From Candidatus Woesearchaeota archaeon (GTDB lineage Archaea; Nanobdellota; Nanobdellia; Pacearchaeales; GW2011-AR1): a stretch of 64,000 nt of DNA. The notes under the pieces were generated by a model. It made no database searches. It was not told the origin of the DNA and was given only the letters and a program-made list of their open reading frames with translations. Both the position numbers and the translations under genes were made by a program. Positions within the stretch are counted from its first letter, which is position 1; every line of letters starts with the position of its first letter. This document shows positions 1 to 64,000 of this stretch, in pieces. The stretch lies in NCBI GenBank assembly GCA_964495875.1, contig CAZBWB010000001.1, positions 215,656 through 279,655 of the forward strand. Direction: 5' to 3'.

Positions 1-666
1 TTTTCCAATAGTGTCATCTGTTGCAGTTATGCTCCATCTTGTAGGCACGAGCCGCTTATTTTTCTTTAATCCTAAAACTCCGACAGACAGAATTTTATTA
101 AGAACATACTCGCTAAAATTATTTTTATACAAATATTCAATCCCTTCACTTGCCTTTATCTCATCATTAATTACCTTGTCAACCTTTCTGTGAATTTTGA
201 CATTGCCTGTAATCTTAGCTTTTTCAAGAGGGGCATGCATTCCATGAGGAGTCACAACTCTGTCCTTTCCTCTTCCAACATTCAGTCTTTTCTTAAGCTT
301 AATCTCAACATCAACAGGCTTGGAAGCAATAGCAATTTCCTGAGCCATTTGAACAAATTTATTATTTAATCTTGAATCCTGAACCTTTGACTGAAATCTT
401 GAGTTCAACAGACTGTCCCTTAATCTGATAACATCATTTATCTCAAAATTATTCTCAGCCCAGTATTTCTCATCATCATAAATCCATGCATCCTCATCTC
501 TTTCCAGAGGAGATAAAATTCCCACATTCACAATCGGGTATTTTAATTTGCTTCCTATAAAAACACTCGGAGGAGAACTGCTGTCTAATTGAGAAACTCT
601 TAAATCTTTAAATTTAAATCTCGTATCAGCAACTTTCTTTAATACTTCAAATTTTACATCCTGCAT
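1..666 (-). CDS. nreA: Nre family DNA repair protein (3'-partial, runs off the window start; absent from the ORF track)
   Basis: Manual translation from ATG at 666: MQDVKFEV...SSPPSVFIG..KYPIVNVGILSP...KRLVPTRWSITATDD. Frame is open to base 1. SPPSVF and LVPTRWSITA are Nre motifs. Confidence 0.9.
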   Translation of the reverse strand, partial: MQDVKFEVLKKVADTRFKFKDLRVSQLDSSSPPSVFIGSKLKYPIVNVGILSPLERDEDAWIYDDEKYWAENNFEINDVIRLRDSLLNSRFQSKVQDSRLNNKFVQMAQEIAIASKPVDVEIKLKKRLNVGRGKDRVVTPHGMHAPLEKAKITGNVKIHRKVDKVINDEIKASEGIEYLYKNNFSEYVLNKILSVGVLGLKKNKRLVPTRWSITATDDTIGK

Positions 667-726
667 AAAAAATCAACGAGCCAAAAGTTTATATTTTTAT
701 ATCACCATTAAAAAGTTTAAAGAATT

Positions 727-1458
727 TTATATCCACCTTCTCTTAAAAATGCCCTTATTTTTAATCTCAAAAATCATCTCTTTTTGAGGAAGACTCCTGT
801 GTTTGACTAAAATAGCTTTTCTCTTCCTGTTCTCATCTTTCAGTTCAACAATGCATTTGCTCCAGTATTTTAACAAATCTCCTCCGACAAAATTCACTTT
901 TCTCTCAATTCCTTTTCTCCATTCTTCTTCTGACAAGAATTCAGAATAAACCTGATTAGTAATAATTACAGGGATTTTTTGCTTTCTTGCAATCTCTGCC
1001 AAAATCCTCATTTGTTCTGCAATGCTTCTGTTAACCTCTCTTATTTTATTTTCATCCTCTGACTTGGAAGCCTCTCCTAATTCTAATCTGTAAAGAGTCG
1101 CCATGCCATCAATAATTATCAGATTAATATTTCCTTTCTTAATCTCGTTTAATAATTTTGAAAAACTTTTTTTCTGTTCTGAAAAATTAGTGGGTTCTAA
1201 AATAAAAATATTACTCAGAATTTTTTCAAAATCATCTCCGACTATCTGCTTGACTCTGTCAACTGAAAAGCCCCCTTCAGTATCCACAAAAATAACCTTG
1301 TTTCCTTTTTTTGCCTGACTGCATGCAGTAAGTATTGTAAAATTAGTCTTCCCGCTTCCTGCAGGTCCGGCAATCATTGTGATTATATCTTTTTCATAAC
1401 CCCCAAAAAGCCATTTGTTAAAATCATAACTGCCTGTTGAGATTTTGTTTTTAGACAT
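727..1458 (-). CDS. radB: DNA repair and recombination protein RadB
   Basis: RecA-fold Walker A GPAGSGKT, VDTEGGFS, IITNQVY and the RadB-type C-terminal KHRS motif. Confidence 0.92.
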   Translation of the reverse strand: MSKNKISTGSYDFNKWLFGGYEKDIITMIAGPAGSGKTNFTILTACSQAKKGNKVIFVDTEGGFSVDRVKQIVGDDFEKILSNIFILEPTNFSEQKKSFSKLLNEIKKGNINLIIIDGMATLYRLELGEASKSEDENKIREVNRSIAEQMRILAEIARKQKIPVIITNQVYSEFLSEEEWRKGIERKVNFVGGDLLKYWSKCIVELKDENRKRKAILVKHRSLPQKEMIFEIKNKGIFKRRWI

Positions 1459-1514
1459 AATTTACAAAAGCCCCAAGAATTAATAAGGATTATTGTATTG
1501 CTTTTCTTCTAAAC

Positions 1515-1778
1515 TCACTTCAGCTTCTTAAAATCAGCCTCTATTTTATCAAGGTCTTTAGTTATAGCAGAAACAGCATCATTTATTGCCTTTTTTGCAG
1601 TTTTTCCTTTGGTTCTAACCAAAAGAACTGGTTTTTTTGTTGGATGCTCTCTTCTCCAGGCAGCAAAACTTACCTTACCGTCCTTGTTCAGATAAACTCT
1701 CAAAATCTCAGCAATTGTAATATTTCCGAGCTCTGCCTCAAGTTCATCTTTTGTATTTTTCAGAATATTGATTTCCAT
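1515..1778 (-). CDS. rpoL: DNA-directed RNA polymerase subunit L (Rpo11)
   Basis: 87 aa; AAWRREHPT motif with AI..AV helix pattern typical of RpoL/RPB11. Confidence 0.85.
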   Translation of the reverse strand: MEINILKNTKDELEAELGNITIAEILRVYLNKDGKVSFAAWRREHPTKKPVLLVRTKGKTAKKAINDAVSAITKDLDKIEADFKKLK

Positions 1779-1815
1779 ATTAAATTAGAATAAAATTCAT
1801 TTATAAAAGTTATGT

Positions 1816-2556
1816 TTATCTTCCGAAAATTAAGTCATCGATATCCTCTTGAGACAATTCTTCGTCTTCTTGTTCATCAACTTCTTCCCCAGAATCAGCT
1901 TCAATATCTCCATCCCACACTTCAACAGATTTTGAAAAAATTTCATTATCTTTTTTTTCTTTCATTTCTTTTAAATCAGAAATAGTTAAATTCCTGACAC
2001 TTACATTATCAAAGCCAAGTTCTTTTTGTTTTGGCTCTTCCTGCACAAATTCCGGTTTTCTAAGATTAATATTAAGATATCCTTCAATTTTATTAATAAT
2101 CCTGTTATCATCTTCTGGAAGAATTCCTTGCTCTATCATTTTTACCAGTGTTTCAGATTCTCCTAAATCTCTTGCAAATTGTTCTCTGGAAATATGTTTT
2201 GCTCTCCTTACTCGCATAATAACCCAGTGAAAATTCTCAATTAAATCTGGTCTTGGTGTGAGATTTTTATCGAGATCTATTTTCAAATTTCTGTCAACAA
2301 TGTCTCTTAAACTAACATCTTCTTTTCTGTCAAAACTTTTTTGCCTTGCTGAAGTTTTATCAAATGCCTTGACTCTTTCCCTGTAAGTTTGCTGTTTTTC
2401 TGAATCCTTAATCTGGGAACTGGTGGGCTTTTTAATTAACGGCAAATTTTCTTCAAGAAAACAATTCTTGCAAATTTTCACAATCCCGGTAATTGAAATA
2501 GCATCAAATAATCTCATTTTTTCTCCGGAAACCCCGCATTTGAAACACTCATCCAT
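1816..2556 (-). CDS. aMBF1-like Zn-ribbon/XRE helix-turn-helix protein with acidic tail
   Basis: N-terminal CxxC...CxxC; HTH segment ISREQFARDLGESETLVKMIEQG..P; D/E-rich C-terminus. Confidence 0.75.
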   Translation of the reverse strand: MDECFKCGVSGEKMRLFDAISITGIVKICKNCFLEENLPLIKKPTSSQIKDSEKQQTYRERVKAFDKTSARQKSFDRKEDVSLRDIVDRNLKIDLDKNLTPRPDLIENFHWVIMRVRRAKHISREQFARDLGESETLVKMIEQGILPEDDNRIINKIEGYLNINLRKPEFVQEEPKQKELGFDNVSVRNLTISDLKEMKEKKDNEIFSKSVEVWDGDIEADSGEEVDEQEDEELSQEDIDDLIFGR

Positions 2557-2648
2557 TTTTAGTTTTCTTTTACATTATTTTAGTTTTTCTACCCTATTTT
2601 TCTAAAAGAAAAACCCCTTTTTAATATTTCTATGATAAAACATATTCT

Positions 2649-3302
2649 CTAAAAGAGATATTTCGTAATATCTTCTTTTGTTTCTAAATCAGTTATCTTG
2701 ATATTTTCATCAATCAAGATTACTGGAAGTTCGGTTATATTGTATTTATTCTTTAACAAATCAATAGATGGGGAATCGATATCTCCTGCTAAAGATAACA
2801 AAAGAATATTCTCACCTTGCTCTTCTTTAATGTCCATCAATAGATTTGAAATAACTTCTTGTTTGGCTTTTTTAGTTAAACTGGGATTATCATACTCATA
2901 AAAATAGACAATGTTGTGATAATCAGTATCACATCTTTCTTTAATATCTATGCTGTTTATCCAGATTCTGGCTCTTAATAAATCATATTTTTTATGCTGT
3001 ATTTTAATTATCTCTGTTATTTGATTAGAATCTTCATATTTAGTTAGTTGTTGTGCTTCCCAAAAAACCCTGTCGGCAAATTCTATGTTTTTTTGTATAG
3101 CCAACCCACACTCTGATTTACCAATAAGATCAGATATTAGCTTGGCATCTAGAATATCTGTTTCCAAGGTAATAAAATTATTTTCCACTGCATTTGCTCT
3201 GGCATTCTCTATAAAAATCCCTACAAGAATCCCAAATGTAAACAAAAAAGTTGCTACTAAAAAAGCTTCTAAAAAAATATAAAATTTTCTTGATTTTACC
3301 AT
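2649..3302 (-). CDS. membrane-anchored hypothetical protein, possible thioredoxin-like C-terminal fold
   Basis: One N-terminal TM helix, coiled region, and a C-terminal YNITELPVILID thioredoxin-like strand pattern without CxxC. Confidence 0.55.
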   Translation of the reverse strand: MVKSRKFYIFLEAFLVATFLFTFGILVGIFIENARANAVENNFITLETDILDAKLISDLIGKSECGLAIQKNIEFADRVFWEAQQLTKYEDSNQITEIIKIQHKKYDLLRARIWINSIDIKERCDTDYHNIVYFYEYDNPSLTKKAKQEVISNLLMDIKEEQGENILLLSLAGDIDSPSIDLLKNKYNITELPVILIDENIKITDLETKEDITKYLF

Positions 3303-4522
3303 TTGTGTTTTTTTGTTATTACCCTATAAATTGCCTCAAACCAGACAATAGGATATATTGGCAGATAGATTAACATATAAAACAGCCTATTAAAAATTTT
3401 ACTGGGTTTTAATAAATACTTTTGTTCTGTTCTTCTAAAAATATAAGAGGTATATAAAAATGAAAGAACACCCAAAAAAAGTGTAAGTATTAGAATAATC
3501 GTTGGATGTGCATTTATGTTTTCTGCTCTGATTATTGAATTTCTCAGAGAAATACTGTATTCTGTATAAGCAATATAAAAGATAAAACTCCTGTAAAGGA
3601 TATACAATGCAAGTAAAAAGCCAAATATAGTAAAGATTATCATAAACAAAACAAAAGGTATGATAAAAAAACCAAAAACTCCTTTTTTCAGGAAAAATTT
3701 TTTATATTTTATGATAGTTTCTATTCCTCCTATCCCCCACCGAACTCTCTGGCGCCACCAAAGCTTAAATTTATTGGGTGCTGTAGTATAAACTTTGGAA
3801 TCAAGAGACATTCTTGTTTGATATCCTTCACTCAAGATATGCCATGTAACTTCAATATCTTCTGTTATGCTTTTAGTATCAAAACCTCCGACTTCAATAA
3901 GAACTTTTTTTCTGTAAATACTCAAAGGCCCGTTAGTAACATAAACCGAATCAAGAAAATCCAATAGTTTTCTTGCCCATGCCATAATTATATATTCGAT
4001 TTCCTGAATTTTCTCAAAAAATTTATTTTTTTCCTTGAGAAAAACACAAGAAGTCACAGCTGCCACATTCTCATCATTAAAAAATCCGACCATCTTCCCA
4101 ACTGCATCAGGAGAAGGATAAGAATCAGCATCTGTAATAGCTACAAGTTCTCCTTTGGCTTCTTTTAAACCATAATTTATAGCATATGCTTTCTTTCCTT
4201 CGTTCTCTTTATTAATTAATTTTAATTTTTTATATTTCTTTTTCAGTCTTTGCACTACTTCTTTTGTCCTGTCAGTAGAACCATCATTAACCACAATTAT
4301 CTCTTTTATCGGATAATTAGTGTTAAATATGGCCTCGATAGTATTCTCAATTGTCTTCTCTTCATTAAAAGCAGGAACTAAAAAACTAATTGAATAATTT
4401 CTTTGGGGTTTTGGAGAATAAAAAAGTCTCTTCCGATTACGTATAGTGAGGATAATATAAAAACAGGTGAAATAAATGCCAAAGAATAAAAATACAAGAA
4501 AAATTATTGTCAAAGTCTCCAT
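3296..4522 (-). CDS. processive glycosyltransferase family 2
   Basis: VPAFNEE, NDGSTD, DAD, TED and RQRVRW (QxxRW) motifs with flanking TM helices. Confidence 0.92.
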   Translation of the reverse strand: METLTIIFLVFLFFGIYFTCFYIILTIRNRKRLFYSPKPQRNYSISFLVPAFNEEKTIENTIEAIFNTNYPIKEIIVVNDGSTDRTKEVVQRLKKKYKKLKLINKENEGKKAYAINYGLKEAKGELVAITDADSYPSPDAVGKMVGFFNDENVAAVTSCVFLKEKNKFFEKIQEIEYIIMAWARKLLDFLDSVYVTNGPLSIYRKKVLIEVGGFDTKSITEDIEVTWHILSEGYQTRMSLDSKVYTTAPNKFKLWWRQRVRWGIGGIETIIKYKKFFLKKGVFGFFIIPFVLFMIIFTIFGFLLALYILYRSFIFYIAYTEYSISLRNSIIRAENINAHPTIILILTLFLGVLSFLYTSYIFRRTEQKYLLKPSKIFNRLFYMLIYLPIYPIVWFEAIYRVITKKHKW

Positions 4523-4526
4523 GCTG

Positions 4527-5075
4527 TTATCTATTTCCCATATCTTTTAAAGATTCTTGTAATGAATTTTCACCTTCGCTTAAACTAAAATAATCATAAA
4601 AATCTTCACTAAGGCTTAACTCATATGTATGTCCTTGTCTCTTTTTCTTTAGCAATCCCAATTCAACAAATCTCTTTATATGCTCATAAGCCTTATTGCC
4701 CCTAATCTTAATTATAACAGACTGCTTTATCGGCTGTTTGTATGCTATTATTGCCAAAGTTTCTTTTTCTGCTTTGGTAAATTCAGAACTTCCTGTTGCT
4801 AATTTATTAATTATATGAGAATATTCTCTTTTCACATCCATTTTCCACATATTATTTTTCTCTGTAATTTCAATAGCAGAATCATCCCTGTCATATTTTT
4901 TCTGAAGTTTCTCAATCAGTTCCTGAATTATAACAGGATTCAAATCAGTCAGAGATACCAACTCCTGCATTGTCAGAAATCTTCCTGAAACAAAAAAAAT
5001 CGCCTCGAGTTTTTTCATGTCTCCCTGCTCTTTTTCCTTATCCATCTCCTCTATTGTTTTTGATGAAATCTCCAT
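4527..5075 (-). CDS. scpB: SMC-Scp complex subunit ScpB
   Basis: LEAIFFVSG, ETLAIIAYKQPI and IRG motifs. Confidence 0.9.
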   Translation of the reverse strand: MEISSKTIEEMDKEKEQGDMKKLEAIFFVSGRFLTMQELVSLTDLNPVIIQELIEKLQKKYDRDDSAIEITEKNNMWKMDVKREYSHIINKLATGSSEFTKAEKETLAIIAYKQPIKQSVIIKIRGNKAYEHIKRFVELGLLKKKRQGHTYELSLSEDFYDYFSLSEGENSLQESLKDMGNR

Positions 5076-5108
5076 GCTTTGTTAAAAGAATTATTGTTTA
5101 AAAATTTA

Positions 5109-6197
5109 TCAAACCCTGAATCTCAATATAGCTCCGATTCCGCCTAAATTCTTGAACTGCTGTCCTTCTTCTGTCTCTGTTGAAATTACTTCAACTGCAG
5201 AACCGATATTATTTGCCAGTTTCTTGAGCTCTGCAGCCAAAACTTTATCTAAATCCTTGGATAGAAATAATGTCTCAACTGCACCATATTTCAGAGCCTC
5301 ACGAGTATCACCTTCTTTCAAGGTTGCCATTTCTGGTTTTTCTCCTAATGTTTCAAAATATTTTTCCATTAGTTTTTTTTCATAGATTATCTCCTGATCT
5401 GCTAAGATATCCTGAGATTTAACAACCAGTTCCTTGAGTCCAGATTCATCACTTCCTCCGATATCTATTTTTCCGATTACCAATTCTTTAAGTTTTGTCA
5501 CCAAATAATCTCCGTCAAGAAATTCATCTTTTGTGGGAATTGGTCCTCCGACTAAAATTCCTTTAAGCTTGGACATATTAAAAAATATTTTTTTCATCTC
5601 ATTTGCGATTCTCTTGTAAAACTCTTTTGTCAGACCTTCTGTGATTCTGTGAAATCTCTGGCTGCTCTGTCCTCCAGCCCGAATCTTGCTCGGAACTCCT
5701 GAAGTCATTTTTTGCAAAGTTTCTATTCTTTTCCCTTCCAACAAACCGATAGTAGCCTCTTTTCTGTCCATTACGAGCAAACCATAAAGTTCTTCAACTT
5801 CAAGCATTTCCTTTAATGCATCTAAAACAAATTCTTTATCACACCTGTAGAGTCTGCTCTTTAATTTCAATGGCGTTTCAATATCCCACAATTGCAAATC
5901 CTGCTGCCCTTCTGTCTGCGAAACATTTCCGCAAAAAATCGCCAACCCGTTCTCAGGAGTCTTCTTTAATTCTTTTAATGTTCTGACAATCTTATCAAGG
6001 GCATCCAAAACATTATTTCTCGTAGCAGTGGATTTAATATTCTTAGCAGTGGATTTTTCTGCTTCGAGCTGTCTCTGAACAGAATTCACATCATATCCAG
6101 CAGGAATATAAACTGTAATCAACTCTGTGTGCTTGCCTTTATATCCTTCAAGTTCCTGCAAAATCTCTTCAAGTTCGTCTTTTGTCAGTTTTGTCAT
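5109..6197 (-). CDS. prf1: peptide chain release factor aRF1
   Basis: NIKS, YRCD and GGQS motifs, C-terminal GGIGAILRF. Confidence 0.96.
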   Translation of the reverse strand: MTKLTKDELEEILQELEGYKGKHTELITVYIPAGYDVNSVQRQLEAEKSTAKNIKSTATRNNVLDALDKIVRTLKELKKTPENGLAIFCGNVSQTEGQQDLQLWDIETPLKLKSRLYRCDKEFVLDALKEMLEVEELYGLLVMDRKEATIGLLEGKRIETLQKMTSGVPSKIRAGGQSSQRFHRITEGLTKEFYKRIANEMKKIFFNMSKLKGILVGGPIPTKDEFLDGDYLVTKLKELVIGKIDIGGSDESGLKELVVKSQDILADQEIIYEKKLMEKYFETLGEKPEMATLKEGDTREALKYGAVETLFLSKDLDKVLAAELKKLANNIGSAVEVISTETEEGQQFKNLGGIGAILRFRV

Positions 6198-8566
6198 TTT
6201 TCTTTAACCTTTGTCCCCGCTTTAGGCATATCGGGCTTAAATTCTTTTCCAACTTTAATTAATTGTGCACCAGAGACTGATAAAAAACGTTCCTCATAAT
6301 TTTTAAGGATTTTATAATCTTTTGTAGGAAGAACTAAAGCTCCACTAGCAATATTCAAAGGTAAATGTCCTTGAGATTTAATTTGATTCATCTTGGATAA
6401 ATTTTTCTTAAAAACTTCCCAATCTCCTTTATATTTCTCTTTTCCGGATTTAGGCCATTGGGAAACATGAATACTCTTATCTTTCTCATATTTTTTAAAA
6501 TATTTCTGATAGATTTCCTCTGTAATAAAAGGCATGATTGGAGCAATCATCTTAATAATTGTTAATAATGTTCTATACAATGTATATTGAACAGATAATT
6601 TTTTATCTCCTTTCCCTTGATAAATCACTTTCTTTATGGATTCTAAATAATTATCACAAAAATCTGACCAGAAAAACTGTTCTACATCTTGTTTAACTTT
6701 AGAATATTCATATTTCTCAAAACTCTCTGTGCAAGATTTAATTAACTCATTCAATCTTCCAAAAAACTCTTCATCATCAATAACGAGTTTTTTGGGTTTT
6801 TTACCTTTATAGTTCCCTAAATTCATAAAAACAAACTTTGAAGCATTCAGTAATTTATTGATGAATTTTTTTCCAGTAATCAAATCTTTTTCCTGATAAT
6901 CCAAATCACTTCCTAATTTAGAACCTGCTGCCCAATATCTTAGAGCATCTGAACCATATTTTTCCATTACATCTTGAGGTTTTACAACATTTCCTTTTGA
7001 TTTTGACATTTTTTCTCCGCCCAAAGAAACATTGCCTGAAATCACAATATCTTTCCAGGGGATTTCTTTTTTATGAAGATAAGATTTAACAATTGTATAA
7101 AATGCCCAAGTTCGGATTATATCATGCCCTTGGGGTCTCAATGAAAAAGGAATTTTTATTTTGCCTCTTGTTTGAGATAATTCAGCTGCAATCTGAGGAG
7201 TTAAAGATGAAGTTGCCCAGGTATCTAAAACTGTTTTTTCAGGAACAGCATTTTTTTTGCATTTTGGGCATATCCTTTTATTTTTAATAGGATCAACAGG
7301 CAATTCTTTCTCATTAGGAAGAATTATTTCATTACATTCATTACAATACCAAACAGGAATTGGGACTCCAAAATGCCTGTTTCTTGAAATACTCCAGTCC
7401 CATTCCAGACCATTAATCCAATTTTCATATCTCTTCCTCATAAATTCAGGATACCAGTTAACTTTTTTTCCCTGCTTAATTAACTCTTTTTTCTTGTCTA
7501 AAATTTTAGTGAACCACTGTTCTACTTCTATAAATTCAATTGCAGTTCCGCATTTATCATGGACATTAACTGTGTGGGAAATAGTTTTCTGCTCTTTAAT
7601 CAAATTATTTTTCTTTAAATCTTCTAAAATTTTTTCTCTTGCTTTTTTGATTTTCAAACCACTATATCTCCCAGAAATAATTTTCCCCTGTTCGTCTAAG
7701 ATTATTTTAGGTTTTAATTTATGTTTATTAATTGCATCTACATCAAATCTGTCTCCGTAAGAACAAACCATTAAAACACCTGTTCCTTTTTCAATATCAG
7801 CTGATTCATCGGCAATAATCGGAACTTCATAATTAAATAAAGGAATTTTTGCTTTTTTTCCAATTAAAGATTTATATTTTTTATCTTTAGGATTAATAAA
7901 AACAGCAACACAAGCATTCAATAATTCGGGACGCGTCGTGGCAATTAACAAATCTTTGTCTTCACAAGAGAATTTCAAAGTCGAAAACAGAGAAGTTTCA
8001 TCCTTATCTTCTAATTCGGCCTGAGCAATTGAAGTTTGACAATTAGGACACCAAATAGTCGGAAATTTCTTTCTATAGATTTCTCCTTTTTTAGCTAATT
8101 GAATAAAGGACTTTTGGGAAATTTTTTGAGCATGCTCACCAATAGTTGAATAATAAATCTTGTAATCGCAAGAGATTCCTAAATTAATAAAATCTTGAAT
8201 ACAATCAGGAGTTACTTCTTTTAAAGTTTTAAGACAGAATTTAATAAAATCCGACCTCACCATGTCTATGCTTTTAACATTATTTATTTTCTCGATAAAT
8301 CTTTCTGTAGGCAAGCCATTATCATCTGTTCCAAAAGGATAAAAAATATTATCTCCCCTCATTCTCCTGAATCTAATAATAAAATCTTGCTGTGAATATG
8401 AAAAGGCATGTCCGATATGCATCTTTCCAGAAATATAGGGTGGAGGAGTATCAATTGAATAAATCTTCTTTTTGGAATTAGGATTAAATTTATATATTCC
8501 TTCTTTTTCCCAAAATTTTCTCCATTTTTCCTCAATCTGTCTGAAATCGATATTATTTTTTGACAT
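6194..8566 (-). CDS. valS: valine--tRNA ligase (archaeal type)
   Basis: DTPPPYISGKMHIGH (HIGH), GHDIIRTW and KMSKS. Confidence 0.95.
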   Translation of the reverse strand: MSKNNIDFRQIEEKWRKFWEKEGIYKFNPNSKKKIYSIDTPPPYISGKMHIGHAFSYSQQDFIIRFRRMRGDNIFYPFGTDDNGLPTERFIEKINNVKSIDMVRSDFIKFCLKTLKEVTPDCIQDFINLGISCDYKIYYSTIGEHAQKISQKSFIQLAKKGEIYRKKFPTIWCPNCQTSIAQAELEDKDETSLFSTLKFSCEDKDLLIATTRPELLNACVAVFINPKDKKYKSLIGKKAKIPLFNYEVPIIADESADIEKGTGVLMVCSYGDRFDVDAINKHKLKPKIILDEQGKIISGRYSGLKIKKAREKILEDLKKNNLIKEQKTISHTVNVHDKCGTAIEFIEVEQWFTKILDKKKELIKQGKKVNWYPEFMRKRYENWINGLEWDWSISRNRHFGVPIPVWYCNECNEIILPNEKELPVDPIKNKRICPKCKKNAVPEKTVLDTWATSSLTPQIAAELSQTRGKIKIPFSLRPQGHDIIRTWAFYTIVKSYLHKKEIPWKDIVISGNVSLGGEKMSKSKGNVVKPQDVMEKYGSDALRYWAAGSKLGSDLDYQEKDLITGKKFINKLLNASKFVFMNLGNYKGKKPKKLVIDDEEFFGRLNELIKSCTESFEKYEYSKVKQDVEQFFWSDFCDNYLESIKKVIYQGKGDKKLSVQYTLYRTLLTIIKMIAPIMPFITEEIYQKYFKKYEKDKSIHVSQWPKSGKEKYKGDWEVFKKNLSKMNQIKSQGHLPLNIASGALVLPTKDYKILKNYEERFLSVSGAQLIKVGKEFKPDMPKAGTKVKEK

Positions 8567-8687
8567 ATTAATATTAATTAACAGAATCTAATTCTTTTAA
8601 ATTTTCTCTTAAAGGGTGGATGGCTGGGGGCAGAGGCGAGGCAAAAGATGAAGAAAAACTTAAATACCTTGTCTTTCTCTCTAAATA

Positions 8688-8840
8688 ATGGCTGAAGTAA
8701 ACATGCCTGCCGGATTCGGCGGCTTAATGAGATTTAAAGAAGAATATGAAAGTGCAATTACATTAAAACCAATTTACATAATAGCATTCATAATCCTAAT
8801 AGTCGTGTTCAGAATTCTTCTGGAAGTTTTTTTAAAATAA
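8688..8840 (+). CDS. secG: preprotein translocase subunit Sec61beta/SecG (50 aa; absent from the ORF track)
   Basis: MAEVNMPAGFGGLMRFKEEYESAITLKPIYIIAFIILIVVFRILLEVFLK*: P..GGL.RF.EE...I.L.P followed by one TM helix. Confidence 0.9.
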   Translation: MAEVNMPAGFGGLMRFKEEYESAITLKPIYIIAFIILIVVFRILLEVFLK

Positions 8841-8899
8841 TATCTGAAATTAGATTCTATCACCAAAATCTATATCAAGTTTAAGTCATTCATTATAAC

Positions 8900-9361
8900 A
8901 TGGAAAAATTCTTGGAAAATCTTCAAGAAGCCCAGAAAACAATTCAGACAATTGACCATATGATTTATGTGACTTTTCCTTTAATTCGTGATAAAAAAAT
9001 CCTCATAAAAATCATTACAGAAATAAAAAATGCCATAATGAACTGCATTAATTCTATACTACAGTATGAATACTTGTATAAAAGAATAAATCTCTATAAA
9101 AATTCAAAAACAAATTTCAGAATTTTCATAAAAAAATGTTGCCCGTATTATAAAATAACACAAAAAGAAATAGATTTGATAATTGAATTATTTGAGCTGA
9201 TTGAAAAGCACAAACAAAGTGCAACTGAATTTGTAAGAGAGGAAAAAGTCGTCATTCTTTCTGAAAATCTTAAAACAGAAACAATAACTATAGAAAAAAT
9301 AAAAGAATTTTTTAATTTATCAAAAGAAATTATGAAAAAAACACTTGCAAAAATAAAGTAG
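8900..9361 (+). CDS. conserved hypothetical helical protein (paralog of the next gene)
   Basis: 153-aa ORF with host-like composition; DHMIYV, EFVR and IEKIKEF motifs shared with 9420..9860. Confidence 0.7.
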   Translation: MEKFLENLQEAQKTIQTIDHMIYVTFPLIRDKKILIKIITEIKNAIMNCINSILQYEYLYKRINLYKNSKTNFRIFIKKCCPYYKITQKEIDLIIELFELIEKHKQSATEFVREEKVVILSENLKTETITIEKIKEFFNLSKEIMKKTLAKIK

Positions 9362-9419
9362 AATGCAGATAAATATAAAAAGGTTATAAACTTAGTAAAA
9401 CATAGTTCTAGGAGGGTTT

Positions 9420-9860
9420 ATGGAGGATATAATTCAGGAAAAGATAAGTGCGGACCATCTTCTTTATGTAAGCTTAAAATATACCAAGACTTGTGATGTT
9501 ATTATGAACCTTGTTCTTAGATGGAAAAGGATGATTGAAACGAGTATAGACAAAATTCTTGAATATGCTAAAAAGAAAAAAAAGATTTCTTCTATTTCTA
9601 CGAATCCCCTCGGCAGAATAGAACAGATTAAAAAAATTTTCAAAAAAGATGAGAATATTCAGAAAGTTATTGAACTCTACGAGATGTTCAGAAAAATAAG
9701 AGAGTTAAGAACAGAAAGAATTGGAGAATTCAGAAAAAATGTAACCCTTAAAGTGTTTTACCAGGGTGAAGAAATAAATATAGATTTAGAAAAATTAAAA
9801 GAATATGCAGAAATGTTGGAAAAGTTTATAAGCACCGTAAAGCAATTTCTTCTATCATAA
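9420..9860 (+). CDS. conserved hypothetical helical protein (paralog of the previous gene)
   Basis: 146-aa ORF preceded by AGGAGG; DHLLYV, EFRK and LEKLKEY motifs. Confidence 0.7.
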   Translation: MEDIIQEKISADHLLYVSLKYTKTCDVIMNLVLRWKRMIETSIDKILEYAKKKKKISSISTNPLGRIEQIKKIFKKDENIQKVIELYEMFRKIRELRTERIGEFRKNVTLKVFYQGEEINIDLEKLKEYAEMLEKFISTVKQFLLS

Positions 9861-9878
9861 TTAAAGTTTCCTTTTAAA

Positions 9879-10655
9879 ATGGAAAAAGTAATTGTTATAA
9901 CCTCTGGTAAAGGGGGAGTAGGAAAAACAACAACAGCAATAAATCTGGCTGCAGCCATGAATCATTTCAAAAAAGATGTGTTAATTATAGATGGAAATCT
10001 AACCACTCCTAACGTGGGTATTCATTTAAATTCCCCAGCAGTTCCTGTGAATTTAAATCATGTTATTATGAAAAAAGCAGAGCCATTTGAAGCAGTATAT
10101 GAACATGAATCAGGACTGAAAATTATGCCGTCTTCATTATCCCTAAAAGAGTTAAAAAAAATAAAACCAGAAAAAATCAAGGACTTCAAAGAAGATTTTA
10201 AAAAAATTTCTGATTATATTATTGTTGATAGTGCAGCAGGTCTTGGAGTTGAAGCAATGTCTGTTATTAACATGGCAGATGAGTTAATAATTGTTACAAA
10301 CCCAGAAATGCCTGCTATCACAGATGCATTAAAGGCAATAAAATTAGCAGAAGAAAGAAATAAGTCAGTTGTAGGAGTCATTATAACCAGAGTGAAAAAA
10401 AATGACATTGAAATGCAACCTGAATCAGTGAAAGAAATGCTGGAAGTTCCGATTCTTGGCATGATTCCTGAAGATATTTCTGTTCAAAAATCCCTAAGCC
10501 TCAAAGATGCTGTTATTCACACGCATCCAAAAAGCAAGGCATCCCGGGCATATAAAGAAATCGCGGCAAAACTTCTGGATGTTGAGTATGATTCAGACAA
10601 AGACAGGGAAAGAGTTCTTGAAATAATTCTTAAAAAACTGGGTTTGAAGAAATAA
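9879..10655 (+). CDS. minD: MinD/ParA family ATPase
   Basis: Deviant Walker A SGKGGVGKTT, DSAAG and VTNPE; C-terminal basic amphipathic segment IILKKLGLKK. Confidence 0.9.
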   Translation: MEKVIVITSGKGGVGKTTTAINLAAAMNHFKKDVLIIDGNLTTPNVGIHLNSPAVPVNLNHVIMKKAEPFEAVYEHESGLKIMPSSLSLKELKKIKPEKIKDFKEDFKKISDYIIVDSAAGLGVEAMSVINMADELIIVTNPEMPAITDALKAIKLAEERNKSVVGVIITRVKKNDIEMQPESVKEMLEVPILGMIPEDISVQKSLSLKDAVIHTHPKSKASRAYKEIAAKLLDVEYDSDKDRERVLEIILKKLGLKK

Positions 10656-10723
10656 AATCTTCCGAATTCTATTTTATCCCTTCTGTCATATACTTCCAGA
10701 CGCAATAATCCTTATAAATTTAA

Positions 10724-11029
10724 TTGATATATAAAACTCTAATGAGAATTCTAATAGGAAAGGTTGACTGGAAAAATCCCCCAAAAGAATTGCTGTTTGT
10801 AATAAACCCTATCACAGGAAAAGTTGAAAAGATTCGGGATGAAAATTTGCAGGAAGACCTTAGGATAAAGTCTCCTTTTTTAGAACTTTTTGTTTGGGGG
10901 TCTGAAACAGTAGATTTAAACTTTGGTGAACCCCCTTATTTGGAGTACGAGAGAGTAAGAGATAAATCAGAATATGAAAACCAAAATGTCCATAGATTTT
11001 TAAAATACAGACTTTCTGGGCCTGATTAA
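10724..11029 (+). CDS. hypothetical protein
   Basis: 101-aa ORF convergent with metG; no recognised motif. Confidence 0.5.
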   Translation: MIYKTLMRILIGKVDWKNPPKELLFVINPITGKVEKIRDENLQEDLRIKSPFLELFVWGSETVDLNFGEPPYLEYERVRDKSEYENQNVHRFLKYRLSGPD

Positions 11030-12393
11030 ATTTTCCTGAACAAAATCTCCCCTTTTTTAATCTTTTTTGCACTAAACTGCTTTTTAATTTTATCAGCACT
11101 TTCTGGAATAAAAGGCCAAAGCAACTCAGCAATTTTTAATATAGAATCTTTTAACTCATATAATATTTTTTTATCTTTTGTCTCCCAAGGTTTTTTATTC
11201 TGAACATACTCATTGCAGATATCAACAAAAGAAAAAATCTCATTCAATGCTTTGTCAAATTCAAAACTCTCAAAATATTTTTCAATTTTCTTATTCTCCA
11301 GTTTTTTAATTAATCTATTCCCACATTTCTCAACTCCAAACTTCTCAATCAGTCCAGAAACTCTGCTCACTAAATTCCCAAGTTTATTCGCAAGTTCATT
11401 ATTATGCCTTTTTATTAAAAGTTCTTCAGAATAATCAGAATCTTCAAAAACAGAGCATCTCAATAAAGAATATCTCACTGTATCTGAACCATATTTTTCA
11501 AGTAATTCTAACGGGTCTATTGTATTTCCTAAAGTTTTGCTTATCTTTTTTCCGCCTATATTCAGATAACCATGAACTAAAAGAGTATCTGGCAGTTCAT
11601 ATCCTGCAGATATTAAAATTGCAGGCCATATCACAGAATGAAACCAGTTGATTCCTTTTCCTATAACATGCACATTTGCAGGCCATTTTTCTTTTGCTCC
11701 GGAAATATAATTTATCAGAGCATCTATCCAGACCCAAATCTTAAAATTTTTATCTCCAGGAAAATCAATTCCCCATTTTGCATTTTTCCTACTTATGCAA
11801 ATATCCTTTAATTTCCCTTTAAGTCTGGCTAAAATTTCTCTTTTCCGGGATTCAGGAACAATATATTTTTCTGAAAATTTAATTAATTTTTCCTTATATT
11901 TGCTCAACTTAAAAAAATAAGCATCTTCAGACATATATTCTGGCTTTTTATTATGTTCAGGACACTTTCCATCGACCAAATCCTTTTCAGTTATATAACT
12001 TTCACAACCAGAGCAATAATATCCTTCATATTTTCCCTTATAAATATCTCCTTTTTTTATAATCTTGTTCAGAATTTCATTAACAACTTTTGCATGTTCC
12101 TTTGCACTTGTCCTGATAAATTTGTCATAACTTATATTTAACTTTTTAACCAATTCAAGAAAAAAGCCAGTATTTTTGTCGACGAATTGCCTGACAGGAA
12201 TTCCTGCTCTTTCTGCAGCCTGCACATTTTTCTGGGCATTCTCATCAACCCCTGTTAAAAAGAAAACATCATAACCTTTCTGCTTTTTCCATCTTGCTAA
12301 AGCATCAGCTAAAACTTTCTCAAATGCATGCCCGATGTGAGGCCTTGCATTCACATAATCAATTGCAGTGGTAATATAAAATTTCTTTGCCAT
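11026..12393 (-). CDS. metG: methionine--tRNA ligase, short single-knuckle form
   Basis: FYITTAIDYVNARPHIGH, one CxxC...CPEH knuckle, KISKT; no C-terminal dimerisation domain. Confidence 0.95.
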   Translation of the reverse strand: MAKKFYITTAIDYVNARPHIGHAFEKVLADALARWKKQKGYDVFFLTGVDENAQKNVQAAERAGIPVRQFVDKNTGFFLELVKKLNISYDKFIRTSAKEHAKVVNEILNKIIKKGDIYKGKYEGYYCSGCESYITEKDLVDGKCPEHNKKPEYMSEDAYFFKLSKYKEKLIKFSEKYIVPESRKREILARLKGKLKDICISRKNAKWGIDFPGDKNFKIWVWIDALINYISGAKEKWPANVHVIGKGINWFHSVIWPAILISAGYELPDTLLVHGYLNIGGKKISKTLGNTIDPLELLEKYGSDTVRYSLLRCSVFEDSDYSEELLIKRHNNELANKLGNLVSRVSGLIEKFGVEKCGNRLIKKLENKKIEKYFESFEFDKALNEIFSFVDICNEYVQNKKPWETKDKKILYELKDSILKIAELLWPFIPESADKIKKQFSAKKIKKGEILFRKI

Positions 12394-12430
12394 GAGAAAA
12401 ATAAAAGAATTAGATATAAAAAACTAACTA

Positions 12431-12865
12431 TTAAATTTCTCCAGAAACAATCTGGTTAACAAGAAGATTCCAACCATCCATTGTTTCTCTTCTCTGAAGT
12501 CTCCTGTCTCTTATCACAATCCCTGTATAAATATTCCTAAAATCAATTTTAACTGTTGGAGAATATATTGTAAATAAATCATAATGAAATCCATCTGACT
12601 TTTTTATAAGCCCAGAATCAATCTGTCTTCTTTCCTCAACAATCTTTAAGGCATTGCAAATCTTGCTGTTAATTATCTTAATTTCTCTTGGCTCATTAAT
12701 TAATAAAAAATTCCATCCAAATAACTGCGGAATATCGCTTTCAAGATATTTCCACCATAAAAGTTTTCTCTCAATATCCATAGATTTTAAAAAAGAAAAA
12801 GGGTATATAATATTATATATACAAAAAAGATGGTGAAAAAACTCTCGGTTAAAGAGCTCAAACAT
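12431..12865 (-). CDS. hypothetical protein (real start probably the internal MDIERK)
   Basis: ORF track; its 5' end overlaps the divergent MFS gene. Confidence 0.5.
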   Translation of the reverse strand: MFELFNREFFHHLFCIYNIIYPFSFLKSMDIERKLLWWKYLESDIPQLFGWNFLLINEPREIKIINSKICNALKIVEERRQIDSGLIKKSDGFHYDLFTIYSPTVKIDFRNIYTGIVIRDRRLQRRETMDGWNLLVNQIVSGEI

Positions 12866-14206
12866 AAAGCCAGAAGATTAAGCATAAAAGAAGGGATTTT
12901 TGCTGCAGCAAGCGGCTCTTTCGGTGACCGTTATATTTCTCCGTTTGCAATAGCAATAAATGCAAGCAATTCAGCTGTTGCATTGTTGAGTTCAATATCA
13001 GGACTTTTGGGTCCCTTAACCCAGATATTTAGCTCCAGATTAATTGAAAAATATCCTAGGAAAAAAATAATTCTAAAGGCAGTATTCATGGAAGCTCTTA
13101 CATGGATTCCTTTAGCCATTATAGCTTTTTTATTTTACAGGGGAATTTTGGTAAATTTCCTGCCATTCCTGCTTTTATTTATGTATGCAATTTATATTAT
13201 TGTTGCATATACTGCTGGACCAGCATGGTTCTCATGGATGGGAGATATTGTAGATAAAAAATTCAGAGGAAGATGGTTTTCCAAAAGGAATTTAATAGTT
13301 GGATTTGTTTCAGTAGTTTTAGCACTCATTGCTTCATTTTTCCTGAATTATTTTAAAAGAAATAACTGGACTATGTTCGGCTTCATTATTCTCTTTATTT
13401 TGGCATTTATCTTCCGAATGATGTCCTGGAATGTTTTCAAGAGAAAATATGAGCCAAAAATAAAATTAAAAAAAGGATATTATTTTTCTTTTTGGGATTT
13501 TTTAAAAAAAAGTCCAAAGACAAATTTTGGAAAATTTTCAATTTTCAGAGCATTTCTTGCTTTTACATGTTATATCTCTTCACCATTACTCGTAGTATAC
13601 TTGTTAAGATATTTGGAATTTGATTATGTTACATATATGATAATAATTCTGTCTGGTTCTGTTTTTTCTTTAATAGTTATGCAAATTTGGGGGAAGTTCG
13701 CAGACAGATACGGAAATTACAGAGTTCTGGCTATAACCTCTCTTTTAATCCCAATAATCCCAATATTATGGATTTTATCCCCCTCTCCGATTTATCTGAT
13801 ACTCATTCCTTCACTCATAAGTGGAATTTCGTGGGCAGGATTCAATCTTTCTGCAGGAAATTTCATTTATGATAATGTGAGCATACAAAAAAGGGGATTG
13901 GCTGTCTCATATTATAATATGTTTACTGGTATAGGGGTTTTTTTAGGAGCCGGACTTGGTGCATTGTTAATAAAATATCTAACAATAAATTTTATAGAAC
14001 CATTATTTTTCATATTTTTATTAGGTGGAATAACAAGAATGATTGTTGTTTTTTGTTGGATTCCAAGAATAAGAGAAATAAGAAGAACTGAAAAATTAAA
14101 TGGGACAAAGGCATTAAAAAATTTGGTCTTCAAACAGGCAAGATCAGCTCTTCTTGAAGAAGCACATGAAATCATGTCAATTAAAAGATATTTAAGATAT
14201 AAATAG
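12830..14206 (+). CDS. MFS transporter
   Basis: About 12 hydrophobic segments; motif-A-like SRLIEKYPRKK and GKFADRYGNYR. Confidence 0.9.
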   Translation: MVKKLSVKELKHKARRLSIKEGIFAAASGSFGDRYISPFAIAINASNSAVALLSSISGLLGPLTQIFSSRLIEKYPRKKIILKAVFMEALTWIPLAIIAFLFYRGILVNFLPFLLLFMYAIYIIVAYTAGPAWFSWMGDIVDKKFRGRWFSKRNLIVGFVSVVLALIASFFLNYFKRNNWTMFGFIILFILAFIFRMMSWNVFKRKYEPKIKLKKGYYFSFWDFLKKSPKTNFGKFSIFRAFLAFTCYISSPLLVVYLLRYLEFDYVTYMIIILSGSVFSLIVMQIWGKFADRYGNYRVLAITSLLIPIIPILWILSPSPIYLILIPSLISGISWAGFNLSAGNFIYDNVSIQKRGLAVSYYNMFTGIGVFLGAGLGALLIKYLTINFIEPLFFIFLLGGITRMIVVFCWIPRIREIRRTEKLNGTKALKNLVFKQARSALLEEAHEIMSIKRYLRYK

Positions 14207-14244
14207 CCCAAAATTATTTAAAGGAATTAAATTTCAAATTAAAC

Positions 14245-14889
14245 ATGTTTAAGAAGAAAGAATGCAGAAAATGCGGAAAGAAAATTAACGAAAAATACAG
14301 ATTTTGTCCTTATTGCGGTTCAACAGACAATAAATTTGATGATGAAAACTGGGGCATGCTTGGAAGAGATGATTTTATGAATCCTAACAATTTCCAGTTA
14401 CCTTCTGGATTTAACATGATATTTAATTCTTTAATGAAAAATTTAAGCAAACAATTGAATAATATGTATGATGAATCAAGAAAAAATTCTGACAGCAAAC
14501 TAAAAAAAGAGGGAATGAGTATAAGTATTTCAACTTCAGGAAATAATCCCCCCAAGATAAAGATAAATTCTTTCGGAAATGAAAAGGGAGAGATAAAAAA
14601 AATACCCGGACAATTCTCCAAGGAAAATGCAAAAAAATTTGTTTCACTTTCAAAAAAAGAGCCTAAAACAAACATAAGAAGATTATCTAATAGAGTGATT
14701 TATGAAATGGAAATCCCTAGTGTGAAGTCATTAAAGGATATATCTATAATAAAACTTGAAAACAGTATTGAAATAAAAGCCATTGGAAAAAACAAAGCAT
14801 ATTTCAAGCGAATACCTGTGAATCTGCCGATAATCAATTATGATTTATCAGAAGGAAAATTAATTCTTGAGTTTAATTTAAAAAATTAA
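14245..14889 (+). CDS. zinc-ribbon plus Hsp20/alpha-crystallin-like protein
   Basis: CRKC...CPYC N-terminus; C-terminal beta-sandwich pattern ending EGKLILEF. Confidence 0.7.
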   Translation: MFKKKECRKCGKKINEKYRFCPYCGSTDNKFDDENWGMLGRDDFMNPNNFQLPSGFNMIFNSLMKNLSKQLNNMYDESRKNSDSKLKKEGMSISISTSGNNPPKIKINSFGNEKGEIKKIPGQFSKENAKKFVSLSKKEPKTNIRRLSNRVIYEMEIPSVKSLKDISIIKLENSIEIKAIGKNKAYFKRIPVNLPIINYDLSEGKLILEFNLKN

Positions 14890-15039
14890 TGAGCCTGCAC
14901 GGATTTGAACCGTGGACCCCTACCTAGCTGAAGTTAAGATAATATCACCAATTTATCTCAACTATATCAGAATCACCTTCTGTCTAATTTTTTCATTAGG
15001 ACAGAATGTAGTGCTCTAACCAGGCTGAGCTACAGGCTC
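14890..15039 (-). tRNA. tRNA-Ile(GAT) with two introns (14972..15007 at 30/31, 36 nt; 14926..14964 at 37/38, 39 nt)
   Basis: Acceptor GAGCCTG/CAGGCTC, D-stem GCTC/GAGC, T-arm CACGG-TTCAAAT-CCGTG. Removing two BHB-bounded introns gives a 75-nt tRNA with CTACT-CTGATAA-GGTAG. Confidence 0.9.
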
Positions 15040-15065
15040 ATCTAAATTCAAAGAGATGAGAATAT

Positions 15066-15776
15066 TTATAAGTTTTGCGAATCTAAAAATTTTTGATATT
15101 TTATTTTATGCTTGGGATTCTGAGGATTAATTAATTTCATAAATCTATGAAACATCTCAACTCCCCTAATAGTTATAACATAACTTCTTTGACGATTAAA
15201 TTTTTCATTGTATAATTGAGAATAACTCGTAACTCTCAGATTATAATTATTAAATATTTTTATTAGTTGTTTGGCCAATTTTTCAGATATTGTTGTTATA
15301 TATAAGCGAGGATATAATTTATTATTTTTCTTTTCTAAATAAATTCCTCCGTCTGTATCAAAAATTCCACGAATAATTGCTTTTTTTAGTCTATCATTTA
15401 TTAGAAAAATTTTAGGAATTTCTATATCAAATTTTTTTCCCAAAGGTAATCCCAATTTTTGTTTAAATTTGATAATACAATCTTTCCAAATTTGGAATCC
15501 AAAAACCCTAGTAGAAGCCATATCCCTCAAATTAATCTTAACTCCATATAATTTTTCAAAAAGAGGTTTAATCCTTGTTATATAGTGTTCTTTATCTTCT
15601 TCTATATGGCCTCTAAGTTGATAAAAGCCTTTTAATTTACCGCTGTTGTTATAATAATTCATACTCCCGTCTCCAATATGCCAACCAATCTCTTCTGCAA
15701 GTTCAGGAGTTATTTTCATATCAAAATAATGCTCTAAGAGTTTATAAAGATTAATACACGAACTTTTAAAAACCAA
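15066..15776 (-). CDS. free-standing two-motif LAGLIDADG homing endonuclease (likely start ATG 15719)
   Basis: Motifs IGWHIGDGS and IRGIFDTDG, both acidic catalytic positions intact; no intein splicing residues. Confidence 0.88.
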   Translation of the reverse strand: MVFKSSCINLYKLLEHYFDMKITPELAEEIGWHIGDGSMNYYNNSGKLKGFYQLRGHIEEDKEHYITRIKPLFEKLYGVKINLRDMASTRVFGFQIWKDCIIKFKQKLGLPLGKKFDIEIPKIFLINDRLKKAIIRGIFDTDGGIYLEKKNNKLYPRLYITTISEKLAKQLIKIFNNYNLRVTSYSQLYNEKFNRQRSYVITIRGVEMFHRFMKLINPQNPKHKIKYQKFLDSQNL

Positions 15777-15793
15777 ATCAAGTTAGATAAATC

Positions 15794-16318
15794 ATGGCAA
15801 AAGGATTTTACCATTATATGCGGGAAGCGTGGAAAAAACCAGATAAAAAAACTCTCAGAGAGAGGATGGTTGAATGGAGAAAATCAGGTATATTCACGAA
15901 AGTGGACAAGCCATTGAGATTAGACAGGGCTCGGGCACTTGGATACAAGGATAAAAAAGGATTCGTAATAATCAGAGTTAGAATAAAAAGAGGGGGGCAT
16001 AAAAGACCCCGTCCGAATAAAGGAAGGCGAAGCAAACGCCTTCATACGAGAAAAACCTTAAGTATGAATTATAAAGGAATCGCGGAGCAGAGAGTTTCAA
16101 AAAAATACACGAATCTTGAAGTTTTAAATTCTTATATTATTGGAAAAGATGGAGTAAATTATTTTTATGAAGTAATTTGTGTGGACCCAAACAAACCTGA
16201 AATAAAAAATGATAAAACAATAAACTGGATTTGCAATCCTAAAAACAGAAAAAGAGCAATGAGAGGTTTGACAAGTGCAGGTAAAAAATCAAGAGGATTG
16301 AGAAAAAAGAGGAAATAA
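15794..16318 (+). CDS. rpl15e: 50S ribosomal protein L15e
   Basis: RLDRARALGYKDKKG, NLEVLNSY and RGLTSAGKKSRGL. Confidence 0.97.
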   Translation: MAKGFYHYMREAWKKPDKKTLRERMVEWRKSGIFTKVDKPLRLDRARALGYKDKKGFVIIRVRIKRGGHKRPRPNKGRRSKRLHTRKTLSMNYKGIAEQRVSKKYTNLEVLNSYIIGKDGVNYFYEVICVDPNKPEIKNDKTINWICNPKNRKRAMRGLTSAGKKSRGLRKKRK

Positions 16319-16352
16319 AAATTTATTTAAACTCTTGTTATAATATAATAAA

Positions 16353-16634
16353 ATGTTATCAAAAGAGCCAATTGATTTGGAAAAGATAAAAGAGGAAAAT
16401 AAAGATAAAGAGATTTTAAGATTAGGCATGATAGCAGAGCTTGATGCTGTATCTCTGTATGAACAATTAGCAGCAAGCACGAATAATAAAGACCTTAAGA
16501 AAGTTTTGTTAGACATCGCCAAAGAAGAAAAGACGCATATAGCAGAATTTGAAACCCTGCTTTTGCAAAGAGACAAGGAGCAGGTTGAAGAAAACAAAGC
16601 AGGAAAAAAAGAAGTTGAAGAACTTACAGAATAA
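16353..16634 (+). CDS. ferritin-like protein (encapsulin-associated ferritin/rubrerythrin-like half domain)
   Basis: AELDAVSLYEQ and IAKEEKTHIAEF (E..EExxH) di-iron motif in 93 aa. Confidence 0.82.
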   Translation: MLSKEPIDLEKIKEENKDKEILRLGMIAELDAVSLYEQLAASTNNKDLKKVLLDIAKEEKTHIAEFETLLLQRDKEQVEENKAGKKEVEELTE

Positions 16635-16657
16635 CTTAAAAACTTTTAATTCTTTTA

Positions 16658-16894
16658 ATGAAAAAGATGGAAATAGATTTTTTTCAGATAATCGGAGTAT
16701 TAGGTTTAATATTAATCACAATCGGGATTTTAAATAAAAAAAGAAAAATACAAAATATTTTTTATATCTTTGGAGGACTTTCTTTACTGACATACAGCAT
16801 TTACCTAAAGAATGTTATTTTTATTATACTTCAATCAATATTCTCTCTGGCAGCAGCCTATAATTTAATAAAAATTTCAAAAAAGAAAAAATGA
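16658..16894 (+). CDS. small membrane protein (about 3 TM)
   Basis: 78 aa, hydrophobic; ATGA overlap with lig. Confidence 0.65.
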   Translation: MKKMEIDFFQIIGVLGLILITIGILNKKRKIQNIFYIFGGLSLLTYSIYLKNVIFIILQSIFSLAAAYNLIKISKKKK

Positions 16895-18594
16895 GATACA
16901 AAAAATTAGCAGAGTTATATGAGGAATTATCTTCTACGACAAAACGCCTTGAAAAAATCGAAATTCTCTCTAAATTCCTGAAAGAACTAAGTGAAACAGA
17001 CAAAGAAGTTTTATATCTGTTGCTGGGAGATATTTATCCGGAATACAGCGAGAAAAAAATTGGAATAAGCAATCAGCTTGCAATTAAAGCAATATCAAAA
17101 GCAACAGGTATTGAATCGTCTCATGTTGTTAAGGAATGGAAATCGCTTGGAGATTTGGGAAAAGTTGCTGAGAAACTCACACAGAAAAAAAAGCAATCTA
17201 CCTTAAGCAGCCATATTTTAACAACAGAGAAAATCCTGCAAAATTTGAGAAAACTGCCGGAACTTGAAGGAAAAGGAACTATTGACAAAAAACTTGCATT
17301 AATAACAGAATTATTAACTTCTGCTTCTCCTGTTGAAGCATTGTATTTGGTAAGAATCCTAATCGGAGATTTGAGAATTGGAATTAAAGAAAGCACTGTC
17401 AGAGATGCTATGGCTTCTGCTTTTTTCAAAAAGGACAAAGAATCAACTGAAAAAATCCAGGATGCCATAGATAAATCAAATGACCTTGCAGAAGTATTTG
17501 ATGCAATAAAGGGGAAAGATATAAAGCACCTTAGCAAAATACATCTTGAAATCGGCAAACCAGTAAAAGTAATGCTCGCGCAAAAAGCAAAAACAATAAA
17601 AGATGGTTTTAAGGCTCTTGAAAAGCCCTGTGCAATAGAATACAAGTATGATGGCTTCAGACTGGTAATTCATAAAAAAGGCAAAAAAATTATATTATAT
17701 ACCAGACGTCTGGAAAATGTAACAAAGCAATTCCCAGAAGTTGTAGAATATATAGAAAAATATGTAAAAGGAAAGTCATGTATCCTTGATTCTGAAGCAG
17801 TTGGTTTTGATAAAAAAACAAAAGAATACAAACCTTTCCAAAACATAAGCCAGAGAATCAAAAGAAAATACCATATTGAAAAATTGCAGAAAGAGCTTCC
17901 TGTTGAGATAAATGTTTTTGATATTCTTTATTATAATGGCAAGTCTCTGTTGCATGAACCTTTCAAAACAAGAACAGCATTAATCAAAAAAATAATCAGA
18001 AATCATCCGTATAAAATAATACATGCAAAACAGATTATAACAGGAAATGAAAAAAGGGCACAAGAATTCTACAAAAAAGCGCTTAAAGACAATCAGGAAG
18101 GGGTAATGATGAAGAGCCTTGAATCAATATATCAGCCAGGCAGCAGAGTGGGGCACATGCTGAAAGTCAAACCAGAAGAGAGAGATTTTGATTTAGTGAT
18201 TACAGGAGCAGAATACGGAACAGGAAAAAGAGCCGGATGGATGAGCAGTTTTATTTTGTCATGCAAGGACAAAAAAGAATTTAAAGAAATAGGAAAAATG
18301 GGAACAGGAATTAAAGAAAAGGAAGAACAGGGAATTTCGTTTGCAGAATTGACGAAAAAACTAACACCCCTCATAACAGAGGAAAAAGGCAAGAGTGTTA
18401 AAATCAAGCCAAAAATTGTTGTTTCAGTAACATATCAGGAAATACAGAAATCTCCGAATTACAAATCTGGTTTTGCACTGAGATTTCCAAGATTTACTGC
18501 TCTGAGACCTGACAGACATCCGAGTGACATAGCGACTTTAGAGGAAATTGAAAAAGATTACAAAAAACAGAAGAGGAACTGGATGTATGGATAG
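16891..18594 (+). CDS. lig: ATP-dependent DNA ligase
   Basis: EYKYDGFR (motif I), EGVMMK, LKVK and ALRFPRF. Confidence 0.97.
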   Translation: MRYKKLAELYEELSSTTKRLEKIEILSKFLKELSETDKEVLYLLLGDIYPEYSEKKIGISNQLAIKAISKATGIESSHVVKEWKSLGDLGKVAEKLTQKKKQSTLSSHILTTEKILQNLRKLPELEGKGTIDKKLALITELLTSASPVEALYLVRILIGDLRIGIKESTVRDAMASAFFKKDKESTEKIQDAIDKSNDLAEVFDAIKGKDIKHLSKIHLEIGKPVKVMLAQKAKTIKDGFKALEKPCAIEYKYDGFRLVIHKKGKKIILYTRRLENVTKQFPEVVEYIEKYVKGKSCILDSEAVGFDKKTKEYKPFQNISQRIKRKYHIEKLQKELPVEINVFDILYYNGKSLLHEPFKTRTALIKKIIRNHPYKIIHAKQIITGNEKRAQEFYKKALKDNQEGVMMKSLESIYQPGSRVGHMLKVKPEERDFDLVITGAEYGTGKRAGWMSSFILSCKDKKEFKEIGKMGTGIKEKEEQGISFAELTKKLTPLITEEKGKSVKIKPKIVVSVTYQEIQKSPNYKSGFALRFPRFTALRPDRHPSDIATLEEIEKDYKKQKRNWMYG

Positions 18595-18604
18595 AAAAAA
18601 GGAA

Positions 18605-19375
18605 TTAAAAAGCATCAATTCCAAGAGTTCGTACTGAATCATATAACTCAATAAATTTTTCCTGCACTGCTTTATCTTGATTATTTATATAATTGAGTAA
18701 TCCGTCATAAAACATTTGTGCACCTTCTGGGTCTGCATTAATATAATCTTTTAGTTTTTGATTAATATTAGTAGCAAGCCAGTTAAGTATTAGTTCTTGT
18801 TCTTCTTTTGGAGCTTTATTGAATCTATCAGTTGCCTCTGTTATTAATCCTGCAACATCAGCTGTTTTAGCTAAATAATCTCCTGCTTGTTTACCAAGTA
18901 ATCTATAATCCATATCAAGATTATCAATTTCAGTTGCAAGTCCATTAATAAGTCCCAATCCGAATTCCTGAGCTCTTGATGGCAATGTTGAATATAAATC
19001 ATCAATATCTGGTTCTAGTGCTCTTATATAATCTAAAATAATATCTGATGTTTTGGGGGCATATTCTAAGACAGGTGACACAACCGGTTCTTTTGCAACT
19101 TTTTCTTCAAGTGATTTTTTAGGTTCAGGAGGTGTAGTAATTTCTTCCTTTTTCTCCTCTACTGGTGCTTCCTCTATTGCTGGTACTTCTTTCTCTGCTG
19201 CTGCCACTTCTTCTGCTGGTGCTTCAACAACTTCTTCAGTTACTACTGGTGCTTTAATTTCCTTTTCTTTTATTTTTCTACTTAGACTTTTACAGCTAAC
19301 TAAAGGACTAAACGCCAAAAAGCCTGCTACCACTGAAGCTACATAGAGTGTTGTTTTTTTGTATAGATTATTCAT
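18605..19375 (-). CDS. secreted/lipoprotein-like hypothetical protein with Glu/Pro/Ala-rich linker
   Basis: Signal peptide ending LVSC, low-complexity linker, helical C-terminal domain; SD AGGTGA. Confidence 0.65.
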   Translation of the reverse strand: MNNLYKKTTLYVASVVAGFLAFSPLVSCKSLSRKIKEKEIKAPVVTEEVVEAPAEEVAAAEKEVPAIEEAPVEEKKEEITTPPEPKKSLEEKVAKEPVVSPVLEYAPKTSDIILDYIRALEPDIDDLYSTLPSRAQEFGLGLINGLATEIDNLDMDYRLLGKQAGDYLAKTADVAGLITEATDRFNKAPKEEQELILNWLATNINQKLKDYINADPEGAQMFYDGLLNYINNQDKAVQEKFIELYDSVRTLGIDAF

Positions 19376-19483
19376 TTATCACCTTTATTCTAACTATATT
19401 TTATTATATAATCGTATATTTATAAATATTTTGGAGATTTCTGATAAACCTTTATAAACCATTATTTACTACTTTTATTAACA

Positions 19484-20035
19484 ATGCCCAACACTAATTA
19501 CAAAATCCAGAATATTGTGGCAACAACCTCCTTACAAAAACCTGTTCCTTTGACAAAATTAGCCAGAACTCAGCCAAATACAGAGTATAATCCAGAGACA
19601 TTTCCCGGACTCGTATTAAGGATTAAAGAGCCAAAATCAGCAGTTCTTGTTTTTTCCTCTGGAAATCTTGTCTGCACAGGAACAAAATCTGTCTCACAAG
19701 TAAAACAGGTTATTCAGGCTGTAATAAGACAACTCAAAAAAATAAATGTGAATATAACGGCAAAACCCAAGATAACTGTCCAAAACATAGTTGCTTCAGG
19801 AACAATTGATTTAAAACTTAATTTAAATTTCCTGGCAATTGAAATGCAAAATACAGAATATGAACCAGAACAATTTCCTGGTTTAGTCTATAAACTTATA
19901 GAGCCCAATGCAACATTTCTTCTTTTCAGTAATGGAAAACTCGTCTGTACAGGAACAAAAAATAGGAAACAACTTGAAGAAAGTATGACTCAGTTATTAA
20001 AAAATGTCAAATTAGCTTTAAAAAACTATAAATAG
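19484..20035 (+). CDS. tbp: TATA-box-binding protein
   Basis: Two repeats of (I)QNIVA...EY(N/E)PE.FPGLV...L.FS.G..VCTG. Confidence 0.98.
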   Translation: MPNTNYKIQNIVATTSLQKPVPLTKLARTQPNTEYNPETFPGLVLRIKEPKSAVLVFSSGNLVCTGTKSVSQVKQVIQAVIRQLKKINVNITAKPKITVQNIVASGTIDLKLNLNFLAIEMQNTEYEPEQFPGLVYKLIEPNATFLLFSNGKLVCTGTKNRKQLEESMTQLLKNVKLALKNYK

Positions 20036-20071
20036 CAATATTTAAAAAATCTATTAATTTATATATCTTAA

Positions 20072-21085
20072 ATGAAAAAGAGAAAAAATAAAAGGGGAAT
20101 TAATATTAAGATAACTTTAACAAACAGATGGCTTTATTTCTTAATAACATTAGGAATTCTTGCAGTTGTAGGTATTGGAGTTTATGCTGCTACTTATCCT
20201 GCTTCAGGAGCAGGACACCCATACACTGAAATTTCAACTTGTGGGGCTAACAAGATTTTAAAGATGAATTCTGTAGGAGATGCCTGGACTTGTACAGATG
20301 ATGCAGCCGGAAGCAGTCAATGGACAACTTCAGGAAGTAATATTTATTATAACGATGGAAATATAGGAATTGGAACAACAGATCCAAGATCTAAACTAAC
20401 TGTTGGAGAAAGAGATGGCTCCCTTAGTAAATCTCCTATACTTTATAGTTTCTTATGGGGTGGTCAACCTACTAGCTCTGCTATACATGGTCAGAGTATT
20501 GATAGCAGTGGTGTAATGGGCGACAGCGAAACCGGCTATGGAGTATTTGGTAAGAGCAACAGCAAATATGGTGTATTAGGAACCAGTAATTATGGTATTG
20601 GTGTGCGTGGTGCTGCTACTGGCGCTACAGGTATTGGAATAGAAGGTTCTTCCAATCCTTATATTGGGGTGAGAGCTTATGGTGGTACTTATGATTTCTA
20701 TGCCTATGGTCCAGGAACAGATTATGGAACAAGTTCTTCTATAAGATGGAAGGACAACATAACACCAATAGATAGTGCTTTGAGCAAAGTGTTAAATTTA
20801 GAAGGAGTTTATTTTGACTGGGATGAAGAGCACGGTGGACTGCACGATATGGGATTCATTGCAGAAGATATCGGAGAAATAGTTCCAGAAGTGGTGGGTT
20901 ATGAAGATTATCTTAATTTATCTAATCATTATATTGATAAAGAAGGAAATGATAAAATTTATGCTTCAGGAGTTGATTATGGAGCACTAACTCCTTTGTT
21001 AGTTGAAGCTATAAAAGAGCAGCAAAACAAAATTGATAGTCTGGAAAAAGCATTATGTGACTTGGGACAAATACAATTTTGTTAA
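20072..21085 (+). CDS. membrane-anchored tail-fibre-like protein with C-terminal peptidase S74 intramolecular chaperone domain
   Basis: N-terminal TM, GNIGIGTTDP repeat, Gly-rich beta repeats, SSIRWKDNI...GFIAED...VDYGALTPLLVEAIKEQQ. Confidence 0.82.
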   Translation: MKKRKNKRGINIKITLTNRWLYFLITLGILAVVGIGVYAATYPASGAGHPYTEISTCGANKILKMNSVGDAWTCTDDAAGSSQWTTSGSNIYYNDGNIGIGTTDPRSKLTVGERDGSLSKSPILYSFLWGGQPTSSAIHGQSIDSSGVMGDSETGYGVFGKSNSKYGVLGTSNYGIGVRGAATGATGIGIEGSSNPYIGVRAYGGTYDFYAYGPGTDYGTSSSIRWKDNITPIDSALSKVLNLEGVYFDWDEEHGGLHDMGFIAEDIGEIVPEVVGYEDYLNLSNHYIDKEGNDKIYASGVDYGALTPLLVEAIKEQQNKIDSLEKALCDLGQIQFC

Positions 21086-21168
21086 CTTTGATTGTATTAA
21101 TAAGTGCTATAACAAAATCCATTTTTCTTCACATAAAACTATAAAAACTAGAGCACTTTTTCTAAATT

Positions 21169-23190
21169 ATGGCAGAAGAGGGCAAACTAAAAAAAGAAGA
21201 ATTAGTTATTGAGGCAAAAAGTTTTTTTGATTCTTATAAAAAAGAAATTGGGGAAAGGCTGAGAAAAAGGAATAATATAGTTTTTATAGATTTTATGAAA
21301 CTAACAGAATTTTCAAATATATTGGCAGAAGAAATATTAACAGACCCAGAAGACACCCTGCGATTAATGGAAATTGCTATTGAAGAATCTGGTCTTGCCA
21401 ATAATGTAAGGGTGAGGCTTTTGCATTTGCCAAAAAGCCAGGAGATGATGGTGAGAAACATTCGTTCCAGACATTTAAATGAAATGATTGTAATTGAAGG
21501 AATAATAAGGCAGGCTTCTGATGTTCGTCCTCAAGTCGTGAATGCAAAATTTGAATGTCCGAGTTGTGGAACAGTAATTTCAGTTTTACAGATGGAAAAA
21601 AAATTTAGAGAACCGACAAGATGCTCCTGTGGAAGAAGGGGAGGATTTAAACTTCTTAGTAAAGAAATGGTTGATACGCAGAGATTGGTGATAGAAGAAG
21701 CACCAGAATCTCTTTCAGGAGGAGAACAGCCAAAAAGAATTAATGTTTTTCTAAAAGAAGACCTAGTGGAACCAAAAATGGAGGAAAAAACAACTCCTGG
21801 AAGCAGGGTTAAAATTATTGGAATTTTGAAAGAAGTTCCGGTTCCATTAAGCAGCGGCGGATTATCAACACGTTTTGAACTTGCTATTGAAGTAAATAAT
21901 ATAATTCCTCTTGAAGAAACTTTCGAAGAGTTTGATATTACAGAGGAAGATGAAAAGCAGATTTTTGAACTCTCGCAAGATCCAAAAATTTTTGAAAAAT
22001 TTTCACAGAGTATTGCACCAAGTATCTGGGGATATGAAGAAATAAAGAAATCCCTCATTTTGCAATTATTTGGTGGAATTCCAAAAATTCATAAAGACGG
22101 ACAAAAAAGTAGAGGAGATATTCATATATTATTAGTAGGAGACCCCGGAGTTGCTAAATCAGTTACTTTGGGTTTCATGGCAAATATCTCTCCTAAAGGA
22201 AGATATGTTGTTGGAAAATCAGCAAGCGGGGCTGGTTTAACAGCCACAGTTGTTAGAGATGAATACCTAAGAGGATGGAGTTTAGAAGCAGGAGCAATGG
22301 TTTTGGCAAATAAAGGGTTAGTTTGTATAGATGAACTTGAAAAAATGGACCCGCAAGACAGAAGTGCAATGCATGAAGCAATGGAACAGCAGACAATAAC
22401 TATCAGCAAGGCTAATGTGCAGGCCACCTTGCGTGCAGAGACAAGTGTCCTGGCAGCAGCGAATCCAAAGTTCGGAAGATTTGACCCCTATCAATCAGTT
22501 GCTCAGCAAATAGACCTGCCTCCAACATTAATTAACAGATTTGACATAATATTTCCATTAAGGGATATTCCTAATAAAGAGAAAGATGAAAAAATTGCCG
22601 ACCATGTATTACATGAGCATCAGAAAAAAGGGGGGGAGATAATAATCCCTACAGAATTACTCAGAAAATATATTGCATATGCAAAACAGAGAATTCATCC
22701 AGAATTGAACAATGAATCTGTTAATGAAATAAAAAATTTTTATATTGAGTTAAGAAACAGACCTGTAAGTTCTGAAAGTGCTCTGAGACCAATTCCAATT
22801 TCTGCAAGACAGTTACAGGCATTAATAAGAATGTCAGAAGCATCAGCAAAAATAAGACTCAGTAATACAGTTACAAAAGAGGATGCAAAAAGAGCAATAG
22901 AAATAATGAAATATTATTTGATGCAAGTCGGATATGATTATGAATCAAAAACATTCGATATTGACAGAATTGCAGGAAAATTCTCTTCCTCACAGAGGAA
23001 CAAGATAATTACTGTAAGAGATACAATAACTGATTTGGAAAATAAATTAGGAAAGATGATTCCAATAGAGGAAATAGAAAAAGAACTTGAAGGAAAAATG
23101 AAAAAAGAAGAAATTGAAGAGGCCATTGAAAAATTAAACAAAGAGGGAACAATATACAAACCGCGAAAAGGTTATGTTGGAGTTGCTTAA
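21169..23190 (+). CDS. mcm: replicative helicase MCM
   Basis: CPSC...CSC zinc motif, GDPGVAKS, IDELEKM, INRFD arginine finger; no intein. Confidence 0.98.
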   Translation: MAEEGKLKKEELVIEAKSFFDSYKKEIGERLRKRNNIVFIDFMKLTEFSNILAEEILTDPEDTLRLMEIAIEESGLANNVRVRLLHLPKSQEMMVRNIRSRHLNEMIVIEGIIRQASDVRPQVVNAKFECPSCGTVISVLQMEKKFREPTRCSCGRRGGFKLLSKEMVDTQRLVIEEAPESLSGGEQPKRINVFLKEDLVEPKMEEKTTPGSRVKIIGILKEVPVPLSSGGLSTRFELAIEVNNIIPLEETFEEFDITEEDEKQIFELSQDPKIFEKFSQSIAPSIWGYEEIKKSLILQLFGGIPKIHKDGQKSRGDIHILLVGDPGVAKSVTLGFMANISPKGRYVVGKSASGAGLTATVVRDEYLRGWSLEAGAMVLANKGLVCIDELEKMDPQDRSAMHEAMEQQTITISKANVQATLRAETSVLAAANPKFGRFDPYQSVAQQIDLPPTLINRFDIIFPLRDIPNKEKDEKIADHVLHEHQKKGGEIIIPTELLRKYIAYAKQRIHPELNNESVNEIKNFYIELRNRPVSSESALRPIPISARQLQALIRMSEASAKIRLSNTVTKEDAKRAIEIMKYYLMQVGYDYESKTFDIDRIAGKFSSSQRNKIITVRDTITDLENKLGKMIPIEEIEKELEGKMKKEEIEEAIEKLNKEGTIYKPRKGYVGVA

Positions 23191-23233
23191 AAATCCCATA
23201 AAAACTTATAAACGTTTAACTATTTTCTAAAAA

Positions 23234-23854
23234 ATGCCGGAACAAGAATTCAAAAGACACATAGCATATAAACTCAGAATAGGAGATATTTTAATAGGAA
23301 AACCAGTAATGGATGGTGAAAGATTTTCTTTTTTAGAATTAGGAAACAAAAAAATAGTCAGGGTAAATATTATTGGAAATATTGTGGATAGATATCAAAG
23401 CGAAGGAGAAAGCAGATATATTTCACTGACTTTAGATGATGGTTCTGGACAAATAAGATTAAAAATTTTTGGAGATGACGTTGAAAAATTCAAAAATATA
23501 ATTCAGGGGCAGACAATCCTTATTATAGGATTATTGAGAAGTTTTAACAATGAAACCTATATCTCACCTGAAATTATGAGGCAAGTGGATCCAAAATATC
23601 TATTAATCAGAAAACTTGAAAATGAAAAAAACAGGCAAGACACTCCAATAGAAAAAAGTCAAATAATTGCTGTAAAAGATAAAATCCTGGAAACAATAAA
23701 AAAATCAGAAGATGAAGGAGGAATCGAAATAGACAATATAATTATGAATTTAAAGGAAATTTCTCCGGAAATAATTAATCAGGAAATCAAAAAACTTCTC
23801 GAGGAGGGAATTATCTTTGAACCTCGCCCTGGAAAAGTCAGGTGGCTAGGGTAA
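23234..23854 (+). CDS. RPA32-like OB-fold/winged-helix ssDNA-binding protein
   Basis: LDDGSGQIRLK OB motif and C-terminal LLEEGIIFEPRPG wHTH. Confidence 0.82.
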   Translation: MPEQEFKRHIAYKLRIGDILIGKPVMDGERFSFLELGNKKIVRVNIIGNIVDRYQSEGESRYISLTLDDGSGQIRLKIFGDDVEKFKNIIQGQTILIIGLLRSFNNETYISPEIMRQVDPKYLLIRKLENEKNRQDTPIEKSQIIAVKDKILETIKKSEDEGGIEIDNIIMNLKEISPEIINQEIKKLLEEGIIFEPRPGKVRWLG

Positions 23855-23884
23855 ATTTATATACTCTTTTTTCAGATTTAAATT

Positions 23885-24289
23885 ATGACAGAATATGAAA
23901 AACTATTGGAGCAGGCATATAAAGAAGTCAAGCAAGCTGAAGCTGGAAAAAGGTTTGAAATTCCGAAAATAGAAGGGCATTTTGAAGGTAAAAAGACAAT
24001 ATTGACGAATTTCTTCCAGATTGCATCATATATGAGGAGAGAACCAGAACATTTTCAGAAATTTATTCTTAAAGAACTTGCAGCATCCGGTCAAAAAGAA
24101 GGAGACAGGCTTATTTTGAACATTATAGTTCCAAGTGAAAAAATAAACCAAAAAATAGAGCAATATGCCAAGGAATTCGTGCTTTGCAAAGAATGTGGGA
24201 AGCCGGATACAGAAATTCTCAAAGAAGACAGATTGACTTATATTCACTGCCTTGCATGCGGTGCAAAACACCCTGTCAGCAAAATCTAA
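23885..24289 (+). CDS. eif2b: translation initiation factor aIF-2 beta
   Basis: KTILTNF, KELA and C-terminal CKECGKPDT...CLACGA. Confidence 0.95.
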   Translation: MTEYEKLLEQAYKEVKQAEAGKRFEIPKIEGHFEGKKTILTNFFQIASYMRREPEHFQKFILKELAASGQKEGDRLILNIIVPSEKINQKIEQYAKEFVLCKECGKPDTEILKEDRLTYIHCLACGAKHPVSKI

Positions 24290-24340
24290 ATCTTTAAAAA
24301 ACACTCTAACGTAGAATATTTAACTAAATTTGGAGATAAA

Positions 24341-24484
24341 ATGGCAACAGGATATTGTGTTAAATGCAAAAGCAAAACTGAAATAAAAGATGCAAAAAAA
24401 ACCAGAACAAAAAAAGGAAAAGAAATGATAAAGGGAAAATGCCCTAAATGTGGCACTACAGTTTGCACTTTTAAAGTAGATTAA
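24341..24484 (+). CDS. small zinc-binding protein, DUF5679-like (47 aa; absent from the ORF track)
   Basis: MATGYCVKCKSKTEIKDAKKTRTKKGKEMIKGKCPKCGTTVCTFKVD*, with GGAGAT upstream. Confidence 0.8.
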   Translation: MATGYCVKCKSKTEIKDAKKTRTKKGKEMIKGKCPKCGTTVCTFKVD

Positions 24485-24511
24485 TTCTATTTCTTTTATT
24501 TTTTATTTAAA

Positions 24512-24808
24512 ATGCAGATAAGAATAATTAAAGCATATAGAGATATAGTTGTAATCTGTGATACCAAATTAATAGGAAAGAGATTTGAAGAAGGCAAATT
24601 CCAATTAGATATTAAAGAGAATTTTTACAAAGGAGAGGAAAAAACAGAAGAAGAGGCAGTAAAAATGATAAATGATATGATAAAAGAAGATGCCACATTC
24701 AATATCGTGGGAGAAGAATCTGTAAATACAGCATTAAAAACAGGCATAATAACCAAAGAAGGAATAAAAAAGATTAAAGGTGTGCCATTTGCTTTAGTAT
24801 TGTTATAA
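24512..24808 (+). CDS. DUF424 family protein
   Basis: VVICDTKLIGK, FYKGE, ATFNIVGEESV. Confidence 0.85.
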   Translation: MQIRIIKAYRDIVVICDTKLIGKRFEEGKFQLDIKENFYKGEEKTEEEAVKMINDMIKEDATFNIVGEESVNTALKTGIITKEGIKKIKGVPFALVLL

Positions 24809-24858
24809 TTAACAGAATATATACATACTTTTATAAATAATTTTGAAATTTAATTAAT

Positions 24859-25182
24859 ATGCAAAAAAATAATCCAAGTCAGGAAGAGCAAAAACCAGTA
24901 ATGCGTGTGAAACTTCCCAGAGAAAATCAGGTCATAGGAATTATAGAACAACGGCTTGGAGGAAATAAAATGATGGTTTCATGTCTGGATGGAAAGCAGA
25001 GAAACTGCAGGGTGCCCGGAAGACTGAAAAGAAAATTATGGTTAAGACCAGGAGATGTTATTATCATTGAATTATGGGAATTTGACAAAAACAGAGGAGA
25101 TATAATATTCAAATATAAACCAAGCCATATCGAATGGTTAAAAAAGCACGGTTATCTTGAATCAGAAAAAACTGAGTTTTAG
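24859..25182 (+). CDS. eif1a: translation initiation factor aIF-1A
   Basis: RLGGNKM..CLDGKQRNCRVPGRLKRKLWLRPGD. Confidence 0.96.
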   Translation: MQKNNPSQEEQKPVMRVKLPRENQVIGIIEQRLGGNKMMVSCLDGKQRNCRVPGRLKRKLWLRPGDVIIIELWEFDKNRGDIIFKYKPSHIEWLKKHGYLESEKTEF

Positions 25183-25227
25183 AATCAAAACTCTTAAAAC
25201 TTCTTTTTTCTTAATAAATTAAATAAA

Positions 25228-25323
25228 ATGGTATGCGATTTTCATCAGAGGCAAATAAAAAATCGCTCCCCAGGATTCAAGAGGGAAGTTGACTGTCAAG
25301 AAACCGTAGGTGTCTTACAATGA
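25228..25323 (+). promoter_or_regulatory. structured GC-elevated leader / 31-codon uORF upstream of the KH gene
   Basis: Stem GCGATTTT/AAAATCGC, stem TCCC/GGGA, palindrome TTGAC-T-GTCAA; ORF 25228..25323 ends in an ATGA overlap. Confidence 0.4.
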
Positions 25324-25826
25324 GAAAGATCTATTCAGAAAAACTTCCAAGAATTTTAAAAAACAAAAAAAAGATTGAAGCAGAACTGAATGTTAAAATA
25401 ACTAACAGAGGAAAAGAGATTACAATACAGGGAAAGCCAGAGGACGAGTATATTGCTGAAAAAGTGATTGATGCATTGAATTTTGGTTTTCCTTTTTCAG
25501 ATGCATTAATGATAAAAAAAGAGGATTTTCTTTTTGAAATAATAAACATAAAAGAGCATACAAAGAGAAAAGATTTAGAAAGAATTCGGGCACGAATTAT
25601 TGGAACAAAAGGAAAAACCCTGAAAACTCTGTGTCAACTGACAAAATGTTTTTTTGAATTAAAGGATAATGAAGTAGGAATTATCGGTCCTCCAGAATAC
25701 ATTCAAAATGCCCAAAACTCCATTATTTCGATTATCAAAGGAACAAAACAGGCAAATGTTTATAGTTTTCTGGAAAAGCATCAGGTTAAGCCTGTTTTTG
25801 ATTTAGGATTGAAAAAAGAAAAATAA
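25320..25826 (+). CDS. KH-domain rRNA-processing protein (Pno1/Dim2 family)
   Basis: ALNFGF and RIRARIIGTKGKT (GxxG); position downstream of eif1a. Confidence 0.88.
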   Translation: MRKIYSEKLPRILKNKKKIEAELNVKITNRGKEITIQGKPEDEYIAEKVIDALNFGFPFSDALMIKKEDFLFEIINIKEHTKRKDLERIRARIIGTKGKTLKTLCQLTKCFFELKDNEVGIIGPPEYIQNAQNSIISIIKGTKQANVYSFLEKHQVKPVFDLGLKKEK

Positions 25827-25956
25827 TTGACATAATTCACTTCAAAAAATATTTTCTATATTAATTATCTATGATAACTCTGAGCAAAGCGAGGAGCAAA
25901 TTAAAGGTGGATGAGCGGGCAAACATTTAAATATAAAATTAAATTTCAGTTTTTAG

Positions 25957-26059
25957 GTCCCGGTAGCTCAGTTGGCAGAGCACATGGCTGTTAAAATTAT
26001 AATTTTTCAAGGAATTAATAGAAACCATGGTGTCAGAGGTTCGAGTCCTCTCCGGGACG
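25957..26059 (+). tRNA. tRNA-Asn(GTT) with a 30-nt intron (25994..26023) at 37/38
   Basis: GTCCCGG/CCGGGAC acceptor, CATGG-CTGTTA|A-CCATG anticodon arm, AGAGG-TTCGAGT-CCTCT T-arm. Confidence 0.93.
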
Positions 26060-26173
26060 TTGACGAGAACCTAGATTCGACGAGCAATGTTCATAAGCCT
26101 CGGCTCACAACAGAGAGCGAATGGGCTTGCGAGCTGTCCTCTCCGGGACGTTGGCAATCTTGTCTCCGGGACG
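26045..26173 (+). repeat. direct repeats of the tRNA-Asn 3' end (att-like)
   Basis: GTCCTCTCCGGGACGTTG is identical at 26045..26062 and 26136..26153; TCTCCGGGACG occurs again at 26163..26173. Confidence 0.9.
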
Positions 26174-26179
26174 CTCTGA

Positions 26180-27628
26180 TTATTTATGAATTCTTTTAGA
26201 AGTAATTGCTTGGATTAATTTCACAGCCATTGTTTTATGGGGAAAATATTTTTTCAAAATTTTAAGATTTTGGTCAACCCATTCTTTTCTTTTTGTATTG
26301 TTCCGAAGTATGCTGATAGTCTCATCTATTTTCTTTGCATTAATTTCGTAATTCGTAAGTGCTATAACTTTAAAATTATATTTTGCTATATCACTCTTAA
26401 AAACACCGTATTTGTAAATGACAGGTATAAGACCAGAAGCCAAAACTTCAAGAAGATTATTTCCAAAACCTTCAACTTCACTAAAATAAGTTGAAAACCC
26501 TCCAAGTTTTGCAAAAATCTTTGGATACTCTTCAAAAGTCAGATGTGTTTTGAAATAATAATCCTCTGCAAAAATAAGAAATAAATTCTTGGTATTATAC
26601 TCTTTTCTGAATTTTCTGTTGAGCTGAAGAAGCTTTCTTCTTGTGCTGTCTGCCGTATGACCTGAAACCAAGAAATATATCGCTTTGTAATATTTTCTTT
26701 TTCTCAACTGATTAAGCAAAGCATAGCAGTATTCAAGAGCAAAATCAATTCTCTTTCTGCTGACTAGTCTTGTATGTTGCAGGCAGAATAAAACATCTGA
26801 AAGTTGAAGATGTTTTTTCTTAAGTAAATTTCTTATCTTAAAATCCTCTATAAATGCATTAACTCTGTCATTGAATTTGTCTGATTGAAGATCTCTAAAT
26901 TTGTTTATAAAAACATCAGTCGTGTTATAAACAACACCATGATTCATCTCCATTTGATGATAAAAACCAGGATTTCTCTTATCGAGTTTCTTAAAATATT
27001 TCTTTGCATTCTTGAACTGCAAACTGTTGATGAAAAAAATATATTCAACAAAATTCCCAGGAACTCCTTGAATTAAATAATTTTCAACATCCTTTGGAGG
27101 ATTGACAAAACTTTTTCTCTCTAAATGAGAATCATGCCACCACAAAATATATTTGGGAGTTCTTTTTCCTTTATTTATCATATCTCTATAATACCTGCTT
27201 AAAGCTACAGAACCGATAAAATTAATGGGATGGGAAGTATTATGTGCAATTAATACATCTATTCTTTTTTTTCTTATAAACTCTCCAATAACTTTTTGAG
27301 CTTCATTAATCGCCTTTTCAATCTTCTCACTCATCTCTCCCCCATAGCCAATTTGATATTTATCTATCATAAGCCTGTTAATCTCATGATTATTCCATAG
27401 TATATCCCTGACAATAATCCTCGGAGAATTTATTTTAGATTTTCCAATCAAATAAAAAATATTTCTTTTGGGAACTTTCAAATATTTGTTAAGAACTCCT
27501 TCAATCTGTTTCATAACAATTGAAACTCCTTCAGCATCTCCGAATAGAGAGTGAATCATTCCATATCTCAAACGAGGAATATCTTTTTTCTTGAATTGTT
27601 GAGCCTCTTTTTTAAAAATAGTCAGCAT
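26180..27628 (-). CDS. GT-B fold glycosyltransferase-like protein (GT4-like)
   Basis: N-terminal GDAEGVSIV, TRLVSRKRID and the C-terminal GT4-type EGFGNNLLEVLASGL. Confidence 0.72.
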   Translation of the reverse strand: MLTIFKKEAQQFKKKDIPRLRYGMIHSLFGDAEGVSIVMKQIEGVLNKYLKVPKRNIFYLIGKSKINSPRIIVRDILWNNHEINRLMIDKYQIGYGGEMSEKIEKAINEAQKVIGEFIRKKRIDVLIAHNTSHPINFIGSVALSRYYRDMINKGKRTPKYILWWHDSHLERKSFVNPPKDVENYLIQGVPGNFVEYIFFINSLQFKNAKKYFKKLDKRNPGFYHQMEMNHGVVYNTTDVFINKFRDLQSDKFNDRVNAFIEDFKIRNLLKKKHLQLSDVLFCLQHTRLVSRKRIDFALEYCYALLNQLRKRKYYKAIYFLVSGHTADSTRRKLLQLNRKFRKEYNTKNLFLIFAEDYYFKTHLTFEEYPKIFAKLGGFSTYFSEVEGFGNNLLEVLASGLIPVIYKYGVFKSDIAKYNFKVIALTNYEINAKKIDETISILRNNTKRKEWVDQNLKILKKYFPHKTMAVKLIQAITSKRIHK

Positions 27629-27714
27629 AAAAATTAAAAATTCGCAAGATATAAAAACATTTCTAAAAAATCAGAAAACCTTAAATTTAAATATCTGTAT
27701 TTCTAAATTCATCT

Positions 27715-28269
27715 ATGGAACTTAACAGAGCAATCCAATCAAGAAGAAGCATAAGAAAATTCAAATATAAAAAACCTGACTGGAGAGATATCATTGAGTG
27801 TATAGATGCTGTAAGATATGCTCCGATGGCAGGAAATAATTTTACAGTAAGAGCAATTCTCGTCGATGACTTGAAAAAAATACAAAAAATAGCAGAAGCC
27901 TGCCAGCAATCTTTTGTTGGAGAAACAAAATATGTTGTTGTAATTTGTTCAGATCCGACAAGACCTGAAAATGCTTATGGAGAAAGAGGAAAAATATTCA
28001 CAAGACAACAGGCAGGTGCAGCAATACAAAATTTCTTGCTGAAAATAGAAGAATCCGGATTGGCAACATGCTGGGTGGGTTATTTTGCAGAAGACATAAT
28101 AAAAAGAGAATTAAAAATCCCAGAAAAAGTCCATGTAGAGGGAATTTTTCCAATAGGTTATGGATATCTAAAACCAAAAAAAAGATTCAGAACTGAATTA
28201 GATGGCATTCTCTATTTTAACACATATAAAAACAAAAAAATGAAACCTATCAGAAAGATGGATGTTTAA
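27715..28269 (+). CDS. nitroreductase family protein
   Basis: IQSRRSIRKF, APMAGN, GLATCWVG. Confidence 0.9.
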   Translation: MELNRAIQSRRSIRKFKYKKPDWRDIIECIDAVRYAPMAGNNFTVRAILVDDLKKIQKIAEACQQSFVGETKYVVVICSDPTRPENAYGERGKIFTRQQAGAAIQNFLLKIEESGLATCWVGYFAEDIIKRELKIPEKVHVEGIFPIGYGYLKPKKRFRTELDGILYFNTYKNKKMKPIRKMDV

Positions 28270-28508
28270 TCATTCATGCTCCACTCATATGTTTTGCCTG
28301 TTTTAAGTTTCTTATCAAGTATCTCTAACTCTTCATATATTCCTTCAATTAAATCATAATTTTTAGCTTCTTCTAAAGAAACCCATCTATAGTCAGTGAG
28401 AGCACTGCAAAGCCTGACTTCTCCTTCAGCAGATTCTGCCCACAAACTTATTATCAAAGAAGGAATTTTATCTGACCTTATATAAACAAGACTTGTAACA
28501 TAATCCAA
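28266..28508 (-). pseudogene. 5'-truncated NUDIX hydrolase-like fragment
   Basis: Resembles a NUDIX C-terminal half (GEVRL...DYRWVSLEEAKNYDLI). An in-frame TAG at 28524-28526 leaves no room for a Nudix box; only a TTG start. Confidence 0.55.
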
Positions 28509-28549
28509 ATTTTCACAAAAAAACTAACTTTAAATAAATATATGTAATA

Positions 28550-28578
28550 AAAAACAAAAACCAACGCCGAAGCGTTGG
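28550..28578 (-). terminator. GC hairpin with cUUCGg loop plus U-tract downstream of ftsZ
   Basis: Minus strand CCAACGC-TTCG-GCGTTGG followed by TTTTTGTTTTTT, 10 nt after the ftsZ stop. Confidence 0.75.
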
Positions 28579-28588
28579 CTGTAAAAAA

Positions 28589-29665
28589 TTATTTCCAAAC
28601 TTCTATGCCGAGGTCTGAAACTTCTTTGGAAACTAACCGGGGTTCTTCTATGCTTTTTCCCAAAACATAAGGACTTTTAATCCCTGTCATAATAGTTATT
28701 ACTCTAACTTTTCCCACAAAATCTTTGCTGATTCTTGCACCAATGATTACCTGAGCTTCTTGACTTAAATTTTCAGCAACAATCTTTCCTATAAGGTCAA
28801 ATTCCTCTAATTTTAAATCAGGTCCGCAGGTTACATGTATTAAAGCTCCGCTAGCACCTTGATAATCCACATCAAGTAGAGGATGTGTCAGGGCTTGCTT
28901 AACAGCTTCATTAACACGGTCTGTGGTATCTGCTTCTCCAATTCCAATTACTGCAACTCCGCCATCTTTCATAATTGCTGAAACATCTGCATAATCCAAG
29001 TTGATTAAACTTGGCAGAGTTATTGTTTCAACAATTCCTTTGCACATTGTGCTAACTAATTCATTAGCAACAGCAAAAGCTTGCTCTATTGGCAATTGTC
29101 CTGCAATATCAACAAGTCTGTTATTATCCAAAACAATGCAAGTATCTGTTACATCTCTTAACTCCTGCAATCCAAATTCTGCTTTGTCAATTCTTGCTTT
29201 TTCAGCTTCAAAAGGCATTGTTACAACACCTATAACAACTGCTCCGGTTTCTTTGGCAATTTGGGCAACAACAGGAGCTCCGCCAGTTCCGGTTCCTCCG
29301 CCCATACCAGCAATAACAAACACCATATCTGCTCCACTAACTGCTTTCTTCAAATCAACCAAGGCTTCTTTTGCAGCTTCTCTTCCTCTTGTAGGAAGAC
29401 CACCACAGCCTAAACCACGAGTCAGTTCCTTGCCAATAAGAATTTTTTCATCAGCTTTTGTAACACTTAAATGAAGCGCATCTGTATTTGTTGCATATAC
29501 TGTGGCTCCGTTGATTCCTTTATTAAAAAGCCATGTAACAGCATTGCCTCCCATTCCACCAACACCAATAACCTTGATATTAGCTTTTCCTGCCTTGAGT
29601 TCATCAAAGTTAATGCTGTGAGTTTCTGATTTTTCTATTGCCTCTTTTGCGAAATCCAATACCAT
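28589..29665 (-). CDS. ftsZ: cell division protein FtsZ (FtsZ2-like)
   Basis: GVGGMGGN, GMGGGTGTG tubulin signature, PSLINLDYAD T7 loop; SD AAGGAGGT. Confidence 0.97.
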   Translation of the reverse strand: MVLDFAKEAIEKSETHSINFDELKAGKANIKVIGVGGMGGNAVTWLFNKGINGATVYATNTDALHLSVTKADEKILIGKELTRGLGCGGLPTRGREAAKEALVDLKKAVSGADMVFVIAGMGGGTGTGGAPVVAQIAKETGAVVIGVVTMPFEAEKARIDKAEFGLQELRDVTDTCIVLDNNRLVDIAGQLPIEQAFAVANELVSTMCKGIVETITLPSLINLDYADVSAIMKDGGVAVIGIGEADTTDRVNEAVKQALTHPLLDVDYQGASGALIHVTCGPDLKLEEFDLIGKIVAENLSQEAQVIIGARISKDFVGKVRVITIMTGIKSPYVLGKSIEEPRLVSKEVSDLGIEVWK

Positions 29666-29745
29666 CTTTTTACCTCCTTATATCTGTATTTAGTTGAAGT
29701 TTATTTAAGAAAAACTTAAATACTTAAACAACTTCTCACTGACAT

Positions 29746-29795
29746 AGAATTCACCCTGCTAATTTAAATTAACATAAATAGTAAGGGCGAATTCT
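29746..29795 (-). terminator. long hairpin between the upstream gene and the ftsZ promoter
   Basis: Minus strand AGAATTCGCCCT...AGGGTGAATTCT (12 bp, one G-U). Confidence 0.45.
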
Positions 29796-29826
29796 TTAAA
29801 AATATTTGGATACTTGAGAAAATAAT

Positions 29827-30096
29827 TTAATAATTTTTTTCTATTTCTACTTTTTCAGTATAATACGGAAAACGTTTGTTTCCTTTTAATGCTTCTAAAA
29901 TTTCATTTTGCATTTTCTTAATTCTTGATTCATTAATTTCAAATCCTTTCCCAGCCATAAGCATATTATCTCTCCTTCTATAAATAGGAAGCAAGACTTT
30001 AAACCTTCCTTCAGCCAATTCCCTAGATACTTCCCCCATACTGCGAATATTCTCTTTTTTGATTGTTACTGTGTTCTTCTCTTTTGTTATCACCAT
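29827..30096 (-). CDS. hypothetical protein
   Basis: 89-aa ORF co-oriented with its neighbours; no motif. Confidence 0.55.
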   Translation of the reverse strand: MVITKEKNTVTIKKENIRSMGEVSRELAEGRFKVLLPIYRRRDNMLMAGKGFEINESRIKKMQNEILEALKGNKRFPYYTEKVEIEKNY

Positions 30097-30126
30097 TTTA
30101 TATTAAAAGAATTATATTATATAAAT

Positions 30127-30792
30127 TTATTCTTTGGATAATATCTTAGCTTCAATTCCTTCTTCTTCGCAAAGCTCCACGAACTCTTTGGCATCATCAA
30201 TAGTTCCGACGACACTTCCATAATGCATTGGGATAGCAAGAGTTGGCTTGATTAATTTTGCTGCTTCTGCAGCCTCCTCTGCAGTCATAGTAAACCTTCC
30301 TCCAACAGGAAGCAAAGCTAAAAATTTTTTATCTGTTTGTTTATATCCTGTGAGTTTTTGCATTTCAGGTATAATATCTGTATCTCCTGCATGATAAATA
30401 ATAGTTCCGGTCATTTTTATTAAATAACCTACCCAACCATCTTCTTTTCTGTGAAAAGGCTTGTCAACATTATATGCCGGCAAAATAGAAAGTTTAATTT
30501 CTCCGATATTCAGCTCTTGCTCTGGTTCAACAATCTGTATATCAATTGGAATATTAAATCTCGTTATTTTACTCTGGCAACCTGCAGGAAGAATTATTTT
30601 TGTTCCTTTTTTAATAATTTTATTTATATCAACAACACTGCAATGGTCATAATGGCTGTGAGTTAGTAAAATCAAGTCTGCTTTTTCTGCTCCTCCCAAA
30701 ATATTATATGGGTCTATATAAATTATTTTGTTGTTTTCAATCAAAAAACCAGAATTACCAAGCCACTTAATATTAATATCCCTTATTTGCAT
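30127..30792 (-). CDS. metallo-beta-lactamase fold hydrolase
   Basis: THSHYDH, YHAGDT and PMHYG. Confidence 0.92.
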   Translation of the reverse strand: MQIRDINIKWLGNSGFLIENNKIIYIDPYNILGGAEKADLILLTHSHYDHCSVVDINKIIKKGTKIILPAGCQSKITRFNIPIDIQIVEPEQELNIGEIKLSILPAYNVDKPFHRKEDGWVGYLIKMTGTIIYHAGDTDIIPEMQKLTGYKQTDKKFLALLPVGGRFTMTAEEAAEAAKLIKPTLAIPMHYGSVVGTIDDAKEFVELCEEEGIEAKILSKE

Positions 30793-30833
30793 ATTGTCTA
30801 AAAATCGTCTGAGTTTTTAAAGATTATTGAGAA

Positions 30834-32123
30834 TTATACAGAACTTTGCTTCTTTTTAAGAAAATTAAACAAATTATGAAAATCAAAATGAACATTTTCA
30901 AGGAAAAATAAGAGATTTTTCTTTTTCAAGAAAACCTTAACAGCAACTATCCATCCTGCAATCAAAACAATAACACCTAAAATACTGAAACTTAGTGCTT
31001 TGTGACCCTTGATAAATTCTCTTGATGAATTAATCGGAACATTTATTGCACTACCAACCATAGTGAAAAAACCACATCTCTTTTCACATACTCCTCCACA
31101 ATCAATGCCTTTTTCATCCTGATTTTTTATGCCATCAGAACAGGTTTCTGGCATTTGACATGATTGAGATGTCGCAGGTTTATCACTAGTTGCATCTACA
31201 CAATTATTAGTATCCTTACATTCTCTAGTCTGAACATCATTCACACACTTGCCCCATTCTCCGCATTCCCAGTTAGAAACACAACTGCTTTTCATTTCTG
31301 AAGTTACCTGACCAGTAGTTGTTGTAGTCGATGAAGAACTGCTTTCAGAACTACAATCTTTTGTTTCAGAAGGTTTTGATTCTGTTGTTCCGCAATTATT
31401 ATTATCAGTACATGTTCTTGTTTTAACACCATCAACACAATCAATAGTAGCCCAATTAGGACAACTCCAATCTTCTGTACAACTAACACATCCGCTTTTA
31501 TTCAAGGTGCAATTAGAATTACAGGCTAAACTTCCCGAAATGAAACCTTGTTCTTCGCAAGTATGACTTCCCAAATCATCTCCATCACATTCTTCATTAG
31601 CATCAACTTCTCCATCTCCGCAAACTGCTCCAATACATTGCCCGCCAATTACAACCTCAGTACAATTTTGACAATTTTCCTGGCAGCCTTCTGCACATAA
31701 ATCTTCTGCTGAAACACAGTTTTCTGCACATATTTCAACTTCAGCACATGATTCTACACAACCTTCGACACAATTCTCATCCTCACAAGTCTGATTGCTT
31801 TCTTCACATGCAAGACAATCTGCTGAACATTCTTCACAACTTTCAACACAACCTTCGACACAAACCTCTCCTTCAGTCAAACAACCCTCAGCACATTCTA
31901 CACAATCAGGAATATCAGTGCAGGTTTCATTAGTTAAATCTTCCCAAGTATAACCTGCATTCTCACAATCTTCTTGAGTAGTATATTCATCTATCTGACT
32001 AACAAACCCAGTCATCTTCGGTCTCATAAAAAACAAACTTCCTAATACCAAGACTGCTAATAAAATGAAAATGAAAAAAAGAACTGACTTTTCATTTATC
32101 TTCTTTAAACCTTTAGCCACCAT
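30834..32123 (-). CDS. cysteine-rich cell-surface protein with thrombospondin-like and CGDG..EECD repeats
   Basis: TM helices at both ends; repeated C(A/V)EGC, CGDGEVDANEECDG and two W.C..W..C..G/D.(K/Q)TR.C.D.NNC units. Confidence 0.8.
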   Translation of the reverse strand: MVAKGLKKINEKSVLFFIFILLAVLVLGSLFFMRPKMTGFVSQIDEYTTQEDCENAGYTWEDLTNETCTDIPDCVECAEGCLTEGEVCVEGCVESCEECSADCLACEESNQTCEDENCVEGCVESCAEVEICAENCVSAEDLCAEGCQENCQNCTEVVIGGQCIGAVCGDGEVDANEECDGDDLGSHTCEEQGFISGSLACNSNCTLNKSGCVSCTEDWSCPNWATIDCVDGVKTRTCTDNNNCGTTESKPSETKDCSSESSSSSTTTTTGQVTSEMKSSCVSNWECGEWGKCVNDVQTRECKDTNNCVDATSDKPATSQSCQMPETCSDGIKNQDEKGIDCGGVCEKRCGFFTMVGSAINVPINSSREFIKGHKALSFSILGVIVLIAGWIVAVKVFLKKKNLLFFLENVHFDFHNLFNFLKKKQSSV

Positions 32124-32224
32124 CTTTCTTTATATTATTTAAGAAAAAGCATTTAAATATTTATCCCTTTTTTATTATAATGGTTTTTTTTACAAAAAAA
32201 TAAAAAAATCAATACAAAATTAAA

Positions 32225-32287
32225 TTATTCTTCACTATCGTCTTCGTCTTCTTCACCCCAATCATCATCTGTTTCGTCTTCTTCCAT
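32225..32287 (-). CDS. 20-aa poly-acidic micropeptide (alternative start 32299, 24 aa)
   Basis: MEEDETDDDWGEEDEDDSEE* with GGAGGT 4 nt before the ATG and a TTTAAAAA box upstream. Confidence 0.65.
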   Translation of the reverse strand: MEEDETDDDWGEEDEDDSEE

Positions 32288-32406
32288 TTTTACCTCCATT
32301 TAGATAAAAAACATTAAAGATTAATTATTTTTAAAGATTGACTAACCCTCAAAAGTCGTATCAAACCTGAGAAAAATTTTTAAAGTTTTAAATCTACAAG
32401 CGTTAT

Positions 32407-33696
32407 TTAAGGTTTCATTCTTGTCATGGTTCTTGGAAATGCAATTGCATCTTTGATAGTTTCCAATCCGCAAATCCATTTAATCAGTCTCTCAGTTCCA
32501 AGTCCATAACCGCCGTGAGGAATAGCACCATAACTATGAATCTCAAAATAATAACTATAATCTTCAAGCTTCTCTCCTTTTGCTTTTAATGATTTTTTTA
32601 ATTCATCGATATTTACGTCTCTCTCACTTCCCCCAATTAATTCTCCGTTTTTTTCAGGAGCCAGCATATCAAAGCACCTGGCTGTCTTTGGATTTTCAGA
32701 GTCACGTGGCTTGTAAAAAGCCATAACTTCCTTAGGATAATGAGTTACAAAAACAGGAGTGTCATAAGATTCCATAAATTTTTCTTCTTCAATTGTTCTC
32801 AAATCTTTTCCCCATTTAACTCTCATTTTCTTTTTTGCTAAAAGTTTCAAAACTTCATCATAAGTCATTCTTGGAAATTTTTTCTTTAAAGAAGGCTGAA
32901 GTTTCTTAACATCTCTTCCCAAAAGTTCCAGTTCTCTTTTATTATTCTCTAAAACTCTTCTAATAACATGTTTTGTCATTTCTTCAGCATAATCCATCAA
33001 TGCATCAAGATTAACCCAGGCAACTTCCATTTCAGTGTGCCAGTATTCTGTTAAATGTCTCGAAGTTTTTGATTTCTCTGCCCTAAAACTAGGAGCAATA
33101 CAATAAATCTTTTCGAGCGCATAAACCGCTGCCTCTGCATAAAGTTGCCATGTTTGTGCAAGATACATCTTTTTTCCAAAATAATCGAGTTCAAACATAG
33201 TCGGTCCTTCTTCAGCACCTCCTGGAATTATAATTGGAGACTGAAATTCATAAAAATGTTTGCTTCTGAAATATTCATGCAAGGCTCCTGTAACAGTGCT
33301 TCTTATTTTCATAATTGCTGTCATCTTCTGGCTTCTTAACCAGAGATGTCTTCTGTCTCCGAGAAGTTCTTCGTTCAAATCTTTTTGAATAGGAAAATTA
33401 TCACTCAATCCAATAATATTTACCTTATCTGCCTGAACTTCATATCCTGTAGGTGCTCTGCTGTCTCTTCTGACAGTTCCAAAAATCTCAAGAGAAGTCT
33501 CTATTTGAATTTTGTCTATCTCATCCCATTGTTTTTCAAATTTTTCTCTGGATAAAACACACTGAATTCTGTTTGTAGAATCTCTGAGAATAATAAATTT
33601 GAGTTTATTGCTTCCTCTCTCTCTGTAGACCCAGCCATGCAAAGCAACTTTTCCTTTGCCTTTTTTGATTGCCTCTTGAATTGATATGAATTTCAT
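32407..33696 (-). CDS. asnS: asparagine--tRNA ligase
   Basis: OB domain GWVYRER, LAQTWQLY, FRAEKSKTSRHLTEYW, GELIGGSER, HGGYGLGTERL. Confidence 0.9.
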   Translation of the reverse strand: MKFISIQEAIKKGKGKVALHGWVYRERGSNKLKFIILRDSTNRIQCVLSREKFEKQWDEIDKIQIETSLEIFGTVRRDSRAPTGYEVQADKVNIIGLSDNFPIQKDLNEELLGDRRHLWLRSQKMTAIMKIRSTVTGALHEYFRSKHFYEFQSPIIIPGGAEEGPTMFELDYFGKKMYLAQTWQLYAEAAVYALEKIYCIAPSFRAEKSKTSRHLTEYWHTEMEVAWVNLDALMDYAEEMTKHVIRRVLENNKRELELLGRDVKKLQPSLKKKFPRMTYDEVLKLLAKKKMRVKWGKDLRTIEEEKFMESYDTPVFVTHYPKEVMAFYKPRDSENPKTARCFDMLAPEKNGELIGGSERDVNIDELKKSLKAKGEKLEDYSYYFEIHSYGAIPHGGYGLGTERLIKWICGLETIKDAIAFPRTMTRMKP

Positions 33697-33722
33697 TTAT
33701 CTATAATAAGGAGAAATATTTT

Positions 33723-34322
33723 TTAAACTTGTTGATTGAAAAAATCAGCAAAAGATATATTCTCACCAAATTTACTTCTCATGATTTTACACATCCCATC
33801 GGCAGGCAATTGCAAAGAAGTTTTATGAGCTTCATCTCCATAACCTCCAATAGAGATATCTATTACTCTATTGTCTGTTCTAAGGGGCTCATATATAATA
33901 ATCTTTTTCAATGGAATCATATATCCATCATCTTCTCTATTAAAAGCATCTTCTAAAACAAACGGTGTGCAAGTTCCCATTTCCATTTTTTCTGGAAGAA
34001 TAGAATTATAAAAACCATTTATTTGTTTTTTGGTTAAGCCCACAGCCCTTCCCAAATCTGTTTTCTTAATTCTCCGCTGATTTTCTCTGGTCCCTAGTTC
34101 AGGAAAAACAAGCCCATAAAGATTTCCATTTGTGCCAAAAAAAACAGCCTTAACAATTCTGTCAGCAGACCAACTATCATCAAGAATATCTAATTTTTCA
34201 AAACAGGTATTTGTCACAATATCATGCCTCACAGCCTTAACATTAATTCCCAGCTTCTCACTTATCTCAGCTACATAAAACTGCCTTCCATCCAAAACAT
34301 CTCTCAAATTTATTTCAATCAT
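33723..34322 (-). CDS. YbaK/ProXp-like aminoacyl-tRNA deacylase domain protein
   Basis: IVKAVFF (YbaK catalytic Lys strand), MGTCTPF (GxxxPF) and ISIGG. Confidence 0.55.
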   Translation of the reverse strand: MIEINLRDVLDGRQFYVAEISEKLGINVKAVRHDIVTNTCFEKLDILDDSWSADRIVKAVFFGTNGNLYGLVFPELGTRENQRRIKKTDLGRAVGLTKKQINGFYNSILPEKMEMGTCTPFVLEDAFNREDDGYMIPLKKIIIYEPLRTDNRVIDISIGGYGDEAHKTSLQLPADGMCKIMRSKFGENISFADFFNQQV

Positions 34323-34555
34323 AGAAAAAACCTAAGAAAGTAACTATGAACTTTCTTAATTATTATTGTTATTATTAAAATTCCAATTAAAAAAAGAATA
34401 TTTGCAAAATAAATTTTTTGGTGAATTTGTCATCTTAATTTATATAAAATACCCTTTATTAATTTTACTCAAATTCTCATGCAGGTCTCCAATAGCACAT
34501 GTTTTCATAAAAGACAAAAAACATGTTTAAAAAAATTTTTAAATGAAACAAACCT

Positions 34556-34930
34556 ATGAAAAATATGAGAGATAATTATTCGAGCAATAAAACTCCATCA
34601 AAAGACTATCTTCACAAGAGTTTAAGAAGTCCATACAAAGTTGAATCTGAAAGATATTTAAAAAAACCCGGATATCTTAATTCGCTAACAGATTATCAAG
34701 AACAAACTGACTATTATCAGTCAGAACAAAAAGAACAGATGTATCTGGAAATTATAAATCAATTATATCAAAGGATTAACAAACTTGAGAAAAAAGCCCT
34801 TTATGAAAATAATAATCCTCTTCAAAACAGATGCGAGATATGTGGAAAACCTCTTAATCCGAATAGTTCCAGCTACAGATGTGAAAATTGTATTATGTTT
34901 TTTGGTAAAAAATATAAAAAAGCTGCTTAA
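34556..34930 (+). CDS. hypothetical protein with coiled coil and C-terminal zinc finger
   Basis: CEICG...CENC at the C-terminus. Confidence 0.6.
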   Translation: MKNMRDNYSSNKTPSKDYLHKSLRSPYKVESERYLKKPGYLNSLTDYQEQTDYYQSEQKEQMYLEIINQLYQRINKLEKKALYENNNPLQNRCEICGKPLNPNSSSYRCENCIMFFGKKYKKAA

Positions 34931-35011
34931 TCAACTAACAATAATTCAATACTAATTCTATCAAAATTCCGTGAGTCTAAGTTAGGACTTTCAAGAACGC
35001 AAATTCAAAAA

Positions 35012-36280
35012 TTAAGGAGTTAATCTCGTTCTGTCTCTTGGGAATAAAACAGCTTCCCTGATATTGTCCAGATTGCAAATAATTTGGGTGAGTCTCTCTA
35101 ATCCAATACTCCATCCTGCATGCTTAGGAGCACCATATCTGAAACTATTTACATAATCTTTAAAATTATCAGGATTTAATTTCTTGGCTTTTAACATTTT
35201 TATTAATAATTCTGGAATATGAATTCTCTGTCCTCCTGAACTTATTTCCATTCCTTTGTAGATTGCATCAAATCCTTCACTTAATTTTGCATCTGATTTC
35301 CCGTCCTTGGGCATTATATAAAATGGTTTCAGAGAAACAGGCCATGAATGAACAAAAACAATTGTGTTTGGAAATTTACTCTCAAGTTTTTTTTCATCTT
35401 CAGGAGAAAAATCTTCTCCGTATTTGATTTTCAAAAGTTTAACTGCCTCATCATAACTCAGATATTTGGATTTAGGAACTTGTAACTTTAATCCTAAAAT
35501 CCTAATCTCTTCCTTGGATTTTGACATAATCTGTTTAACAATATATTTAACAGCTTCTTCCAACTCTTTCATAATTTCCTCTTGTCCTGCAAAAGCCATC
35601 TCAATATCCATTTGCCGTGATTCATTCAAATGCCTCACAGTATTATGTTTCTCTGCTCTCCACACAGGAGTTATTGTAAAAACTTTTTCAACAGAACAGG
35701 CCAGCATCTGCTTATACAATTGCGGACTCTGAGCAAGATATGCCTTTTTCTCAAAATATTTTACAGGAAAAAGTTCTGTTCCTCCTTCACTTGAACTTGA
35801 AATAACAGAAGGCAACTGAACTTCTAAAAAATCCCTATTGTAAAAAAATTCCCTGAAACTATTAGCAATCTCTCCCTGAATCTTAAAGATGGCTTTTATT
35901 CTTGGTTTTCTTATATCCAAAAATCTGTAATCTAATCTGGTTGGAAGTTCTGCCTTAGAAGCCTTTTCATTAATCTGAACCGGAAGTTTTTCTGATTTAT
36001 CCAAAATAACTAAATCCTCAATCTCTACTTCTACATCTTTTCTTGCAAGTTCTGCCCTGACATTTGCTTTTTTTGCCTTTCCCTTAATTTCCACAACAGA
36101 TTCTAAAGCCAAATCTGAAAATTTCTTCAAGAGTTTATCTTTTAAAATGCACTGAACAATTCCAGAGGCATCTCTGAGCAAAAGAAATTTTAATTTAGCC
36201 AAACTCCTGATATCAAATACCCATCCTCTAAGCAAAATCTTATCACCTGCTTTAATATCCTTAACATATTTTCTCTGCAT
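35012..36280 (-). CDS. aspS: aspartate--tRNA ligase (archaeal type)
   Basis: RLDYRFLDIR, LAQSPQLYKQ, RAEKHNTVRHLNE, EISSGGQR, HAGWSIGLERL. Confidence 0.93.
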   Translation of the reverse strand: MQRKYVKDIKAGDKILLRGWVFDIRSLAKLKFLLLRDASGIVQCILKDKLLKKFSDLALESVVEIKGKAKKANVRAELARKDVEVEIEDLVILDKSEKLPVQINEKASKAELPTRLDYRFLDIRKPRIKAIFKIQGEIANSFREFFYNRDFLEVQLPSVISSSSEGGTELFPVKYFEKKAYLAQSPQLYKQMLACSVEKVFTITPVWRAEKHNTVRHLNESRQMDIEMAFAGQEEIMKELEEAVKYIVKQIMSKSKEEIRILGLKLQVPKSKYLSYDEAVKLLKIKYGEDFSPEDEKKLESKFPNTIVFVHSWPVSLKPFYIMPKDGKSDAKLSEGFDAIYKGMEISSGGQRIHIPELLIKMLKAKKLNPDNFKDYVNSFRYGAPKHAGWSIGLERLTQIICNLDNIREAVLFPRDRTRLTP

Positions 36281-36291
36281 AAGAATAAATA

Positions 36292-37728
36292 TTAAATATA
36301 CTTTTTAATAATTTCCATAGCTTCTCTTCCGGTAATCTTATCTCCCAACTCTCTCATCACCAACCCCATATAAGCATTTGCTGATAAACCTGGCTTTTCC
36401 TTTATTATTTTCATAATTTTTTCTTCCATAATATCAGCACCTTCTTTCTTAAACAAAACTGATTTTTCAGGAGTTTCTCCTCTTACAATTCTAATCAAAG
36501 CTGATTTTACCTGAGATTCTGAAATTTTTTTCTCTCTTAAACTTTCCAGTATAAAAGTTAAAACATCCCAGTTAAGAATTTTTTCAACTTTGTTCAAAGA
36601 AATTTTTTCATGCTTTGCAATTTCTTTTGGAAAAATCAAAAGAATTTTGGCAATTAATTGTGGCTTGTTTAAAATTTTCAGAAACTCTTTGAATTCATCA
36701 AATTTATTCTGTTTAAACAAAAGCTTAATCATTTCCTCGCTCAAACCAATCTTCATGAGTTCTTCTTCAATTTCTCTTCTTAATTTAGGCAAATCCTTTT
36801 TTGCTTCATTAATTATCTCTTTTGAAATTTTTAACAAAAACAAATCAGTTTCAGGATACATTCGCTCGCTTCCTGGAAGCGGTCTTAAAAATTTTGTAGT
36901 TCCGTCCTTCAGAGCATTTCTTACATCACCTTTTGTCTTTCCTTTTTTAATATTATTGAGTTGTCTTTCTATCTCTGAATCAACTGTTTTAATCATAATC
37001 TTAGGATTTTGAAAACCCTTAATCTCAACCCTTGAATGTCCTCTAATAGAAATATTCAAATCCTGTCTTATGGTTCCAATACCTCTCTTGACCGCGACTG
37101 TTCTTAAAATCCGTCCGATTTTCAAAGCAGCTTCTTTGATTTGTTCTGGGGTTTTCAAATCAGGAGCAGTCTTTATTTCGACTAAAGGAATTCCCAGCCT
37201 GTCTAATCTAAAAATTATTTTTTTATCAGTTTTCTCAACAATCCTTGCTGCATCTTCTTCCAAATAAAGTTCATCAATACTGACTTTTCCCTGCGAAGTT
37301 TCAATCCAGCCATCTCGCGCAATCATAACTGTCCTCTGAAAACCAGAAGTATTGCTCCCGTCAATCACAGTCTTTCTCATAATCTGTGTGATAGGAATTA
37401 TCTTCATATTAAATAAAACAGCTATCTGCAGGGCAATTTTCAAAGCTTTTTTATTTATTTCATGCGGCGGCTCTTCATCAAGTTCAATCAGGCAATTAGT
37501 ATCATATCCCTGATAAACAAACTCCTTATTTTTCAAAGCCTCATGCATAGCCGCTATATCAACTTCTCCTTTCTCACCAGCAACAGCATGAAGTTTTCTC
37601 TTAATAGTAAAATCCGGTTCATCCTGTCTTAATAGCGAAGGGCAGTTGCAGAATAATTTTCTCGTATCCAGCTGCTGATGAATCTCCAGTCCAGCTTTTA
37701 ATCCTAATTCTTTATAGTCCAAACCCAT
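36292..37728 (-). CDS. gatE: Glu-tRNA(Gln) amidotransferase subunit E, short form
   Basis: GLEIHQQL, IDGSNTSGFQRT, GIGTIRQDLN, RPLPGSERMYPETD; 478 aa. Confidence 0.95.
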   Translation of the reverse strand: MGLDYKELGLKAGLEIHQQLDTRKLFCNCPSLLRQDEPDFTIKRKLHAVAGEKGEVDIAAMHEALKNKEFVYQGYDTNCLIELDEEPPHEINKKALKIALQIAVLFNMKIIPITQIMRKTVIDGSNTSGFQRTVMIARDGWIETSQGKVSIDELYLEEDAARIVEKTDKKIIFRLDRLGIPLVEIKTAPDLKTPEQIKEAALKIGRILRTVAVKRGIGTIRQDLNISIRGHSRVEIKGFQNPKIMIKTVDSEIERQLNNIKKGKTKGDVRNALKDGTTKFLRPLPGSERMYPETDLFLLKISKEIINEAKKDLPKLRREIEEELMKIGLSEEMIKLLFKQNKFDEFKEFLKILNKPQLIAKILLIFPKEIAKHEKISLNKVEKILNWDVLTFILESLREKKISESQVKSALIRIVRGETPEKSVLFKKEGADIMEEKIMKIIKEKPGLSANAYMGLVMRELGDKITGREAMEIIKKYI

Positions 37729-37753
37729 TCAATAAAAAAACAAAAAGAGTTTA

Positions 37754-38575
37754 TTAAATTATTGAAGAACTCGGAGAGACAGTTCCTAAAAGCTTATGTC
37801 CATTAACTGACATATTTTTAAAATCTAAATTAATATCATATTTTTTAGATATCTCTTCCAATACTTTTTCTAAAACACCTGTTCCTTTAGGAATAATTAA
37901 TCCATCTTGTCCCTGAGAATACCATGTTTTTAATACTTCTAAATCTCTAGGAGAAGAAGTTATTCTTTCAAATTCGTGCCTGATTTTGTCAGATTCTTCT
38001 GAAACAAAACTTGGAAGACCTTTTCTGGAATTTTCAACATCAACAACACCAACAGAAACATCCATCACTGGACTAAAAATTATATGCCTGTTACTATAAT
38101 CAGAATGGTATAAATTTTCTTGTTCTTTTAATCTGTTTAAAGCTCCAAGATGAAGAGCACAAGCAGGATATAATGGAATAGGATATTTTTGATTTCTTAC
38201 AGCAACAGGTGTGGTTCTTTTCATAGAATTTAATTTTTGAAGTTCATATCCGTTGAGAAAACTCATCAAAATAGCTGGTTCTTCAGAGGATAATTTCAAA
38301 AGTGCAATGGGTTTTGGGGCTTTAAACGAGATATCATTAACTTTAGAATATTCTTCCAAAACTTTATTCCATATATCTAATGATAAAAATTCATATAATG
38401 CCTTTTCAGGCGTCCTCCTTTTTCTTTTTAAGATAACTCCTGAAGAACTAGCAAGAGCTATTTTAGAACTTTTCTTTTTAACTGAGTCATATCTAACAAA
38501 AGCCCCAGGCATAATTGATTCTAATTCTTCTGTTGTTTTTTCCAAAGATTTACTTAAAGATTCTATTGATTGCAT
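37754..38575 (-). CDS. protein-kinase-like fold hypothetical protein
   Basis: VILK, HSDYSNRHII (HxD loop) and VDVE (DFG-like) in kinase order. Confidence 0.5.
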   Translation of the reverse strand: MQSIESLSKSLEKTTEELESIMPGAFVRYDSVKKKSSKIALASSSGVILKRKRRTPEKALYEFLSLDIWNKVLEEYSKVNDISFKAPKPIALLKLSSEEPAILMSFLNGYELQKLNSMKRTTPVAVRNQKYPIPLYPACALHLGALNRLKEQENLYHSDYSNRHIIFSPVMDVSVGVVDVENSRKGLPSFVSEESDKIRHEFERITSSPRDLEVLKTWYSQGQDGLIIPKGTGVLEKVLEEISKKYDINLDFKNMSVNGHKLLGTVSPSSSII

Positions 38576-38690
38576 TTTCTACCAACCCCCTATTTACTTA
38601 TAAATCTTCCTATTGTAACTCCTGAGAAGTCATAACTAAAATCAAATATCAATCAATAACATTTATAATATTCCGAAGATAATTATAAAT

Positions 38691-39149
38691 ATGAAGAAGA
38701 AAGGGGATGATAAAAAAACTGCAAAAGAAAAAAAAGAGGAGAAAGAAGAGGAAAAGGAAAAAATACTAAAGCAATTAGATGGTTTCAGAGGTGCAAGAAC
38801 TTTTGGACAAAGAGCAGCAGATATATTAACAAAATGGGCTGGAAGTTGGACTTTTATTTTAACATTATTCGCTTTATTAATAATTTGGATGTTTATTAAT
38901 GGGTTTTTTTTATTACAATATGAAAGAGGAGAGCCTTTTGACCCTTATCCATTTATTTTATTAAATCTAGTATTATCTTGTTTAGCAGCTATACAGGCTC
39001 CAATAATTTTAATGAGTCAAAACAGAACAGCTCAGAGAGATAGATTAAAGGCAGAATTTGATTACAGAATAAACAAAAAAGCAGAAGAAGAAGTAAGGGA
39101 CATAAAAAGACTTTTAATCAAACATCTTGATCATAAAAAGAAAAAATAA
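38691..39149 (+). CDS. DUF1003 family membrane protein
   Basis: GSWTFI, PFDPYPFILLNLVLS.LAAIQAPIILMSQNR. Confidence 0.92.
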   Translation: MKKKGDDKKTAKEKKEEKEEEKEKILKQLDGFRGARTFGQRAADILTKWAGSWTFILTLFALLIIWMFINGFFLLQYERGEPFDPYPFILLNLVLSCLAAIQAPIILMSQNRTAQRDRLKAEFDYRINKKAEEEVRDIKRLLIKHLDHKKKK

Positions 39150-39539
39150 TTATACAATTCTCACAATATTTCCGTCTTTATCTAATTCAATAAAATGTGA
39201 AACCTTGCCATTCTGATAATCTTCACATTGATTTTCAGGCAAATTGTCCTCTTCTGTTCTGGGAACATGAACAATGTCAACAGCATAATCTTCACAAACA
39301 CCTAGACACTGGGAATTAATTTCTTCATTAAAATTTTCAAATTTACGCAAAGCACAATTTATTGCTTCCTGTTGCTCTAAAACATAATCAGGAGTTTCAG
39401 ATGGATATCCATGTTTAATCCAAACTCCTCTGCTGTCTTTAATCCATGAATCCTCATCTCCGCCAATGACAAATCTTACAAAAAACCAGCCAATTATCAA
39501 AATCCCAATAACAACCAAAATCAAATATATTTTTTTCAT
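39150..39539 (-). CDS. membrane-anchored hypothetical protein
   Basis: N-terminal TM, GDEDSW...WIKHG.P motif, four Cys. Confidence 0.65.
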   Translation of the reverse strand: MKKIYLILVVIGILIIGWFFVRFVIGGDEDSWIKDSRGVWIKHGYPSETPDYVLEQQEAINCALRKFENFNEEINSQCLGVCEDYAVDIVHVPRTEEDNLPENQCEDYQNGKVSHFIELDKDGNIVRIV

Positions 39540-40819
39540 TCTTCCAGCCTCTCATTAAACTCGCCTGCCATATTATCCAGCATTTTTTCTCTGATAATAT
39601 TCTTGTCTTTTGCCCATTCTTTATGTCCCAACACCCAGCCAAGTTTAACCAAAGCAGTTTCAGCAAGCATGTCTTTCAGATAAATAATTCCTGTCTTCAT
39701 CAACTCCCTGCCATTAGAATAAACCAAAGGGTCAACTCTCCCGAAAATACACTGACTCGTTCCGCAAACAACGAGTCCTTTATCCTGAACTTCCTTGAGT
39801 TTCTTAATCCAGCTTTTTCTCGCCCTTTTTGTAGCAACATGTCCCAAAGCTCCCATTTCCAGAACAATCCCCTTATATTTTTTCTTCAAATAATAATCCA
39901 AAATTTCAGGTTCCTGCCCAGGATAAAATTTAACCAAACCAACTTTCTCTTCAAACTTTGCATCTAATTTAACTTTATTTTTATTTCTGACATTATGCTC
40001 TGAAACAATCTCTATTCTGTTAGGAAAAATCTTTGCAAAAGGCTTGGCATTGACAACTTTAAATGCATCTCTTCTTGAAGTATGAAGTTTTCTGACTTTG
40101 GTTCCTGGCATTGCATAACAATAATCATCATTTGAAGAAGCATGTCCTACAAGCATGACTTCAGCAATATCTGAAATACCTGCCAAAGCAGCGCATTGCA
40201 GATTTAAATTTGCATCACTGCTCGCCCTGTCTATACTTCTCTGGCTATAAGTTAGGACAACAGGCTTATTTAAATGTCTCAAAAAAAATGACAGGGCTGC
40301 TGAAGTATAATGCAAAAAATCTGTCCCATGGGTTATTATCAATCCTCTAATATTATTATCATTCAAAAATTTTTCGGCAACTCGGGCAATTCGTTGCCAG
40401 TCCTTGAAATCCATATCTTCAGAAGATTTCATAAAAGGAACTTCTATTTTAGCAATATTAACTTTTTCAAAAAGTTCTGGATAAAATTTAAACAAACTTT
40501 CCGGAGTATTCAGGGGACTGACACCACCTGTTTTAGGGTCTAAATGAGAAGCAATTGTTCCTCCTGTAATAATCATAGCAATATTCGGCTTTTCTCTTTT
40601 TTTCTTAATCTCAACATGTTCCTCAACCTCTTTCGCCTTTTTCTTAAGTTTAATTTCTAAAATATCTTTTTTATTAAATCCAATATTATAACCAGAATCA
40701 ATTTTCAAAAGAACAATGCCTTTTTCAGAAGCAGGACTCTCGAGCAAAACACCTTCATAAATCAGTTTGGTTAAATGAACCTCGACATAATCGCCTGATT
40801 TTGCATTTGTTCTTTTCAT
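39536..40819 (-). CDS. gatD: Glu-tRNA(Gln) amidotransferase subunit D
   Basis: TGGTIAS, THGTD, SQRSIDRASSD, KLHTSRRDAF. Confidence 0.96.
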   Translation of the reverse strand: MKRTNAKSGDYVEVHLTKLIYEGVLLESPASEKGIVLLKIDSGYNIGFNKKDILEIKLKKKAKEVEEHVEIKKKREKPNIAMIITGGTIASHLDPKTGGVSPLNTPESLFKFYPELFEKVNIAKIEVPFMKSSEDMDFKDWQRIARVAEKFLNDNNIRGLIITHGTDFLHYTSAALSFFLRHLNKPVVLTYSQRSIDRASSDANLNLQCAALAGISDIAEVMLVGHASSNDDYCYAMPGTKVRKLHTSRRDAFKVVNAKPFAKIFPNRIEIVSEHNVRNKNKVKLDAKFEEKVGLVKFYPGQEPEILDYYLKKKYKGIVLEMGALGHVATKRARKSWIKKLKEVQDKGLVVCGTSQCIFGRVDPLVYSNGRELMKTGIIYLKDMLAETALVKLGWVLGHKEWAKDKNIIREKMLDNMAGEFNERLEE

Positions 40820-40906
40820 GACAAAACAAGTATTGAGAGATATAAAAATATTTGGACTAATCCTAAACCGGGAAATTTCCTATTAATTCAAGATCGCCAG
40901 AGTTAT

Positions 40907-41140
40907 TTATATCATAAATTTTGTCCAATCATTATCAAAACGAACCATAACATCACCTGTTTCTTCGTTAACAGATTCTATCTTGCCATGTCCTAAAGAA
41001 GATGTGACCTCCTCTCCTATAAGAGATTTTACCAAAGACCTGCTTTCTTCTGAAATTACAGCTGTACCTGTTCCAAATCGCCCCTTTCCAGGAATGCATT
41101 TCCACACACATTTCTTAGCAATATAATCTTCATATCTCAT
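40907..41140 (-). CDS. hypothetical protein
   Basis: 77-aa ORF with beta-rich C-terminus. Confidence 0.5.
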   Translation of the reverse strand: MRYEDYIAKKCVWKCIPGKGRFGTGTAVISEESRSLVKSLIGEEVTSSLGHGKIESVNEETGDVMVRFDNDWTKFMI

Positions 41141-41240
41141 GAATTTTCTTACAAAAGTCTATTTTTAAATTTATCCATCTTAAATAAAAGAAACAGATTT
41201 CAAAATACAACAGAAATTTTTAAAAAATTCGGGTAAATTT

Positions 41241-41441
41241 TTATGCCCACTGAATGTTTTTATATGGATGTTTTATCGCAATCAGGATTACGTCAATAAG
41301 CCACCATATTCCCAGTCCTCCGAGAGTAATCAATTTCAGCAATCCTGTCCCGACTTTGCCCATGATAAATCTGTCAACACCGAATGAACCGAAAAGTATA
41401 GACATTACCAGAACCAACACCCAATTCACCTTCTTTGCCAT
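41241..41441 (-). CDS. TM2 domain-containing protein
   Basis: FGVDRFIMG...GLLKLITLGGLGIWWLID. Confidence 0.9.
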   Translation of the reverse strand: MAKKVNWVLVLVMSILFGSFGVDRFIMGKVGTGLLKLITLGGLGIWWLIDVILIAIKHPYKNIQWA

Positions 41442-41481
41442 GAATTAATATAGTTTCTGGCTTTTTTAAAATTTATCAAAA

Positions 41482-41604
41482 CGGGCTCGCGAGGATTCGA
41501 ACCCCGATTAATCGGTTTCTCACAAACTTCGTTCGATATTATTAAACATCGCTTACGAACTCGCTCGCCGAAGCCGATTGTGCTATCCATTACACCACAA
41601 GCCC
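41482..41604 (-). tRNA. tRNA-Arg(TCG) with a 51-nt intron (41517..41567) at 37/38
   Basis: GGGCTTG/CGAGCCC acceptor, ATCGG-CTTCGG|A-CCGAT anticodon arm, CGGGG-TTCGAAT-CCTCG T-arm. Confidence 0.92.
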
Positions 41605-41675
41605 TGAAAAAAAGAAAACTATTCTGTATATAAGCTTAACGAATAATTTTTATATCTTGTTTATTTTATAATTCC

Positions 41676-42515
41676 ATGCCATTAAAAAGACATCATAAAA
41701 TACTTATTGGAAGTTTCAGTTCTCTTGTTTTAATTTTTATGATAATAATAAGCATCTTTGTTTACACGATGTTCATAAAACAAACTGTCGATTATAACAC
41801 CTTAGAAAACAAAATCTCTGAATTAGAGGCAGATACTCAAAGCAAACTAAACGAATTAACAATAAGTCTGCTGGAAACAAGAGAAAGTTTGGAAGAGAGT
41901 CAGGAAGAACTAACGCTTCTTAAGGCATCTGCTGGAGAGGATTTTTCTGGTATAATTGAAGATGCAGTAAAATCTGTCGTGACAATAAGAACAGATGTAA
42001 GCCAGGGAACCGGATTTATATTAACAGATGATGGATATTTAATAACAAATGCACATGTGTTAGTCGGAGCATCCAAGGTTCAGGTCATAACTTATGAACA
42101 GGAAATAATAAATGCACAGCTGACAGGATATGATGGAGAACTGGATTTGGCATTATTAAAAATTCCGGGAACTTATGATTCCATATCCTTAGATGATTCA
42201 GATAATGTTCAGGTTGGAGAAAAAGTTATTGCAATTGGAAATCCTTTGGGACTACAATTTTCTGTTTCACAGGGCATTATTTCTGCAATTCACAGAGAAG
42301 GTCCAAACGGACTGGAAATATATATTCAAACTGATGCAGCACTAAATCCCGGAAATTCAGGGGGTCCGTTAATTAACAAAAAAGGAAAAGTTATCGGAAT
42401 AAATAATTTCAAAGTTGGCGGAGGAGAAAGCCTTGGCTTTGCTCTTGAATCAAATTATATTAAAAGCACAGTAAATGAAATCGCAGTAGAAGAATTAGGA
42501 GAAGAACTCTTATAA
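41676..42515 (+). CDS. membrane-anchored trypsin-like (HtrA-type, no PDZ) serine protease
   Basis: TNAHV, DLALLK and NPGNSGGP catalytic triad motifs. Confidence 0.92.
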   Translation: MPLKRHHKILIGSFSSLVLIFMIIISIFVYTMFIKQTVDYNTLENKISELEADTQSKLNELTISLLETRESLEESQEELTLLKASAGEDFSGIIEDAVKSVVTIRTDVSQGTGFILTDDGYLITNAHVLVGASKVQVITYEQEIINAQLTGYDGELDLALLKIPGTYDSISLDDSDNVQVGEKVIAIGNPLGLQFSVSQGIISAIHREGPNGLEIYIQTDAALNPGNSGGPLINKKGKVIGINNFKVGGGESLGFALESNYIKSTVNEIAVEELGEELL

Positions 42516-42520
42516 TAATT

Positions 42521-42613
42521 ATACGTCTACTTTTTATTATTAAATTATAATTTGTAGACATATATATTCTTTGTACGTCTACAATTAGAAAGATTTATAA
42601 ATAATGTAGACAC
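42521..42613. promoter_or_regulatory. array of four alternating TGTAGAC/GTCTAC sites around the proS TATA box
   Basis: GTCTAC 42525, GTAGAC 42554, GTCTAC 42577, GTAGAC 42606; TTTATAAA at about 42594. Confidence 0.75.
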
Positions 42614-42621
42614 ATAAATGT

Positions 42622-44256
42622 ATGACATATACAGAAATTAAGAAAAAACCAAACAGGAAATACTACTATCGTGTAAAATCAATAAGAAAAGGAAAAAAAG
42701 TAAATAAAAAAAGAATTTATCTTGGAGCAAATCTAAATCAAAAACAACTAAAAGAAAAAGAACAAAAAGCAGATGAAGAACTTCTTGGAATAGAAAAACC
42801 AAAATCTGTTAAAAAAAAGCAATCAAAAGAAGGCATCAGTATTAGTAAGGAAGAAAATTTTTCAGAATGGTATCAGCAATTAATGATTAAATCAGAATTA
42901 GCAGATTATTCTCCTGTATCCGGAGCCATAATTTTGCGTCCGATGTCATATTCCCTTTGGGAAAAAATAAAACAAGCCTGTGACAAGGAGTTTAAAAAAA
43001 TTGGAATTCAGAATTCTTATTTCCCGCTATTTATTCCAGAAAGTTTATTCTCAAAAGAGCAAGAACATGTTGAAGGATTTACTCCAGAAGTTGCATGGGT
43101 AACTCAGGCAGGCAATACAAAGTTAAATGAAAGACTGGCGATAAGACCAACATCAGAAGCAATTATGTATGCATCTTATTCAAAATGGATTCGTTCTTGG
43201 AGGGATTTGCCACTGAAATTAAACCAATGGAACAATGTAGTGAGGTGGGAATTCAAAAATCCTGTCCCATTTTTCAGAACTCGTGAATTTTTGTGGAACG
43301 AAGGACATACGGCATTTGCAACAGAAAAAGAAGCATTAGCAGAAGGACCAAAAATAAGAAAAGCATATGAAAAAGTTGTAGAAGAACTTATGGCTCTTCC
43401 GGGAATATACGGCAGAAAAACACAAAAAGAAAAATTCGCTGGCGCAGTTTTTTCAGAGAAACTTCATTACTACATGCCAAATGGAAGAATAATCGAGGGA
43501 CCGTGCTTTCATCACGACGGGCAAAACTTCGCAAAAGCATATGACATAAAATTTTTGGATAAAGATGAAAAAGAAAACTATGTCTGGCAAAATACTTTTG
43601 CTATATCCACTAGAATGCTCGGAGCATTATTCGCCATACATTCAGATGACAAAGGATTAGTAATCCCCCCAAAAATATCAGAAAACAAAATTGTAATCAT
43701 ACCAATCTTTTTTGATAAGACAAAAGAAAAAGTTTTGAAAACAGCAAAAGAAATCAAAGAACAATTAAAGGATTTAAATCCGATTTTAGATGAAAGAAAA
43801 GATTTTTCACCAGGATGGAAATACAACGAATGGGAATTAAAAGGAATCCCAATAAGAATAGAAATCGGACCGAGAGATTTGGAAAACAAATCAGTGATAG
43901 TTGTCAAAAGAAATACTGGTGAAAAATTAAATATTAAAATAAAAGATTTAGAAATTCAAATTCCAAAACTTCTCGACGATATGCAAAAAGAACTTTTTAA
44001 GAATGCTAAAAAATTATTAAAGCAAAATCAGAAAAAAACAGAAGAGAAAAAAGAGTTAATTCAATTTATAAAACAAAAACAAATGGTTTTGGTTCCTATG
44101 TGCAAGTCAGAAGAATGCGAGGATATTTTAAAATCAGAAACAAGCGGAGCAAAAACATTATTCATCAATCCCAAAAAGGAATCAATAAAAGGCAAGAAAT
44201 GTATAATCTGCAAAAAGCCGGCACATTATTGGATTTATGTTGGCAGGACATACTAA
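42622..44256 (+). CDS. proS: proline--tRNA ligase (archaeal/eukaryal type) with an extra basic N-terminal domain
   Basis: FSEWY, AIRPTSEA, RTREFLWNEGH, HSDDKGLVIPP, WELKGIPIRIE, C-terminal GRTY; about 60 extra N-terminal aa. Confidence 0.95.
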   Translation: MTYTEIKKKPNRKYYYRVKSIRKGKKVNKKRIYLGANLNQKQLKEKEQKADEELLGIEKPKSVKKKQSKEGISISKEENFSEWYQQLMIKSELADYSPVSGAIILRPMSYSLWEKIKQACDKEFKKIGIQNSYFPLFIPESLFSKEQEHVEGFTPEVAWVTQAGNTKLNERLAIRPTSEAIMYASYSKWIRSWRDLPLKLNQWNNVVRWEFKNPVPFFRTREFLWNEGHTAFATEKEALAEGPKIRKAYEKVVEELMALPGIYGRKTQKEKFAGAVFSEKLHYYMPNGRIIEGPCFHHDGQNFAKAYDIKFLDKDEKENYVWQNTFAISTRMLGALFAIHSDDKGLVIPPKISENKIVIIPIFFDKTKEKVLKTAKEIKEQLKDLNPILDERKDFSPGWKYNEWELKGIPIRIEIGPRDLENKSVIVVKRNTGEKLNIKIKDLEIQIPKLLDDMQKELFKNAKKLLKQNQKKTEEKKELIQFIKQKQMVLVPMCKSEECEDILKSETSGAKTLFINPKKESIKGKKCIICKKPAHYWIYVGRTY

Positions 44257-44287
44257 TTACTTTAAATCGAGTTATTGCTAAATTTAA

Positions 44288-44458
44288 TTATTCATTGTTA
44301 ATGCCAATTGAATTAAGTTCATCTTCTAGTCTCAAAGTGATTTCCATAAGCTGACTTAATTCTCTTTCAACAAATTCCTGTTCCATCTTTTCTTTACCCA
44401 TTTTAATAAATTCAGAATCCTTAATCTTAAGCCTAAATTGAATAAGAAGCACCTCAAA
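44288..44458 (-). pseudogene. possible decayed gene fragment
   Basis: Protein-like frame FEVLLIQFRLKIKDSEFIKMGKEKMEQEFVERELSQLMEITLRLEDELNSIGINNE* preceded by in-frame stops, inside the largest gap (44257..44640). Confidence 0.3.
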
Positions 44459-44640
44459 TTAATTCAGACCCGAAAAAGAAGCTGAATTAATGTGAGGGAA
44501 ATTTAATTGAATTGTAGACTAAGCCGCATACATTCCAACATATCGTTCTTAGTCTCTTTTCCATAAAATCCACAAGAAAAATCTATTTTTATACTTTTCT
44601 ATAATCCATTATCTATAAAAAATCTGAAAAAGAAATAAAA

Positions 44641-45132
44641 TTACATTATACCATATCTTTTGAGAACATCTTCACTTACTCTGCATCCACTTCTACAAGT
44701 ATCTTCCCCCTCTGCTCTAAAGTCACATCCAATTGGATAGTTTATATTATATTTATCCCCTTCATCTGGATCTTTTGGTATTTCTTCCCAAGGTATCCCC
44801 AAATAACAACTATTAGAATTTTTTCTGGTTTTAAAAGGATATAAAGCCCATTCATCCATGTTAGGAATAGATTCGTGTAAGGCTGCTTGAATATCTCTTT
44901 CCATTATACCGAATTTGGCATATTTCTTGGCATTTCTATCAAAGCTCACGGTTCTCCCGCCAAATCTTAGACAATCAGTATATCTTACCACAGCCATTTC
45001 AACAGTCTTTTCATCCCTAAATCTTCTTGGATCTTGTTGTGTTAAAACTCTAGCCAACTCAGAAAACTCCATCTCTCCACCATTTTTTAGAACCTGATTT
45101 ATTGTACAAAAAGCATATGTGAATGTTGCCAT
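44641..45132 (-). CDS. hypothetical protein, possible N-terminal wHTH
   Basis: LKNGGEMEFSELARVL helix pattern; Cys-containing C-terminus. Confidence 0.55.
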   Translation of the reverse strand: MATFTYAFCTINQVLKNGGEMEFSELARVLTQQDPRRFRDEKTVEMAVVRYTDCLRFGGRTVSFDRNAKKYAKFGIMERDIQAALHESIPNMDEWALYPFKTRKNSNSCYLGIPWEEIPKDPDEGDKYNINYPIGCDFRAEGEDTCRSGCRVSEDVLKRYGIM

Positions 45133-45172
45133 AATACAAAAGACTTTTTTAGCCTTTTAAAGAAGATTGTTA

Positions 45173-46228
45173 TTAAGTATATCCCTTTTCAATTAAATTC
45201 CCCAGATTTTTTTTGAACTTTTCCAAATCTTCAACTTTTATTTTCGCACCAACAGCATCCTCATGCCCTCCGCCAGTCGCATCATCCAAATCCTTAATGA
45301 CTTCTAATAAATATTTTCTGATATTCTTTCCCCTGCAAGAAATGCTTACTTTATCTCCGCTTATACGCATAACAACGATATATTTATCCGGAAGATAATA
45401 ACTGAGTCTGTTAGATAGCTCTGCACTGATGCTCAAATCACTGGCATATTGAAAAAATAAAATTTTTTCTGGTTTTCTTCCAAGAAGTTCTGCTTTTTCC
45501 ATTAATTTTTTGTATTTTTTCTTAACCTGATTAAATCTATCATGCATGGTTTTATTTTTTGTATTTTCCTCCAAAACCTCATAAGGAGTTTTAACTTTCA
45601 TCAAAAATTTTAACATATTTACAACATTCGTTGTTCTGTCTTTAAGTGCAAAACTAAAAATCATTGCAATTTCTCCAATCTGGGATTTGTAAAAGATATC
45701 AAAAGCCTCATCAGTTTTGAAACCTAAATCAGGGTATTCTTTCAAAAATTCAGAATAAAAATCAGGAACAAATTTATCAGAAATAGAGCCAATAACAGCA
45801 ATCCACAAGTCTTCTTTTTTCTGAGTTATTTTATAACAAAGATATGTAACAGGCTCGTTAGTTTTTGATTTATTCAATAAAGGATTGTAATAATTAACAA
45901 ATTCTGGAATGTTCTTTTTGTCAATTTCATGATGGTCAATCCAGACAACAGGAATATTTATTTGTTTAACTGCTTCAAAAAATTCTTTAGAAACCACAGG
46001 CTTGTCTAAAATAAAAATATAATCTGCATTCAATTCTTTAATTTTTCGAAAATAATCCAAAGATAAATCAGGAAAACTTGTCACAGAAACTCCCTTTCCC
46101 CGTCCGATGTATCTCTGCAATAAAAGAAATGCGCAAAGCCCGTCAGGATCATTATCAAAAAAGAAAACAGGATTCTGTGCTTTCTCGAGATGTGCTTTTA
46201 TTTCTTTAATTTGTTTTTTTGTTAGCAT
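45173..46228 (-). CDS. DHH/DHHA1 family phosphoesterase
   Basis: DNDPDG, ILD, IDHH and GGGHEDAVG. Confidence 0.9.
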   Translation of the reverse strand: MLTKKQIKEIKAHLEKAQNPVFFFDNDPDGLCAFLLLQRYIGRGKGVSVTSFPDLSLDYFRKIKELNADYIFILDKPVVSKEFFEAVKQINIPVVWIDHHEIDKKNIPEFVNYYNPLLNKSKTNEPVTYLCYKITQKKEDLWIAVIGSISDKFVPDFYSEFLKEYPDLGFKTDEAFDIFYKSQIGEIAMIFSFALKDRTTNVVNMLKFLMKVKTPYEVLEENTKNKTMHDRFNQVKKKYKKLMEKAELLGRKPEKILFFQYASDLSISAELSNRLSYYLPDKYIVVMRISGDKVSISCRGKNIRKYLLEVIKDLDDATGGGHEDAVGAKIKVEDLEKFKKNLGNLIEKGYT

Positions 46229-46286
46229 AAATATAAAATAAAAAACATATTTTTAAGCTTTCGGTTAAGATACAAATAATAGATTA

Positions 46287-47255
46287 TTAAGAGGGATACA
46301 TAATCAAACCATTCCTACCTTTATTAAGAAAATATTCATTTTCTTCAGAATTGTTATTCTCGGTATATTTCTCATAACCCCCACATAAAACATGCATCCC
46401 GTGTGCAAGTTGTATATAAACAGGAAGGGCTTCCAGCTCTTGTTCTGTTAGTTTAATAGTTTTCTGATATTCCTCTAAAGCAAGTCTTAAGTTTTTCTCA
46501 GTTTTTTCTTTATTGTCCTCGTCAAAAAGCAAATCGCAAGCATAAACAGCTAATTCCTGTATTCTTGGATAATAATTAGATACTGAAAAATCAATTATCC
46601 ATAATCTCTTATTTTTATCTTTTATTATGTTAGTTGTAATAATATCTCCATGAACAAAGGCATGTGGCAGGATTTCAATTTTCAAGTCGTTAAATTTTTT
46701 AACGAGTGGCTTCAGCAGTTTTAAATCTTCTTTTGGCAAACTTGGACTTTTTTCATTATATTCTTTAATAAAATTAGGTATTGCCCAGCAATCATAAATT
46801 GGATATGGGTGCAATTTAATACTATTAATTAATGCTGCCTGATGCGCGAGAAATTTTATTTCCTCATTATTCAATTTCTCCTTAGATTCAAAATAAGACT
46901 CGCCATCAATAAAATCCATTATAGCCAATCTCAACTTTGTTTTATTAATCTTAAAAACAAAAAGATAATCTCCCCCCTTAGTTTTAAGCAATTTTGGAGT
47001 TGAAATTCCTTTCTCCATTGCTTTTTCCATTATCTCTACGTATCTTTTACAATCTTTATCTGCCCTAAATGATGCAAAAATCTTTACGACATATTTTCCT
47101 TTGGAAGTATTTAAAATATAATTAAAATCCTCATATCCCACCAAAATTAAAGTATTTGACTTAAAATCTCCAAGATTATATTCTCTACATATTTCTTGAG
47201 AAATATCTTTTATTTCTCCATCATAAGATATTCTTGATTTAAATTTTTGTTCCAT
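46287..47255 (-). CDS. phosphotransferase (APH/homoserine kinase type II-like)
   Basis: GYEDFNY, YVVKIF, VHGDIITTNII, IIDF. Confidence 0.85.
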   Translation of the reverse strand: MEQKFKSRISYDGEIKDISQEICREYNLGDFKSNTLILVGYEDFNYILNTSKGKYVVKIFASFRADKDCKRYVEIMEKAMEKGISTPKLLKTKGGDYLFVFKINKTKLRLAIMDFIDGESYFESKEKLNNEEIKFLAHQAALINSIKLHPYPIYDCWAIPNFIKEYNEKSPSLPKEDLKLLKPLVKKFNDLKIEILPHAFVHGDIITTNIIKDKNKRLWIIDFSVSNYYPRIQELAVYACDLLFDEDNKEKTEKNLRLALEEYQKTIKLTEQELEALPVYIQLAHGMHVLCGGYEKYTENNNSEENEYFLNKGRNGLIMYPS

Positions 47256-47308
47256 ATATTTTGAATGAAAGACATATTTTTAATCTTTTTTCTATGAATA
47301 CCTCAAAC

Positions 47309-48208
47309 CTATCTTTTAACAGCTCCGTAAATCAAAGGCAGGGCAATAGTAGCATCACAAAAAACATCAACAAATTCAGCATCTTTCTGCATCTTGCCCC
47401 AGGAAATCCCTTCTCTAAGGGGGGCTCCTGAACTTCCTCCTGGCTCTATCCTATCTGTGGTTATCTGGATTCCATAATTAGCTCCTTTGGAAAATTGCAA
47501 AGATTGCTGAATAAAATTCTTAGGCAATCCTCCGCCAACATAAATGACTCCTGTTTTCTTCGCTGTCCAGGATAAATCAATTATATCATTCATATCAGAA
47601 AAAACATCAATATTAGTTCTGCCTTTTCCGCTGACAATTCTTCCCCACATCATCAAACCAATTCCAGAATCAGCTATTCCAGGACAAAAAATAGGAATTT
47701 TCTTTTCATAGCATTTTTTCAAAATTCCTTTTTCCTCAACCACTTCTCCTATTTTCCATAAAAACTCTTTGATATTTTTGCATTTAGAAAATTCATCAAA
47801 ATATTTTTCAAAAAAATCTTCTAATTTCTGATAAACGCTATTTTTCATAAAAACATTGTAGATTCTGTCAATTCCCTCTTCGTTCAGTTTTTTATCATCA
47901 ACAAGTTCATCGCCCTGAAAATGCTTATCTCCTAAAGCTTCTATTAAATCATGAGTCAGATTAGCACCAGTAGTAACAAATACATCCACTTCATCGAGCA
48001 TATCCATAATTACTTCTTTCATTCCTGCAGGAACCATTGCTCCAGCAATTCCAAAAAAAACTTTGCATTTCTTATCTTCAAACATCTCTTTCATTATTTT
48101 TTTTGCTTTTGCAATTTTGCTGGCACCAAATCCCATGTCTTCCATACCATCAACTAATTCAGAAATCTTCATGTTTTCTTTAATTTTAATGGATTTAATC
48201 TCTTTCAT
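47309..48208 (-). CDS. dys: deoxyhypusine synthase
   Basis: TTGANLTHDL, RIYNV, GGGLPKNF, GSSGAPLREGISWGK (catalytic Lys). Confidence 0.92.
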   Translation of the reverse strand: MKEIKSIKIKENMKISELVDGMEDMGFGASKIAKAKKIMKEMFEDKKCKVFFGIAGAMVPAGMKEVIMDMLDEVDVFVTTGANLTHDLIEALGDKHFQGDELVDDKKLNEEGIDRIYNVFMKNSVYQKLEDFFEKYFDEFSKCKNIKEFLWKIGEVVEEKGILKKCYEKKIPIFCPGIADSGIGLMMWGRIVSGKGRTNIDVFSDMNDIIDLSWTAKKTGVIYVGGGLPKNFIQQSLQFSKGANYGIQITTDRIEPGGSSGAPLREGISWGKMQKDAEFVDVFCDATIALPLIYGAVKR

Positions 48209-48258
48209 AATATTTCTTGAAAAGTTAATTTTAAAAATATATGGATTAGACTATTTTA

Positions 48259-48606
48259 ATGAATTGGGGAAAATTAGCATTAATAAATCTGTATGACTGC
48301 GATAAGAATCTTATAAAAAACAAAAGAGAAATAAAAAAATTTATCAAAGAATTAACTAAAAAAATTAATATGAAAGGGATAAACTCTGCAAAAATAAAAA
48401 GATTCGGTAAAGAGTCATTAAAAGGTTATTCTGCATTTCAGTTTATTGAAACATCTTCTATAACATGCCATTTTGATGAAACAGAAAATAGAGCATTTAT
48501 AGATATTTTTAGTTGTAAAGATTTTGAGACAGACAAAATAAAGAATTTTTGCAAGGAATTTTTTCAGGCAGAAAAAGCAAAATCAGAAATTATAATCAGA
48601 AAATAA
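48259..48606 (+). CDS. speD: S-adenosylmethionine decarboxylase family proenzyme
   Basis: LYDCD, GYSAFQFIETSSITCH, FIDIFSCKDF. Confidence 0.8.
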   Translation: MNWGKLALINLYDCDKNLIKNKREIKKFIKELTKKINMKGINSAKIKRFGKESLKGYSAFQFIETSSITCHFDETENRAFIDIFSCKDFETDKIKNFCKEFFQAEKAKSEIIIRK

Positions 48607-48662
48607 ATATATAACACTCCATCATCAAAATCTTTTTAAATAAGAAATAATGTAAGAACATA

Positions 48663-48863
48663 ATGAACAAATGGACTGAAATCTTACTGGGATTAATCTT
48701 GCTTAATGGAGCGATTCTTGTATGGAGTTTGTCTCAAGGATGGGGAAATTTTTGGAATTTCGGAACAGCTGCATGGGAATTCTTCAAAGGAGGATTAATT
48801 TGGTTCGCAATTCTAATAGGTTTTATTTTTATAATGTTGGGAATTAGCGATTTAAAAGAATAA
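48663..48863 (+). CDS. small two-TM membrane protein
   Basis: 66 aa with two hydrophobic helices. Confidence 0.65.
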   Translation: MNKWTEILLGLILLNGAILVWSLSQGWGNFWNFGTAAWEFFKGGLIWFAILIGFIFIMLGISDLKE

Positions 48864-48868
48864 TTTTT

Positions 48869-49456
48869 TTATACAAGGCACCCTTCTATAATTCCTGCAA
48901 TTATCAAAAGAGGAACCACAATCCACCAAAAAGTCTTTAATGAGTTTATTAAATTTTTTTTAAAAAATTTCTTTTTATTTTTCTTAAAAACAAGAGCACC
49001 TAATCTTAATCCCAATCCTAATGAAATAAATATTGCAGGTAACTCAAAGATTCCATGAGGAAAAATCCTAAATAATGATAAAATTCCTTCATTTGAAACA
49101 CTGAGTGCAAAAACAAAACCCAAAATATATCCATTTGCAACTGCAACTAAAATTGGAAAAATTCCGAACAACACGCCAAGAATCATTCCAAAAAAACCAC
49201 TTTTTAGATTATTAAAAAAAATAAAACTAATCATCTGAAAAGTAGACAGCCCTTCTGTCTTTGCCAAAATCTCTTTTAAAAATTCCATTATCTGATTAAC
49301 TAGATAATCTGGAGCTGGAAAAAAGAAACCCACAAAAGCAAAACCCAAAAAAATCGCAATTATGATAAAAATAAATTTTTTAGAATCTTTAATATAATCC
49401 CAGCATTCCTTGTACTCTCTTTTCAAATCAAAACCTCTTTTTTGTTTTTTCCTCAT
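48869..49456 (-). CDS. SpoIIM family membrane protein
   Basis: IFFNN, PHGIFELPAI, IAGIIEG. Confidence 0.88.
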   Translation of the reverse strand: MRKKQKRGFDLKREYKECWDYIKDSKKFIFIIIAIFLGFAFVGFFFPAPDYLVNQIMEFLKEILAKTEGLSTFQMISFIFFNNLKSGFFGMILGVLFGIFPILVAVANGYILGFVFALSVSNEGILSLFRIFPHGIFELPAIFISLGLGLRLGALVFKKNKKKFFKKNLINSLKTFWWIVVPLLIIAGIIEGCLV

Positions 49457-49461
49457 TTTAT

Positions 49462-50133
49462 TCAGCTAAACTGTTTACGGATATATTGAGTTTTATTTTT
49501 ATATTTCTTTCTTAAATAAATTCCATAAATTAAACCTAGAAGTAACCCTCCCAAATGTGCAGTATTTCCAATAGGAACATCACCTACTGCTGATATAATC
49601 CAAAGTAAAATTAAAATTCCTGGAGCAGCATATTTTATTTTAATTGGAATGGGGATAAACATAACATAAACCGGAAGATTTGGAGTCAAAAGCATCAGTA
49701 ATCCGATAAGTCCAAATAAAGCCCCAGAAGCACCAACAGCATATGTAGTAAAATCTCTGCTGAAAAGCAAACTTGATAAAACAAAAAATAATCCTGCAAA
49801 CAAACCAGATGTAAGATAAATTCCCAAATATCTTCTATGTCCAAGAATTTTTTCAATTAGTGAACCAATAAAAAATAGAGATAACATATTTACAAAAAGA
49901 TGAAAAAATCCTGCATGCATAAAGATGCTTGTTACAAAAGTCCAGATATATTTTGCCTGTAATATGTTTGATGGTTTTAATGCAATATAATCCAAAAATT
50001 TAACATTGGAAGAAATAAGAATGCTGAAGAAAATAAAACAAATAATGTTAATCAAAATTATAATAAAAGTTATATTTAAGTTTCCAAAAAAACTCCTTCT
50101 TTTTCTAGGCTGAACTCTATAAACATGAACCAT
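49462..50133 (-). CDS. rhomboid family intramembrane serine protease
   Basis: TSIFMHAGFFHLFVNM, GASG, AHLGG. Confidence 0.93.
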   Translation of the reverse strand: MVHVYRVQPRKRRSFFGNLNITFIIILINIICFIFFSILISSNVKFLDYIALKPSNILQAKYIWTFVTSIFMHAGFFHLFVNMLSLFFIGSLIEKILGHRRYLGIYLTSGLFAGLFFVLSSLLFSRDFTTYAVGASGALFGLIGLLMLLTPNLPVYVMFIPIPIKIKYAAPGILILLWIISAVGDVPIGNTAHLGGLLLGLIYGIYLRKKYKNKTQYIRKQFS

Positions 50134-50139
50134 TTAAAA

Positions 50140-50931
50140 TTATTTTTTCTTTTTAGATTTTAGAGATTTCTTTTTTGTCTTTTTAATTTTTGGTTTAATT
50201 TTCTTTTTGGATATTTTTTTCTTTTTTATTTTTTGGGTTTTGGATTTAATCCCTTTTTTAGAACTCTTAATTTTCCTTTTTTTAATTTTCTTTTTCGTTG
50301 CCTTTTTTGCACTTTTTTTCTTTGTTGCTTCTCTCTTGGCCTTTCTTTTTTGAGCCTTCTCTTTTTCCTCTTTTTTTGATTTTCTCATTTTGGCTTTTTC
50401 CAATTTCTCTTTTTCTTTTTGAATTTCTTCATTAACAGATTTTAACTGCTTTTCAAATCTCTCTTTTTCTTTTTTTAATCCTTTTATAACTAAAATGTTA
50501 TCTTTTAAGGAATATATCTCTCCACATTCATTACAGATAAAATCATGCTGTAATGCTTTTTCTTCAGTAATCTCAATGTTACATCGTTTGCAAATATAAA
50601 ATTGTTTTTCTGTTCTGCTTTTTATTTGACTATCTATCTGGGCAATGTTTTTTAACAAAATTTCTTTCAAAAATTCTAATGATTTTAAAACTTCAATTTT
50701 CCAAAAATAAGTATACCATCCTTTCTTTTTATCTTTTTTTCTTATAGAAGAAACCAAACCTCTGTTTGAAATCTTGTACAAAATATTTCTTGTTTGATTT
50801 ATCGTGAGCCCAAGTTTTTTTGCAATCAAAAATTCATTAATATATTTTTTACTATCAAGCAAATCTATTAAATTTTCTCCTGTTTTCCCGACGATACTGA
50901 CAATTACCTCCACAAGAAATTTTTTTAGCAT
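50140..50931 (-). CDS. tfe: transcription factor E (alpha) with long Lys-rich C-terminal tail
   Basis: IAKKLGLTINQTRNILY wHTH, GWYTYFW, CKRC...CNEC zinc ribbon. Confidence 0.9.
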   Translation of the reverse strand: MLKKFLVEVIVSIVGKTGENLIDLLDSKKYINEFLIAKKLGLTINQTRNILYKISNRGLVSSIRKKDKKKGWYTYFWKIEVLKSLEFLKEILLKNIAQIDSQIKSRTEKQFYICKRCNIEITEEKALQHDFICNECGEIYSLKDNILVIKGLKKEKERFEKQLKSVNEEIQKEKEKLEKAKMRKSKKEEKEKAQKRKAKREATKKKSAKKATKKKIKKRKIKSSKKGIKSKTQKIKKKKISKKKIKPKIKKTKKKSLKSKKKK

Positions 50932-51041
50932 TCAGGTATTAAAGAGAAAACAAATAAATATCTTTCGGTTTAAAATATCTTTAGAAGGTTTTTTAAACTG
51001 TATCTATTTTATTATATATATTAAAAAAACTATGTTGCAGA

Positions 51042-51620
51042 ATGGGGTTATTTAAAAAAAGAGTAAAAAAAGAGAAGAAAAAAATAGAAAAAAAACCTGA
51101 ACATGAAAAATTACCCGAATTACCAGAACTTCCTGAGTTACCTGATTTTGAAGAACCCAAAAAAAGAGAGCCCTTACCTCGATTACCGAGTTTCCCAAAT
51201 GATTCTTTTGGTAAAAAATTTTCGCAAAATACTATTAAACAGGCTGTAACTGGAGAAAAAGAGGAAAGGGAGGTGCCTGAAGCAGATGAATTTGTTTCAC
51301 GAGAGGAACAAATGATGCATCACCCCCTTGAAAGAGAAATCAGAAAACCATTAACAAAACCTGTTCCAATATTTAAAGAGGCCACGAAAAGAGTAAGAGA
51401 AATTGAACCAATTTTCATAAGAATGGATAAGTTTGAAGAGAGTCTTCATGCATTTGAAAAAGCTAAACAGCAAATGGCAGAAATAGAAAAAATGTTAAGA
51501 AACATAAAAGAGTTAAAAGAAGAAGAAGAAGAAGAGTTAAGCATGTGGGAAAAAGATATACAAATGACCAAACAACAAATTGAGAAGATAGACCAAGATA
51601 TTTTTTCTAAAGTAGAATAA
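51042..51620 (+). CDS. hypothetical protein, Pro/Glu-rich N-terminus and C-terminal coiled coil
   Basis: LPELPELPELP repeats; EPIFIRMDKF followed by an acidic coiled coil. Confidence 0.7.
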   Translation: MGLFKKRVKKEKKKIEKKPEHEKLPELPELPELPDFEEPKKREPLPRLPSFPNDSFGKKFSQNTIKQAVTGEKEEREVPEADEFVSREEQMMHHPLEREIRKPLTKPVPIFKEATKRVREIEPIFIRMDKFEESLHAFEKAKQQMAEIEKMLRNIKELKEEEEEELSMWEKDIQMTKQQIEKIDQDIFSKVE

Positions 51621-51673
51621 AATGAAAACAAAAAATTTTCAATCCTTTAAATTTTTAAAAAAATTCAAATAAG

Positions 51674-52039
51674 ATGAAAGAAGAAAATTTAGTTTACATA
51701 AAGTTAGAATATAACGAATCGATACAATCAAAAAGAGATATTCTTGCCTCACAGATTGGTTTATTAAAATTGATGAAGAGGATAAGACATTATCGATTTC
51801 TTAGAATAGAAGAATTGAAATTAAAAGCACAAATGTATGGAAAGATAAAAGAATTAATTACAAATATAAAAAAGATAAAAACAAGCTTTCCTAAGATTAA
51901 AATCCCTCAGCTTAAAAAAAGTGAGGAGAAAGAAGAATTTGTAAAAAAGATAAGAGAGACAAAAGAAAGTGATTATGACAAAATGCTTGAAAACCAGTTA
52001 CAGGAAATACAAGAAAAGCTAAGGTCTATTGGAGAATAA
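51674..52039 (+). CDS. hypothetical coiled-coil protein
   Basis: LVYIKLEY followed by helical heptads. Confidence 0.7.
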   Translation: MKEENLVYIKLEYNESIQSKRDILASQIGLLKLMKRIRHYRFLRIEELKLKAQMYGKIKELITNIKKIKTSFPKIKIPQLKKSEEKEEFVKKIRETKESDYDKMLENQLQEIQEKLRSIGE

Positions 52040-52132
52040 AGATTTCTGTTTTATAACCTATAAGATAACATCAAATGAAAAGATATTTTAGAATTAAACA
52101 ATTATTTTAAATCTTTTTTTATTAGAAATTAA

Positions 52133-52546
52133 ATGTTGTTGGGATTAATCATAATATTTATTTTATTGATTATAATATCCTTAATAATTTTGATAGGAGT
52201 CATTTGGACAACTTTAAGTAATTTTTACCATAAAAGATATAGCTTTTTTGAATTCATCTTCATAATAATTTATTTAACAGAACAATTAATTTTTCTCTTA
52301 TTATATCACCTATCAAAAGAATATAGAGTATTATGGGTATCCTTAATTGTTTTATTCGTAATCAGTACAGCTTCGATAGAAAAACTTATGATGAATGCGA
52401 AACATAAAAGATTATCTGCTTCATTATATGAAACAATGAAAGAAAAAGAGGATTTAAAATCTTCGTTTGATAGAACCAAAGAAGAAGCAAAATTACAAAA
52501 AGAGATTAATGGGGAATTAATGGATTTTATAGAAAAAAACTTATAA
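52133..52546 (+). CDS. hypothetical membrane protein (3 TM plus coiled tail)
   Basis: Hydrophobic N-terminal half, charged C-terminus. Confidence 0.6.
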   Translation: MLLGLIIIFILLIIISLIILIGVIWTTLSNFYHKRYSFFEFIFIIIYLTEQLIFLLLYHLSKEYRVLWVSLIVLFVISTASIEKLMMNAKHKRLSASLYETMKEKEDLKSSFDRTKEEAKLQKEINGELMDFIEKNL

Positions 52547-52693
52547 AAAAAATCTTAACCTTTTATTGGTCTCTGCTATTTCTTTACTTAATTTTTTTAC
52601 TTTTTCTTCTTCAAATAAAACTATCGCCCCGCTTGCATAAATTTGTTGTTTTTTTTCTTCCAGAAATTTTTTATCTTTTTCATTTAGAACCAT
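52541..52693 (-). CDS. 50-aa hypothetical protein (absent from the ORF track)
   Basis: MVLNEKDKKFLEEKKQQIYASGAIVLFEEEKVKKLSKEIAETNKRLRFFL* with SD AGAGGT 8 nt upstream. Confidence 0.55.
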   Translation of the reverse strand: MVLNEKDKKFLEEKKQQIYASGAIVLFEEEKVKKLSKEIAETNKRLRFFL

Positions 52694-52877
52694 ATAATTT
52701 TACCTCTTTTTACCATATAAAGATATGTGTTTTAGAATATATAAATTATTCGTTCTTAATTGTTAAATCACACCCAAATCATTCTGGTTATTTGCTAAAT
52801 TATAACCTGCTTTGTTATAAATAGTATCAAAAAAACATAACAAACAATTTTTAAAATCCTCCTTCTTATCTAAGTTC

Positions 52878-54575
52878 ATGAATAGAAAAGAATTAATAAA
52901 AAAATATATAGATTTTTTTAAGTCAAAAAACCATAAAGAAATTGCAAATGCTAGTTTAATTCCGGAAAATGATCCTACTGCGTTATTCACGACTGCAGGC
53001 ATGCATCCTCTTGTCCCATATTTGCTTGGACAGAAACATCCTTTAGGAAAAAGACTATGCAATGTCCAGAAATGTATAAGAACAACAGATATTGAAAAAG
53101 TGGGAGATAACTGCCACCACACTTTTTTTGAAATGCTTGGTAACTGGTCTTTGGAAGATTATTGGAAAAAAGAAGCAATTGAATTTTCATTTGAATTTTT
53201 GACTAAAGTTCTTAAAATTCCAAAAGAAAAAGTCTCTGTTACTTGTTTTAAAGGAGATAAAGACGCTCCGAAAGATACAGAGTCTGCAAAAATCTGGAAA
53301 TCTCTGGGAGTAAAAAAAATAAAATTTCTTGAAAAAGAAGAAAATTGGTGGGGACCTGCAGGAAAAACAGGCCCATGTGGACCATGCACTGAGATGTTTA
53401 TGAATGACATTGAGATATGGAATGATGTTTTTATGCAGTATAATAAAGATGAAAACGGGAATTATAAAATTGCAAAACAAAAAAACATAGATACTGGAAT
53501 GGGGGTTGAAAGAACTATAGCGATTATAAAAGGGCTGGAAGATGATTATCTCACAGAAGTTTTCAAACCAATAATAAAAGAAATTGAAAAAATATCAAAA
53601 AGAAAATATAAGGGAAATGAAAAACCAATGCGAATTATTGCAGACCACATAAAGGCTTCTGTTTTCATAATTGCTGATGGAATTATCCCGAGTAATACTG
53701 AACAGGGATATGTTCTTAGAAGACTGATAAGAAGAGCGACCAGATACGGAGAAAAATTAGGGATTAAAAATTTTATCTCAAAAATTGCAGAGCCTGTTTT
53801 CAGAATTTATGATGATTATAGACATTTGCAAAAGAACAAAGATAAAATCATTAAGGAACTTGGGAAAGAAGAACAAAAATTCAACAGGACATTGGAAAAA
53901 GGACTTAATAAATTTAAAAAATTTATATTGGGAAAGAAAACTTTTTCTGGAAAAGAATCATTTTTACTTTACCAGAGCTATGGTTTTCCGATAGAAATGA
54001 TTGAAGAAGAATGCAAAAAAAATAAAATTGCATTTTCAAAGAAAGATTTTGAAAAAGAACAGCAAAAACATCAGGAACTTTCGCGGACAGCAACAGCAGG
54101 AAAATTCAAATCAGGATTAGCAGATGCTTCAGAAGAAACTACTAAACTTCATACAGCGACACATCTTCTTTTGGCTGCACTGAGAATTGTATTAAAAGAC
54201 AAAAATATAATTCAGAGAGGAAGCAATATAACTCCTGAAAGATTAAGGCTGGATTTTTCTTTTCCAAGAAAATTAACAGAAGATGAAATCAAAAAAGTGG
54301 AGGATTTGGTTAACGAACAGATAAAAAAATCCTGTGAAGTTTGCAGACAAGAAATGTCTATCAAAGAGGCAGAAAAAAGAGCCCTTGGAACATTTCGTGA
54401 AAAATACGGCGACAGAGTTTCTGTTTATACTATCTGTCCTAAAAATAAACCATTCAGTTGCGAAATTTGTGCAGGGCCTCATGTAAAAAATACAAGAGAA
54501 CTTGGAAAATTCAGAATAACAAAAGAAGAATCTTCTTCAGCAGGAGTCAGGAGAATCAGGGGTGTTCTTGAGTAG
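52878..54575 (+). CDS. alaS: alanine--tRNA ligase, short form lacking C-Ala
   Basis: LFTTAGMHPL, TFFEMLGNWS, editing HTATH and CAGPH; ends right after the editing domain. Confidence 0.95.
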   Translation: MNRKELIKKYIDFFKSKNHKEIANASLIPENDPTALFTTAGMHPLVPYLLGQKHPLGKRLCNVQKCIRTTDIEKVGDNCHHTFFEMLGNWSLEDYWKKEAIEFSFEFLTKVLKIPKEKVSVTCFKGDKDAPKDTESAKIWKSLGVKKIKFLEKEENWWGPAGKTGPCGPCTEMFMNDIEIWNDVFMQYNKDENGNYKIAKQKNIDTGMGVERTIAIIKGLEDDYLTEVFKPIIKEIEKISKRKYKGNEKPMRIIADHIKASVFIIADGIIPSNTEQGYVLRRLIRRATRYGEKLGIKNFISKIAEPVFRIYDDYRHLQKNKDKIIKELGKEEQKFNRTLEKGLNKFKKFILGKKTFSGKESFLLYQSYGFPIEMIEEECKKNKIAFSKKDFEKEQQKHQELSRTATAGKFKSGLADASEETTKLHTATHLLLAALRIVLKDKNIIQRGSNITPERLRLDFSFPRKLTEDEIKKVEDLVNEQIKKSCEVCRQEMSIKEAEKRALGTFREKYGDRVSVYTICPKNKPFSCEICAGPHVKNTRELGKFRITKEESSSAGVRRIRGVLE

Positions 54576-55023
54576 AATCTCTCAAAACAACATTCATTAT
54601 ATTAGCCCAATAAGTAAAAAGTCCTAAAAGAGCATATGCCTGATGATGATTATCAATATTAGAAGGATTATATTTCACCCAATTATTATAACTTTTTTCT
54701 TCTAATCCTCTTACCTGCATCCAATCCATTCCGAGTTGACAGCTATTTCCAGGAACTTGGATATAATGCATAAGACAGCTCAATTTTTCATTTTTATTTT
54801 TAACAAAATAATAAACATTTTCATAATCAGCAATTTTTAATCCACAATCTCTAACTATTTGTTTTGATATTTCAATCATAGGGCTATCATAAGGTAATTC
54901 TTTTTCCAGAGCTTTTCTTGCAATCTCTCTGTCCAAAAAAACAGAAAATCCAAAACGCCCTAATTTATCTCCTGAAGCAGGCTGAAGTCCGACGATTTCA
55001 TAAATAAATTTCCTCTCAGTCAT
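54556..55023 (-). CDS. hypothetical protein
   Basis: 155-aa ORF convergent with alaS. Confidence 0.55.
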   Translation of the reverse strand: MTERKFIYEIVGLQPASGDKLGRFGFSVFLDREIARKALEKELPYDSPMIEISKQIVRDCGLKIADYENVYYFVKNKNEKLSCLMHYIQVPGNSCQLGMDWMQVRGLEEKSYNNWVKYNPSNIDNHHQAYALLGLFTYWANIMNVVLRDSTQEHP

Positions 55024-55074
55024 TAAAATTATTAATCAAAGGATATTAAAACAATTTATATTCTCAAAAATATA

Positions 55075-56100
55075 TTAAACATTATAAATATCCTCTAATC
55101 CGTATTTTTCTATAAGATTTCTCAATGTTTTTTCTCTGAAAATTCCGATACCTCTTCTGGCACTGTTTAATATTTTGGCATCACTATATTCATACCATCC
55201 ACTTCCGATTGATTTCCCTTCAGAAACAATGATTAACTCTGGTTCTGAAAACAATCTGCCAACATCAACATATTCTATCTCACTGTCTGTAATTATTGAG
55301 GGACCTGTAGTTTCAATAAAACAACATCCTGTTTTTCCAAGTCCGTATATTATCGGACATTTTATTGCAACAGCTTCATGATTTTCAGGAGCATAATAAA
55401 AAAAAGCTACACTATACCCCATCTCACGCAATATAAATGCCAATAATTCAGCCTTCTCCCCGCAAATCCCTTTTTCGTCATAGAGAACCTCATAAGGATA
55501 TCTTGAATAATTCATTAAATTTCCATGAAAAGAAATCTTTTTATCAGAGTTTCCGAAAGGAATGTTTTGAACAATGCTTATAGCAATTCTAATCCTATCT
55601 TTTTCATTATCGGCTGAATTCTGAATTTGTGTAACTAAAGGAAGAAGCAGATATCTCTGTTCTTCTTCATTAAGCTTTTTAAGTTTAAAATCTATTCTTG
55701 ATATATTTTCACCAGAATCATGAGAAATTTCTTGCGGAAGTTTTGAAAGATAATTGGTCAATCTTTTATAAACGACAAAGTCCATATTTTTCTCTTCACC
55801 TCTCAGAATATATTTTAATGTTATTTTTTTGGGATTGAGCTGATATCGGGAAAAACAGGAATCTTCTTCAATTGTTAAATTTTCAAAACATCCGCAAACA
55901 GAAGCTTTTTCAACCAAAATACCATTGTCACAAAAATAAGGTTTCCTATTTGAACAACTATTATAAACTGTTCCATCACCACAGACTGGCTTTTTTAACA
56001 AAAAAAAGTAAATTCCTGCAAAAATAAATGACAAAACCAATATAACGATAATTATCCTTCTAAGACCAGAATAATCCCTCTTTTCTCTTTTTATATTCAT
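55075..56100 (-). CDS. membrane-anchored transglutaminase-like cysteine protease
   Basis: N-terminal TM, Cys-rich linker, GICGEKAELLA, NHEAVAI, IETT. Confidence 0.75.
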   Translation of the reverse strand: MNIKREKRDYSGLRRIIIVILVLSFIFAGIYFFLLKKPVCGDGTVYNSCSNRKPYFCDNGILVEKASVCGCFENLTIEEDSCFSRYQLNPKKITLKYILRGEEKNMDFVVYKRLTNYLSKLPQEISHDSGENISRIDFKLKKLNEEEQRYLLLPLVTQIQNSADNEKDRIRIAISIVQNIPFGNSDKKISFHGNLMNYSRYPYEVLYDEKGICGEKAELLAFILREMGYSVAFFYYAPENHEAVAIKCPIIYGLGKTGCCFIETTGPSIITDSEIEYVDVGRLFSEPELIIVSEGKSIGSGWYEYSDAKILNSARRGIGIFREKTLRNLIEKYGLEDIYNV

Positions 56101-56130
56101 AAGATAAATAACAAATTAAGTTATAAAAAC

Positions 56131-58548
56131 TTATTCAAAATAAATTCCTGGTCTCCCAGATTTGACTTTTTTCGATTTATTTTCTGGGTCATATTTATTT
56201 TTATCATTGATTGCAAAAACTTCAACTCCTTCAATATTCTCGTAAATACTCAATTCTTTGGGAATAACATAAACATATATTTTCGGATTTTTCTTACCTG
56301 TTATTTTTTTGATATTATTTATGTCTGCTTTTAATTTTTTAATGGCATCCTCTTGCTCCTCAAATTTTTTATCAATTTTTTTCTCATCTGCAATAGGCCA
56401 TTTTTCCAAGCTAATAAATGATTTGTTTCCAATCTTTTCCCAAAACTCTTCTGTAACATGCGGACAAAAAGGATGCAATAATTTTAAACTTTTCATCAAA
56501 ACATCTTTACTTGTTTCTCCCGGCAAAGAATCAAATAAAGTTCTAATTTTGATAACTGCCAGATTATAATCAAAATTTTCTATATTCATAGTAACTTCTT
56601 TAATTGTTTTATTTAATTTACTTTTAATTCGTGCATCTGAATTTTTTATTTTTACATTTTCAAAATAATTAATAATCTTTTTTATAAATCTGAAACTTCC
56701 TTCAATGCCCTTTTCACTCCAGTCTAAATCTTTGTCAGGAGAAGCCACTGAAACCAGAAATAAACGAGCAGTATCAATTCCGTATTTTTTTGAAACAGAT
56801 TCAGGCAGAACAACATTCCCTCTTGATTTTGACATTACAAAACCATCCTCTCCATGAAGCATTCCTTGATTAAACAAACTTGTAAAAGGTTCATCAAATT
56901 TCAAAAAACCCAAATCTCTCAAAGCTTTTGTAAAAAATCTTGCATAAATCAAATGCATACAGGCATGCTCTGCTCCTCCTATATACTGGTCAACAGGCAT
57001 CCAATATCTCACCTTTGTCTTTTCAAAAGGTTTTTTATTATTTTTACTATCACAATATCTCAAAAAATACCAAGAAGAATCAAAAAAAGTATCCATGGTA
57101 TCTGTTTCTCTCTTTGCCTTTCCATTACATTTAGGACATTTAACATTTACCCAACTTTCTATAGTTTCCAGAGGATTTCCTTTTCCAAATCTAACTTTTT
57201 CAGGCAATTTTATAGGCAAATCTTTTTCAGGAATAGGAACAATTCCGCATTTATTGCAATAGACAATCGGAATCGGAGTCCCCCAATATCTCTGGCGGGA
57301 AACAAGCCAGTCTTTTAATTTATATTGGACAGATTTTTTTCCAAGTCCCTTTCCTTTAAGATATTTTAAAATATGCTCTTTAGCCTCTCTGGAGACCAAC
57401 CCACTAAAATTTCCAGAATTAATCAATCCTCCTTCACCAGTATAAGCTTCTTTTTTAATATCTCCTCCTTTGATGACTCGCTTAATTGGAATTTTATATT
57501 TCTTGGCAAAATCAAAATCTCTCTGGTCATGAGCTGGAACAGCCATTACCATTCCACTGCCATAATCAGCCAATACAAAATTTCCAATCCAAACAGGAAC
57601 ACTCTCTCCATTTATGGGATTTACAGCATAGCTTCCTGTAAAAACTCCTTCTTTATCAAGTTTGTCTATATCTTCCTGTTTTGTGGATTTAATTTTATTC
57701 AAAAAATTCCTGACATCTTCCCTTTTATCTGTATTAACAATTTCCATCAATTTAGGATGCTGTGCAGAAATAACCATAAATGTCACTCCGAAAATTGTAT
57801 CAGGACGGGTTGTAAATATTGGCCAAATTTCTCCATTTACCCTAAAATTAATTTCCACACCTTCACTCTTGCCAATCCAGTTCTTTTGCATTATTTTAAT
57901 TCTTTCAGACCATTGCAGTTTTTCTGCATCTTTCAAAAGTTCATCAGCATATTTTGTTGTTTTGATAAACCATTGTTTCAGATGTTTGATTTCAACTTCA
58001 GTATCTTCATGCCTCCAACACTTTCCGTTATGCACCTGCTCATTCGCAAGAACAGTATTGCACTTGGAACACCAGTTAACAGGAGCTTTCTTCCTGTAAA
58101 CAAGTCCTTTCTCTAAAAATTTCAAAAAGAAAAATTGATTCCATTTATAATATTCCTTGTCAGAAGTTTTAAGCACTCTGCTCCAATCATAACTCAATCC
58201 CAGTTTTTTCATTTGTTTTATATAATTTTTTATTGCATTTTCGATGAATTTTTTGGGATGCTCTTTGGCTTTTATCGCAGCATTTTCCGCAGGAAGTCCG
58301 AAAGAATCAAAACCCATTGGATACAAAACATTAAAGCCTTTCATCCGCTTGAATCTCGCATAGATATCTCCGATTGTATAATTAAAAGCATGTCCCATAT
58401 GCAAGCCAGATGCAGAAGGATACGGAAACATTTCCAGGCAATAAAATTTCTTTTTTTTGCTGTCTTTTTTAGCCTCAAAAATTTTCTTCTCTGCCCACTT
58501 CTTCTGCCACTTATTTTCTATCTTTTTAAAATTGAATTCCATACTCAT
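56131..58548 (-). CDS. leuS: leucine--tRNA ligase, bacterial type
   Basis: LEMFPYPS..GLHMGH, PMGFDSFGLPAENAA, NWIGKSEG, FTTRPDT, SRQRYWGTPIP, MSKSRGN. Confidence 0.96.
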   Translation of the reverse strand: MSMEFNFKKIENKWQKKWAEKKIFEAKKDSKKKKFYCLEMFPYPSASGLHMGHAFNYTIGDIYARFKRMKGFNVLYPMGFDSFGLPAENAAIKAKEHPKKFIENAIKNYIKQMKKLGLSYDWSRVLKTSDKEYYKWNQFFFLKFLEKGLVYRKKAPVNWCSKCNTVLANEQVHNGKCWRHEDTEVEIKHLKQWFIKTTKYADELLKDAEKLQWSERIKIMQKNWIGKSEGVEINFRVNGEIWPIFTTRPDTIFGVTFMVISAQHPKLMEIVNTDKREDVRNFLNKIKSTKQEDIDKLDKEGVFTGSYAVNPINGESVPVWIGNFVLADYGSGMVMAVPAHDQRDFDFAKKYKIPIKRVIKGGDIKKEAYTGEGGLINSGNFSGLVSREAKEHILKYLKGKGLGKKSVQYKLKDWLVSRQRYWGTPIPIVYCNKCGIVPIPEKDLPIKLPEKVRFGKGNPLETIESWVNVKCPKCNGKAKRETDTMDTFFDSSWYFLRYCDSKNNKKPFEKTKVRYWMPVDQYIGGAEHACMHLIYARFFTKALRDLGFLKFDEPFTSLFNQGMLHGEDGFVMSKSRGNVVLPESVSKKYGIDTARLFLVSVASPDKDLDWSEKGIEGSFRFIKKIINYFENVKIKNSDARIKSKLNKTIKEVTMNIENFDYNLAVIKIRTLFDSLPGETSKDVLMKSLKLLHPFCPHVTEEFWEKIGNKSFISLEKWPIADEKKIDKKFEEQEDAIKKLKADINNIKKITGKKNPKIYVYVIPKELSIYENIEGVEVFAINDKNKYDPENKSKKVKSGRPGIYFE

Positions 58549-58564
58549 AAAATAATTTGCTGAT

Positions 58565-58975
58565 TTAAATTACTTTTGATATAATATTTTTGTTATTTAG
58601 ATATGCTTCTCTTCTTTCTGTTTCTCTCAATTCATATCCTTTTAATTGTTCTTCCACATAATCAGGAATTACTAACTTAAATTTTCCATTTCTCTTAATA
58701 TCTCTAATTGCTTTCAGACTTTTTCTTTCACCATAAGAATGCCACCCAGTTCCTTTTGGTTTAAGCAACTGATAAGAATCATTTATGTATTCTACTTTTC
58801 TCAGATTGCTTTTTTCTTTATTGTCTTTCATTTTCCTCTGAAAATTGATTTGACAGAGCTCTCTTAAAAACAATAAATCATTCACCCCGAACAAAAAGTT
58901 GAGATGATTTTATAAAACTAAGAGAACTGCTACTAAAGCCAAACTCAATATATGAGTAACTTCAGTAATTTTCAT
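58565..58975 (-). pseudogene. membrane-anchored hypothetical gene interrupted by one in-frame TAA (58910..58912)
   Basis: ATG 58975 gives MKITEVTHILSLALVAVLLVL*NHLNF, in frame with track ORF 58565..58894. Confidence 0.6.
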
Positions 58976-59027
58976 AAAAAATTTAACAAAACCATATTTT
59001 TAAATATTATGTTTTATTAATTGAACT

Positions 59028-59546
59028 ATGCAAAAAATAAAGGCATATTTTGTTGGCAGGATTATAAGCACAAATTCAGCTGAAGCATATTCTCTTTACA
59101 AAAAAAGCTGTTTTGGAGAACCTGTTGGAGAAAAAATCCAGTATTCATTCTCAGAAGCCTTATTCCTCGTTGAAAAAGGAAAAATAGATATTTTCATAAA
59201 AGATAAAAAGATTATAAAAAAAGAATTATTAAAAAAACTCCAGAGATTAGATAAAAAAATTCAGATTAAATATCCTGTTTTTAAAGATTTGAGAGAAAGA
59301 GGTTATGTAATAAAAACAGCGCTGAAATTTGGAGCAGAATTCAGAGTTTATGAAAAAGGAGCAAGGCCCGGAAAAAAACATGCAAAATGGATTGTTTTCA
59401 CAGATTATGAGTCAGGAAAATTAACATGGCATGAATTCTCTGCAAAAAACAGAGTTGCCCATTCAACGAAAAAGAATCTGCTGTTAGCCATTGTCGACGA
59501 AGAAGGGGACATAAGCTATTATGAAATTAAATGGATAAGACCATAA
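59028..59546 (+). CDS. endA: tRNA-intron endonuclease (single-unit alpha type)
   Basis: EALFL, VFKDLRERGY, LKFGAEFRVY, KHAKW, RVAHSTKKNLL; 172 aa. Confidence 0.93.
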   Translation: MQKIKAYFVGRIISTNSAEAYSLYKKSCFGEPVGEKIQYSFSEALFLVEKGKIDIFIKDKKIIKKELLKKLQRLDKKIQIKYPVFKDLRERGYVIKTALKFGAEFRVYEKGARPGKKHAKWIVFTDYESGKLTWHEFSAKNRVAHSTKKNLLLAIVDEEGDISYYEIKWIRP

Positions 59547-59592
59547 TAAAGTTTATAATGTTTCTGTATTTTTTTCAATCAGGTGCCTTACA

Positions 59593-60408
59593 ATGCCAAC
59601 ACAAGATACCTCTGAAATAAAAGAAAAAATCCTTTATATATTGAAAATTAAAGGTCCGAGTTTGCCTGCTCATATTGCCAGAGAAACTGGATTAAGCATA
59701 CTCTTTGCTTCAGCATTCCTTTCTGAATTAGTTTCTGAAAATAAAGTAAAAATAAGTCATATGAAAATTGGCAGTTCCCCAATTTATTATATCCCAGGGC
59801 AAGAAATCAGACTTGAAAATTTTGCTCATCATCTCAATAATAAAGAAAAAGAGGCATTTCTCCTCTTAAAAGAAAAAAAATTTCTGAAAGATTCAGAACA
59901 GCATCCGGCTATCAGGGTTGCATTAAGGGAGATTAAAGATTTTGCTGTACCCTTCAAAAAAGATGAAAATATTTTTTGGAGATATTTCAGTGTTCCAGAA
60001 AATCAATTAGTCATTAAACAACCAAAACCAAAAGAAGAATCCAAAAAACCAACATTGAATATTTTCGAAAAGCCAAAATCAACAAAAAAAAGAACAGTTA
60101 AAAAAGATGATAAATTTTTCAATAAAGTGAAAGAGTTTCTGTCATCAAAATCCATTGAAATATTAGACATTGAATGTTTCAGCAAAAATGAATTAGTGTT
60201 AAAAATCAAAAAAGATGATAAAGAAGAAATAATTATTGCTTATAATAAAAAAAGAATCAATGAAGAAGACATAATAAAAGCATACAAAAAAGTTTCAGAT
60301 AATAATTTTAAATACAATATATTATGCTTAGGAGGACCATTAAAACGGACAAAAAATCTCATAGAATCAATTAAAAACTTAAATAATATAGAAGAAATGA
60401 GCAATTGA
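59593..60408 (+). CDS. conserved hypothetical protein with wHTH domains
   Basis: KGPSLPAHIARETGL..FASAFLSEL, GSSPIYY, PAIRVALR. Confidence 0.7.
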   Translation: MPTQDTSEIKEKILYILKIKGPSLPAHIARETGLSILFASAFLSELVSENKVKISHMKIGSSPIYYIPGQEIRLENFAHHLNNKEKEAFLLLKEKKFLKDSEQHPAIRVALREIKDFAVPFKKDENIFWRYFSVPENQLVIKQPKPKEESKKPTLNIFEKPKSTKKRTVKKDDKFFNKVKEFLSSKSIEILDIECFSKNELVLKIKKDDKEEIIIAYNKKRINEEDIIKAYKKVSDNNFKYNILCLGGPLKRTKNLIESIKNLNNIEEMSN

Positions 60409-60450
60409 CATTATAAAAATCTTTAAAAAGTTTAAATAAAAACTTTAAAC

Positions 60451-60642
60451 ATGGGAAAAATCAAATCAAAGATGATACGAAGAACAGTTAATAGTCTTAT
60501 TAATGAAGATATTGAATTTTCAAAGGATTTTGAAAAGAACAAACAGATACTAAGAAATATGCCGCTAAGTAAGAAATTAAGAAATCAAATGGCAGGATTA
60601 ATAGCAAAAATCAAGAAAGATGAACCGAATGCTCAGAAATAA
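60451..60642 (+). CDS. rps17e: 30S ribosomal protein S17e
   Basis: MGKIK, DFEKNK, SKKLRNQMAG. Confidence 0.92.
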   Translation: MGKIKSKMIRRTVNSLINEDIEFSKDFEKNKQILRNMPLSKKLRNQMAGLIAKIKKDEPNAQK

Positions 60643-60963
60643 ATGAAACAGGAGGTAACAATGATGGAAGAAAAATCTGTAAATGCCGATGATGACGTTG
60701 TTTATGTAGGCACAAAACCTTTCATGAACTATGTAACAAGTGTGGTAATGCAGTTTACAACCAAAAAGAGAAATAAAGTGACAATCAAGGCACGAGGCAA
60801 GTTCATTAGCAGGGCAGTTGACATTGCAGAAGTTGTAAAAAAGAAATTTCTGGCAGACCAAGCAATACGTGTAGAAGACATAAAAATCGGCAGTGAAGAA
60901 TTTGAAAACAAAGAAGGAAAAAAAATCAATGTATCAACAATTGAAATAACCCTAACTAAATAA
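60643..60963 (+). CDS. albA: DNA/RNA-binding protein Alba (likely start 60661 or 60664)
   Basis: VYVGTKPFMNYV, KARGKFISRAVDIAE, VSTIEITL; SD AGGAGGT before 60661. Confidence 0.95.
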   Translation: MKQEVTMMEEKSVNADDDVVYVGTKPFMNYVTSVVMQFTTKKRNKVTIKARGKFISRAVDIAEVVKKKFLADQAIRVEDIKIGSEEFENKEGKKINVSTIEITLTK

Positions 60964-61000
60964 TCTCAAACTTTTTAAATTATCTTTTTCTTTTTATTTT

Positions 61001-61089
61001 GTCTCTGTAGCTCAGAGTCCAGAGCGCTGCTCTCATGATCATTTTTATGAGAAAGGCAGAGGTCGAGGGTTAAAATCCCTCCAGAGACA
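61001..61089 (+). tRNA. tRNA with CAT anticodon (elongator Met or Ile2) with a 16-nt intron (61038..61053)
   Basis: GTCTCTG/CAGAGAC acceptor, CTGCT-CTCATG|A-GGCAG anticodon arm, BHB helix CTCA/TGAG, T-arm GAGGG-TTAAAAT-CCCTC. Confidence 0.85.
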
Positions 61090-61172
61090 TTTCTCGATCA
61101 TATTTAAGTTCCCTCTAGAAATATAATATATTTTATATAAATCTTAATAAAAAGAAAATTTATATTTTATAT

Positions 61173-61556
61173 ATGATTAAATGGTTGGAAAAAAATAAGA
61201 TAATTACTATAATGATTGTAATTCTGCTCAGCATAGAAATATTTTATTTTTCAACATTACAGGGAGGTACAGGAACAGGAGGAAATGTTTGGATAGCAAG
61301 AGCATATCATTTTATTGTATTTTTCTTACTTGCATTTTTCATTTGTATTACAATAAAAGGAGAGAAAAAATTAAGATTATCTTATATTTTGATTGCTATA
61401 ATCTTTTCAATACTACAAGCAATTTTAGATGAAACCCATCAAATATTCGTGCCATTGAGAGATGCGAGTATGAGAGATATTTTAACAGATTCTTTAGGAA
61501 TATTTTTTGCTATGATAACTTATTTAGTAATAAATAAAAAAACTGTTAACCGATAA
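61173..61556 (+). CDS. VanZ family membrane protein
   Basis: YHFIVF, DETHQIFVP.R, DILTDSLG. Confidence 0.85.
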   Translation: MIKWLEKNKIITIMIVILLSIEIFYFSTLQGGTGTGGNVWIARAYHFIVFFLLAFFICITIKGEKKLRLSYILIAIIFSILQAILDETHQIFVPLRDASMRDILTDSLGIFFAMITYLVINKKTVNR

Positions 61557-61899
61557 AAATTCCTCTTTTATTATCGCCTCCTTTTCTGGGAAGTAAATGG
61601 AAATGAACATGATTAACAATCTGTCCTGCTGCTTTTCCATTATTCAAAACAACATTAAATCCATCAGCATTATATTTTTCCATTAAAATTTTTCCAACTT
61701 TTTGTAGAATTTTAAAGTATTCACAAGAAGTATCTTCATCTAAATCCATCAAAGTCTTAAAATGTTTTTTCGGTATCACTAATGTATGACCTTCACCTAC
61801 TGGTTTAATATCTGGAAAAGCAACAAATTTTTCATCTTCATAAATCTTATCAGCAGGAATCTCCCCTCTGGAAATCTTACAAAATATACAATCTTCCAT
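61546..61899 (-). CDS. HIT family protein
   Basis: CIFCKI, GHTLVIPK, HVHFHLLPR. Confidence 0.95.
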   Translation of the reverse strand: MEDCIFCKISRGEIPADKIYEDEKFVAFPDIKPVGEGHTLVIPKKHFKTLMDLDEDTSCEYFKILQKVGKILMEKYNADGFNVVLNNGKAAGQIVNHVHFHLLPRKGGDNKRGIFIG

Positions 61900-61975
61900 A
61901 ATTAAGTAAAAAAATTTGATTTAAAAATATATTGAAAACTACAAAAACCTTCAAAATAAAAATTATTTATTATTT

Positions 61976-62134
61976 TTATCTTCTTCTTTTCTTTCTGGTT
62001 GTCTTTCTTTTTTGTGGTGCTTTCTTTTTTTTCTTAGAAGCTGCTGCTTTTTTCATTTGTTCTAACTTAGTTATCTGCTTCTTAAGAGATTTGATCTTAG
62101 CAGCAATTTGTTTTGGTGTTTTAGCTTTAGCCAT
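61976..62134 (-). CDS. 52-aa very basic protein (paralog 1; absent from the ORF track)
   Basis: MAKAKTPKQIAAKIKSLKKQITKLEQMKKAAASKKKKKAPQKRKTTRKKRRR*, SD AGAGGTGA. Confidence 0.82.
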   Translation of the reverse strand: MAKAKTPKQIAAKIKSLKKQITKLEQMKKAAASKKKKKAPQKRKTTRKKRRR

Positions 62135-62235
62135 TTACTCACCTCTCTTTTAATTAATCATATCAAGAATTAATTATTTATAAACTTTTTGTAAAAAAAT
62201 TAAAAATGATTTTTGTCGTCGAGAAAATCATCCAA

Positions 62236-62430
62236 TTATTTTCTCTTTCTTTTAGAAGATTTTTTTCTGACAGACTTTCTCTTTTTTTTACTGCTAAGAG
62301 ACTTATTAGCTTTTTTTACAGCACCTCTTGCTTTTACAGTCGCATCTCTCGCTTTCTTAAGCAAAGAAATTTCTTTTTCTAAAGCTCTTATTTTAGCAGC
62401 AATTTGTTTTGGTGTTTGAACTTGTGCCAT
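62236..62430 (-). CDS. 64-aa very basic protein (paralog 2)
   Basis: MAQVQTPKQIAAKIRALEKEI...KKSSKRKRK, SD AGAGGT; shares TPKQIAAKI with paralog 1. Confidence 0.82.
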   Translation of the reverse strand: MAQVQTPKQIAAKIRALEKEISLLKKARDATVKARGAVKKANKSLSSKKKRKSVRKKSSKRKRK

Positions 62431-62492
62431 TTTTACCTCTTTTTTTAATTATAAAAATTAAGAAAGCATTATTTAAAAACTCTTTTATCGAT

Positions 62493-63962
62493 TCATTTTT
62501 TCCTAGTATCAACCAGTTTTCCCAGTTCCAAAATATTTTTTCCATTAATCGCTTCTATTAAAGAATTTTTTAAATTTTTTATCTTAATTCTAACTTGCTC
62601 TCCTGTATCTCTGTCACGAACAGTAACATCTTTATTTTTTATTGAATCTTCATCTATGGTTATACAAAATGGTGTTCCAATTTCATCTTGTCTTGCATAT
62701 CTTCTTCCGATACTTCCAGATTTATCATAGATAATATTAAATTCTTTTTTCAAATCATCAAAAATCTCTTCTCCAATTTTTTCCAAATCTTTTCTTTTTA
62801 CAATTGGGAAAACAGCAGCAGTTATCGGAGCTAATTTTGGAGATAATTTTAAAATTATATTTTCCCTTCCCTTGTCATAAAAATATGCATCAAACATAAA
62901 AACTAACAAAGCTCTTTCAACTCCTTGACTCGGCTCACAAACAACATATGGCAAAAATTTTTCTTTTGTTTTTTCATCAAAAATTTTCAAATCTTTTCCA
63001 GAAAATTTTTCATGCTGTCTCAAGTCAAAATCAGTCCTGTTTGCCATACCCTGCAGTTCTCTCCATCCAAAAGGAAATTCATATTCCAAATCCCAAGTAT
63101 CTAAGGCATAATGAGATTTTTCATCAGGCAAATGTTGTCTTATCCTGAATTTGTGCGAATCTGCTCCAAGACTAATAAACCATAAAAATTCCTGTCCGAG
63201 CCAGTAAGCATGCCAGTCTGTTTTTATAATTTTATTTTTATAAGCACTTTTCAATTTCATTTTTTTTGGCTCTGAATTTTTCTTCTGCATCTCGGCAGAA
63301 TACACTAATATTTCAGTATCGGGAATTTCATAAGGACATTTTTCTTTTGGATTAACGAAATATTCAATCTCCATTTGCTCAAACTCCCTGCATCTGAATA
63401 AAAAATCACGTGGAGCAATTTCATTTCTGAATGCCTTGCCAATCTGAGCAATTCCAAAAGGCAGTTTCATTCTTGCATTTTCATAAATAGGTTTGAAATT
63501 AGTAAATATCAACTGAGCAGTTTCTGGACGTAGATATGCAACTCCATCCAACCCAACATTAGTCTTAAACATTTGCTCGACAATCTGAGCCTTATCCCAA
63601 TCATATTCTCCTCCGCAATCACATTTAATCTTTTTTAACTCATATCTTTCAACCTTTTTAGATTTTTTACATTTTTTACAGATAACTAAAAAGTCATTTA
63701 CATTAAAACCTCCTACATGTCCTGAAGCTTCCCATACTTTCGGATGAGTTATAATGCTTCCGTCAATACCAACAATATCTTCCCTATCATGAACATGAAA
63801 ATTCCACCATTGTTTTTTGATATTGTTTTTTAATTCAACTCCTAAATGTCCGAAATCCCAAAAACCTGCAAATCCTCCGTAAATCTCTCCAGAAGGATAC
63901 ACAAATCCTTTTCTCTTGCAGAATACAGCCATATCTTCAATTGAAATTTCTGGTTTAATCAT
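62493..63962 (-). CDS. glyS: glycine--tRNA ligase (homodimeric type); frame stays open to the window end, so the start may lie upstream
   Basis: EIYGGFAGFWDFG, YLRPETAQ, RNEIAPRDFLFRCREFEQME, EPSQGVER, GRRYARQDEIGTP. Confidence 0.95.
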   Translation of the reverse strand: MIKPEISIEDMAVFCKRKGFVYPSGEIYGGFAGFWDFGHLGVELKNNIKKQWWNFHVHDREDIVGIDGSIITHPKVWEASGHVGGFNVNDFLVICKKCKKSKKVERYELKKIKCDCGGEYDWDKAQIVEQMFKTNVGLDGVAYLRPETAQLIFTNFKPIYENARMKLPFGIAQIGKAFRNEIAPRDFLFRCREFEQMEIEYFVNPKEKCPYEIPDTEILVYSAEMQKKNSEPKKMKLKSAYKNKIIKTDWHAYWLGQEFLWFISLGADSHKFRIRQHLPDEKSHYALDTWDLEYEFPFGWRELQGMANRTDFDLRQHEKFSGKDLKIFDEKTKEKFLPYVVCEPSQGVERALLVFMFDAYFYDKGRENIILKLSPKLAPITAAVFPIVKRKDLEKIGEEIFDDLKKEFNIIYDKSGSIGRRYARQDEIGTPFCITIDEDSIKNKDVTVRDRDTGEQVRIKIKNLKNSLIEAINGKNILELGKLVDTRKK

Positions 63963-64000
63963 TTCAGTTTTTTTCTCTTCAGTTTTCTCATGTTTTATTC

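What the first reader, a model, noticed from the sequence alone, without database searches (positions are those of the whole stretch)
14890..15039. tRNA-Ile(GAT) with two introns flanking a 7-nt anticodon micro-exon, implying ordered splicing
Intron A (14972..15007, position 30/31) has helix CACT/GGTG with 3-nt bulges ACA and ATT. Intron B (14926..14964, position 37/38) has helix CTGA/TCAG with bulges TAT and CTA. The middle exon is only TCTGATA. Intron B's outer helix (CTACT/GGTAG) forms fully only after intron A is removed. Intron A's outer helix is only about 2 bp and uses the same CT that intron B needs, so A-then-B order is inferred. Standard tRNA finders are likely to miss or mis-call this gene.
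Basis: partly seen in the sequence, partly recalled or inferred. Interest (0 to 1): 0.72.

Follow-up and report, generated by a model that had tools for sequence, protein, structure and literature searches.

The report
Two-intron isoleucine tRNA gene, DPANN archaeon
This is a real isoleucine tRNA gene from a tiny sediment archaeon, cut by two short protein-spliced introns that leave the anticodon on a 7-base middle exon; the anatomy is correct, but this kind of gene is already known, and the proposed fixed splicing order is not shown.

Summary
Window 15039..14890 (- strand) is a tRNA-Ile(GAU) gene with a 36-nt intron at 30/31, a 7-nt exon UCUGAUA and a 39-nt intron at 37/38. Removing both introns gives a 75-nt sequence identical to intronless tRNA-Ile genes in five related Woesearchaeota/Pacearchaeota (DPANN) genomes.

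Relatives also carry the 30/31 intron alone (2 genomes), a 37/38 intron alone (16) or both (9 or more). Both intron hairpins show compensatory base changes. A BRE/TATA promoter is conserved at -32..-24. A 172-aa splicing endonuclease (EndA) gene lies in the window.

The inferred "A then B" order is only partly supported. B's full outer helix does need A removed. However, both central helices, both intron hairpins and all four bulges can coexist in the primary transcript. Either single-intron intermediate has the same architecture as a natural gene in a relative. No RNA data exist.

Multi-intron tRNAs, nested introns, middle exons of a few bases and ordered removal are all already published (Thermoproteales, ARMAN-2, Methanopyrus kandleri, Cyanidioschyzon merolae). 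Verdict: new member of a known kind, of modest interest. Its value is as a clean natural series for testing endonuclease specificity and splicing order.

The parts
15063..15076 (-). Archaeal promoter AAAACTTATAAATA (BRE plus TATA box). The TATA part lies at -32..-24 from the first tRNA base.
   Evidence: Read directly. The same motif at the same distance precedes most of the 46 orthologous tRNA-Ile genes.
15008..15039 (-). 5' exon, tRNA positions 1-30: acceptor 5' strand, D arm, and C27-C30 of the anticodon stem.
   Evidence: Identical to the intronless orthologues.
14972..15007 (-). Intron A, 36 nt, between positions 30 and 31. It has a 7+4 bp hairpin. GGUG pairs with C25-U28. The bulges are AC|A and AU|U. 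Motif type is relaxed HBh' with a marginal 2-bp outer helix.
   Evidence: The intron is homologous in 10 other genomes, always 36-37 nt. Five hairpin pairs show compensatory change. The central and outer helices are invariant.
14965..14971 (-). Middle exon UCUGAUA, covering U31-A37 and carrying anticodon GAU.
   Evidence: Invariant in all 47 genes parsed.
14926..14964 (-). Intron B, 39 nt, at the canonical 37/38 position. It has an 11-bp hairpin. UCAG pairs with C32-A35. The bulges are UA|U and CU|A. It becomes a strict hBHBh' motif once intron A is out.
   Evidence: It belongs to the same intron family in the other two-intron genes, with five hairpin pairs showing compensatory change.
14890..14925 (-). 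3' exon, positions 38-73: A38, G39-G43, variable loop, T arm, acceptor 3' strand and discriminator A73. No CCA is encoded.
   Evidence: This was the pattern used to retrieve the orthologues.
14880..14885 (-). Run of six T just after the gene; a likely transcription stop.
   Evidence: Read directly. The terminator role is inferred from general knowledge of archaeal oligo-T termination and was not tested.
59028..59546 (+). EndA, the tRNA splicing endonuclease: 172 aa, one catalytic alpha unit. It is the presumed enzyme that cuts both introns.
   Evidence: Pfam tRNA_int_endo_N and tRNA_int_endo domains. Best solved relatives are the M. kandleri alpha unit, the M. jannaschii alpha4 enzyme and N. 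equitans alpha. No second EndA-like ORF is present in the window.

Best explanation
**What it is.** This is a functional tRNA-Ile(GAU) gene of a Woesearchaeota/Pacearchaeota-type DPANN archaeon. It is transcribed from a conserved BRE/TATA promoter as a precursor of about 150 nt carrying two protein-spliced (bulge-helix-bulge) introns.
- Intron A (36 nt) sits at 30/31 in the anticodon stem. To present its splice sites, C25-U28 must leave the D stem and anticodon stem and pair with the intron's GGUG. Its outer helix is marginal, so it is a relaxed HBh'-type substrate.
- Intron B (39 nt) sits at the canonical 37/38 site.

**How it is processed (inferred).** The splicing endonuclease cuts in the 3-nt bulges and an RNA ligase (RtcB type) joins the exons. 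This yields a 75-nt tRNA, to which CCA is then added.

**Why one intron at a time (inferred).** The exon between the introns is only 7 nt and is held by a single G-U pair. Cutting all four sites before any ligation would release the anticodon. The two introns must therefore be removed one at a time, each by a cut-then-join cycle. The competition between the two complete motifs would favour this: A's outer helix competes with B's central helix, and A's central helix competes with B's outer helix.

**Order.** A first is somewhat more likely. A's motif is the more stable one in all seven two-intron genes for which both were computed, and B becomes a strict motif only afterwards. The order is not fixed by the sequence.

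**Shown versus inferred.** Shown: gene, junctions, motif geometry, conservation and covariation. Inferred: expression, the enzyme, one-at-a-time processing and the order.
For: - **Gene.** Rfam tRNA hit at 46.4 bits.
- **Junctions.** Spliced product identical to five intronless orthologues, which ARAGORN calls Ile(gat).
- **Natural series (47 genes parsed, window included).** 22 intronless, 16 with a 37/38 intron only, 2 with A only, 7 with both. Two more two-intron genes (L172, L168) were found through a neighbouring gene.
- **Conservation.** Exons are invariant or change in a compensatory way. Across the whole structure, 15 pairs change on both sides, 97.9% of cells pair, and 0 of 500 shuffles reach the observed values.
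- **Intron A helices.** The central and outer helices are invariant in all 11 genes that carry A.
- **Promoter.** Conserved at the same distance.
- **Enzyme.** An EndA gene is present; the Tyr, His and Lys motifs align with solved enzymes.
- **Motif energies.** A -13.1 and B -11.9 kcal/mol without outer helices. B is -15.5 with its 5-bp outer helix after A is removed. A is lower than B in all seven genes compared.
- **Precedent.** In C. merolae the non-canonical introns are removed before the 37/38 intron (PMC3728597).
Against: - **No RNA evidence.** The runs that hold the locus are metagenome assemblies. The 'joined' forms in them are other species' genes.
- **Enzyme type.** This EndA has no insertion, relative to the strict M. 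jannaschii alpha4 enzyme, at the site of the N. equitans-specific loop. Published work ties cleavage of relaxed motifs to such loops (PMC5829648, PMC3488258). Either a beta subunit lies outside the window or this enzyme departs from that rule.
- **Folding model.** The global folding model does not recover the cloverleaf or B's motif. It prefers a 1-nt-bulge register at A's 3' site. The thermodynamic arguments are therefore weak.
Confidence: 0.85

Rival explanations
1. Obligate order, A then B. Intron B cannot be recognised until intron A is excised and the anticodon stem is restored, so splicing is strictly sequential in that direction.
For: - B's 5-bp outer helix is interrupted by A. It adds about -3.6 kcal/mol only after A is removed.
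- A's motif is more stable than B's in all seven genes compared.
- A's central helix has a probability of 0.84-0.94 in the primary transcript in 6 of 7 genes in the model.
- Nested introns are reported in some archaea, and in C. merolae the 37/38 intron goes last (PMC3728597).
- If this EndA is a strict alpha4-like enzyme, B would need its outer helix.
Against: - B's central helix, 11-bp hairpin and both bulges can form with A still present.
- A is itself a relaxed motif in every context, so the enzyme must accept relaxed motifs. A strict enzyme could not cut A at all.
- A-only genes (L025, L038) show that the B-first intermediate is a workable substrate type.
- There are no RNA data.
Confidence: 0.35
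2. No fixed order, or B first. Either intron can be cut first, because both are relaxed motifs in the primary transcript. Removing B frees C32 and U33 for A's outer helix.
For: - Both intermediates correspond in architecture to natural single-intron genes.
- The conformers differ by only a few kcal/mol.
- A's outer helix competes with B's central helix for C32/U33.
- With M. kandleri pre-tRNA-Glu, the canonical intron was cut within minutes and the relaxed D-loop intron more slowly or poorly, for the enzymes tested (PMC5829648).
Against: - A's 2-bp outer helix is unfavourable in the model even when C32/U33 are free (+2.7 kcal/mol), so freeing them gains little.
- The 3-bp surrogate outer helix available to B in the primary transcript is not conserved: in L168 it is only two G-U pairs.
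Confidence: 0.45
3. A dead or decaying tRNA gene disrupted by two insertions. A working intronless copy would then exist elsewhere in the genome.
For: Only 64 kb of the genome is visible, so a second copy cannot be excluded. There is no expression evidence.
Against: - Exons are identical to working-type orthologues.
- Splice geometry is exact and conserved in 9 or more species.
- Compensatory changes occur in both intron hairpins and in the tRNA stems.
- The promoter is conserved.
- DPANN genomes are small and usually carry few tRNA genes (median 35 per genome in Nanobdellota, 10.64898/2026.05.13.725050).
Confidence: 0.03

Closest known systems
Multiple-intron and nested-intron tRNA genes of Thermoproteales (Sugahara et al. 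2007, 2008; summarised in PMC4033280 and PMC4090602, cited in PMC3728597)
   Same: - Two or three bulge-helix-bulge introns in one tRNA gene.
- Non-canonical positions in the anticodon or D region combined with 37/38.
- Relaxed HBh' motifs.
- In some of these genes the last intron's motif forms only after the others are removed.
   Different: - The lineage here is DPANN (Woesearchaeota/Pacearchaeota), low G+C and apparently mesophilic, not Crenarchaeota.
- The enzyme visible here is a single 172-aa alpha unit, not an alpha-beta pair with the Crenarchaea-specific loop.
- Only B's outer helix depends on A's removal, not B's whole motif.
[quoted passage not shown] 1C)
   Same: - A DPANN archaeon.
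- Two adjacent introns that leave a middle exon of a few nucleotides (6 nt by my count from those positions).
- The same risk of losing the middle exon applies.
   Different: - The ARMAN-2 introns are in the T loop and both are strict motifs. Here they flank the anticodon and one is relaxed.
- ARMAN-2 uses the three-unit epsilon2 enzyme with its specific loop.
Methanopyrus kandleri pre-tRNA-Glu(UUC), with introns at 20b/21 (HBh') and 37/38 (PMC5829648)
   Same: - One relaxed HBh' intron plus one canonical intron in a single tRNA.
- An endonuclease without a specificity loop.
- The mature tRNA was seen by RNA-seq even though in vitro cleavage of the relaxed intron was poor.
   Different: - The two M. 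kandleri introns are far apart and do not compete for the same nucleotides.
- The M. kandleri enzyme is an alpha-beta heterotetramer.
Cyanidioschyzon merolae nuclear tRNA-Phe(GAA) and tRNA-Ile(UAU), with two or three introns (PMC3728597, PMC9602550)
   Same: - Ordered removal was shown experimentally by RT-PCR of intermediates.
- The 37/38 intron goes last.
- The order correlates with motif free energy.
   Different: - C. merolae is a eukaryote.
- Its motifs fold independently and are not nested.
- Its introns are not adjacent.

Membership tests
Archaeal bulge-helix-bulge (EndA-spliced) tRNA intron | Two 3-nt bulges on opposite strands, separated by a 4-bp helix, with cleavage after the second bulge nucleotide | tested here: met
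   - Intron A: CACU/GGUG with bulges AC|A and AU|U.
- Intron B: CUGA/UCAG with bulges UA|U and CU|A.
- The central helices pair in all orthologues that carry each intron.
Archaeal bulge-helix-bulge (EndA-spliced) tRNA intron | Flanking helices h (outer) and h' (inner), as required for the strict hBHBh' form | tested here: inconclusive
   - The inner helix h' is strong and covaries for both introns.
- The outer helix of B is met only after A is removed (5 bp).
- The outer helix of A is 2 bp, invariant, unfavourable in the energy model and in competition with the D stem. A is best called a relaxed HBh' motif.
Archaeal bulge-helix-bulge (EndA-spliced) tRNA intron | Removal restores a standard cloverleaf tRNA | tested here: met
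   The product is 75/75 identical to intronless orthologues, which ARAGORN calls tRNA-Ile(gat).
Archaeal bulge-helix-bulge (EndA-spliced) tRNA intron | A splicing endonuclease is encoded by the organism | tested here: met
   ORF 59028-59546 has both Pfam endonuclease domains. It aligns with solved EndA structures across the Tyr, His and Lys motifs.
Archaeal bulge-helix-bulge (EndA-spliced) tRNA intron | The introns are actually excised from RNA | not testable with these tools
   Only metagenome-type runs hold the locus. The joined forms seen there are other species' genes.
Multiple-intron tRNA gene | Two or more such introns in one colinear tRNA gene | tested here: met
   The same architecture occurs in L017, L023, L026, L033, L036, L043, L172 and L168.
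Nested introns with obligate order (last motif forms only after the others are removed) | The second intron's motif cannot form in the primary transcript | tested here: not met
   B's central helix, inner hairpin and both bulges can form with A present. Only the outer helix is missing. Whether the enzyme needs that helix is unknown.
Split or permuted tRNA gene | tRNA pieces encoded at separate loci or in reversed order | tested here: not met
   All three exons are colinear within 150 nt.
Broad-specificity EndA (Crenarchaea-specific loop, ARMAN loop or N. equitans loop) | A lineage-specific loop insertion near the catalytic site | tested here: not met
   - The Tyr108-His118 segment (EKGARPGKK) has the same length as in M. 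jannaschii alpha4. It is 6 residues shorter than the N. equitans loop.
- The segment is basic (4 of 9 residues are K or R).
- The C-terminal Trp169 matches the Trp that PMC3488258 reports only in Crenarchaeal and Nanoarchaeal alpha subunits.
- The N-terminal loop site was not examined structurally.

The most novel reading that the evidence does not exclude
The two splice motifs are built to exclude each other. A's outer helix borrows two bases of B's central helix, and A's central helix borrows two bases of B's outer helix. The endonuclease can therefore engage only one intron per cut-and-join cycle, which protects a 7-nt anticodon exon that would otherwise be lost. On this reading, the job is done by a single-subunit, loop-less alpha-type EndA. 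That would break the published rule that such enzymes cut only strict motifs.
Probability: 0.25. Interest if true: 0.55.

Novelty: new member of a known kind. Interest (0 to 1): 0.3.

Why it matters
On its own this is one more disrupted archaeal tRNA gene. Its practical value lies in the natural series around it. Across species of one DPANN lineage, the tRNA-Ile(GAU) gene has identical or nearly identical exons and occurs in four states:
- without introns;
- with the 30/31 intron only;
- with any of about nine unrelated 37/38 introns;
- with both introns.

That gives ready-made substrates and controls for three questions:
- Does a small alpha-type endonuclease without known specificity loops cut relaxed motifs?
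- Are adjacent introns removed in a set order?
- How fast are tRNA introns gained and lost?

It also bears on annotation. A standard finder run without intron handling missed every tRNA in this 64-kb window, so tRNA counts for such genomes can be badly underestimated.

Tried and rejected
1. **Metagenome scan.** I scanned with the 14-mer AGGTGATTCTGATA. All 120 loci returned were chance matches with no tRNA context.
2. **RNA evidence.** The RNA-kind run search gave two runs of unknown kind that hold only exon words. Laying contigs showed joined forms, but these are other community members' intronless or differently interrupted genes, present also in the DNA run. They are not evidence of splicing.
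3. **Global thermodynamic folding to decide the order.** The minimum-energy fold and the partition function do not recover the cloverleaf or B's motif even for the canonical intermediate. I judged them uninformative. Only the local motif energies are reported, and those with caution.
4. **Homing idea.** I asked whether the LAGLIDADG gene just upstream is a free-standing homing endonuclease that drives or protects the introns. I rejected this for three reasons:
   - the protein has more than 560 homologues at about 66-77% identity;
   - the gene-tRNA pair is conserved in relatives;
   - the same pair occurs with an intronless tRNA-Ile (L170/L171).
5. **Spread of intron A to other sites.** Its 3' end occurs only in tRNA-Ile genes in the DNA held here. 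The sample of other tRNA genes is small.
6. **A second (beta) endonuclease subunit in the window.** None was found.
7. **A single composite 82-nt intron, or different junctions.** Both are excluded by identity with the intronless orthologues.

Full report
**What is in the sequence.**
- The Rfam tRNA model matches window 14890..15039 on the - strand at 46.4 bits, against a gathering score of 29, with about 80 nt inserted in the anticodon arm.
- ARAGORN finds no tRNA anywhere in the window.
- Rfam finds four tRNAs in the window, all with inserts (19-80 nt in the Rfam alignments).
- Reading the - strand gives five segments:
  - 5' exon 15039-15008 (32 nt, positions 1-30, with a 10-nt D loop)
  - intron A 15007-14972 (36 nt)
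  - exon 2 14971-14965, UCUGAUA (U31-A37)
  - intron B 14964-14926 (39 nt)
  - 3' exon 14925-14890 (36 nt, A38-A73, no CCA encoded)
- The spliced product is 75 nt. It has a standard cloverleaf, anticodon loop CUGAUAA, anticodon GAU, A37, U12-A23 and A73.

**Is it real? Comparative evidence.**
- I scanned one genome per species with the 3' exon pattern. This returned 47 loci, almost all labelled Woesearchaeota, Pacearchaeota or Nanoarchaeota (DPANN).
- Five of them (L001, L006, L010, L032, L046) carry an intronless gene that is 75/75 identical to the product predicted from the window. ARAGORN calls L001 and L006 tRNA-Ile(gat).
- Given that reference, neither junction can be slid by even one base.
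- The 47 genes parsed (46 of the loci plus the window) form a natural series:

| State | Genes |
|---|---|
| No intron | 22 |
| 37/38 intron only (about 8 unrelated families, 14-67 nt) | 16 |
| Intron A only (L025, L038) | 2 |
| Both introns (window, L017, L023, L026, L033, L036, L043) | 7 |

- L014 is probably a further two-intron gene but is cut at the locus edge.
- Two more two-intron genes, L172 and L168, turned up through a neighbouring protein.
- Intron A is always 36-37 nt and clearly homologous. Intron B of the two-intron genes is one family.
- On an 11-sequence alignment the proposed structure pairs in 97.9% of cells, against 43.5% or less for slid controls. Fifteen pairs change on both sides, and 0 of 500 shuffles reach that value. 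Five such pairs lie in each intron hairpin, and others lie in the acceptor, anticodon and T stems.
- The central and outer helices of intron A never vary. That is expected, since one strand is tRNA.
- A promoter, AAAACTTATAAATA, lies at -37..-24 (its TATA part at -32..-24), at window 15076-15063. The same motif stands at the same distance in most orthologues.
- A T6 run follows the gene.
- Together these findings indicate a gene under purifying selection, not a wreck.

**How it most likely works.**
- Both introns have the geometry cut by the archaeal splicing endonuclease: two 3-nt bulges separated by 4 bp, with cleavage after the second bulge base.
- An EndA gene is in the window (59028-59546, 172 aa). 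It has both Pfam domains. Its motifs FRVYE (Tyr108), KKHAKW (His118) and AHSTKK align with solved enzymes.
- Intron B is a textbook canonical intron once A is gone (outer helix 5 bp, -15.5 kcal/mol).
- Intron A is different in three ways:
  - Its central helix takes C25 from the D stem and C27/U28 from the anticodon stem.
  - Its 2-bp outer helix would take G24 and A23 from the D stem as well.
  - In the nearest-neighbour model that outer helix costs +2.7 kcal/mol.
- A is therefore best described as a relaxed HBh' motif in every context, including the A-only genes.

**The order question.**
- In the primary transcript both central helices, both hairpins and all four bulges can coexist. What cannot coexist are the complete motifs.
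- B also has a 3-bp surrogate outer helix (U31-G39, U-G40, A-U41). It is unfavourable and not conserved (L168), so it is probably incidental.
- Motif energies without outer helices are A -13.1 and B -11.9 kcal/mol in the window. A is lower in all seven two-intron genes compared. By the rule of thumb from C. merolae (lower free energy first, 37/38 last; PMC3728597), A first is somewhat favoured.
- An enzyme able to cut A must accept relaxed motifs, and so could also cut B early.
- Each possible intermediate has the architecture of a natural gene in a relative (A-only, or 37/38-only).
- I conclude that a strict order is not established.
- What I consider a sound inference is that the two introns cannot both be cut before ligation. 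The 7-nt exon is held only by U31-G39 and would be lost.

**The enzyme puzzle.**
- Published work holds that strict alpha4 and alpha'2 enzymes cut only strict motifs. It ties relaxed-motif cleavage to lineage-specific loops: L1 (Crenarchaea-specific), L2 (ARMAN) and L3 (N. equitans/ARMAN-2) (PMC5829648, PMC3488258, PMC12397907).
- DPANN alpha4-type enzymes with L3 have been linked to disrupted tRNA genes, in a survey that included one Woesearchaeota and one Pacearchaeota genome (PMC5829648).
- This EndA aligns without a gap to M. jannaschii alpha4 across the L3 site. It lacks 6 residues of the N. equitans loop.
- Its loop is basic (EKGARPGKK). It ends in IKWIRP, with a Trp that aligns with the N. 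equitans alpha Trp. PMC3488258 reports that Trp only in Crenarchaeal and Nanoarchaeal alpha subunits.
- No second subunit is visible in the window, but only 64 kb of the genome is available.
- This is the one point where the locus might teach something new.

**What is already known.**
- Multiple-intron tRNAs with up to three introns are well documented in Thermoproteales (PMC4033280, PMC4090602).
- Nested introns, whose motif forms only after others are removed, are reported in some archaea (PMC3728597, citing Sugahara 2008).
- ARMAN-2, also a DPANN archaeon, has a tRNA-Pro with introns at 53/54 and 59/60. By my count from those positions that leaves a 6-nt middle exon (PMC3239211).
- M. kandleri tRNA-Glu combines an HBh' intron with a canonical one (PMC5829648).
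- Ordered removal was shown by RT-PCR in C. merolae (PMC3728597, PMC9602550).
- The finding is therefore a new member of a known kind.

**What failed or was rejected.**
- The metagenome 14-mer scan returned only chance hits.
- No RNA evidence exists. The joined forms seen in runs are other organisms' genes.
- Global folding was uninformative.
- The LAGLIDADG gene upstream is a widely conserved lineage gene. It pairs with tRNA-Ile whether or not the tRNA has introns, so a homing role is not supported.

**Verdict.** Novelty is low to moderate, and I set interest at 0.3.

Noticed in passing
window 15066-15776 (-), likely ATG at 15719: A two-motif LAGLIDADG protein gene ends 27 nt upstream of the tRNA, and the tRNA promoter overlaps its 3' end. 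It has more than 560 homologues at about 66-77% identity and about 221 aa in Pacearchaeota/Nanoarchaeota. The same gene-then-tRNA-Ile pair occurs in L017, L033, L168 and L172-174 (two-intron tRNA) and in L170/L171 (intronless tRNA). It looks like a conserved, possibly domesticated, lineage gene of unknown function.
   Followed up: partly
L002-L047 tRNA-Ile genes: Sixteen orthologues with identical or near-identical exons carry a 37/38 intron. These introns fall, by eye, into about eight mutually unrelated families of 14-67 nt. This suggests rapid turnover or repeated gain of introns at the same site.
   Followed up: partly
L168 3343-3500; L015 and L018 just upstream of the tRNA: Partial tRNA-Ile duplicates sit beside the full gene. 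L168 has a 23-nt 3' fragment (TTCAAATCTGTGCAGCCTCATTT) downstream of the gene, within the next ~200 nt. L015 and L018 have a fragment of about 22 nt matching the tRNA's 5' end within the 55 nt upstream of the gene. They look like attachment-site repeats left by integrating elements.
   Followed up: no
L025, L026, L172-174 versus window 14245-16318: The tRNA (with the LAGLIDADG gene where present) lies in the opposite orientation, relative to the flanking zinc-ribbon and ribosomal L15e genes, from its orientation in the window. The module has been inverted within a conserved neighbourhood (MetRS, MFS transporter, zinc-ribbon, tRNA-Ile, L15e, DNA ligase).
   Followed up: partly
window 25957-26059 (+), 61001-61089 (+), 41482-41604 (-): The other three tRNA genes in the window also carry inserts (31, 19 and 54 nt in the Rfam alignments). 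ARAGORN reports none of them. The 41482-41604 gene reads as Arg(UCG)-like, with a 51-nt insert by my parse. Its central helix has only 3 of 4 pairs, making it another relaxed motif.
   Followed up: partly
L168 273-425; L172 1114-1220: Two other tRNA genes in relatives are 153 and 107 nt long in the Rfam match, far above the ~72-75 nt of an uninterrupted tRNA. The first may be another multi-intron gene.
   Followed up: no
L016 229-314; L034 4739-4827: ARAGORN miscalls intron-bearing tRNA-Ile genes, as tRNA-Leu(taa) in L016 and as an undetermined tRNA in L034. This shows how such genes can be mis-annotated.
   Followed up: yes
window 59028-59546 (+): This EndA is a single 172-aa alpha unit with no loop insertion relative to M. 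jannaschii. It does have a basic Tyr-His loop and the C-terminal Trp typical of broad-specificity alpha subunits. That mix does not fit the published type and loop scheme.
   Followed up: partly

Follow-up and report, generated by a model that had tools for sequence, protein, structure and literature searches.

A free-standing LAGLIDADG endonuclease gene that ends within the promoter of a two-intron tRNA-Ile(GAU) gene in a DPANN archaeon

Homing endonuclease genes are known from introns, from inteins and, as free-standing genes, from phages. Trans homing by a free-standing phage nuclease reportedly occurs in the case of mobE/I-TevIII (PMC2790892), and F-CphI is said to be a free-standing phage nuclease encoded beside the psbA intron. 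The free-standing phage nucleases SegB, mobE and F-CphI are GIY-YIG or HNH enzymes. In phage T4, SegB is located within a cluster of tRNA genes (PMC13096335). In archaea, a mobile element was described at the tRNA-Thr locus of Caldiarchaeum, together with heterogeneous alleles, gained introns and tRNA 5′ fragments at displaced positions (Sugahara 2012, PMC3293823), and Randau and Soll have put forward a protection hypothesis (summarised in PMC4390854). Literature searches returned no paper in which archaeal free-standing LAGLIDADG genes linked to tRNA genes are described.

Here, such a gene is described in a window of 64,000 nucleotides, i.e., the whole stretch of DNA that was analysed, from a Candidatus Woesearchaeota archaeon. 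The locus, in window coordinates, contains the following features:

14245..14889, plus strand: zinc-ribbon protein gene, its stop abutting the tRNA 3′ end; second synteny anchor
15039..14890, minus strand: tRNA-Ile(GAU) gene, 150 nt (Rfam tRNA, 46.4 bits)
15039-15008, minus strand: tRNA-Ile exon 1 (comparison with intron-less orthologous tRNA-Ile(GAT) genes)
15007-14972, minus strand: tRNA-Ile intron 1, 36 nt, position 30/31; relaxed HBh′ motif, central helix CACU/GGUG
14971-14965, minus strand: tRNA-Ile exon 2 (comparison with intron-less orthologs)
14964-14926, minus strand: tRNA-Ile intron 2, 39 nt, position 37/38 (canonical); full hBHBh′ motif, central helix CUGA/UCAG
14925-14890, minus strand: tRNA-Ile exon 3 (comparison with intron-less orthologs)
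15040..15065, minus strand: spacer of 26 nt from the nuclease stop/TATA box to tRNA +1
15063..15077, minus strand: tRNA-Ile BRE/TATA element CAAAACTTATAAATA, which also encodes the nuclease's final codons Q N L *
15719..15066, minus strand: free-standing LAGLIDADG endonuclease gene, 217 aa plus stop (Pfam, orthologs, model)
15078..15755, minus strand: DNA missing from the syntenic locus of four congeners, ~680 bp (approximate extent)
15741..15748, minus strand: nuclease TATA box TTTATAAA, ~21–25 nt 5′ of the ATG
15720..15776, minus strand: 5′ extension of the open frame as far as TTG 15776, translation improbable; carries the nuclease TATA box and overlaps the opposite-strand rpl15e promoter
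15794..16318, plus strand: rpl15e, divergent neighbour; synteny anchor

The longest open frame, 15776..15066 on the minus strand, comprises 236 aa counted from TTG. The start conserved among the orthologs is the ATG at position 15719, giving a protein of 217 aa, with ortholog lengths of mostly 221 aa. Several orthologs carry a stop codon directly 5′ of a conserved leader and start at ATG, and TTG 15776 falls within the rpl15e promoter, whose motif is conserved in the congeners, suggesting that this TTG is an unlikely start. The protein matches the Pfam family LAGLIDADG_3 (PF14528) with 34.3 bits at a cut-off of 22.5 (E = 2.9e-8), a match recovered too in a six-frame search of the genome, and its homologs reach down to E = 2e-106, which places the homology far above chance. 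Motif 1 reads GWHIGDGS with the catalytic Asp17 and motif 2 reads GIFDTDGG with the catalytic Asp123; both aspartates are invariant in an alignment of 33 orthologs with a mean column identity of 71%. The AF2 model (pLDDT 91.9, pTM 0.89) consists of two alpha-beta-beta-alpha-beta-beta-alpha repeats, i.e., a pseudo-dimeric fold, for which Foldseek returned PI-PfuI (TMq 0.75), I-Tsp061I (TMt 0.73) and I-DmoI (TMt 0.77) at a probability of 1.00, with bI3 and I-AniI also among the structural matches. A sequence search of the PDB gave no significant match, leaving the fold search alone as informative. By motifs, profile and predicted fold, the protein is a single-chain two-motif LAGLIDADG homing endonuclease, in agreement with the intact two-motif enzyme proposed in the initial annotation of the window.

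The monomeric two-domain fold, one acidic catalytic residue per LAGLIDADG helix and an archaeal host are shared with I-DmoI, I-Tsp061I and the endonuclease domain of PI-PfuI, at a sequence identity of only 17–21%. I-DmoI and I-Tsp061I are encoded by archaeal rRNA introns and PI-PfuI is an intein, whereas the window nuclease is free-standing at a tRNA promoter. It lies outside any intein, since its ORF is short and has its own start and stop, and outside any intron, since the ORF is located upstream of tRNA +1 and no Rfam group I match was found. For the same reasons a group I intron (PMC6125680) was rejected as the home of the ORF. This niche makes the nuclease a free-standing variant that still belongs to the LAGLIDADG enzyme family.

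The nuclease frame runs into the promoter of the tRNA gene. Its stop codon TAA (15068-15066) sits within CTTATAAATA (15072-15063), at −33..−24 from tRNA +1. This sequence matches both the tRNA promoter consensus of this genome and the tRNA-Ile promoter of nuclease-free congeners; the BRE/TATA element as a whole agrees with the genome-wide tRNA upstream consensus at −38..−24 and is present at equal distance 5′ of the nuclease-free tRNA-Ile genes in the congeners G001 and G003. It was thus correctly supposed from the letters of the window that the nuclease ends 26 nt before the tRNA-Ile gene on the same strand, with its stop codon in the tRNA TATA box. The overlap of nuclease end and tRNA promoter recurs among the orthologs. 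On its 5′ side the nuclease gene has a TATA box of its own, with TTATAAA at −28..−21 relative to the ATG, a spacing that mirrors the one at the tRNA. The box is followed by a leader of 18 nt, conserved in nine out of 21 orthologs; judged from the spacing of box and ATG, the nuclease mRNA might be leaderless or near-leaderless. The sequence TCACAAAACTTATAAATA found 5′ of the nuclease-free tRNA genes in L060, L068 and L069 was considered as a deletion footprint and discarded, as it is indistinguishable from the ordinary BRE/TATA consensus.

Four genomes of the same genus retain the synteny of zinc-ribbon gene, tRNA-Ile and rpl15e, with a tRNA gene bearing the canonical intron, and have no nuclease gene. 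In these empty sites the rpl15e and tRNA-Ile promoters stand back to back, and the tRNA promoter motif is common to filled and empty sites. As the locus of the four congeners is intact without the nuclease, the ~680 bp present in the window represent an insertion between two back-to-back promoters. No nuclease relics were found in the four empty sites, and neither a target-site duplication nor a sharp boundary motif was found around the cassette. Direct repeats of the promoter flanking the nuclease exceeded shuffled controls in only three out of 19 loci (G344, G367, G308); the repeats of the window locus do not exceed the controls and a promoter duplication is therefore not claimed for it. The insertion might also be viewed as cargo of a larger integrated virus or plasmid using the tRNA gene as attachment site, given that tRNA genes are classical integration sites and that tRNA 3′ ends are duplicated downstream of the tRNA in L023/G391 and G133. 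We regard this as very unlikely: merely ~680 bp lie between the two syntenic host promoters of the window, no integrase is adjacent to the nuclease gene, no relative of the nuclease was found in a viral contig collection, and the nuclease flanks the tRNA gene on its 5′ side, while the usual site of integrase action is the 3′ part of tRNA genes.

The linkage to the tRNA gene recurs among the orthologs. In 50 out of 51 informative non-redundant nuclease orthologs (53–77% identity) tRNA-Ile(GAU) follows on the same strand, with a stop-to-tRNA spacer of 22–29 nt in 43 of the 50 loci, and in G016 the arrangement of nuclease and tRNA-Ile is kept though it is inverted relative to rpl15e. Moreover, at 14 of 19 loci of LAGLIDADG homologs in relatives a same-strand tRNA gene starts within ~140 nt, compared to a chance expectation of ~0.4% (35 tRNAs in 632 kb), and the sole other free-standing LAGLIDADG gene in this genome overlaps tRNA-Gly(UCC) by 10 nt.

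The distribution of the nuclease is patchy. Orthologs were found in 22 of the 401 genomes of the order (~5%), and 16 of 153 genera contain a match at E ≤ 1e-35, these absences being soft because most genomes surveyed are MAGs of 60–90% completeness. The nuclease gene tree disagrees with the genus labels, genus g24 appearing in at least three places. Furthermore, decayed copies exist: the frame is broken in L029/L114/L118, L031, L117 and L119, and in L070, L074 and L075 relics of 12–21 C-terminal residues remain exactly 5′ of the tRNA promoter. The idea of a mobile homing element, raised for the window at the outset, is supported by the empty sites in four congeners, the patchy occurrence, the incongruent tree and the decayed copies. 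The nuclease orthologs are 60–77% identical, compared to 57–83% for rpl15e among the same genomes, and because these identities are similar the pattern could partly be due to vertical descent with frequent loss.

The high conservation and the uniform length of 221 aa over hundreds of MAG proteins could equally reflect a host-beneficial role. Together with the strict positional coupling to the tRNA promoter and the label WhiA given to relatives in some source annotations, they would fit a LAGLIDADG protein that the host has domesticated for a function at tRNA-Ile, e.g., a WhiA-like promoter regulator or a factor co-expressed with the tRNA. Such a domesticated protein would have to be reconciled with its presence in only ~5% of the order genomes and in none of the four congeners, with the decayed copies and relics, with two catalytic Asp residues that stayed invariant and with a tRNA promoter that works at the empty sites without the nuclease. 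In addition, WhiA-type regulators combine degenerate LAGLIDADG domains, in which the catalytic residues are missing, with an HTH domain at the C-terminus, and a Pfam scan detected no WhiA HTH domain in the protein of 217 aa. On balance we consider domestication improbable.

The tRNA-Ile gene is interrupted by two introns, as supposed initially and as supported by Rfam and by intron-less orthologs. The spliced tRNA is 75 nt long with the anticodon GAU, its MFE fold shows acceptor, D and T stems, and its exons are identical to the intron-less tRNA of G008. In contigs of four sediment metagenome runs, which break at the tRNA, the tRNA-Ile exons proved to be common to many organisms. ARAGORN in default mode reported no tRNA for the window; in intron mode it called the gene Glu(CTC) with one intron, which was overruled by Rfam and the intron-less orthologs. 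The MFE fold of the 150-nt precursor was set aside for the intron boundaries because it is not a cloverleaf. In the pairings, which were read by hand from the sequence, intron 2 has the bulges UA|U and CU|A around CUGA/UCAG and an inner helix of 11 bp; intron 1 has the bulges AC|A and AU|U around CACU/GGUG, an inner helix of 7 bp and a weak outer helix. The inner helix of intron 1 shows compensatory changes among orthologs (UUCUG/CAGAA, UUCCG/CGGAA, UUUUG/CAAAA). Judged by these predicted pairings, both are archaeal bulge-helix-bulge (BHB) introns, and the splicing endonuclease EndA is encoded in the same genome. A maturase assisting the splicing of the two introns, which had been offered as a second role of the nuclease, is extremely improbable. 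Some LAGLIDADG proteins are indeed maturases of group I introns, and bI3 and I-AniI are among the structural matches, but here the introns fold as BHB motifs, EndA is present, the introns do not contain the gene, roughly half of the orthologs adjoin intron-less tRNAs and the congeners splice their tRNA-Ile intron without a nuclease gene.

The initial annotation had further suggested that the endonuclease spreads together with the introns, and had proposed to compare their co-occurrence. Under collaborative homing with the introns acting as a shield, the enzyme would cut intron-less tRNA-Ile(GAU) at or near positions 30/31 and 37/38, the introns would protect the carrier and both would spread as a team. 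The nuclease gene does adjoin a gene with ORF-less introns, but a co-occurrence across genomes was not found. Among the 50 nuclease-linked tRNA-Ile genes, 23 have no intron in spite of an intact nuclease, 13 have the canonical intron only, three the 30/31 intron only and 11 both, and the intron state switches between sister nuclease genes in the gene tree. Beside the nuclease the canonical intron is not more frequent (24/50) than without it (6/9, few alleles seen), the four congeners carry it without the nuclease, and the 30/31 intron occurs without a nuclease gene in 11 genomes. The distributions are thus largely independent. The same mature tRNA is found in all combinations of nuclease gene and introns, among them intron-less and nuclease-free (G008), two-intron and nuclease-free (G325) and two-intron with nuclease (G279 and the window), and by eye no exon difference in the anticodon arm was seen that separates nuclease-positive intron-less from nuclease-negative alleles.

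Several observations point in the other direction. The 30/31 intron is enriched beside the nuclease, being present in 6–7 of 22 nuclease-positive and 11 of 379 nuclease-negative genomes (Fisher p ~1e-4 to 1e-5, not corrected for kinship). The signature 15-mer used for intron 1 falsely matched coding DNA in two cases (L059, L065) and missed one variant (G055). Three of the 11 nuclease-free intron-1 alleles retain nuclease relics. The two-intron tRNA allele of the window differs from those of all four congeners by seven mismatches and one indel and agrees with alleles found in genus g24, a pattern to be expected had the introns come with the nuclease. Finally, this genome has a nuclease-free tRNA-Ile(UAU) gene that is near-identical outside the anticodon arm, which would be compatible with a target extending over the anticodon region and its two intron sites. 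Taken together, the partnership with the introns is unlikely and a functional one is not supported, with 23 of 50 linked tRNAs lacking introns; what stands of the earlier suggestion is linkage. The introns can travel with the nuclease by linkage, because the 30/31 intron is enriched and the whole window allele is unlike that of the congeners; at most, they are linked passengers. What the element is tied to is the tRNA gene and not the introns, since its relatives adjoin tRNA-Ile(GAU) with none, one or two introns.

The nuclease gene of the window is thus probably a selfish free-standing homing endonuclease gene belonging to a subfamily dedicated to tRNA-Ile(GAU) in DPANN archaea of the Pacearchaeota/Woesearchaeota type. 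It forms a cassette of ~680 bp immediately 5′ of the tRNA BRE/TATA, with its own TATA box before the ATG, and its frame enters the tRNA promoter and ends on the TAA within the TATA box. In this way the promoter of the single-copy tRNA-Ile(GAU) gene stays intact. The insertion would have a low host cost because the tRNA promoter is left intact in this way. We infer that the enzyme cleaves DNA, with nuclease-free tRNA-Ile loci as its targets and the cut placed within or close to the promoter/tRNA region. The cassette-bearing copy would then serve as template for repair, and gene conversion would bring in the nuclease gene, often with adjacent tRNA sequence; once fixed the gene would decay or become deleted. 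The introns begin 58 and 101 nt 3′ of the nuclease stop codon, and could be co-converted because they are only ~60–140 bp away from the cassette. They would be spliced by the host EndA, with element and introns not needing each other.

SegB, mobE/I-TevIII and F-CphI resemble this arrangement in being stand-alone genes between conserved genes, with a presumed cutting of the nuclease-free allele and spread by co-conversion. In contrast to them, the window nuclease is a LAGLIDADG enzyme encoded in the chromosome of an archaeal cell, its frame merges with the tRNA BRE/TATA, and the neighbouring introns are protein-spliced BHB introns whose co-occurrence is not obligate. The Caldiarchaeum element measures 1.8 kb and includes a recombinase, whereas the element of the window is a 0.7-kb LAGLIDADG cassette without recombinase; displaced tRNA 5′ fragments comparable to those in Caldiarchaeum were seen in G003, G133 and L031.

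The locus represents a new niche for homing endonucleases, i.e., the promoter of one particular essential tRNA gene, occupied in a cellular genome by a free-standing LAGLIDADG gene that borrows its stop codon from the TATA box. Elements of this kind suggest, in a testable form, how tRNA alleles, unusual introns and tRNA gene fragments might move between tiny DPANN genomes. They also provide a natural collection of compact nucleases, with a different tRNA locus as the presumed target of each. More speculatively, tRNA-dedicated, promoter-wired LAGLIDADG gene families might constitute a major undescribed class of mobile elements in DPANN archaea, whose repeated rounds of cutting and gene conversion at tRNA loci would replace whole tRNA alleles, thereby spreading non-canonical BHB introns and leaving tRNA 5′ fragments in displaced positions. 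If this tentative suggestion is true, such families would be the engine behind a so far unexplained feature of DPANN lineages, their many interrupted and fragmented tRNA genes.

The initial annotation had placed a free-standing LAGLIDADG endonuclease beside a double-intron tRNA, and both parts of this description held: the ORF lies on the minus strand, 26 nt from the tRNA, and it is free-standing, since it is a short frame situated outside the tRNA, with a start and a stop codon of its own. Its start was taken as the ATG at 15719, because the equivalent ATG is the start of the orthologs, several of which carry a stop codon just 5' of it, and because the TTG at 15776 sits within the conserved rpl15e promoter. 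Orthologous tRNA-Ile(GAT) genes that have no intron served to set the exon/intron boundaries of the tRNA.

Features in and around the nuclease locus (window coordinates; the last four lines, outside the window, use contigs C1 and C3 of the same genome, G000)
15794..16318, plus strand: rpl15e, divergent from the nuclease gene
15776..15066, minus strand: open frame, 236 aa counted from TTG
15748-15741, minus strand: TATA box of the nuclease gene, 21 nt 5' of the ATG, geometry as at the tRNA
15719..15066, minus strand: nuclease gene as adopted, 217 aa from ATG 15719
15039..14890, minus strand: tRNA-Ile(GAU) gene, 150 nt, Rfam 46.4 bits
15039-15008, minus strand: exon 1
15007-14972, minus strand: intron 1, 36 nt, position 30/31
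14971-14965, minus strand: exon 2
14964-14926, minus strand: intron 2, 39 nt, position 37/38 (canonical)
14925-14890, minus strand: exon 3
End at 14889, plus strand: zinc-ribbon protein gene, directly adjoining the tRNA 3' end
25957-26059 (plus), 41482-41604 (minus), 61001-61089 (plus): the other three tRNA genes of the window
~59265-59519 (G000:C1:274920-275174), plus strand: tRNA splicing endonuclease EndA, PF01974 catalytic domain, 99 bits, in a 173-aa frame
G000:C1:156210-156331, plus strand: tRNA-Ile(UAU) gene, canonical intron of ~47 nt, no nuclease gene
G000:C1:397451-398347, plus strand: second free-standing LAGLIDADG gene (locus L002), 298-aa open frame
G000:C3:43334-43549: LAGLIDADG_3 domain inside a 1004-aa open frame
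G000:C1:319863-320294: LAGLIDADG_3 domain inside a 774-aa open frame

The Pfam LAGLIDADG_3 match of the nuclease protein exceeds the cut-off, and more than 600 database proteins match it, the best 120 of which share 66-77% identity, are nearly all 221 aa long and derive from MAGs of Pacearchaeota, Woesearchaeota and Nanoarchaeota. The motifs GWHIGDGS and GIFDTDGG, with Asp17 and Asp123, are invariant in an alignment of 33 orthologs. The AlphaFold model (pLDDT 91.9, pTM 0.89) consists of two alpha-beta-beta-alpha-beta-beta-alpha halves, and its Foldseek neighbours are the PI-PfuI endonuclease domain, I-Tsp061I and I-DmoI (TM ≤0.77, 17-21% identity); a search of the PDB by sequence gave no significant match. 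The protein is a single-chain LAGLIDADG endonuclease of archaeal type, probably active, and belongs to the structural group of I-DmoI, I-Tsp061I and PI-PfuI.

The gene is tightly linked to one tRNA. Orthologous loci from species-representative genomes and metagenomes were collapsed into 65 non-redundant clusters, and linkage was counted in the 51 clusters that reach 53% identity and extend far enough downstream. A same-strand tRNA-Ile(GAT) lies 3' of the nuclease gene in 50 of these, the lone exception (L117) being a degraded fragment. The spacer measures 22-29 nt at 43 of the 50 linked loci and 9 nt at some others, where the nuclease frame reads through the TATA box; in genome G308 (L129) no nucleotide separates the stop codon from tRNA position 1, and in G140 (L144) the frame crosses the 5' half of the tRNA and ends on the anticodon-loop TGA. 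In G016 the gene-tRNA unit is flipped relative to rpl15e with its internal arrangement unchanged. The same locus (L003, 2344-2661) carries a copy of the first 17 rpl15e codons and promoter, fused to a hydrophobic ORF, between tRNA-Ile and rpl15e, which suggests that an rpl15e flank was dragged along with the unit.

All four congeneric genomes have the zinc-ribbon gene, tRNA-Ile (minus) and rpl15e (plus) in this order but without the nuclease gene, and no nuclease relics were found at these empty sites. There, the promoters of rpl15e and the tRNA adjoin each other in opposite directions, the core of the latter reading CAAAACTTTTAAATA in G001 and G003. In the window, ~680 bp (about 15078-15755) separate the two promoters' elements, and the counterpart CAAAACTTATAAATA (15077-15063) doubles as the 3' end of the nuclease frame, encoding its last four codons and its TAA. 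Most tRNA genes in the genome carry this BRE/TATA consensus at -38 to -24. The proposal that the stop codon lies in the tRNA's TATA box thereby gains comparative support, from the empty sites and from the genome-wide consensus.

Several loci carry rearranged tRNA ends. At the nuclease-free locus L038 (G003), the first 16 nt of tRNA-Ile recur as a displaced copy behind the old tRNA promoter; 113 nt with a second TATA-like motif and then the complete tRNA come next. An insertion or conversion event affecting the tRNA 5' end seems to have left this arrangement as its footprint. A partial tRNA 5' copy (7-8 nt or longer) plus 34-45 nt lies between nuclease TATA/spacer and full tRNA-Ile at L134 (G133), L031 and L075, its place being taken by a structured leader of 73-75 nt at L097 and L074. 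The last 16-18 nt of the tRNA recur 80-95 nt 3' of the gene at L023/L128 (G391) and L134, resembling an attachment-site duplication from a small integrated element. Finally, direct repeats of 19-26 nt, made up of BRE/TATA and the gene's last five codons, flank the nuclease gene at L131 (G344), L127 (G367) and L129 (G308), and recombination between them would remove the gene cleanly.

Of 401 genomes sampled evenly from the order, which are incomplete MAGs, 22 have an ortholog (at least 59% identity); at a cut-off of E ≤ 1e-35, matches extend to 16 of 153 genera. In genus g24, 6 of 26 genomes are positive, and their genes are scattered over at least three places in the gene tree, adjoining genes of other genera. 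Several copies have broken frames, and at three nuclease-free loci relics of 12-21 C-terminal codons remain exactly 5' of the tRNA promoter. A searched viral contig collection contained no relative. Distribution and decay fit the cycle in which homing endonuclease genes invade, decay and are lost. Vertical inheritance combined with frequent loss keeps a small share of probability, as the divergence of the nuclease (60-77% identity) resembles that of rpl15e and the genomes sampled are incomplete.

The two introns of this tRNA are real and in keeping with the rest of the genome, where 23 of the 35 tRNA genes detected contain insertions according to ARAGORN in intron mode, several of them in non-canonical places. 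The spliced tRNA is a 75-mer with anticodon GAU, and its minimum-free-energy fold contains the acceptor, D and T stems. In a manual reading of the sequence, the pairings of intron 2 make up a full hBHBh' motif with central helix CUGA/UCAG, an 11-bp inner helix and two 3-nt bulges, each spliced after its second base; those of intron 1 make up a relaxed HBh' motif in which the central helix is CACU/GGUG and the inner helix, of 7 bp, shows compensatory changes across orthologs. EndA is the sole match in the 88%-complete genome, although many of its introns are non-canonical. All four tRNA genes of the window exceed mature length (89-150 nt), and ARAGORN intron mode miscalls some identities, reporting tRNA-Ile genes as Glu or Ser.

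The suggested partnership of nuclease and introns by collaborative homing was not borne out, since neither requires the other and the two are for the most part distributed independently. The 50 linked tRNA-Ile genes have no intron in 23 cases, the canonical intron only in 13, the 30/31 intron only in 3 and both in 11. Conversely, the 30/31 intron signature (19 pattern matches, two of them not tRNA genes) occurs in 17 of the 401 genomes, 11 of which lack the nuclease gene, and the congeners carry a different canonical intron of 34-35 nt without it. An identical mature tRNA sequence occurs intron-less without nuclease (G008), with two introns without nuclease (G325), and with both introns and nuclease (G279 and the window); moreover, sister nuclease genes adjoin tRNAs of differing intron content. 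Two observations nevertheless speak for a looser connection. The 30/31 intron is commoner beside the gene (6-7 of 22 versus 11 of 379; odds ratio 13-16, kinship ignored). The window tRNA differs at 7 positions and one indel from the mutually identical exons of the congeners, its introns are homologous to those of g24 alleles, and it has 131 of 150 positions in common with G325. On the simplest reading of these sequences, the nuclease gene would have come in along with the bulk of the tRNA allele and its introns, which would be hitch-hikers by tight linkage (60-140 bp) and not partners.

This habit extends to a wider family. Distant LAGLIDADG homologs in relatives (26-36% identity) also lie just 5' of tRNA genes, repeatedly Arg-CCU, and also His, Arg-UCG, Leu, Gln, Val and Glu; at 14 of 19 loci examined a same-strand tRNA starts within ~140 nt (chance expectation ~0.4%). 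The L002 gene, the genome's only other free-standing LAGLIDADG gene, has an N-terminal extension of ~110 aa, follows closely on a tRNA-Arg(CCU), and extends into tRNA-Gly(UCC) (398338-398408), whose first 10 nt are shared with the final codons and TAA of the gene. The two domains within longer frames are presumably inteins. SegB is a free-standing phage endonuclease within the T4 tRNA cluster. The nuclease gene resembles in lifestyle the free-standing phage endonucleases mobE (PMC2790892), SegB (PMC13096335) and F-CphI, and the locus recalls the mobile element tied to tRNA allele heterogeneity (Sugahara et al., 2012; PMC3293823) and the protection hypothesis (summarised in PMC4390854). No account of LAGLIDADG genes devoted to archaeal tRNA promoters came up in a full-text literature search.

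In the proposed mechanism, the free-standing nuclease would cut nuclease-free tRNA-Ile(GAU) loci, and repair would copy the gene in with co-conversion of adjoining tRNA sequence. Insertion just 5' of BRE/TATA, together with the stop codon in the TATA box, would keep this tRNA, a single copy in the genome, expressed. The exons of tRNA-Ile(UAU), called Ser(TGA) by ARAGORN, are near-identical to those of tRNA-Ile(GAU) except for the anticodon arm, and this gene is nuclease-free, which implies that recognition must rely on the anticodon-arm region, on the promoter/spacer or on the few bases that differ. With a target that includes the anticodon arm, each of the two introns would split the site, and the idea of introns as a shield would revive for intron-bearing alleles. 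The many loci with an intact nuclease gene and an intron-less tRNA would then have to be immune in some other way.

Follow-up and report, generated by a model that had tools for sequence, protein, structure and literature searches.

The window, that is, the whole stretch of 64,000 nt that was analysed, carries a tRNA-Asn gene followed by two further copies of its own 3' end, and a short structured insert lies between the gene and the first of these. What is this insert, and how did it come to stand between repeated tRNA ends? Integrating elements are known to target tRNA genes of archaea, among which non-canonical introns and split or permuted forms are also strikingly frequent. The first-pass annotation of the locus had proposed either an integrative element reduced to almost nothing or a tRNA-targeted miniature element with repeated integration. 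The insert belongs to a family of cassettes not described before, which are small, contain no gene and have an RNA-type structure.

The tRNA-Asn locus and its insert

The tRNA-Asn(GUU) gene (25957-26059, forward strand) consists of exon 1 (25957-25993), a 30-nt intron at position 37/38 (25994-26023) and exon 2 (26024-26059), and scores 56.6 bits against Rfam RF00005 over model positions 1-71. The intron has a canonical bulge-helix-bulge (BHB) with central helix CUGU/AUAG and bulges UA|A and AA|A; the anticodon GUU was read by hand. Because of the 30-nt intron, ARAGORN overlooks the gene with default settings, and with introns allowed (-i) it finds the gene, misplaces the intron and miscalls the anticodon.

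The window has exactly two occurrences of the 18-mer GTCCTCTCCGGGACGTTG, both on the forward strand (26045-26062 and 26136-26153) and with the spacing of 91 nt given in the first-pass annotation, and none of 100 dinucleotide-preserving shuffles yields any match. Both copies comprise tRNA nt 59-73 and TTG. The first (nt 59-73 at 26045-26059) is the functional 3' end of the gene and is attL-like, and the second, exact copy is a stranded older tRNA end and is attR-like. The third copy of 11 nt, also noticed before, is TCTCCGGGACG at 26163-26173 and corresponds to nt 63-73. Directly before it stands TTGGCAATCTTG, a sequence that three internal deletions in a second cassette unit would produce, and the native trailer CTCTGATTATTTATG follows it. 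By sequence comparison, the forward-strand segment 26151-26173 (TTG-GCAA-T-CTTG at 26151-26162, then the 11-nt copy) is the relic of an older unit. Similarly truncated second units were found at tRNA-Gly(GCC) of the same genome and at loci L029, L052, L083, and L091. The 3' trailer of tRNA-Asn bears one intact and one decayed cassette, both small and non-coding, of about 75-90 nt.

The insert after tRNA-Asn is 73-76 nt long, and its 73 nt contain no ORF. It was rightly described as GC-rich against its background, with G+C content of 51% versus 31% in the window. The intact "type-1" cassette (26060-26135, forward strand) matches covariance model R1 with 54.3 bits (G000:C1:241715-241790). According to family alignments A1 and A2 and pair counts, it starts with TTG, then GAC (26062-26064), the proposed 5' strand of helix P0, and GA (26065-26066). 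Hairpin P1 (26067-26078; GAACC-TA-GATTC, one C.A mismatch), linker GACGA (26079-26083) and hairpin P2 (26084-26130; GCAA-U-GUUCAU ... AUGGGC-UUGC) follow on the same strand, and the cassette ends with GAGC (26131-26134) and T (26135). In the proposed P0, the G-U-C that opens the second tRNA-end copy pairs with the cassette GAC. A BLAST search of the 73-mer against its own genome, suggested in the first-pass annotation, matched the query itself alone; a divergent second cassette behind tRNA-Gly(GCC) was detected solely by the covariance model.

Range, layout and empty sites of the family

Within the same GTDB family, 115 of 401 genomes (29%) match model R1; they fall in 75 of 191 genera, with a maximum of 11 copies per genome. 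When a sample of 301 genomes of the phylum was searched, matches were solely in genomes of that family, and the cassette type is specific to this one family of Woesearchaeales. A motif search in metagenomes gave about 40 bona fide copies, all of them with a tRNA upstream. Practically all copies stand a short way downstream of a tRNA gene. The host tRNAs are diverse (Asn, Gln, Leu, Gly, Ser, Cys, Arg, and others), and the cassettes are always oriented as their tRNA. A same-strand tRNA lies at most 330 nt upstream in 73 of 85 unique elements; seven of the 12 elements with no tRNA call have less than 150 nt of upstream sequence (contig ends), and the other five are mostly array members or have a tRNA missed by ARAGORN. 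The Rfam search (4227 covariance models, gathering and lax E-values) returned tRNA matches only, and nothing relevant on the cassette motif or on DPANN tRNA ribozymes or elements came up in the searchable literature.

Cassettes of the family are about 70-100 nt in size, and most are then followed by a copy of nt ~59-73 of their own host tRNA. Among 74 elements, 32 have a second copy at least 14/15 identical to host nt 59-73; the others grade without a gap into decayed ends. The identity begins at nt 59-62. At single-unit loci the exact repeats are 13-25 nt, mostly 15-18 nt, with the right boundary at +0 to +10; longer repeats are confined to loci at which entire units stand in tandem. Tandem units are common, as are decayed ones. 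An identical P2 subfamily and an identical linker hairpin were found behind differing tRNAs, and several unrelated cassette types have the same layout. At many loci a run of T4-T6 stands between tRNA and cassette. No transcription terminator or T-run separates the two in the genome of the window, so the cassette is predicted from sequence to be co-transcribed with the tRNA there.

These data bear directly on the first answer proposed for the locus. Direct repeats of a tRNA 3' end classically mark att sites, as would be expected if a large island, virus, or plasmid had left a scar with a random 73-nt remnant between attL and attR, but a same-sized conserved insert is found in more than 100 independent assemblies behind many tRNAs. 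The family data contradict such a scar, which is extremely improbable, as is an assembly artefact. The latter is made very unlikely by the repetition of the architecture in those assemblies, and the insert is unique in its genome but for the divergent tRNA-Gly(GCC) copy, so that it is no collapsed repeat. The proposal of an element reduced to almost nothing is not supported: the insert is a complete unit of a family present at the same size in at least 115 genomes, and therefore no random deletion stump.

A tRNA trailer fixed among relatives, which the first-pass annotation had set against its mobile element, is not what the genus has. In two genomes of the same genus (G001 and G002), the tRNA-Asn gene has neither cassette nor intron, and in G002 the locus has an upstream KH gene in common with the locus of the window; in G001 a cassette sits behind tRNA-Gly(UCC) instead. 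Presence and absence of the cassette thus vary at orthologous tRNA loci of close relatives. Viral contigs gave no motif matches: neither a viral or plasmid carrier nor an episomal copy or excised circle was found there.

The three-way junction and its possible functions

Not noticed before was a conserved three-way-junction fold encoded by the insert; it is strand-specific and takes in the first bases of the spare tRNA end. The near-invariant core has the form GAY-GA-(hairpin P1)-GACGA-(hairpin P2)-GAGC. Both hairpins have support across the family. P1 is invariant with a loop of 1 to 5 nt; P2 shows compensatory changes, and its covariation score lies above those of all 500 shuffles. RNAalifold on the MAFFT alignment recovered P1 only, because P2 is misaligned between subfamilies; P2 was therefore assessed via folds of single sequences, via the asymmetry between strands, and via a model-based alignment. 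In 36 of 38 elements the sense strand folds more stably than its complement (p = 1.5e-7), and 15% of pairs are G.U. The pairings named in the first-pass annotation (AAGCCU/GGGCUU round GCUC/GAGC) are present in the minimum-free-energy fold of the window copy, but this fold taken alone is no better than those of shuffles (z = -0.89).

The Y of GAY covaries with tRNA N59: GAC is accompanied by G59 in 10/11 cases, GAU by A59 in 41/43 (kinship ignored; Fisher p = 3e-8), which makes the spare tRNA end a part of the three-way junction. Of the tests on P0 as a host-specific helix, this Y5/N59 covariation is the only significant one; permutation of helix length gave p = 0.17-0.35. Twenty-five core positions are 93-97% conserved even in copies with a decayed spare tRNA end, all ascertained with the model, and this suggests an RNA function beyond mere mobility. 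The cassette also has a k-turn-like signature (C19-G8, GAC, GA/GA) with an interrupted non-bulged strand; counts for the G25.N102 pair (3b.3n-type) are GC 18, GU 8, GG 10, and GA 2. No D box and no ACA box were present in the cassette when C/D box and H/ACA RNAs were considered.

One explanation of the conserved fold is a small RNA or processing module that benefits the host, for example a candidate L7Ae-binding k-junction, a trailer stabiliser, or a processing or termination signal. It would be co-transcribed with the tRNA and hold the spare end inside its fold, and its spread between loci would be a by-product of recombination. A core near-invariant in at least 115 genomes and kept at 93-97% beside decayed tRNA ends, a strand-specific fold rich in G.U pairs, the Y-N59 covariation that binds the tRNA fragment into the structure, the k-turn-like C19|GAC|GA...GA with its variable 3b.3n pair, and the lack of a terminator between tRNA and cassette in the genome of the window are all consistent with such a module. 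Its spread is nevertheless patchy, with 0 to 11 copies per genome and 29% of family genomes involved, sister genomes use different tRNAs and have empty sites within the genus, the T4-T6 run splits tRNA from cassette at many loci, and unrelated cassette types have the same layout. We regard this module as possible, though on the whole doubtful.

The junction could also be active itself, as a new self-cleaving or self-ligating ribozyme or a guide-RNA-like scaffold driving insertion at the T-loop. Its 5' GGAY would recognise R59-U60-C61-C62 of tRNAs, while tRNA nt 62-73, its 3' tail, would serve to target either the tRNA gene or the transcript. With junction strands of 1 (A), 5 (GACGA), and 3 nt (GAG) round three helices, the cassette resembles the type III hammerhead, and G5 A6 N7 G8 A9, G10.1-C11.1, and G12 A13 of the hammerhead are all present. 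P0 covaries with target base 59, the structure is selected on the tRNA-sense strand, and no protein partner was found. On the other hand, hammerhead C3, U4, A14, and the A15.1-U16.1 pair are not kept, and the Rfam ribozyme models are silent even at E <= 5-10. Two registers each fit about 70% of the hammerhead core and fail at essential positions, and the hammerhead models had no match at E <= 10 for the window copy and E <= 5 for four canonical copies. An RNA insertion could get back into DNA only by a reverse transcriptase; this enzyme is missing from the genome of the window and uncorrelated with the cassette, and TnpB is rare. An RNA-active element of this kind is accordingly unlikely. The bolder proposal, a class of mobile cassettes whose hammerhead- or k-junction-like RNA works with no protein, reads the universal R59-U60-C61-C62 by its GGAY, directs its own insertion at the T-loop, and copies the tRNA tail, is speculative and rather improbable; if true, RNA-directed insertion would be a new route to archaeal T-loop inserts, odd introns, and split or duplicated tRNA ends.

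A T-loop intron, or an intermediate of intron gain, would explain the repeat in a different way: the second copy would form the acceptor and T stems, and the first copy and the cassette would be looped out of the T-loop and spliced. Cassette and flanks do resemble a T-arm with a replaced loop, the 5' strand of P0 equals the host T-stem 5' strand at L083 (CCAGG), L045 (GUAGG), and L081 (CCCAG), and nearly every tRNA of the genome has an intron. We consider it very unlikely all the same, since a complete, uninterrupted tRNA is always upstream of the cassette and none of the copies found has it directly within a tRNA. No BHB can be drawn at both boundaries and there is no inner helix; by hand, at 58/59, 59/60, and GAGC|59' in several registers, no 3-4-3 motif was obtained. 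Pairing of UUCG with CGAG is shifted by one position and breaks down in GGGAGC variants.

Proposed mobility and comparison with known systems

The best reading, which we consider slightly more probable than not, is a non-autonomous mobile cassette that targets the tRNA tail and leaves an att-like duplication. The second proposal of the first-pass annotation agrees with it, as the family uses many tRNAs, duplicates their own ends, has empty sites, and has left a relic unit in the window. Att-type integration agrees as far as the att-like repeats and empty sites go, but no matching recombinase was found. That there is no integrase in the window was correct: the sole tyrosine recombinase of the genome is XerA (C1:385501-386328; NF040815, 238 bits), which lies outside it, about 144 kb off.

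Enzyme co-occurrence was examined in 14 cassette-rich and 14 cassette-free genomes. Tyrosine recombinases (Phage_integrase) are in most genomes of both groups alike. Y1 transposase (PF01797) was found in 3/14 cassette-rich versus 7/14 cassette-free genomes and reverse transcriptase (RVT_1) in 4/14 versus 7/14, and both are absent from the genome of the window. Cas1 (PF01867) was found in 0/28 genomes, with 7/14 control genomes positive, and TnpB (PF07282) exceeded the curated cut-off of its family in 2/14 cassette-rich versus 1/14 cassette-free genomes. LAGLIDADG_3 was counted in 10/14 versus 7/14, and none of these protein families tracks the cassette. Among protein genes beside cassettes, none recurs across differing hosts other than the syntenic neighbours of the host tRNA, and no ORF, TnpB/IscB included, adjoins the cassettes.

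In the proposed mechanism, a unit of linker, cassette, and tRNA-end fragment would enter the tRNA gene by recombination within the segment from the T-loop to the 3' end, with the enzyme supplied in trans. Entry would restore an intact tRNA end beside the gene body (attL-like) and strand the previous end downstream (attR-like); as the end is regenerated on entry, the essential gene would never be broken. Arrays would be built by repeated entry and by unequal crossover between direct repeats, and older units would be eroded by deletions between short repeats such as CGAGCA. Two roles are likely for the three-way junction of P0, P1, and P2 with its k-turn-like GA motifs: it may sequester the spare 3' end, which then could not rival the genuine acceptor and T arms, or it may serve as a platform recognised by the mobilising machinery. 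A 91-bp DNA circle is a physically awkward recombination substrate and was counted against the mobile-cassette reading, and the variation of the duplicated segment between 13 and 25 nt argues against a fixed staggered cut. A classic transposon or MITE was rejected, as no terminal inverted repeats are visible and the duplication length is not fixed.

The family is a concrete, abundant, and alignable system, found in about 30% of genomes of one Woesearchaeales family, in which very small inserts with no gene of their own enter at the T-loop and leave the tRNA gene unbroken, and in which no recombinase is recognisable. The family can serve as a testable model of tRNA gene remodelling in ultra-small archaea and provides a candidate new structured RNA or ribozyme motif absent from Rfam. 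It is also a warning for annotation, as default tRNA finders overlook such genes and arrays break assemblies.

Among RNA motifs, the cassette is like the type III hammerhead in its three-way junction with GA-rich strands, where GAYGA-G...C-GA and GACGA-G...N-GA equal G5-A13, but it misses C3, U4, A14, and A15.1-U16.1, and the Rfam models are silent. It is like a k-turn in C|NNN|GA...GA with a tolerant 3b.3n pair; as the non-bulged strand is interrupted, it is at best a candidate k-junction by its sequence signature. TnpB/IscB omega-RNA differs, with TnpB above the cut-off in 3/28 genomes and uncorrelated with the cassette. REPINs and PATEs, hairpin MITEs that Y1 HUH transposases of the IS200/IS605 (TnpA) or RAYT type mobilise, are likewise small, gene-less, hairpin-forming, strand-asymmetric, and multi-copy in some genomes, and mini-hairpin loops C(GAA)G are frequent; the Y1 HUH transposase, however, is in 3/14 carriers versus 7/14 non-carriers. 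IS200/IS605 insertion makes no target duplication, and REPINs have no strict tRNA-end targeting. Transposing non-canonical tRNA introns are known from Thermoproteales, and archaea also have split and permuted tRNA genes. The cassettes share with such introns the short, structured, non-coding insert with sequence common to different tRNA genes, its site in the region of the T-loop (58-62), and the lineage rich in tRNA introns, but they have no BHB, lie in the trailer, and leave the tRNA uninterrupted via its duplicated 3' end. The long target duplication at the tRNA 3' end (mostly 15-18 nt), the regenerated target, and possible arrays are like casposons and CRISPR repeat duplication, where Cas1-type integration at tRNA 3' ends comes with long duplications of the target and polar arrays; unlike in casposons, Cas1 is in none of the 28 genomes, terminal inverted repeats are lacking, and the duplication ranges from 13 to 25 nt.

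Integrative elements that target tRNA genes are flanked by attL and attR, their integrase-less derivatives are cis-mobilisable elements (CIMEs), and archaeal examples are of SSV-type and pTN3-type. The cassettes differ from them in a gene-less unit of only about 75-300 bp, in carriers that have XerA and no element-specific integrase, in the use of many tRNAs by one cassette family, and in a conserved RNA-type fold, specific to one strand, of which the right-hand repeat forms a part. They are like them in direct repeats that cover the tRNA 3' end from the T-loop on and flank the insert, in the regenerated gene, in tandem accretion at one tRNA, and in the empty attB of relatives.

The tRNA-Asn locus

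The window corresponds to C1:215656-279655 of a genome of 632 kb with 31% GC in five contigs, whose closest database relatives are MAGs labelled Candidatus Woesearchaeota or Nanoarchaeota. The tRNA-Asn(GUU) gene lies at 25957-26059 (+) and matches Rfam RF00005 with 56.6 bits. As read from the sequence, its anticodon stem CAUGG/CCAUG encloses CUGUUA|…|A, and a canonical bulge-helix-bulge with central helix CUGU/AUAG and bulges UA|A and AA|A delimits an intron at 25994-26023 (+); this makes the gene a tRNA-Asn(GUU) whose 30-nt intron sits at position 37/38. The ARAGORN call Ser(AGA) was rejected, as the program misplaced the intron. Default ARAGORN found no tRNA in the whole window because all four of its tRNA genes, at 14889-15040 (-), 25957-26059 (+), 41482-41604 (-), and 61001-61089 (+), contain introns (about 16-75 nt). 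When introns were permitted, several anticodons in the window were wrong (Asn as Ser-AGA, one as SeC). Introns are present in about two thirds of the tRNAs detected genome-wide. A free-standing 236-aa LAGLIDADG_3 protein (PF14528, 34 bits) is encoded at 15066-15776 (-), ending 26 nt upstream of the intron-bearing tRNA at 14889-15040 on the same strand, and a second free-standing LAGLIDADG frame adjoins tRNA-Gly(UCC) at C1:398066-398248. Such homing endonuclease genes adjoining tRNA genes may be part of the same tRNA-remodelling biology.

The recurrence of an 18-mer downstream of tRNA-Asn, noticed in the first-pass annotation, is exact: GTCCTCTCCGGGACGTTG, composed of tRNA-Asn nt 59-73 and TTG, starts at both 26045 and 26136, and chance alone would give none. 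The further 11-nt copy of the tRNA end was also found, as TCTCCGGGACG at 26163-26173; it is preceded by TTG-GCAA-T-CTTG, derivable from an intact unit via three internal deletions. Upstream is the gene of a universal archaeal KH-domain protein (25320-25826 (+), arCOG04150, 115 bits), syntenic with tRNA-Asn across many genera. The downstream neighbour on the opposite strand (26180-27628 (-)) encodes a 482-aa protein whose only match is weak and of glycosyltransferase type (50.6 bits to a mannosylglucosylglycerate synthase model with a cut-off of 640). A small hairpin, CUCU-GAGCAAAGCGA-GGAG, precedes tRNA-Asn by about 60 nt, at 25880-25898 (+). Its 11-nt loop, a GA-GC AAA GC-GA mini-motif, has its sole exact occurrence in this genome here, and it also caps linker hairpins of tRNA-Gln cassettes in other genomes (L053, L100, L114).

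A family of structured cassettes behind tRNA genes

BLAST of the 73-nt insert against its own genome gave one match, itself. A genome of the same genus, G001, has a contig-end match to the first 31 nt of the insert; there, tRNA-Gly(UCC) is followed by an insert of about 89 nt, which shares GAGAACCTAGGTTCGACGAGCAATGTTC and GCTTGCGAGC with that of the window, and by an 18-nt copy of that tRNA's end. A motif search recovered 6 of 401 genomes of the order with up to three mismatches, four contigs from named Woesearchaeota/Nanoarchaeota MAGs, and 55 metagenome contigs (about 12 of them chance matches in GC-rich coding DNA); in viral contigs it gave no match. Within the GTDB family of the window's genome, the covariance model R1, built on 38 unique copies (alignment A1), matched 115 of 401 genomes, which represent 75 of 191 genera and have as many as 11 copies each. 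Among 301 genomes sampled from across the phylum, it matched only members of that family. The insert thus belongs to a recurring family, and its reading as the remnant of a large island was not supported. Among the family's copies, that of the window is somewhat divergent, scoring 54 bits where others reach up to 91.

R1 also revealed a second, more divergent cassette of this type (type-1) in the genome, outside the window, behind tRNA-Gly(GCC) at C1:92280-92353. At that locus (C1:92276-92400), P1 is a 6-bp hairpin (GAAUCC/GGGUUC), the second unit is truncated (GACGAGAACC), and the tRNA end recurs a third time over 9 nt, ahead of a T6 terminator. At both type-1 loci of the genome, the native trailer or terminator comes after the last tRNA-end copy. 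Among 85 unique elements, 73 have a same-strand ARAGORN tRNA within 330 nt upstream; seven of the other 12 lie at contig ends with less than 150 nt of upstream sequence, and the last five are mostly deeper array members or stand behind a tRNA overlooked by ARAGORN. Host tRNAs include Asn, Gln (CUG, UUG), Leu (UAA, UAG, CAA, AAG), Gly, Ser, Cys, Glu, and Arg.

All elements are arranged alike: complete tRNA, linker, cassette core, and a host tRNA copy that starts at nt 59-62 and runs to nt 73, with 0-10 nt of trailer. The linker is 3-225 nt long (median 32) and often contains its own small hairpin. The core reads (N)GAY-GA-[P1: GAACC-loop-GGUUC]-GA-C-GA-[P2]-GA-GC-(0-3 nt), and 25 positions are conserved at 85% or more in copies ascertained through the model. 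In P1 the first four pairs are invariant, the fifth changes from C-G to U-A, and the loop varies from 1 to 5 nt (UA, UGAA, UAUA, GA, and others), so P1 is a hairpin and not a duplex binding site of fixed spacing. The sequence of P2 (outer helix about 10-15 bp) differs per subfamily, yet its closure at GCAA/UUGN is constant. Its pairs two to four show compensatory changes (CG 64, UA 6, AU 4, UG 4; AU 70, GC 11). The first pair is loose (GC 37, GU 16, other 30), and this looseness is deliberate. The covariation score, uncorrected for phylogeny, exceeded all 500 shuffles, and sliding the partners lowered pairing from 94% to 25-59%; the model-fitted alignment biases all these counts toward the structure. 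In 36 of 38 copies, P2 folds more stably in the tRNA-sense strand than in its complement (-12.7 against -8.2 kcal/mol, p = 1.5e-7), and 15% of its pairs are G.U; selection thus acts on the fold of one strand, either a transcript or sense single-stranded DNA.

The spare tRNA end itself belongs to the structure. GAY ahead of the first GA can pair with R59-U60-C61 opening the tRNA copy (helix P0), and G6 with the near-invariant C of GAGC. A permutation test on P0 length gave no significance (p = 0.17-0.35), since complementarity of GGAU with AUCC is a generic feature. The single variable pair covaries: GAC occurs with G59 in 10 cases against 1, and GAU with A59 in 41 against 2 (Fisher p = 3e-8, phylogeny uncorrected). 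This pattern crosses P2 subfamilies and hosts, subfamily C having GAU at Leu and GAC at Cys, for example. In about a quarter of copies, P0 reaches 6-7 bp and matches the host T-stem (CCAGGAU/AUCCUGG in L083; also L045, L087, L081), so the cassette with its flanks looks like a T-arm whose loop was swapped for a three-way junction of P0, P1, and P2, with strands A / GACGA / GAG. The window copy has only GAC/GUC plus G-C in P0 and one C.A mismatch in P1, and its single-sequence fold was no better than shuffles (z = -0.89).

Signs of mobility, arrays, and the search for an enzyme

The tRNA-Asn genes of G001 and G002, both of the same genus, carry neither cassette nor intron, and G002 shares the KH-domain gene upstream. 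Hosts vary within the genus (Asn and Gly-GCC in the window's genome, Gly-UCC in G001). A single P2 subfamily stands behind Leu-UAG, Leu-UAA, Leu-CAA, and Cys, as does the linker hairpin AUGCAAUCUUUAGAUUGCA, and in genome G508 three subfamilies are spread over six tRNAs. Tandem units are frequent (L029, L071, L083, L091, L098/L138, L135) and typically truncated distally, with contig or scaffold breaks often falling inside. The empty sites, the several hosts, and the arrays support the earlier proposal of a miniature tRNA-targeted element with repeated integration. Spare ends match the host at 15/15 positions in 17 of 74 cases and at 14/15 in 15 of 74, grading down to unrecognisable. In L062 the spare end looks like that of another tRNA-Gln isoacceptor, a hint that a unit can travel together with its right-hand fragment. 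In L052, one deletion joins two CGAGCA repeats.

Other cassette types have the same layout with different hairpin modules, often after a copy of the host T-arm, and share arrays with type-1; counting two loci of another type, duplicated ends occur at 4 of about 36 tRNAs in the window's genome. These two, outside the window at C1:25301-25560 (-) and C1:188426-188760 (+), both show …ACUUCAA…UUGAAUGUCCCAGAAA…UUUCUGAG before the tRNA-end copy and a host T-arm copy ahead; the latter array contains a scaffold gap (N run). At least four further types alternate with type-1 in metagenome and MAG arrays behind tRNA-Leu, Gln, and Arg (L072, L052, L091, L138, L112, L108, L105), several holding inverted and direct host T-arm copies, e.g., GAACCTGCG-A-CGCAGGTTTTCGAATCC. 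L087 contains inserts in the form of mini hairpins, and just the last 6 nt of the tRNA stand behind each.

The loci display insertion-like polymorphism, target duplication from the T-loop to the gene end, polarity, arrays, and a conserved strand-specific fold taking in the duplicated end. By attL/attR logic, a unit carrying a tRNA-end fragment would enter by recombining with the gene inside the segment of nt 59-73. Arrays would afterwards grow and shrink through unequal crossover, and units would be eroded by deletions between short repeats. The duplications range in length between 13 and 25 nt, which argues against a fixed staggered cut. When 14 cassette-rich genomes were compared with 14 cassette-free ones, Y1 transposase was present in 3/14 and 7/14, respectively, reverse transcriptase in 4/14 and 7/14, Cas1 in 0/14 of both, TnpB above cut-off in 2/14 and 1/14, and LAGLIDADG_3 in 10/14 and 7/14. 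Most genomes in either group have tyrosine recombinases; the window's genome has exactly one, XerA (NF040815, 238 bits). No mobilising enzyme was pinpointed among these families, MAG incompleteness weakening the protein negatives, and none of the protein genes next to cassettes recurs from one host to another. As no enzyme tracks the cassette, the mobilising factor is a housekeeping activity, an unrecognised protein, an outside supply (host or virus), or the RNA itself.

Comparison with known systems

The motif strings were not found in the searchable literature, and a recent survey of Nanobdellota genomes does not mention such elements; as far as tools and libraries show, the cassette family, its RNA-type three-way junction, and the absence of a cognate enzyme are new. 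With non-canonical tRNA introns, the cassette has in common size, T-loop position, and mobility between tRNAs; this reading was rejected, as no BHB can be drawn and the tRNA gene always remains uninterrupted. The junction resembles a type III hammerhead in GACGA (G5-A9), the G-C closing pair, and GA (G12-A13), but it lacks C3, U4, A14, and the 15.1-16.1 A-U pair, and Rfam hammerhead models gave no match. The string C|GAC|GA…GA, in which the 3b.3n pair is tolerant, gives the junction the signature of a k-turn; as it lies on an interrupted strand, the junction may be a k-junction. A long duplication and a target at the tRNA end are also known from casposon-like integration, but the cassette lacks Cas1 and terminal repeats. 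The closest functional analogy is a tRNA-targeting integrative element reduced to its att arms (CIME-like), although the cassette falls outside that class for want of an integrase.
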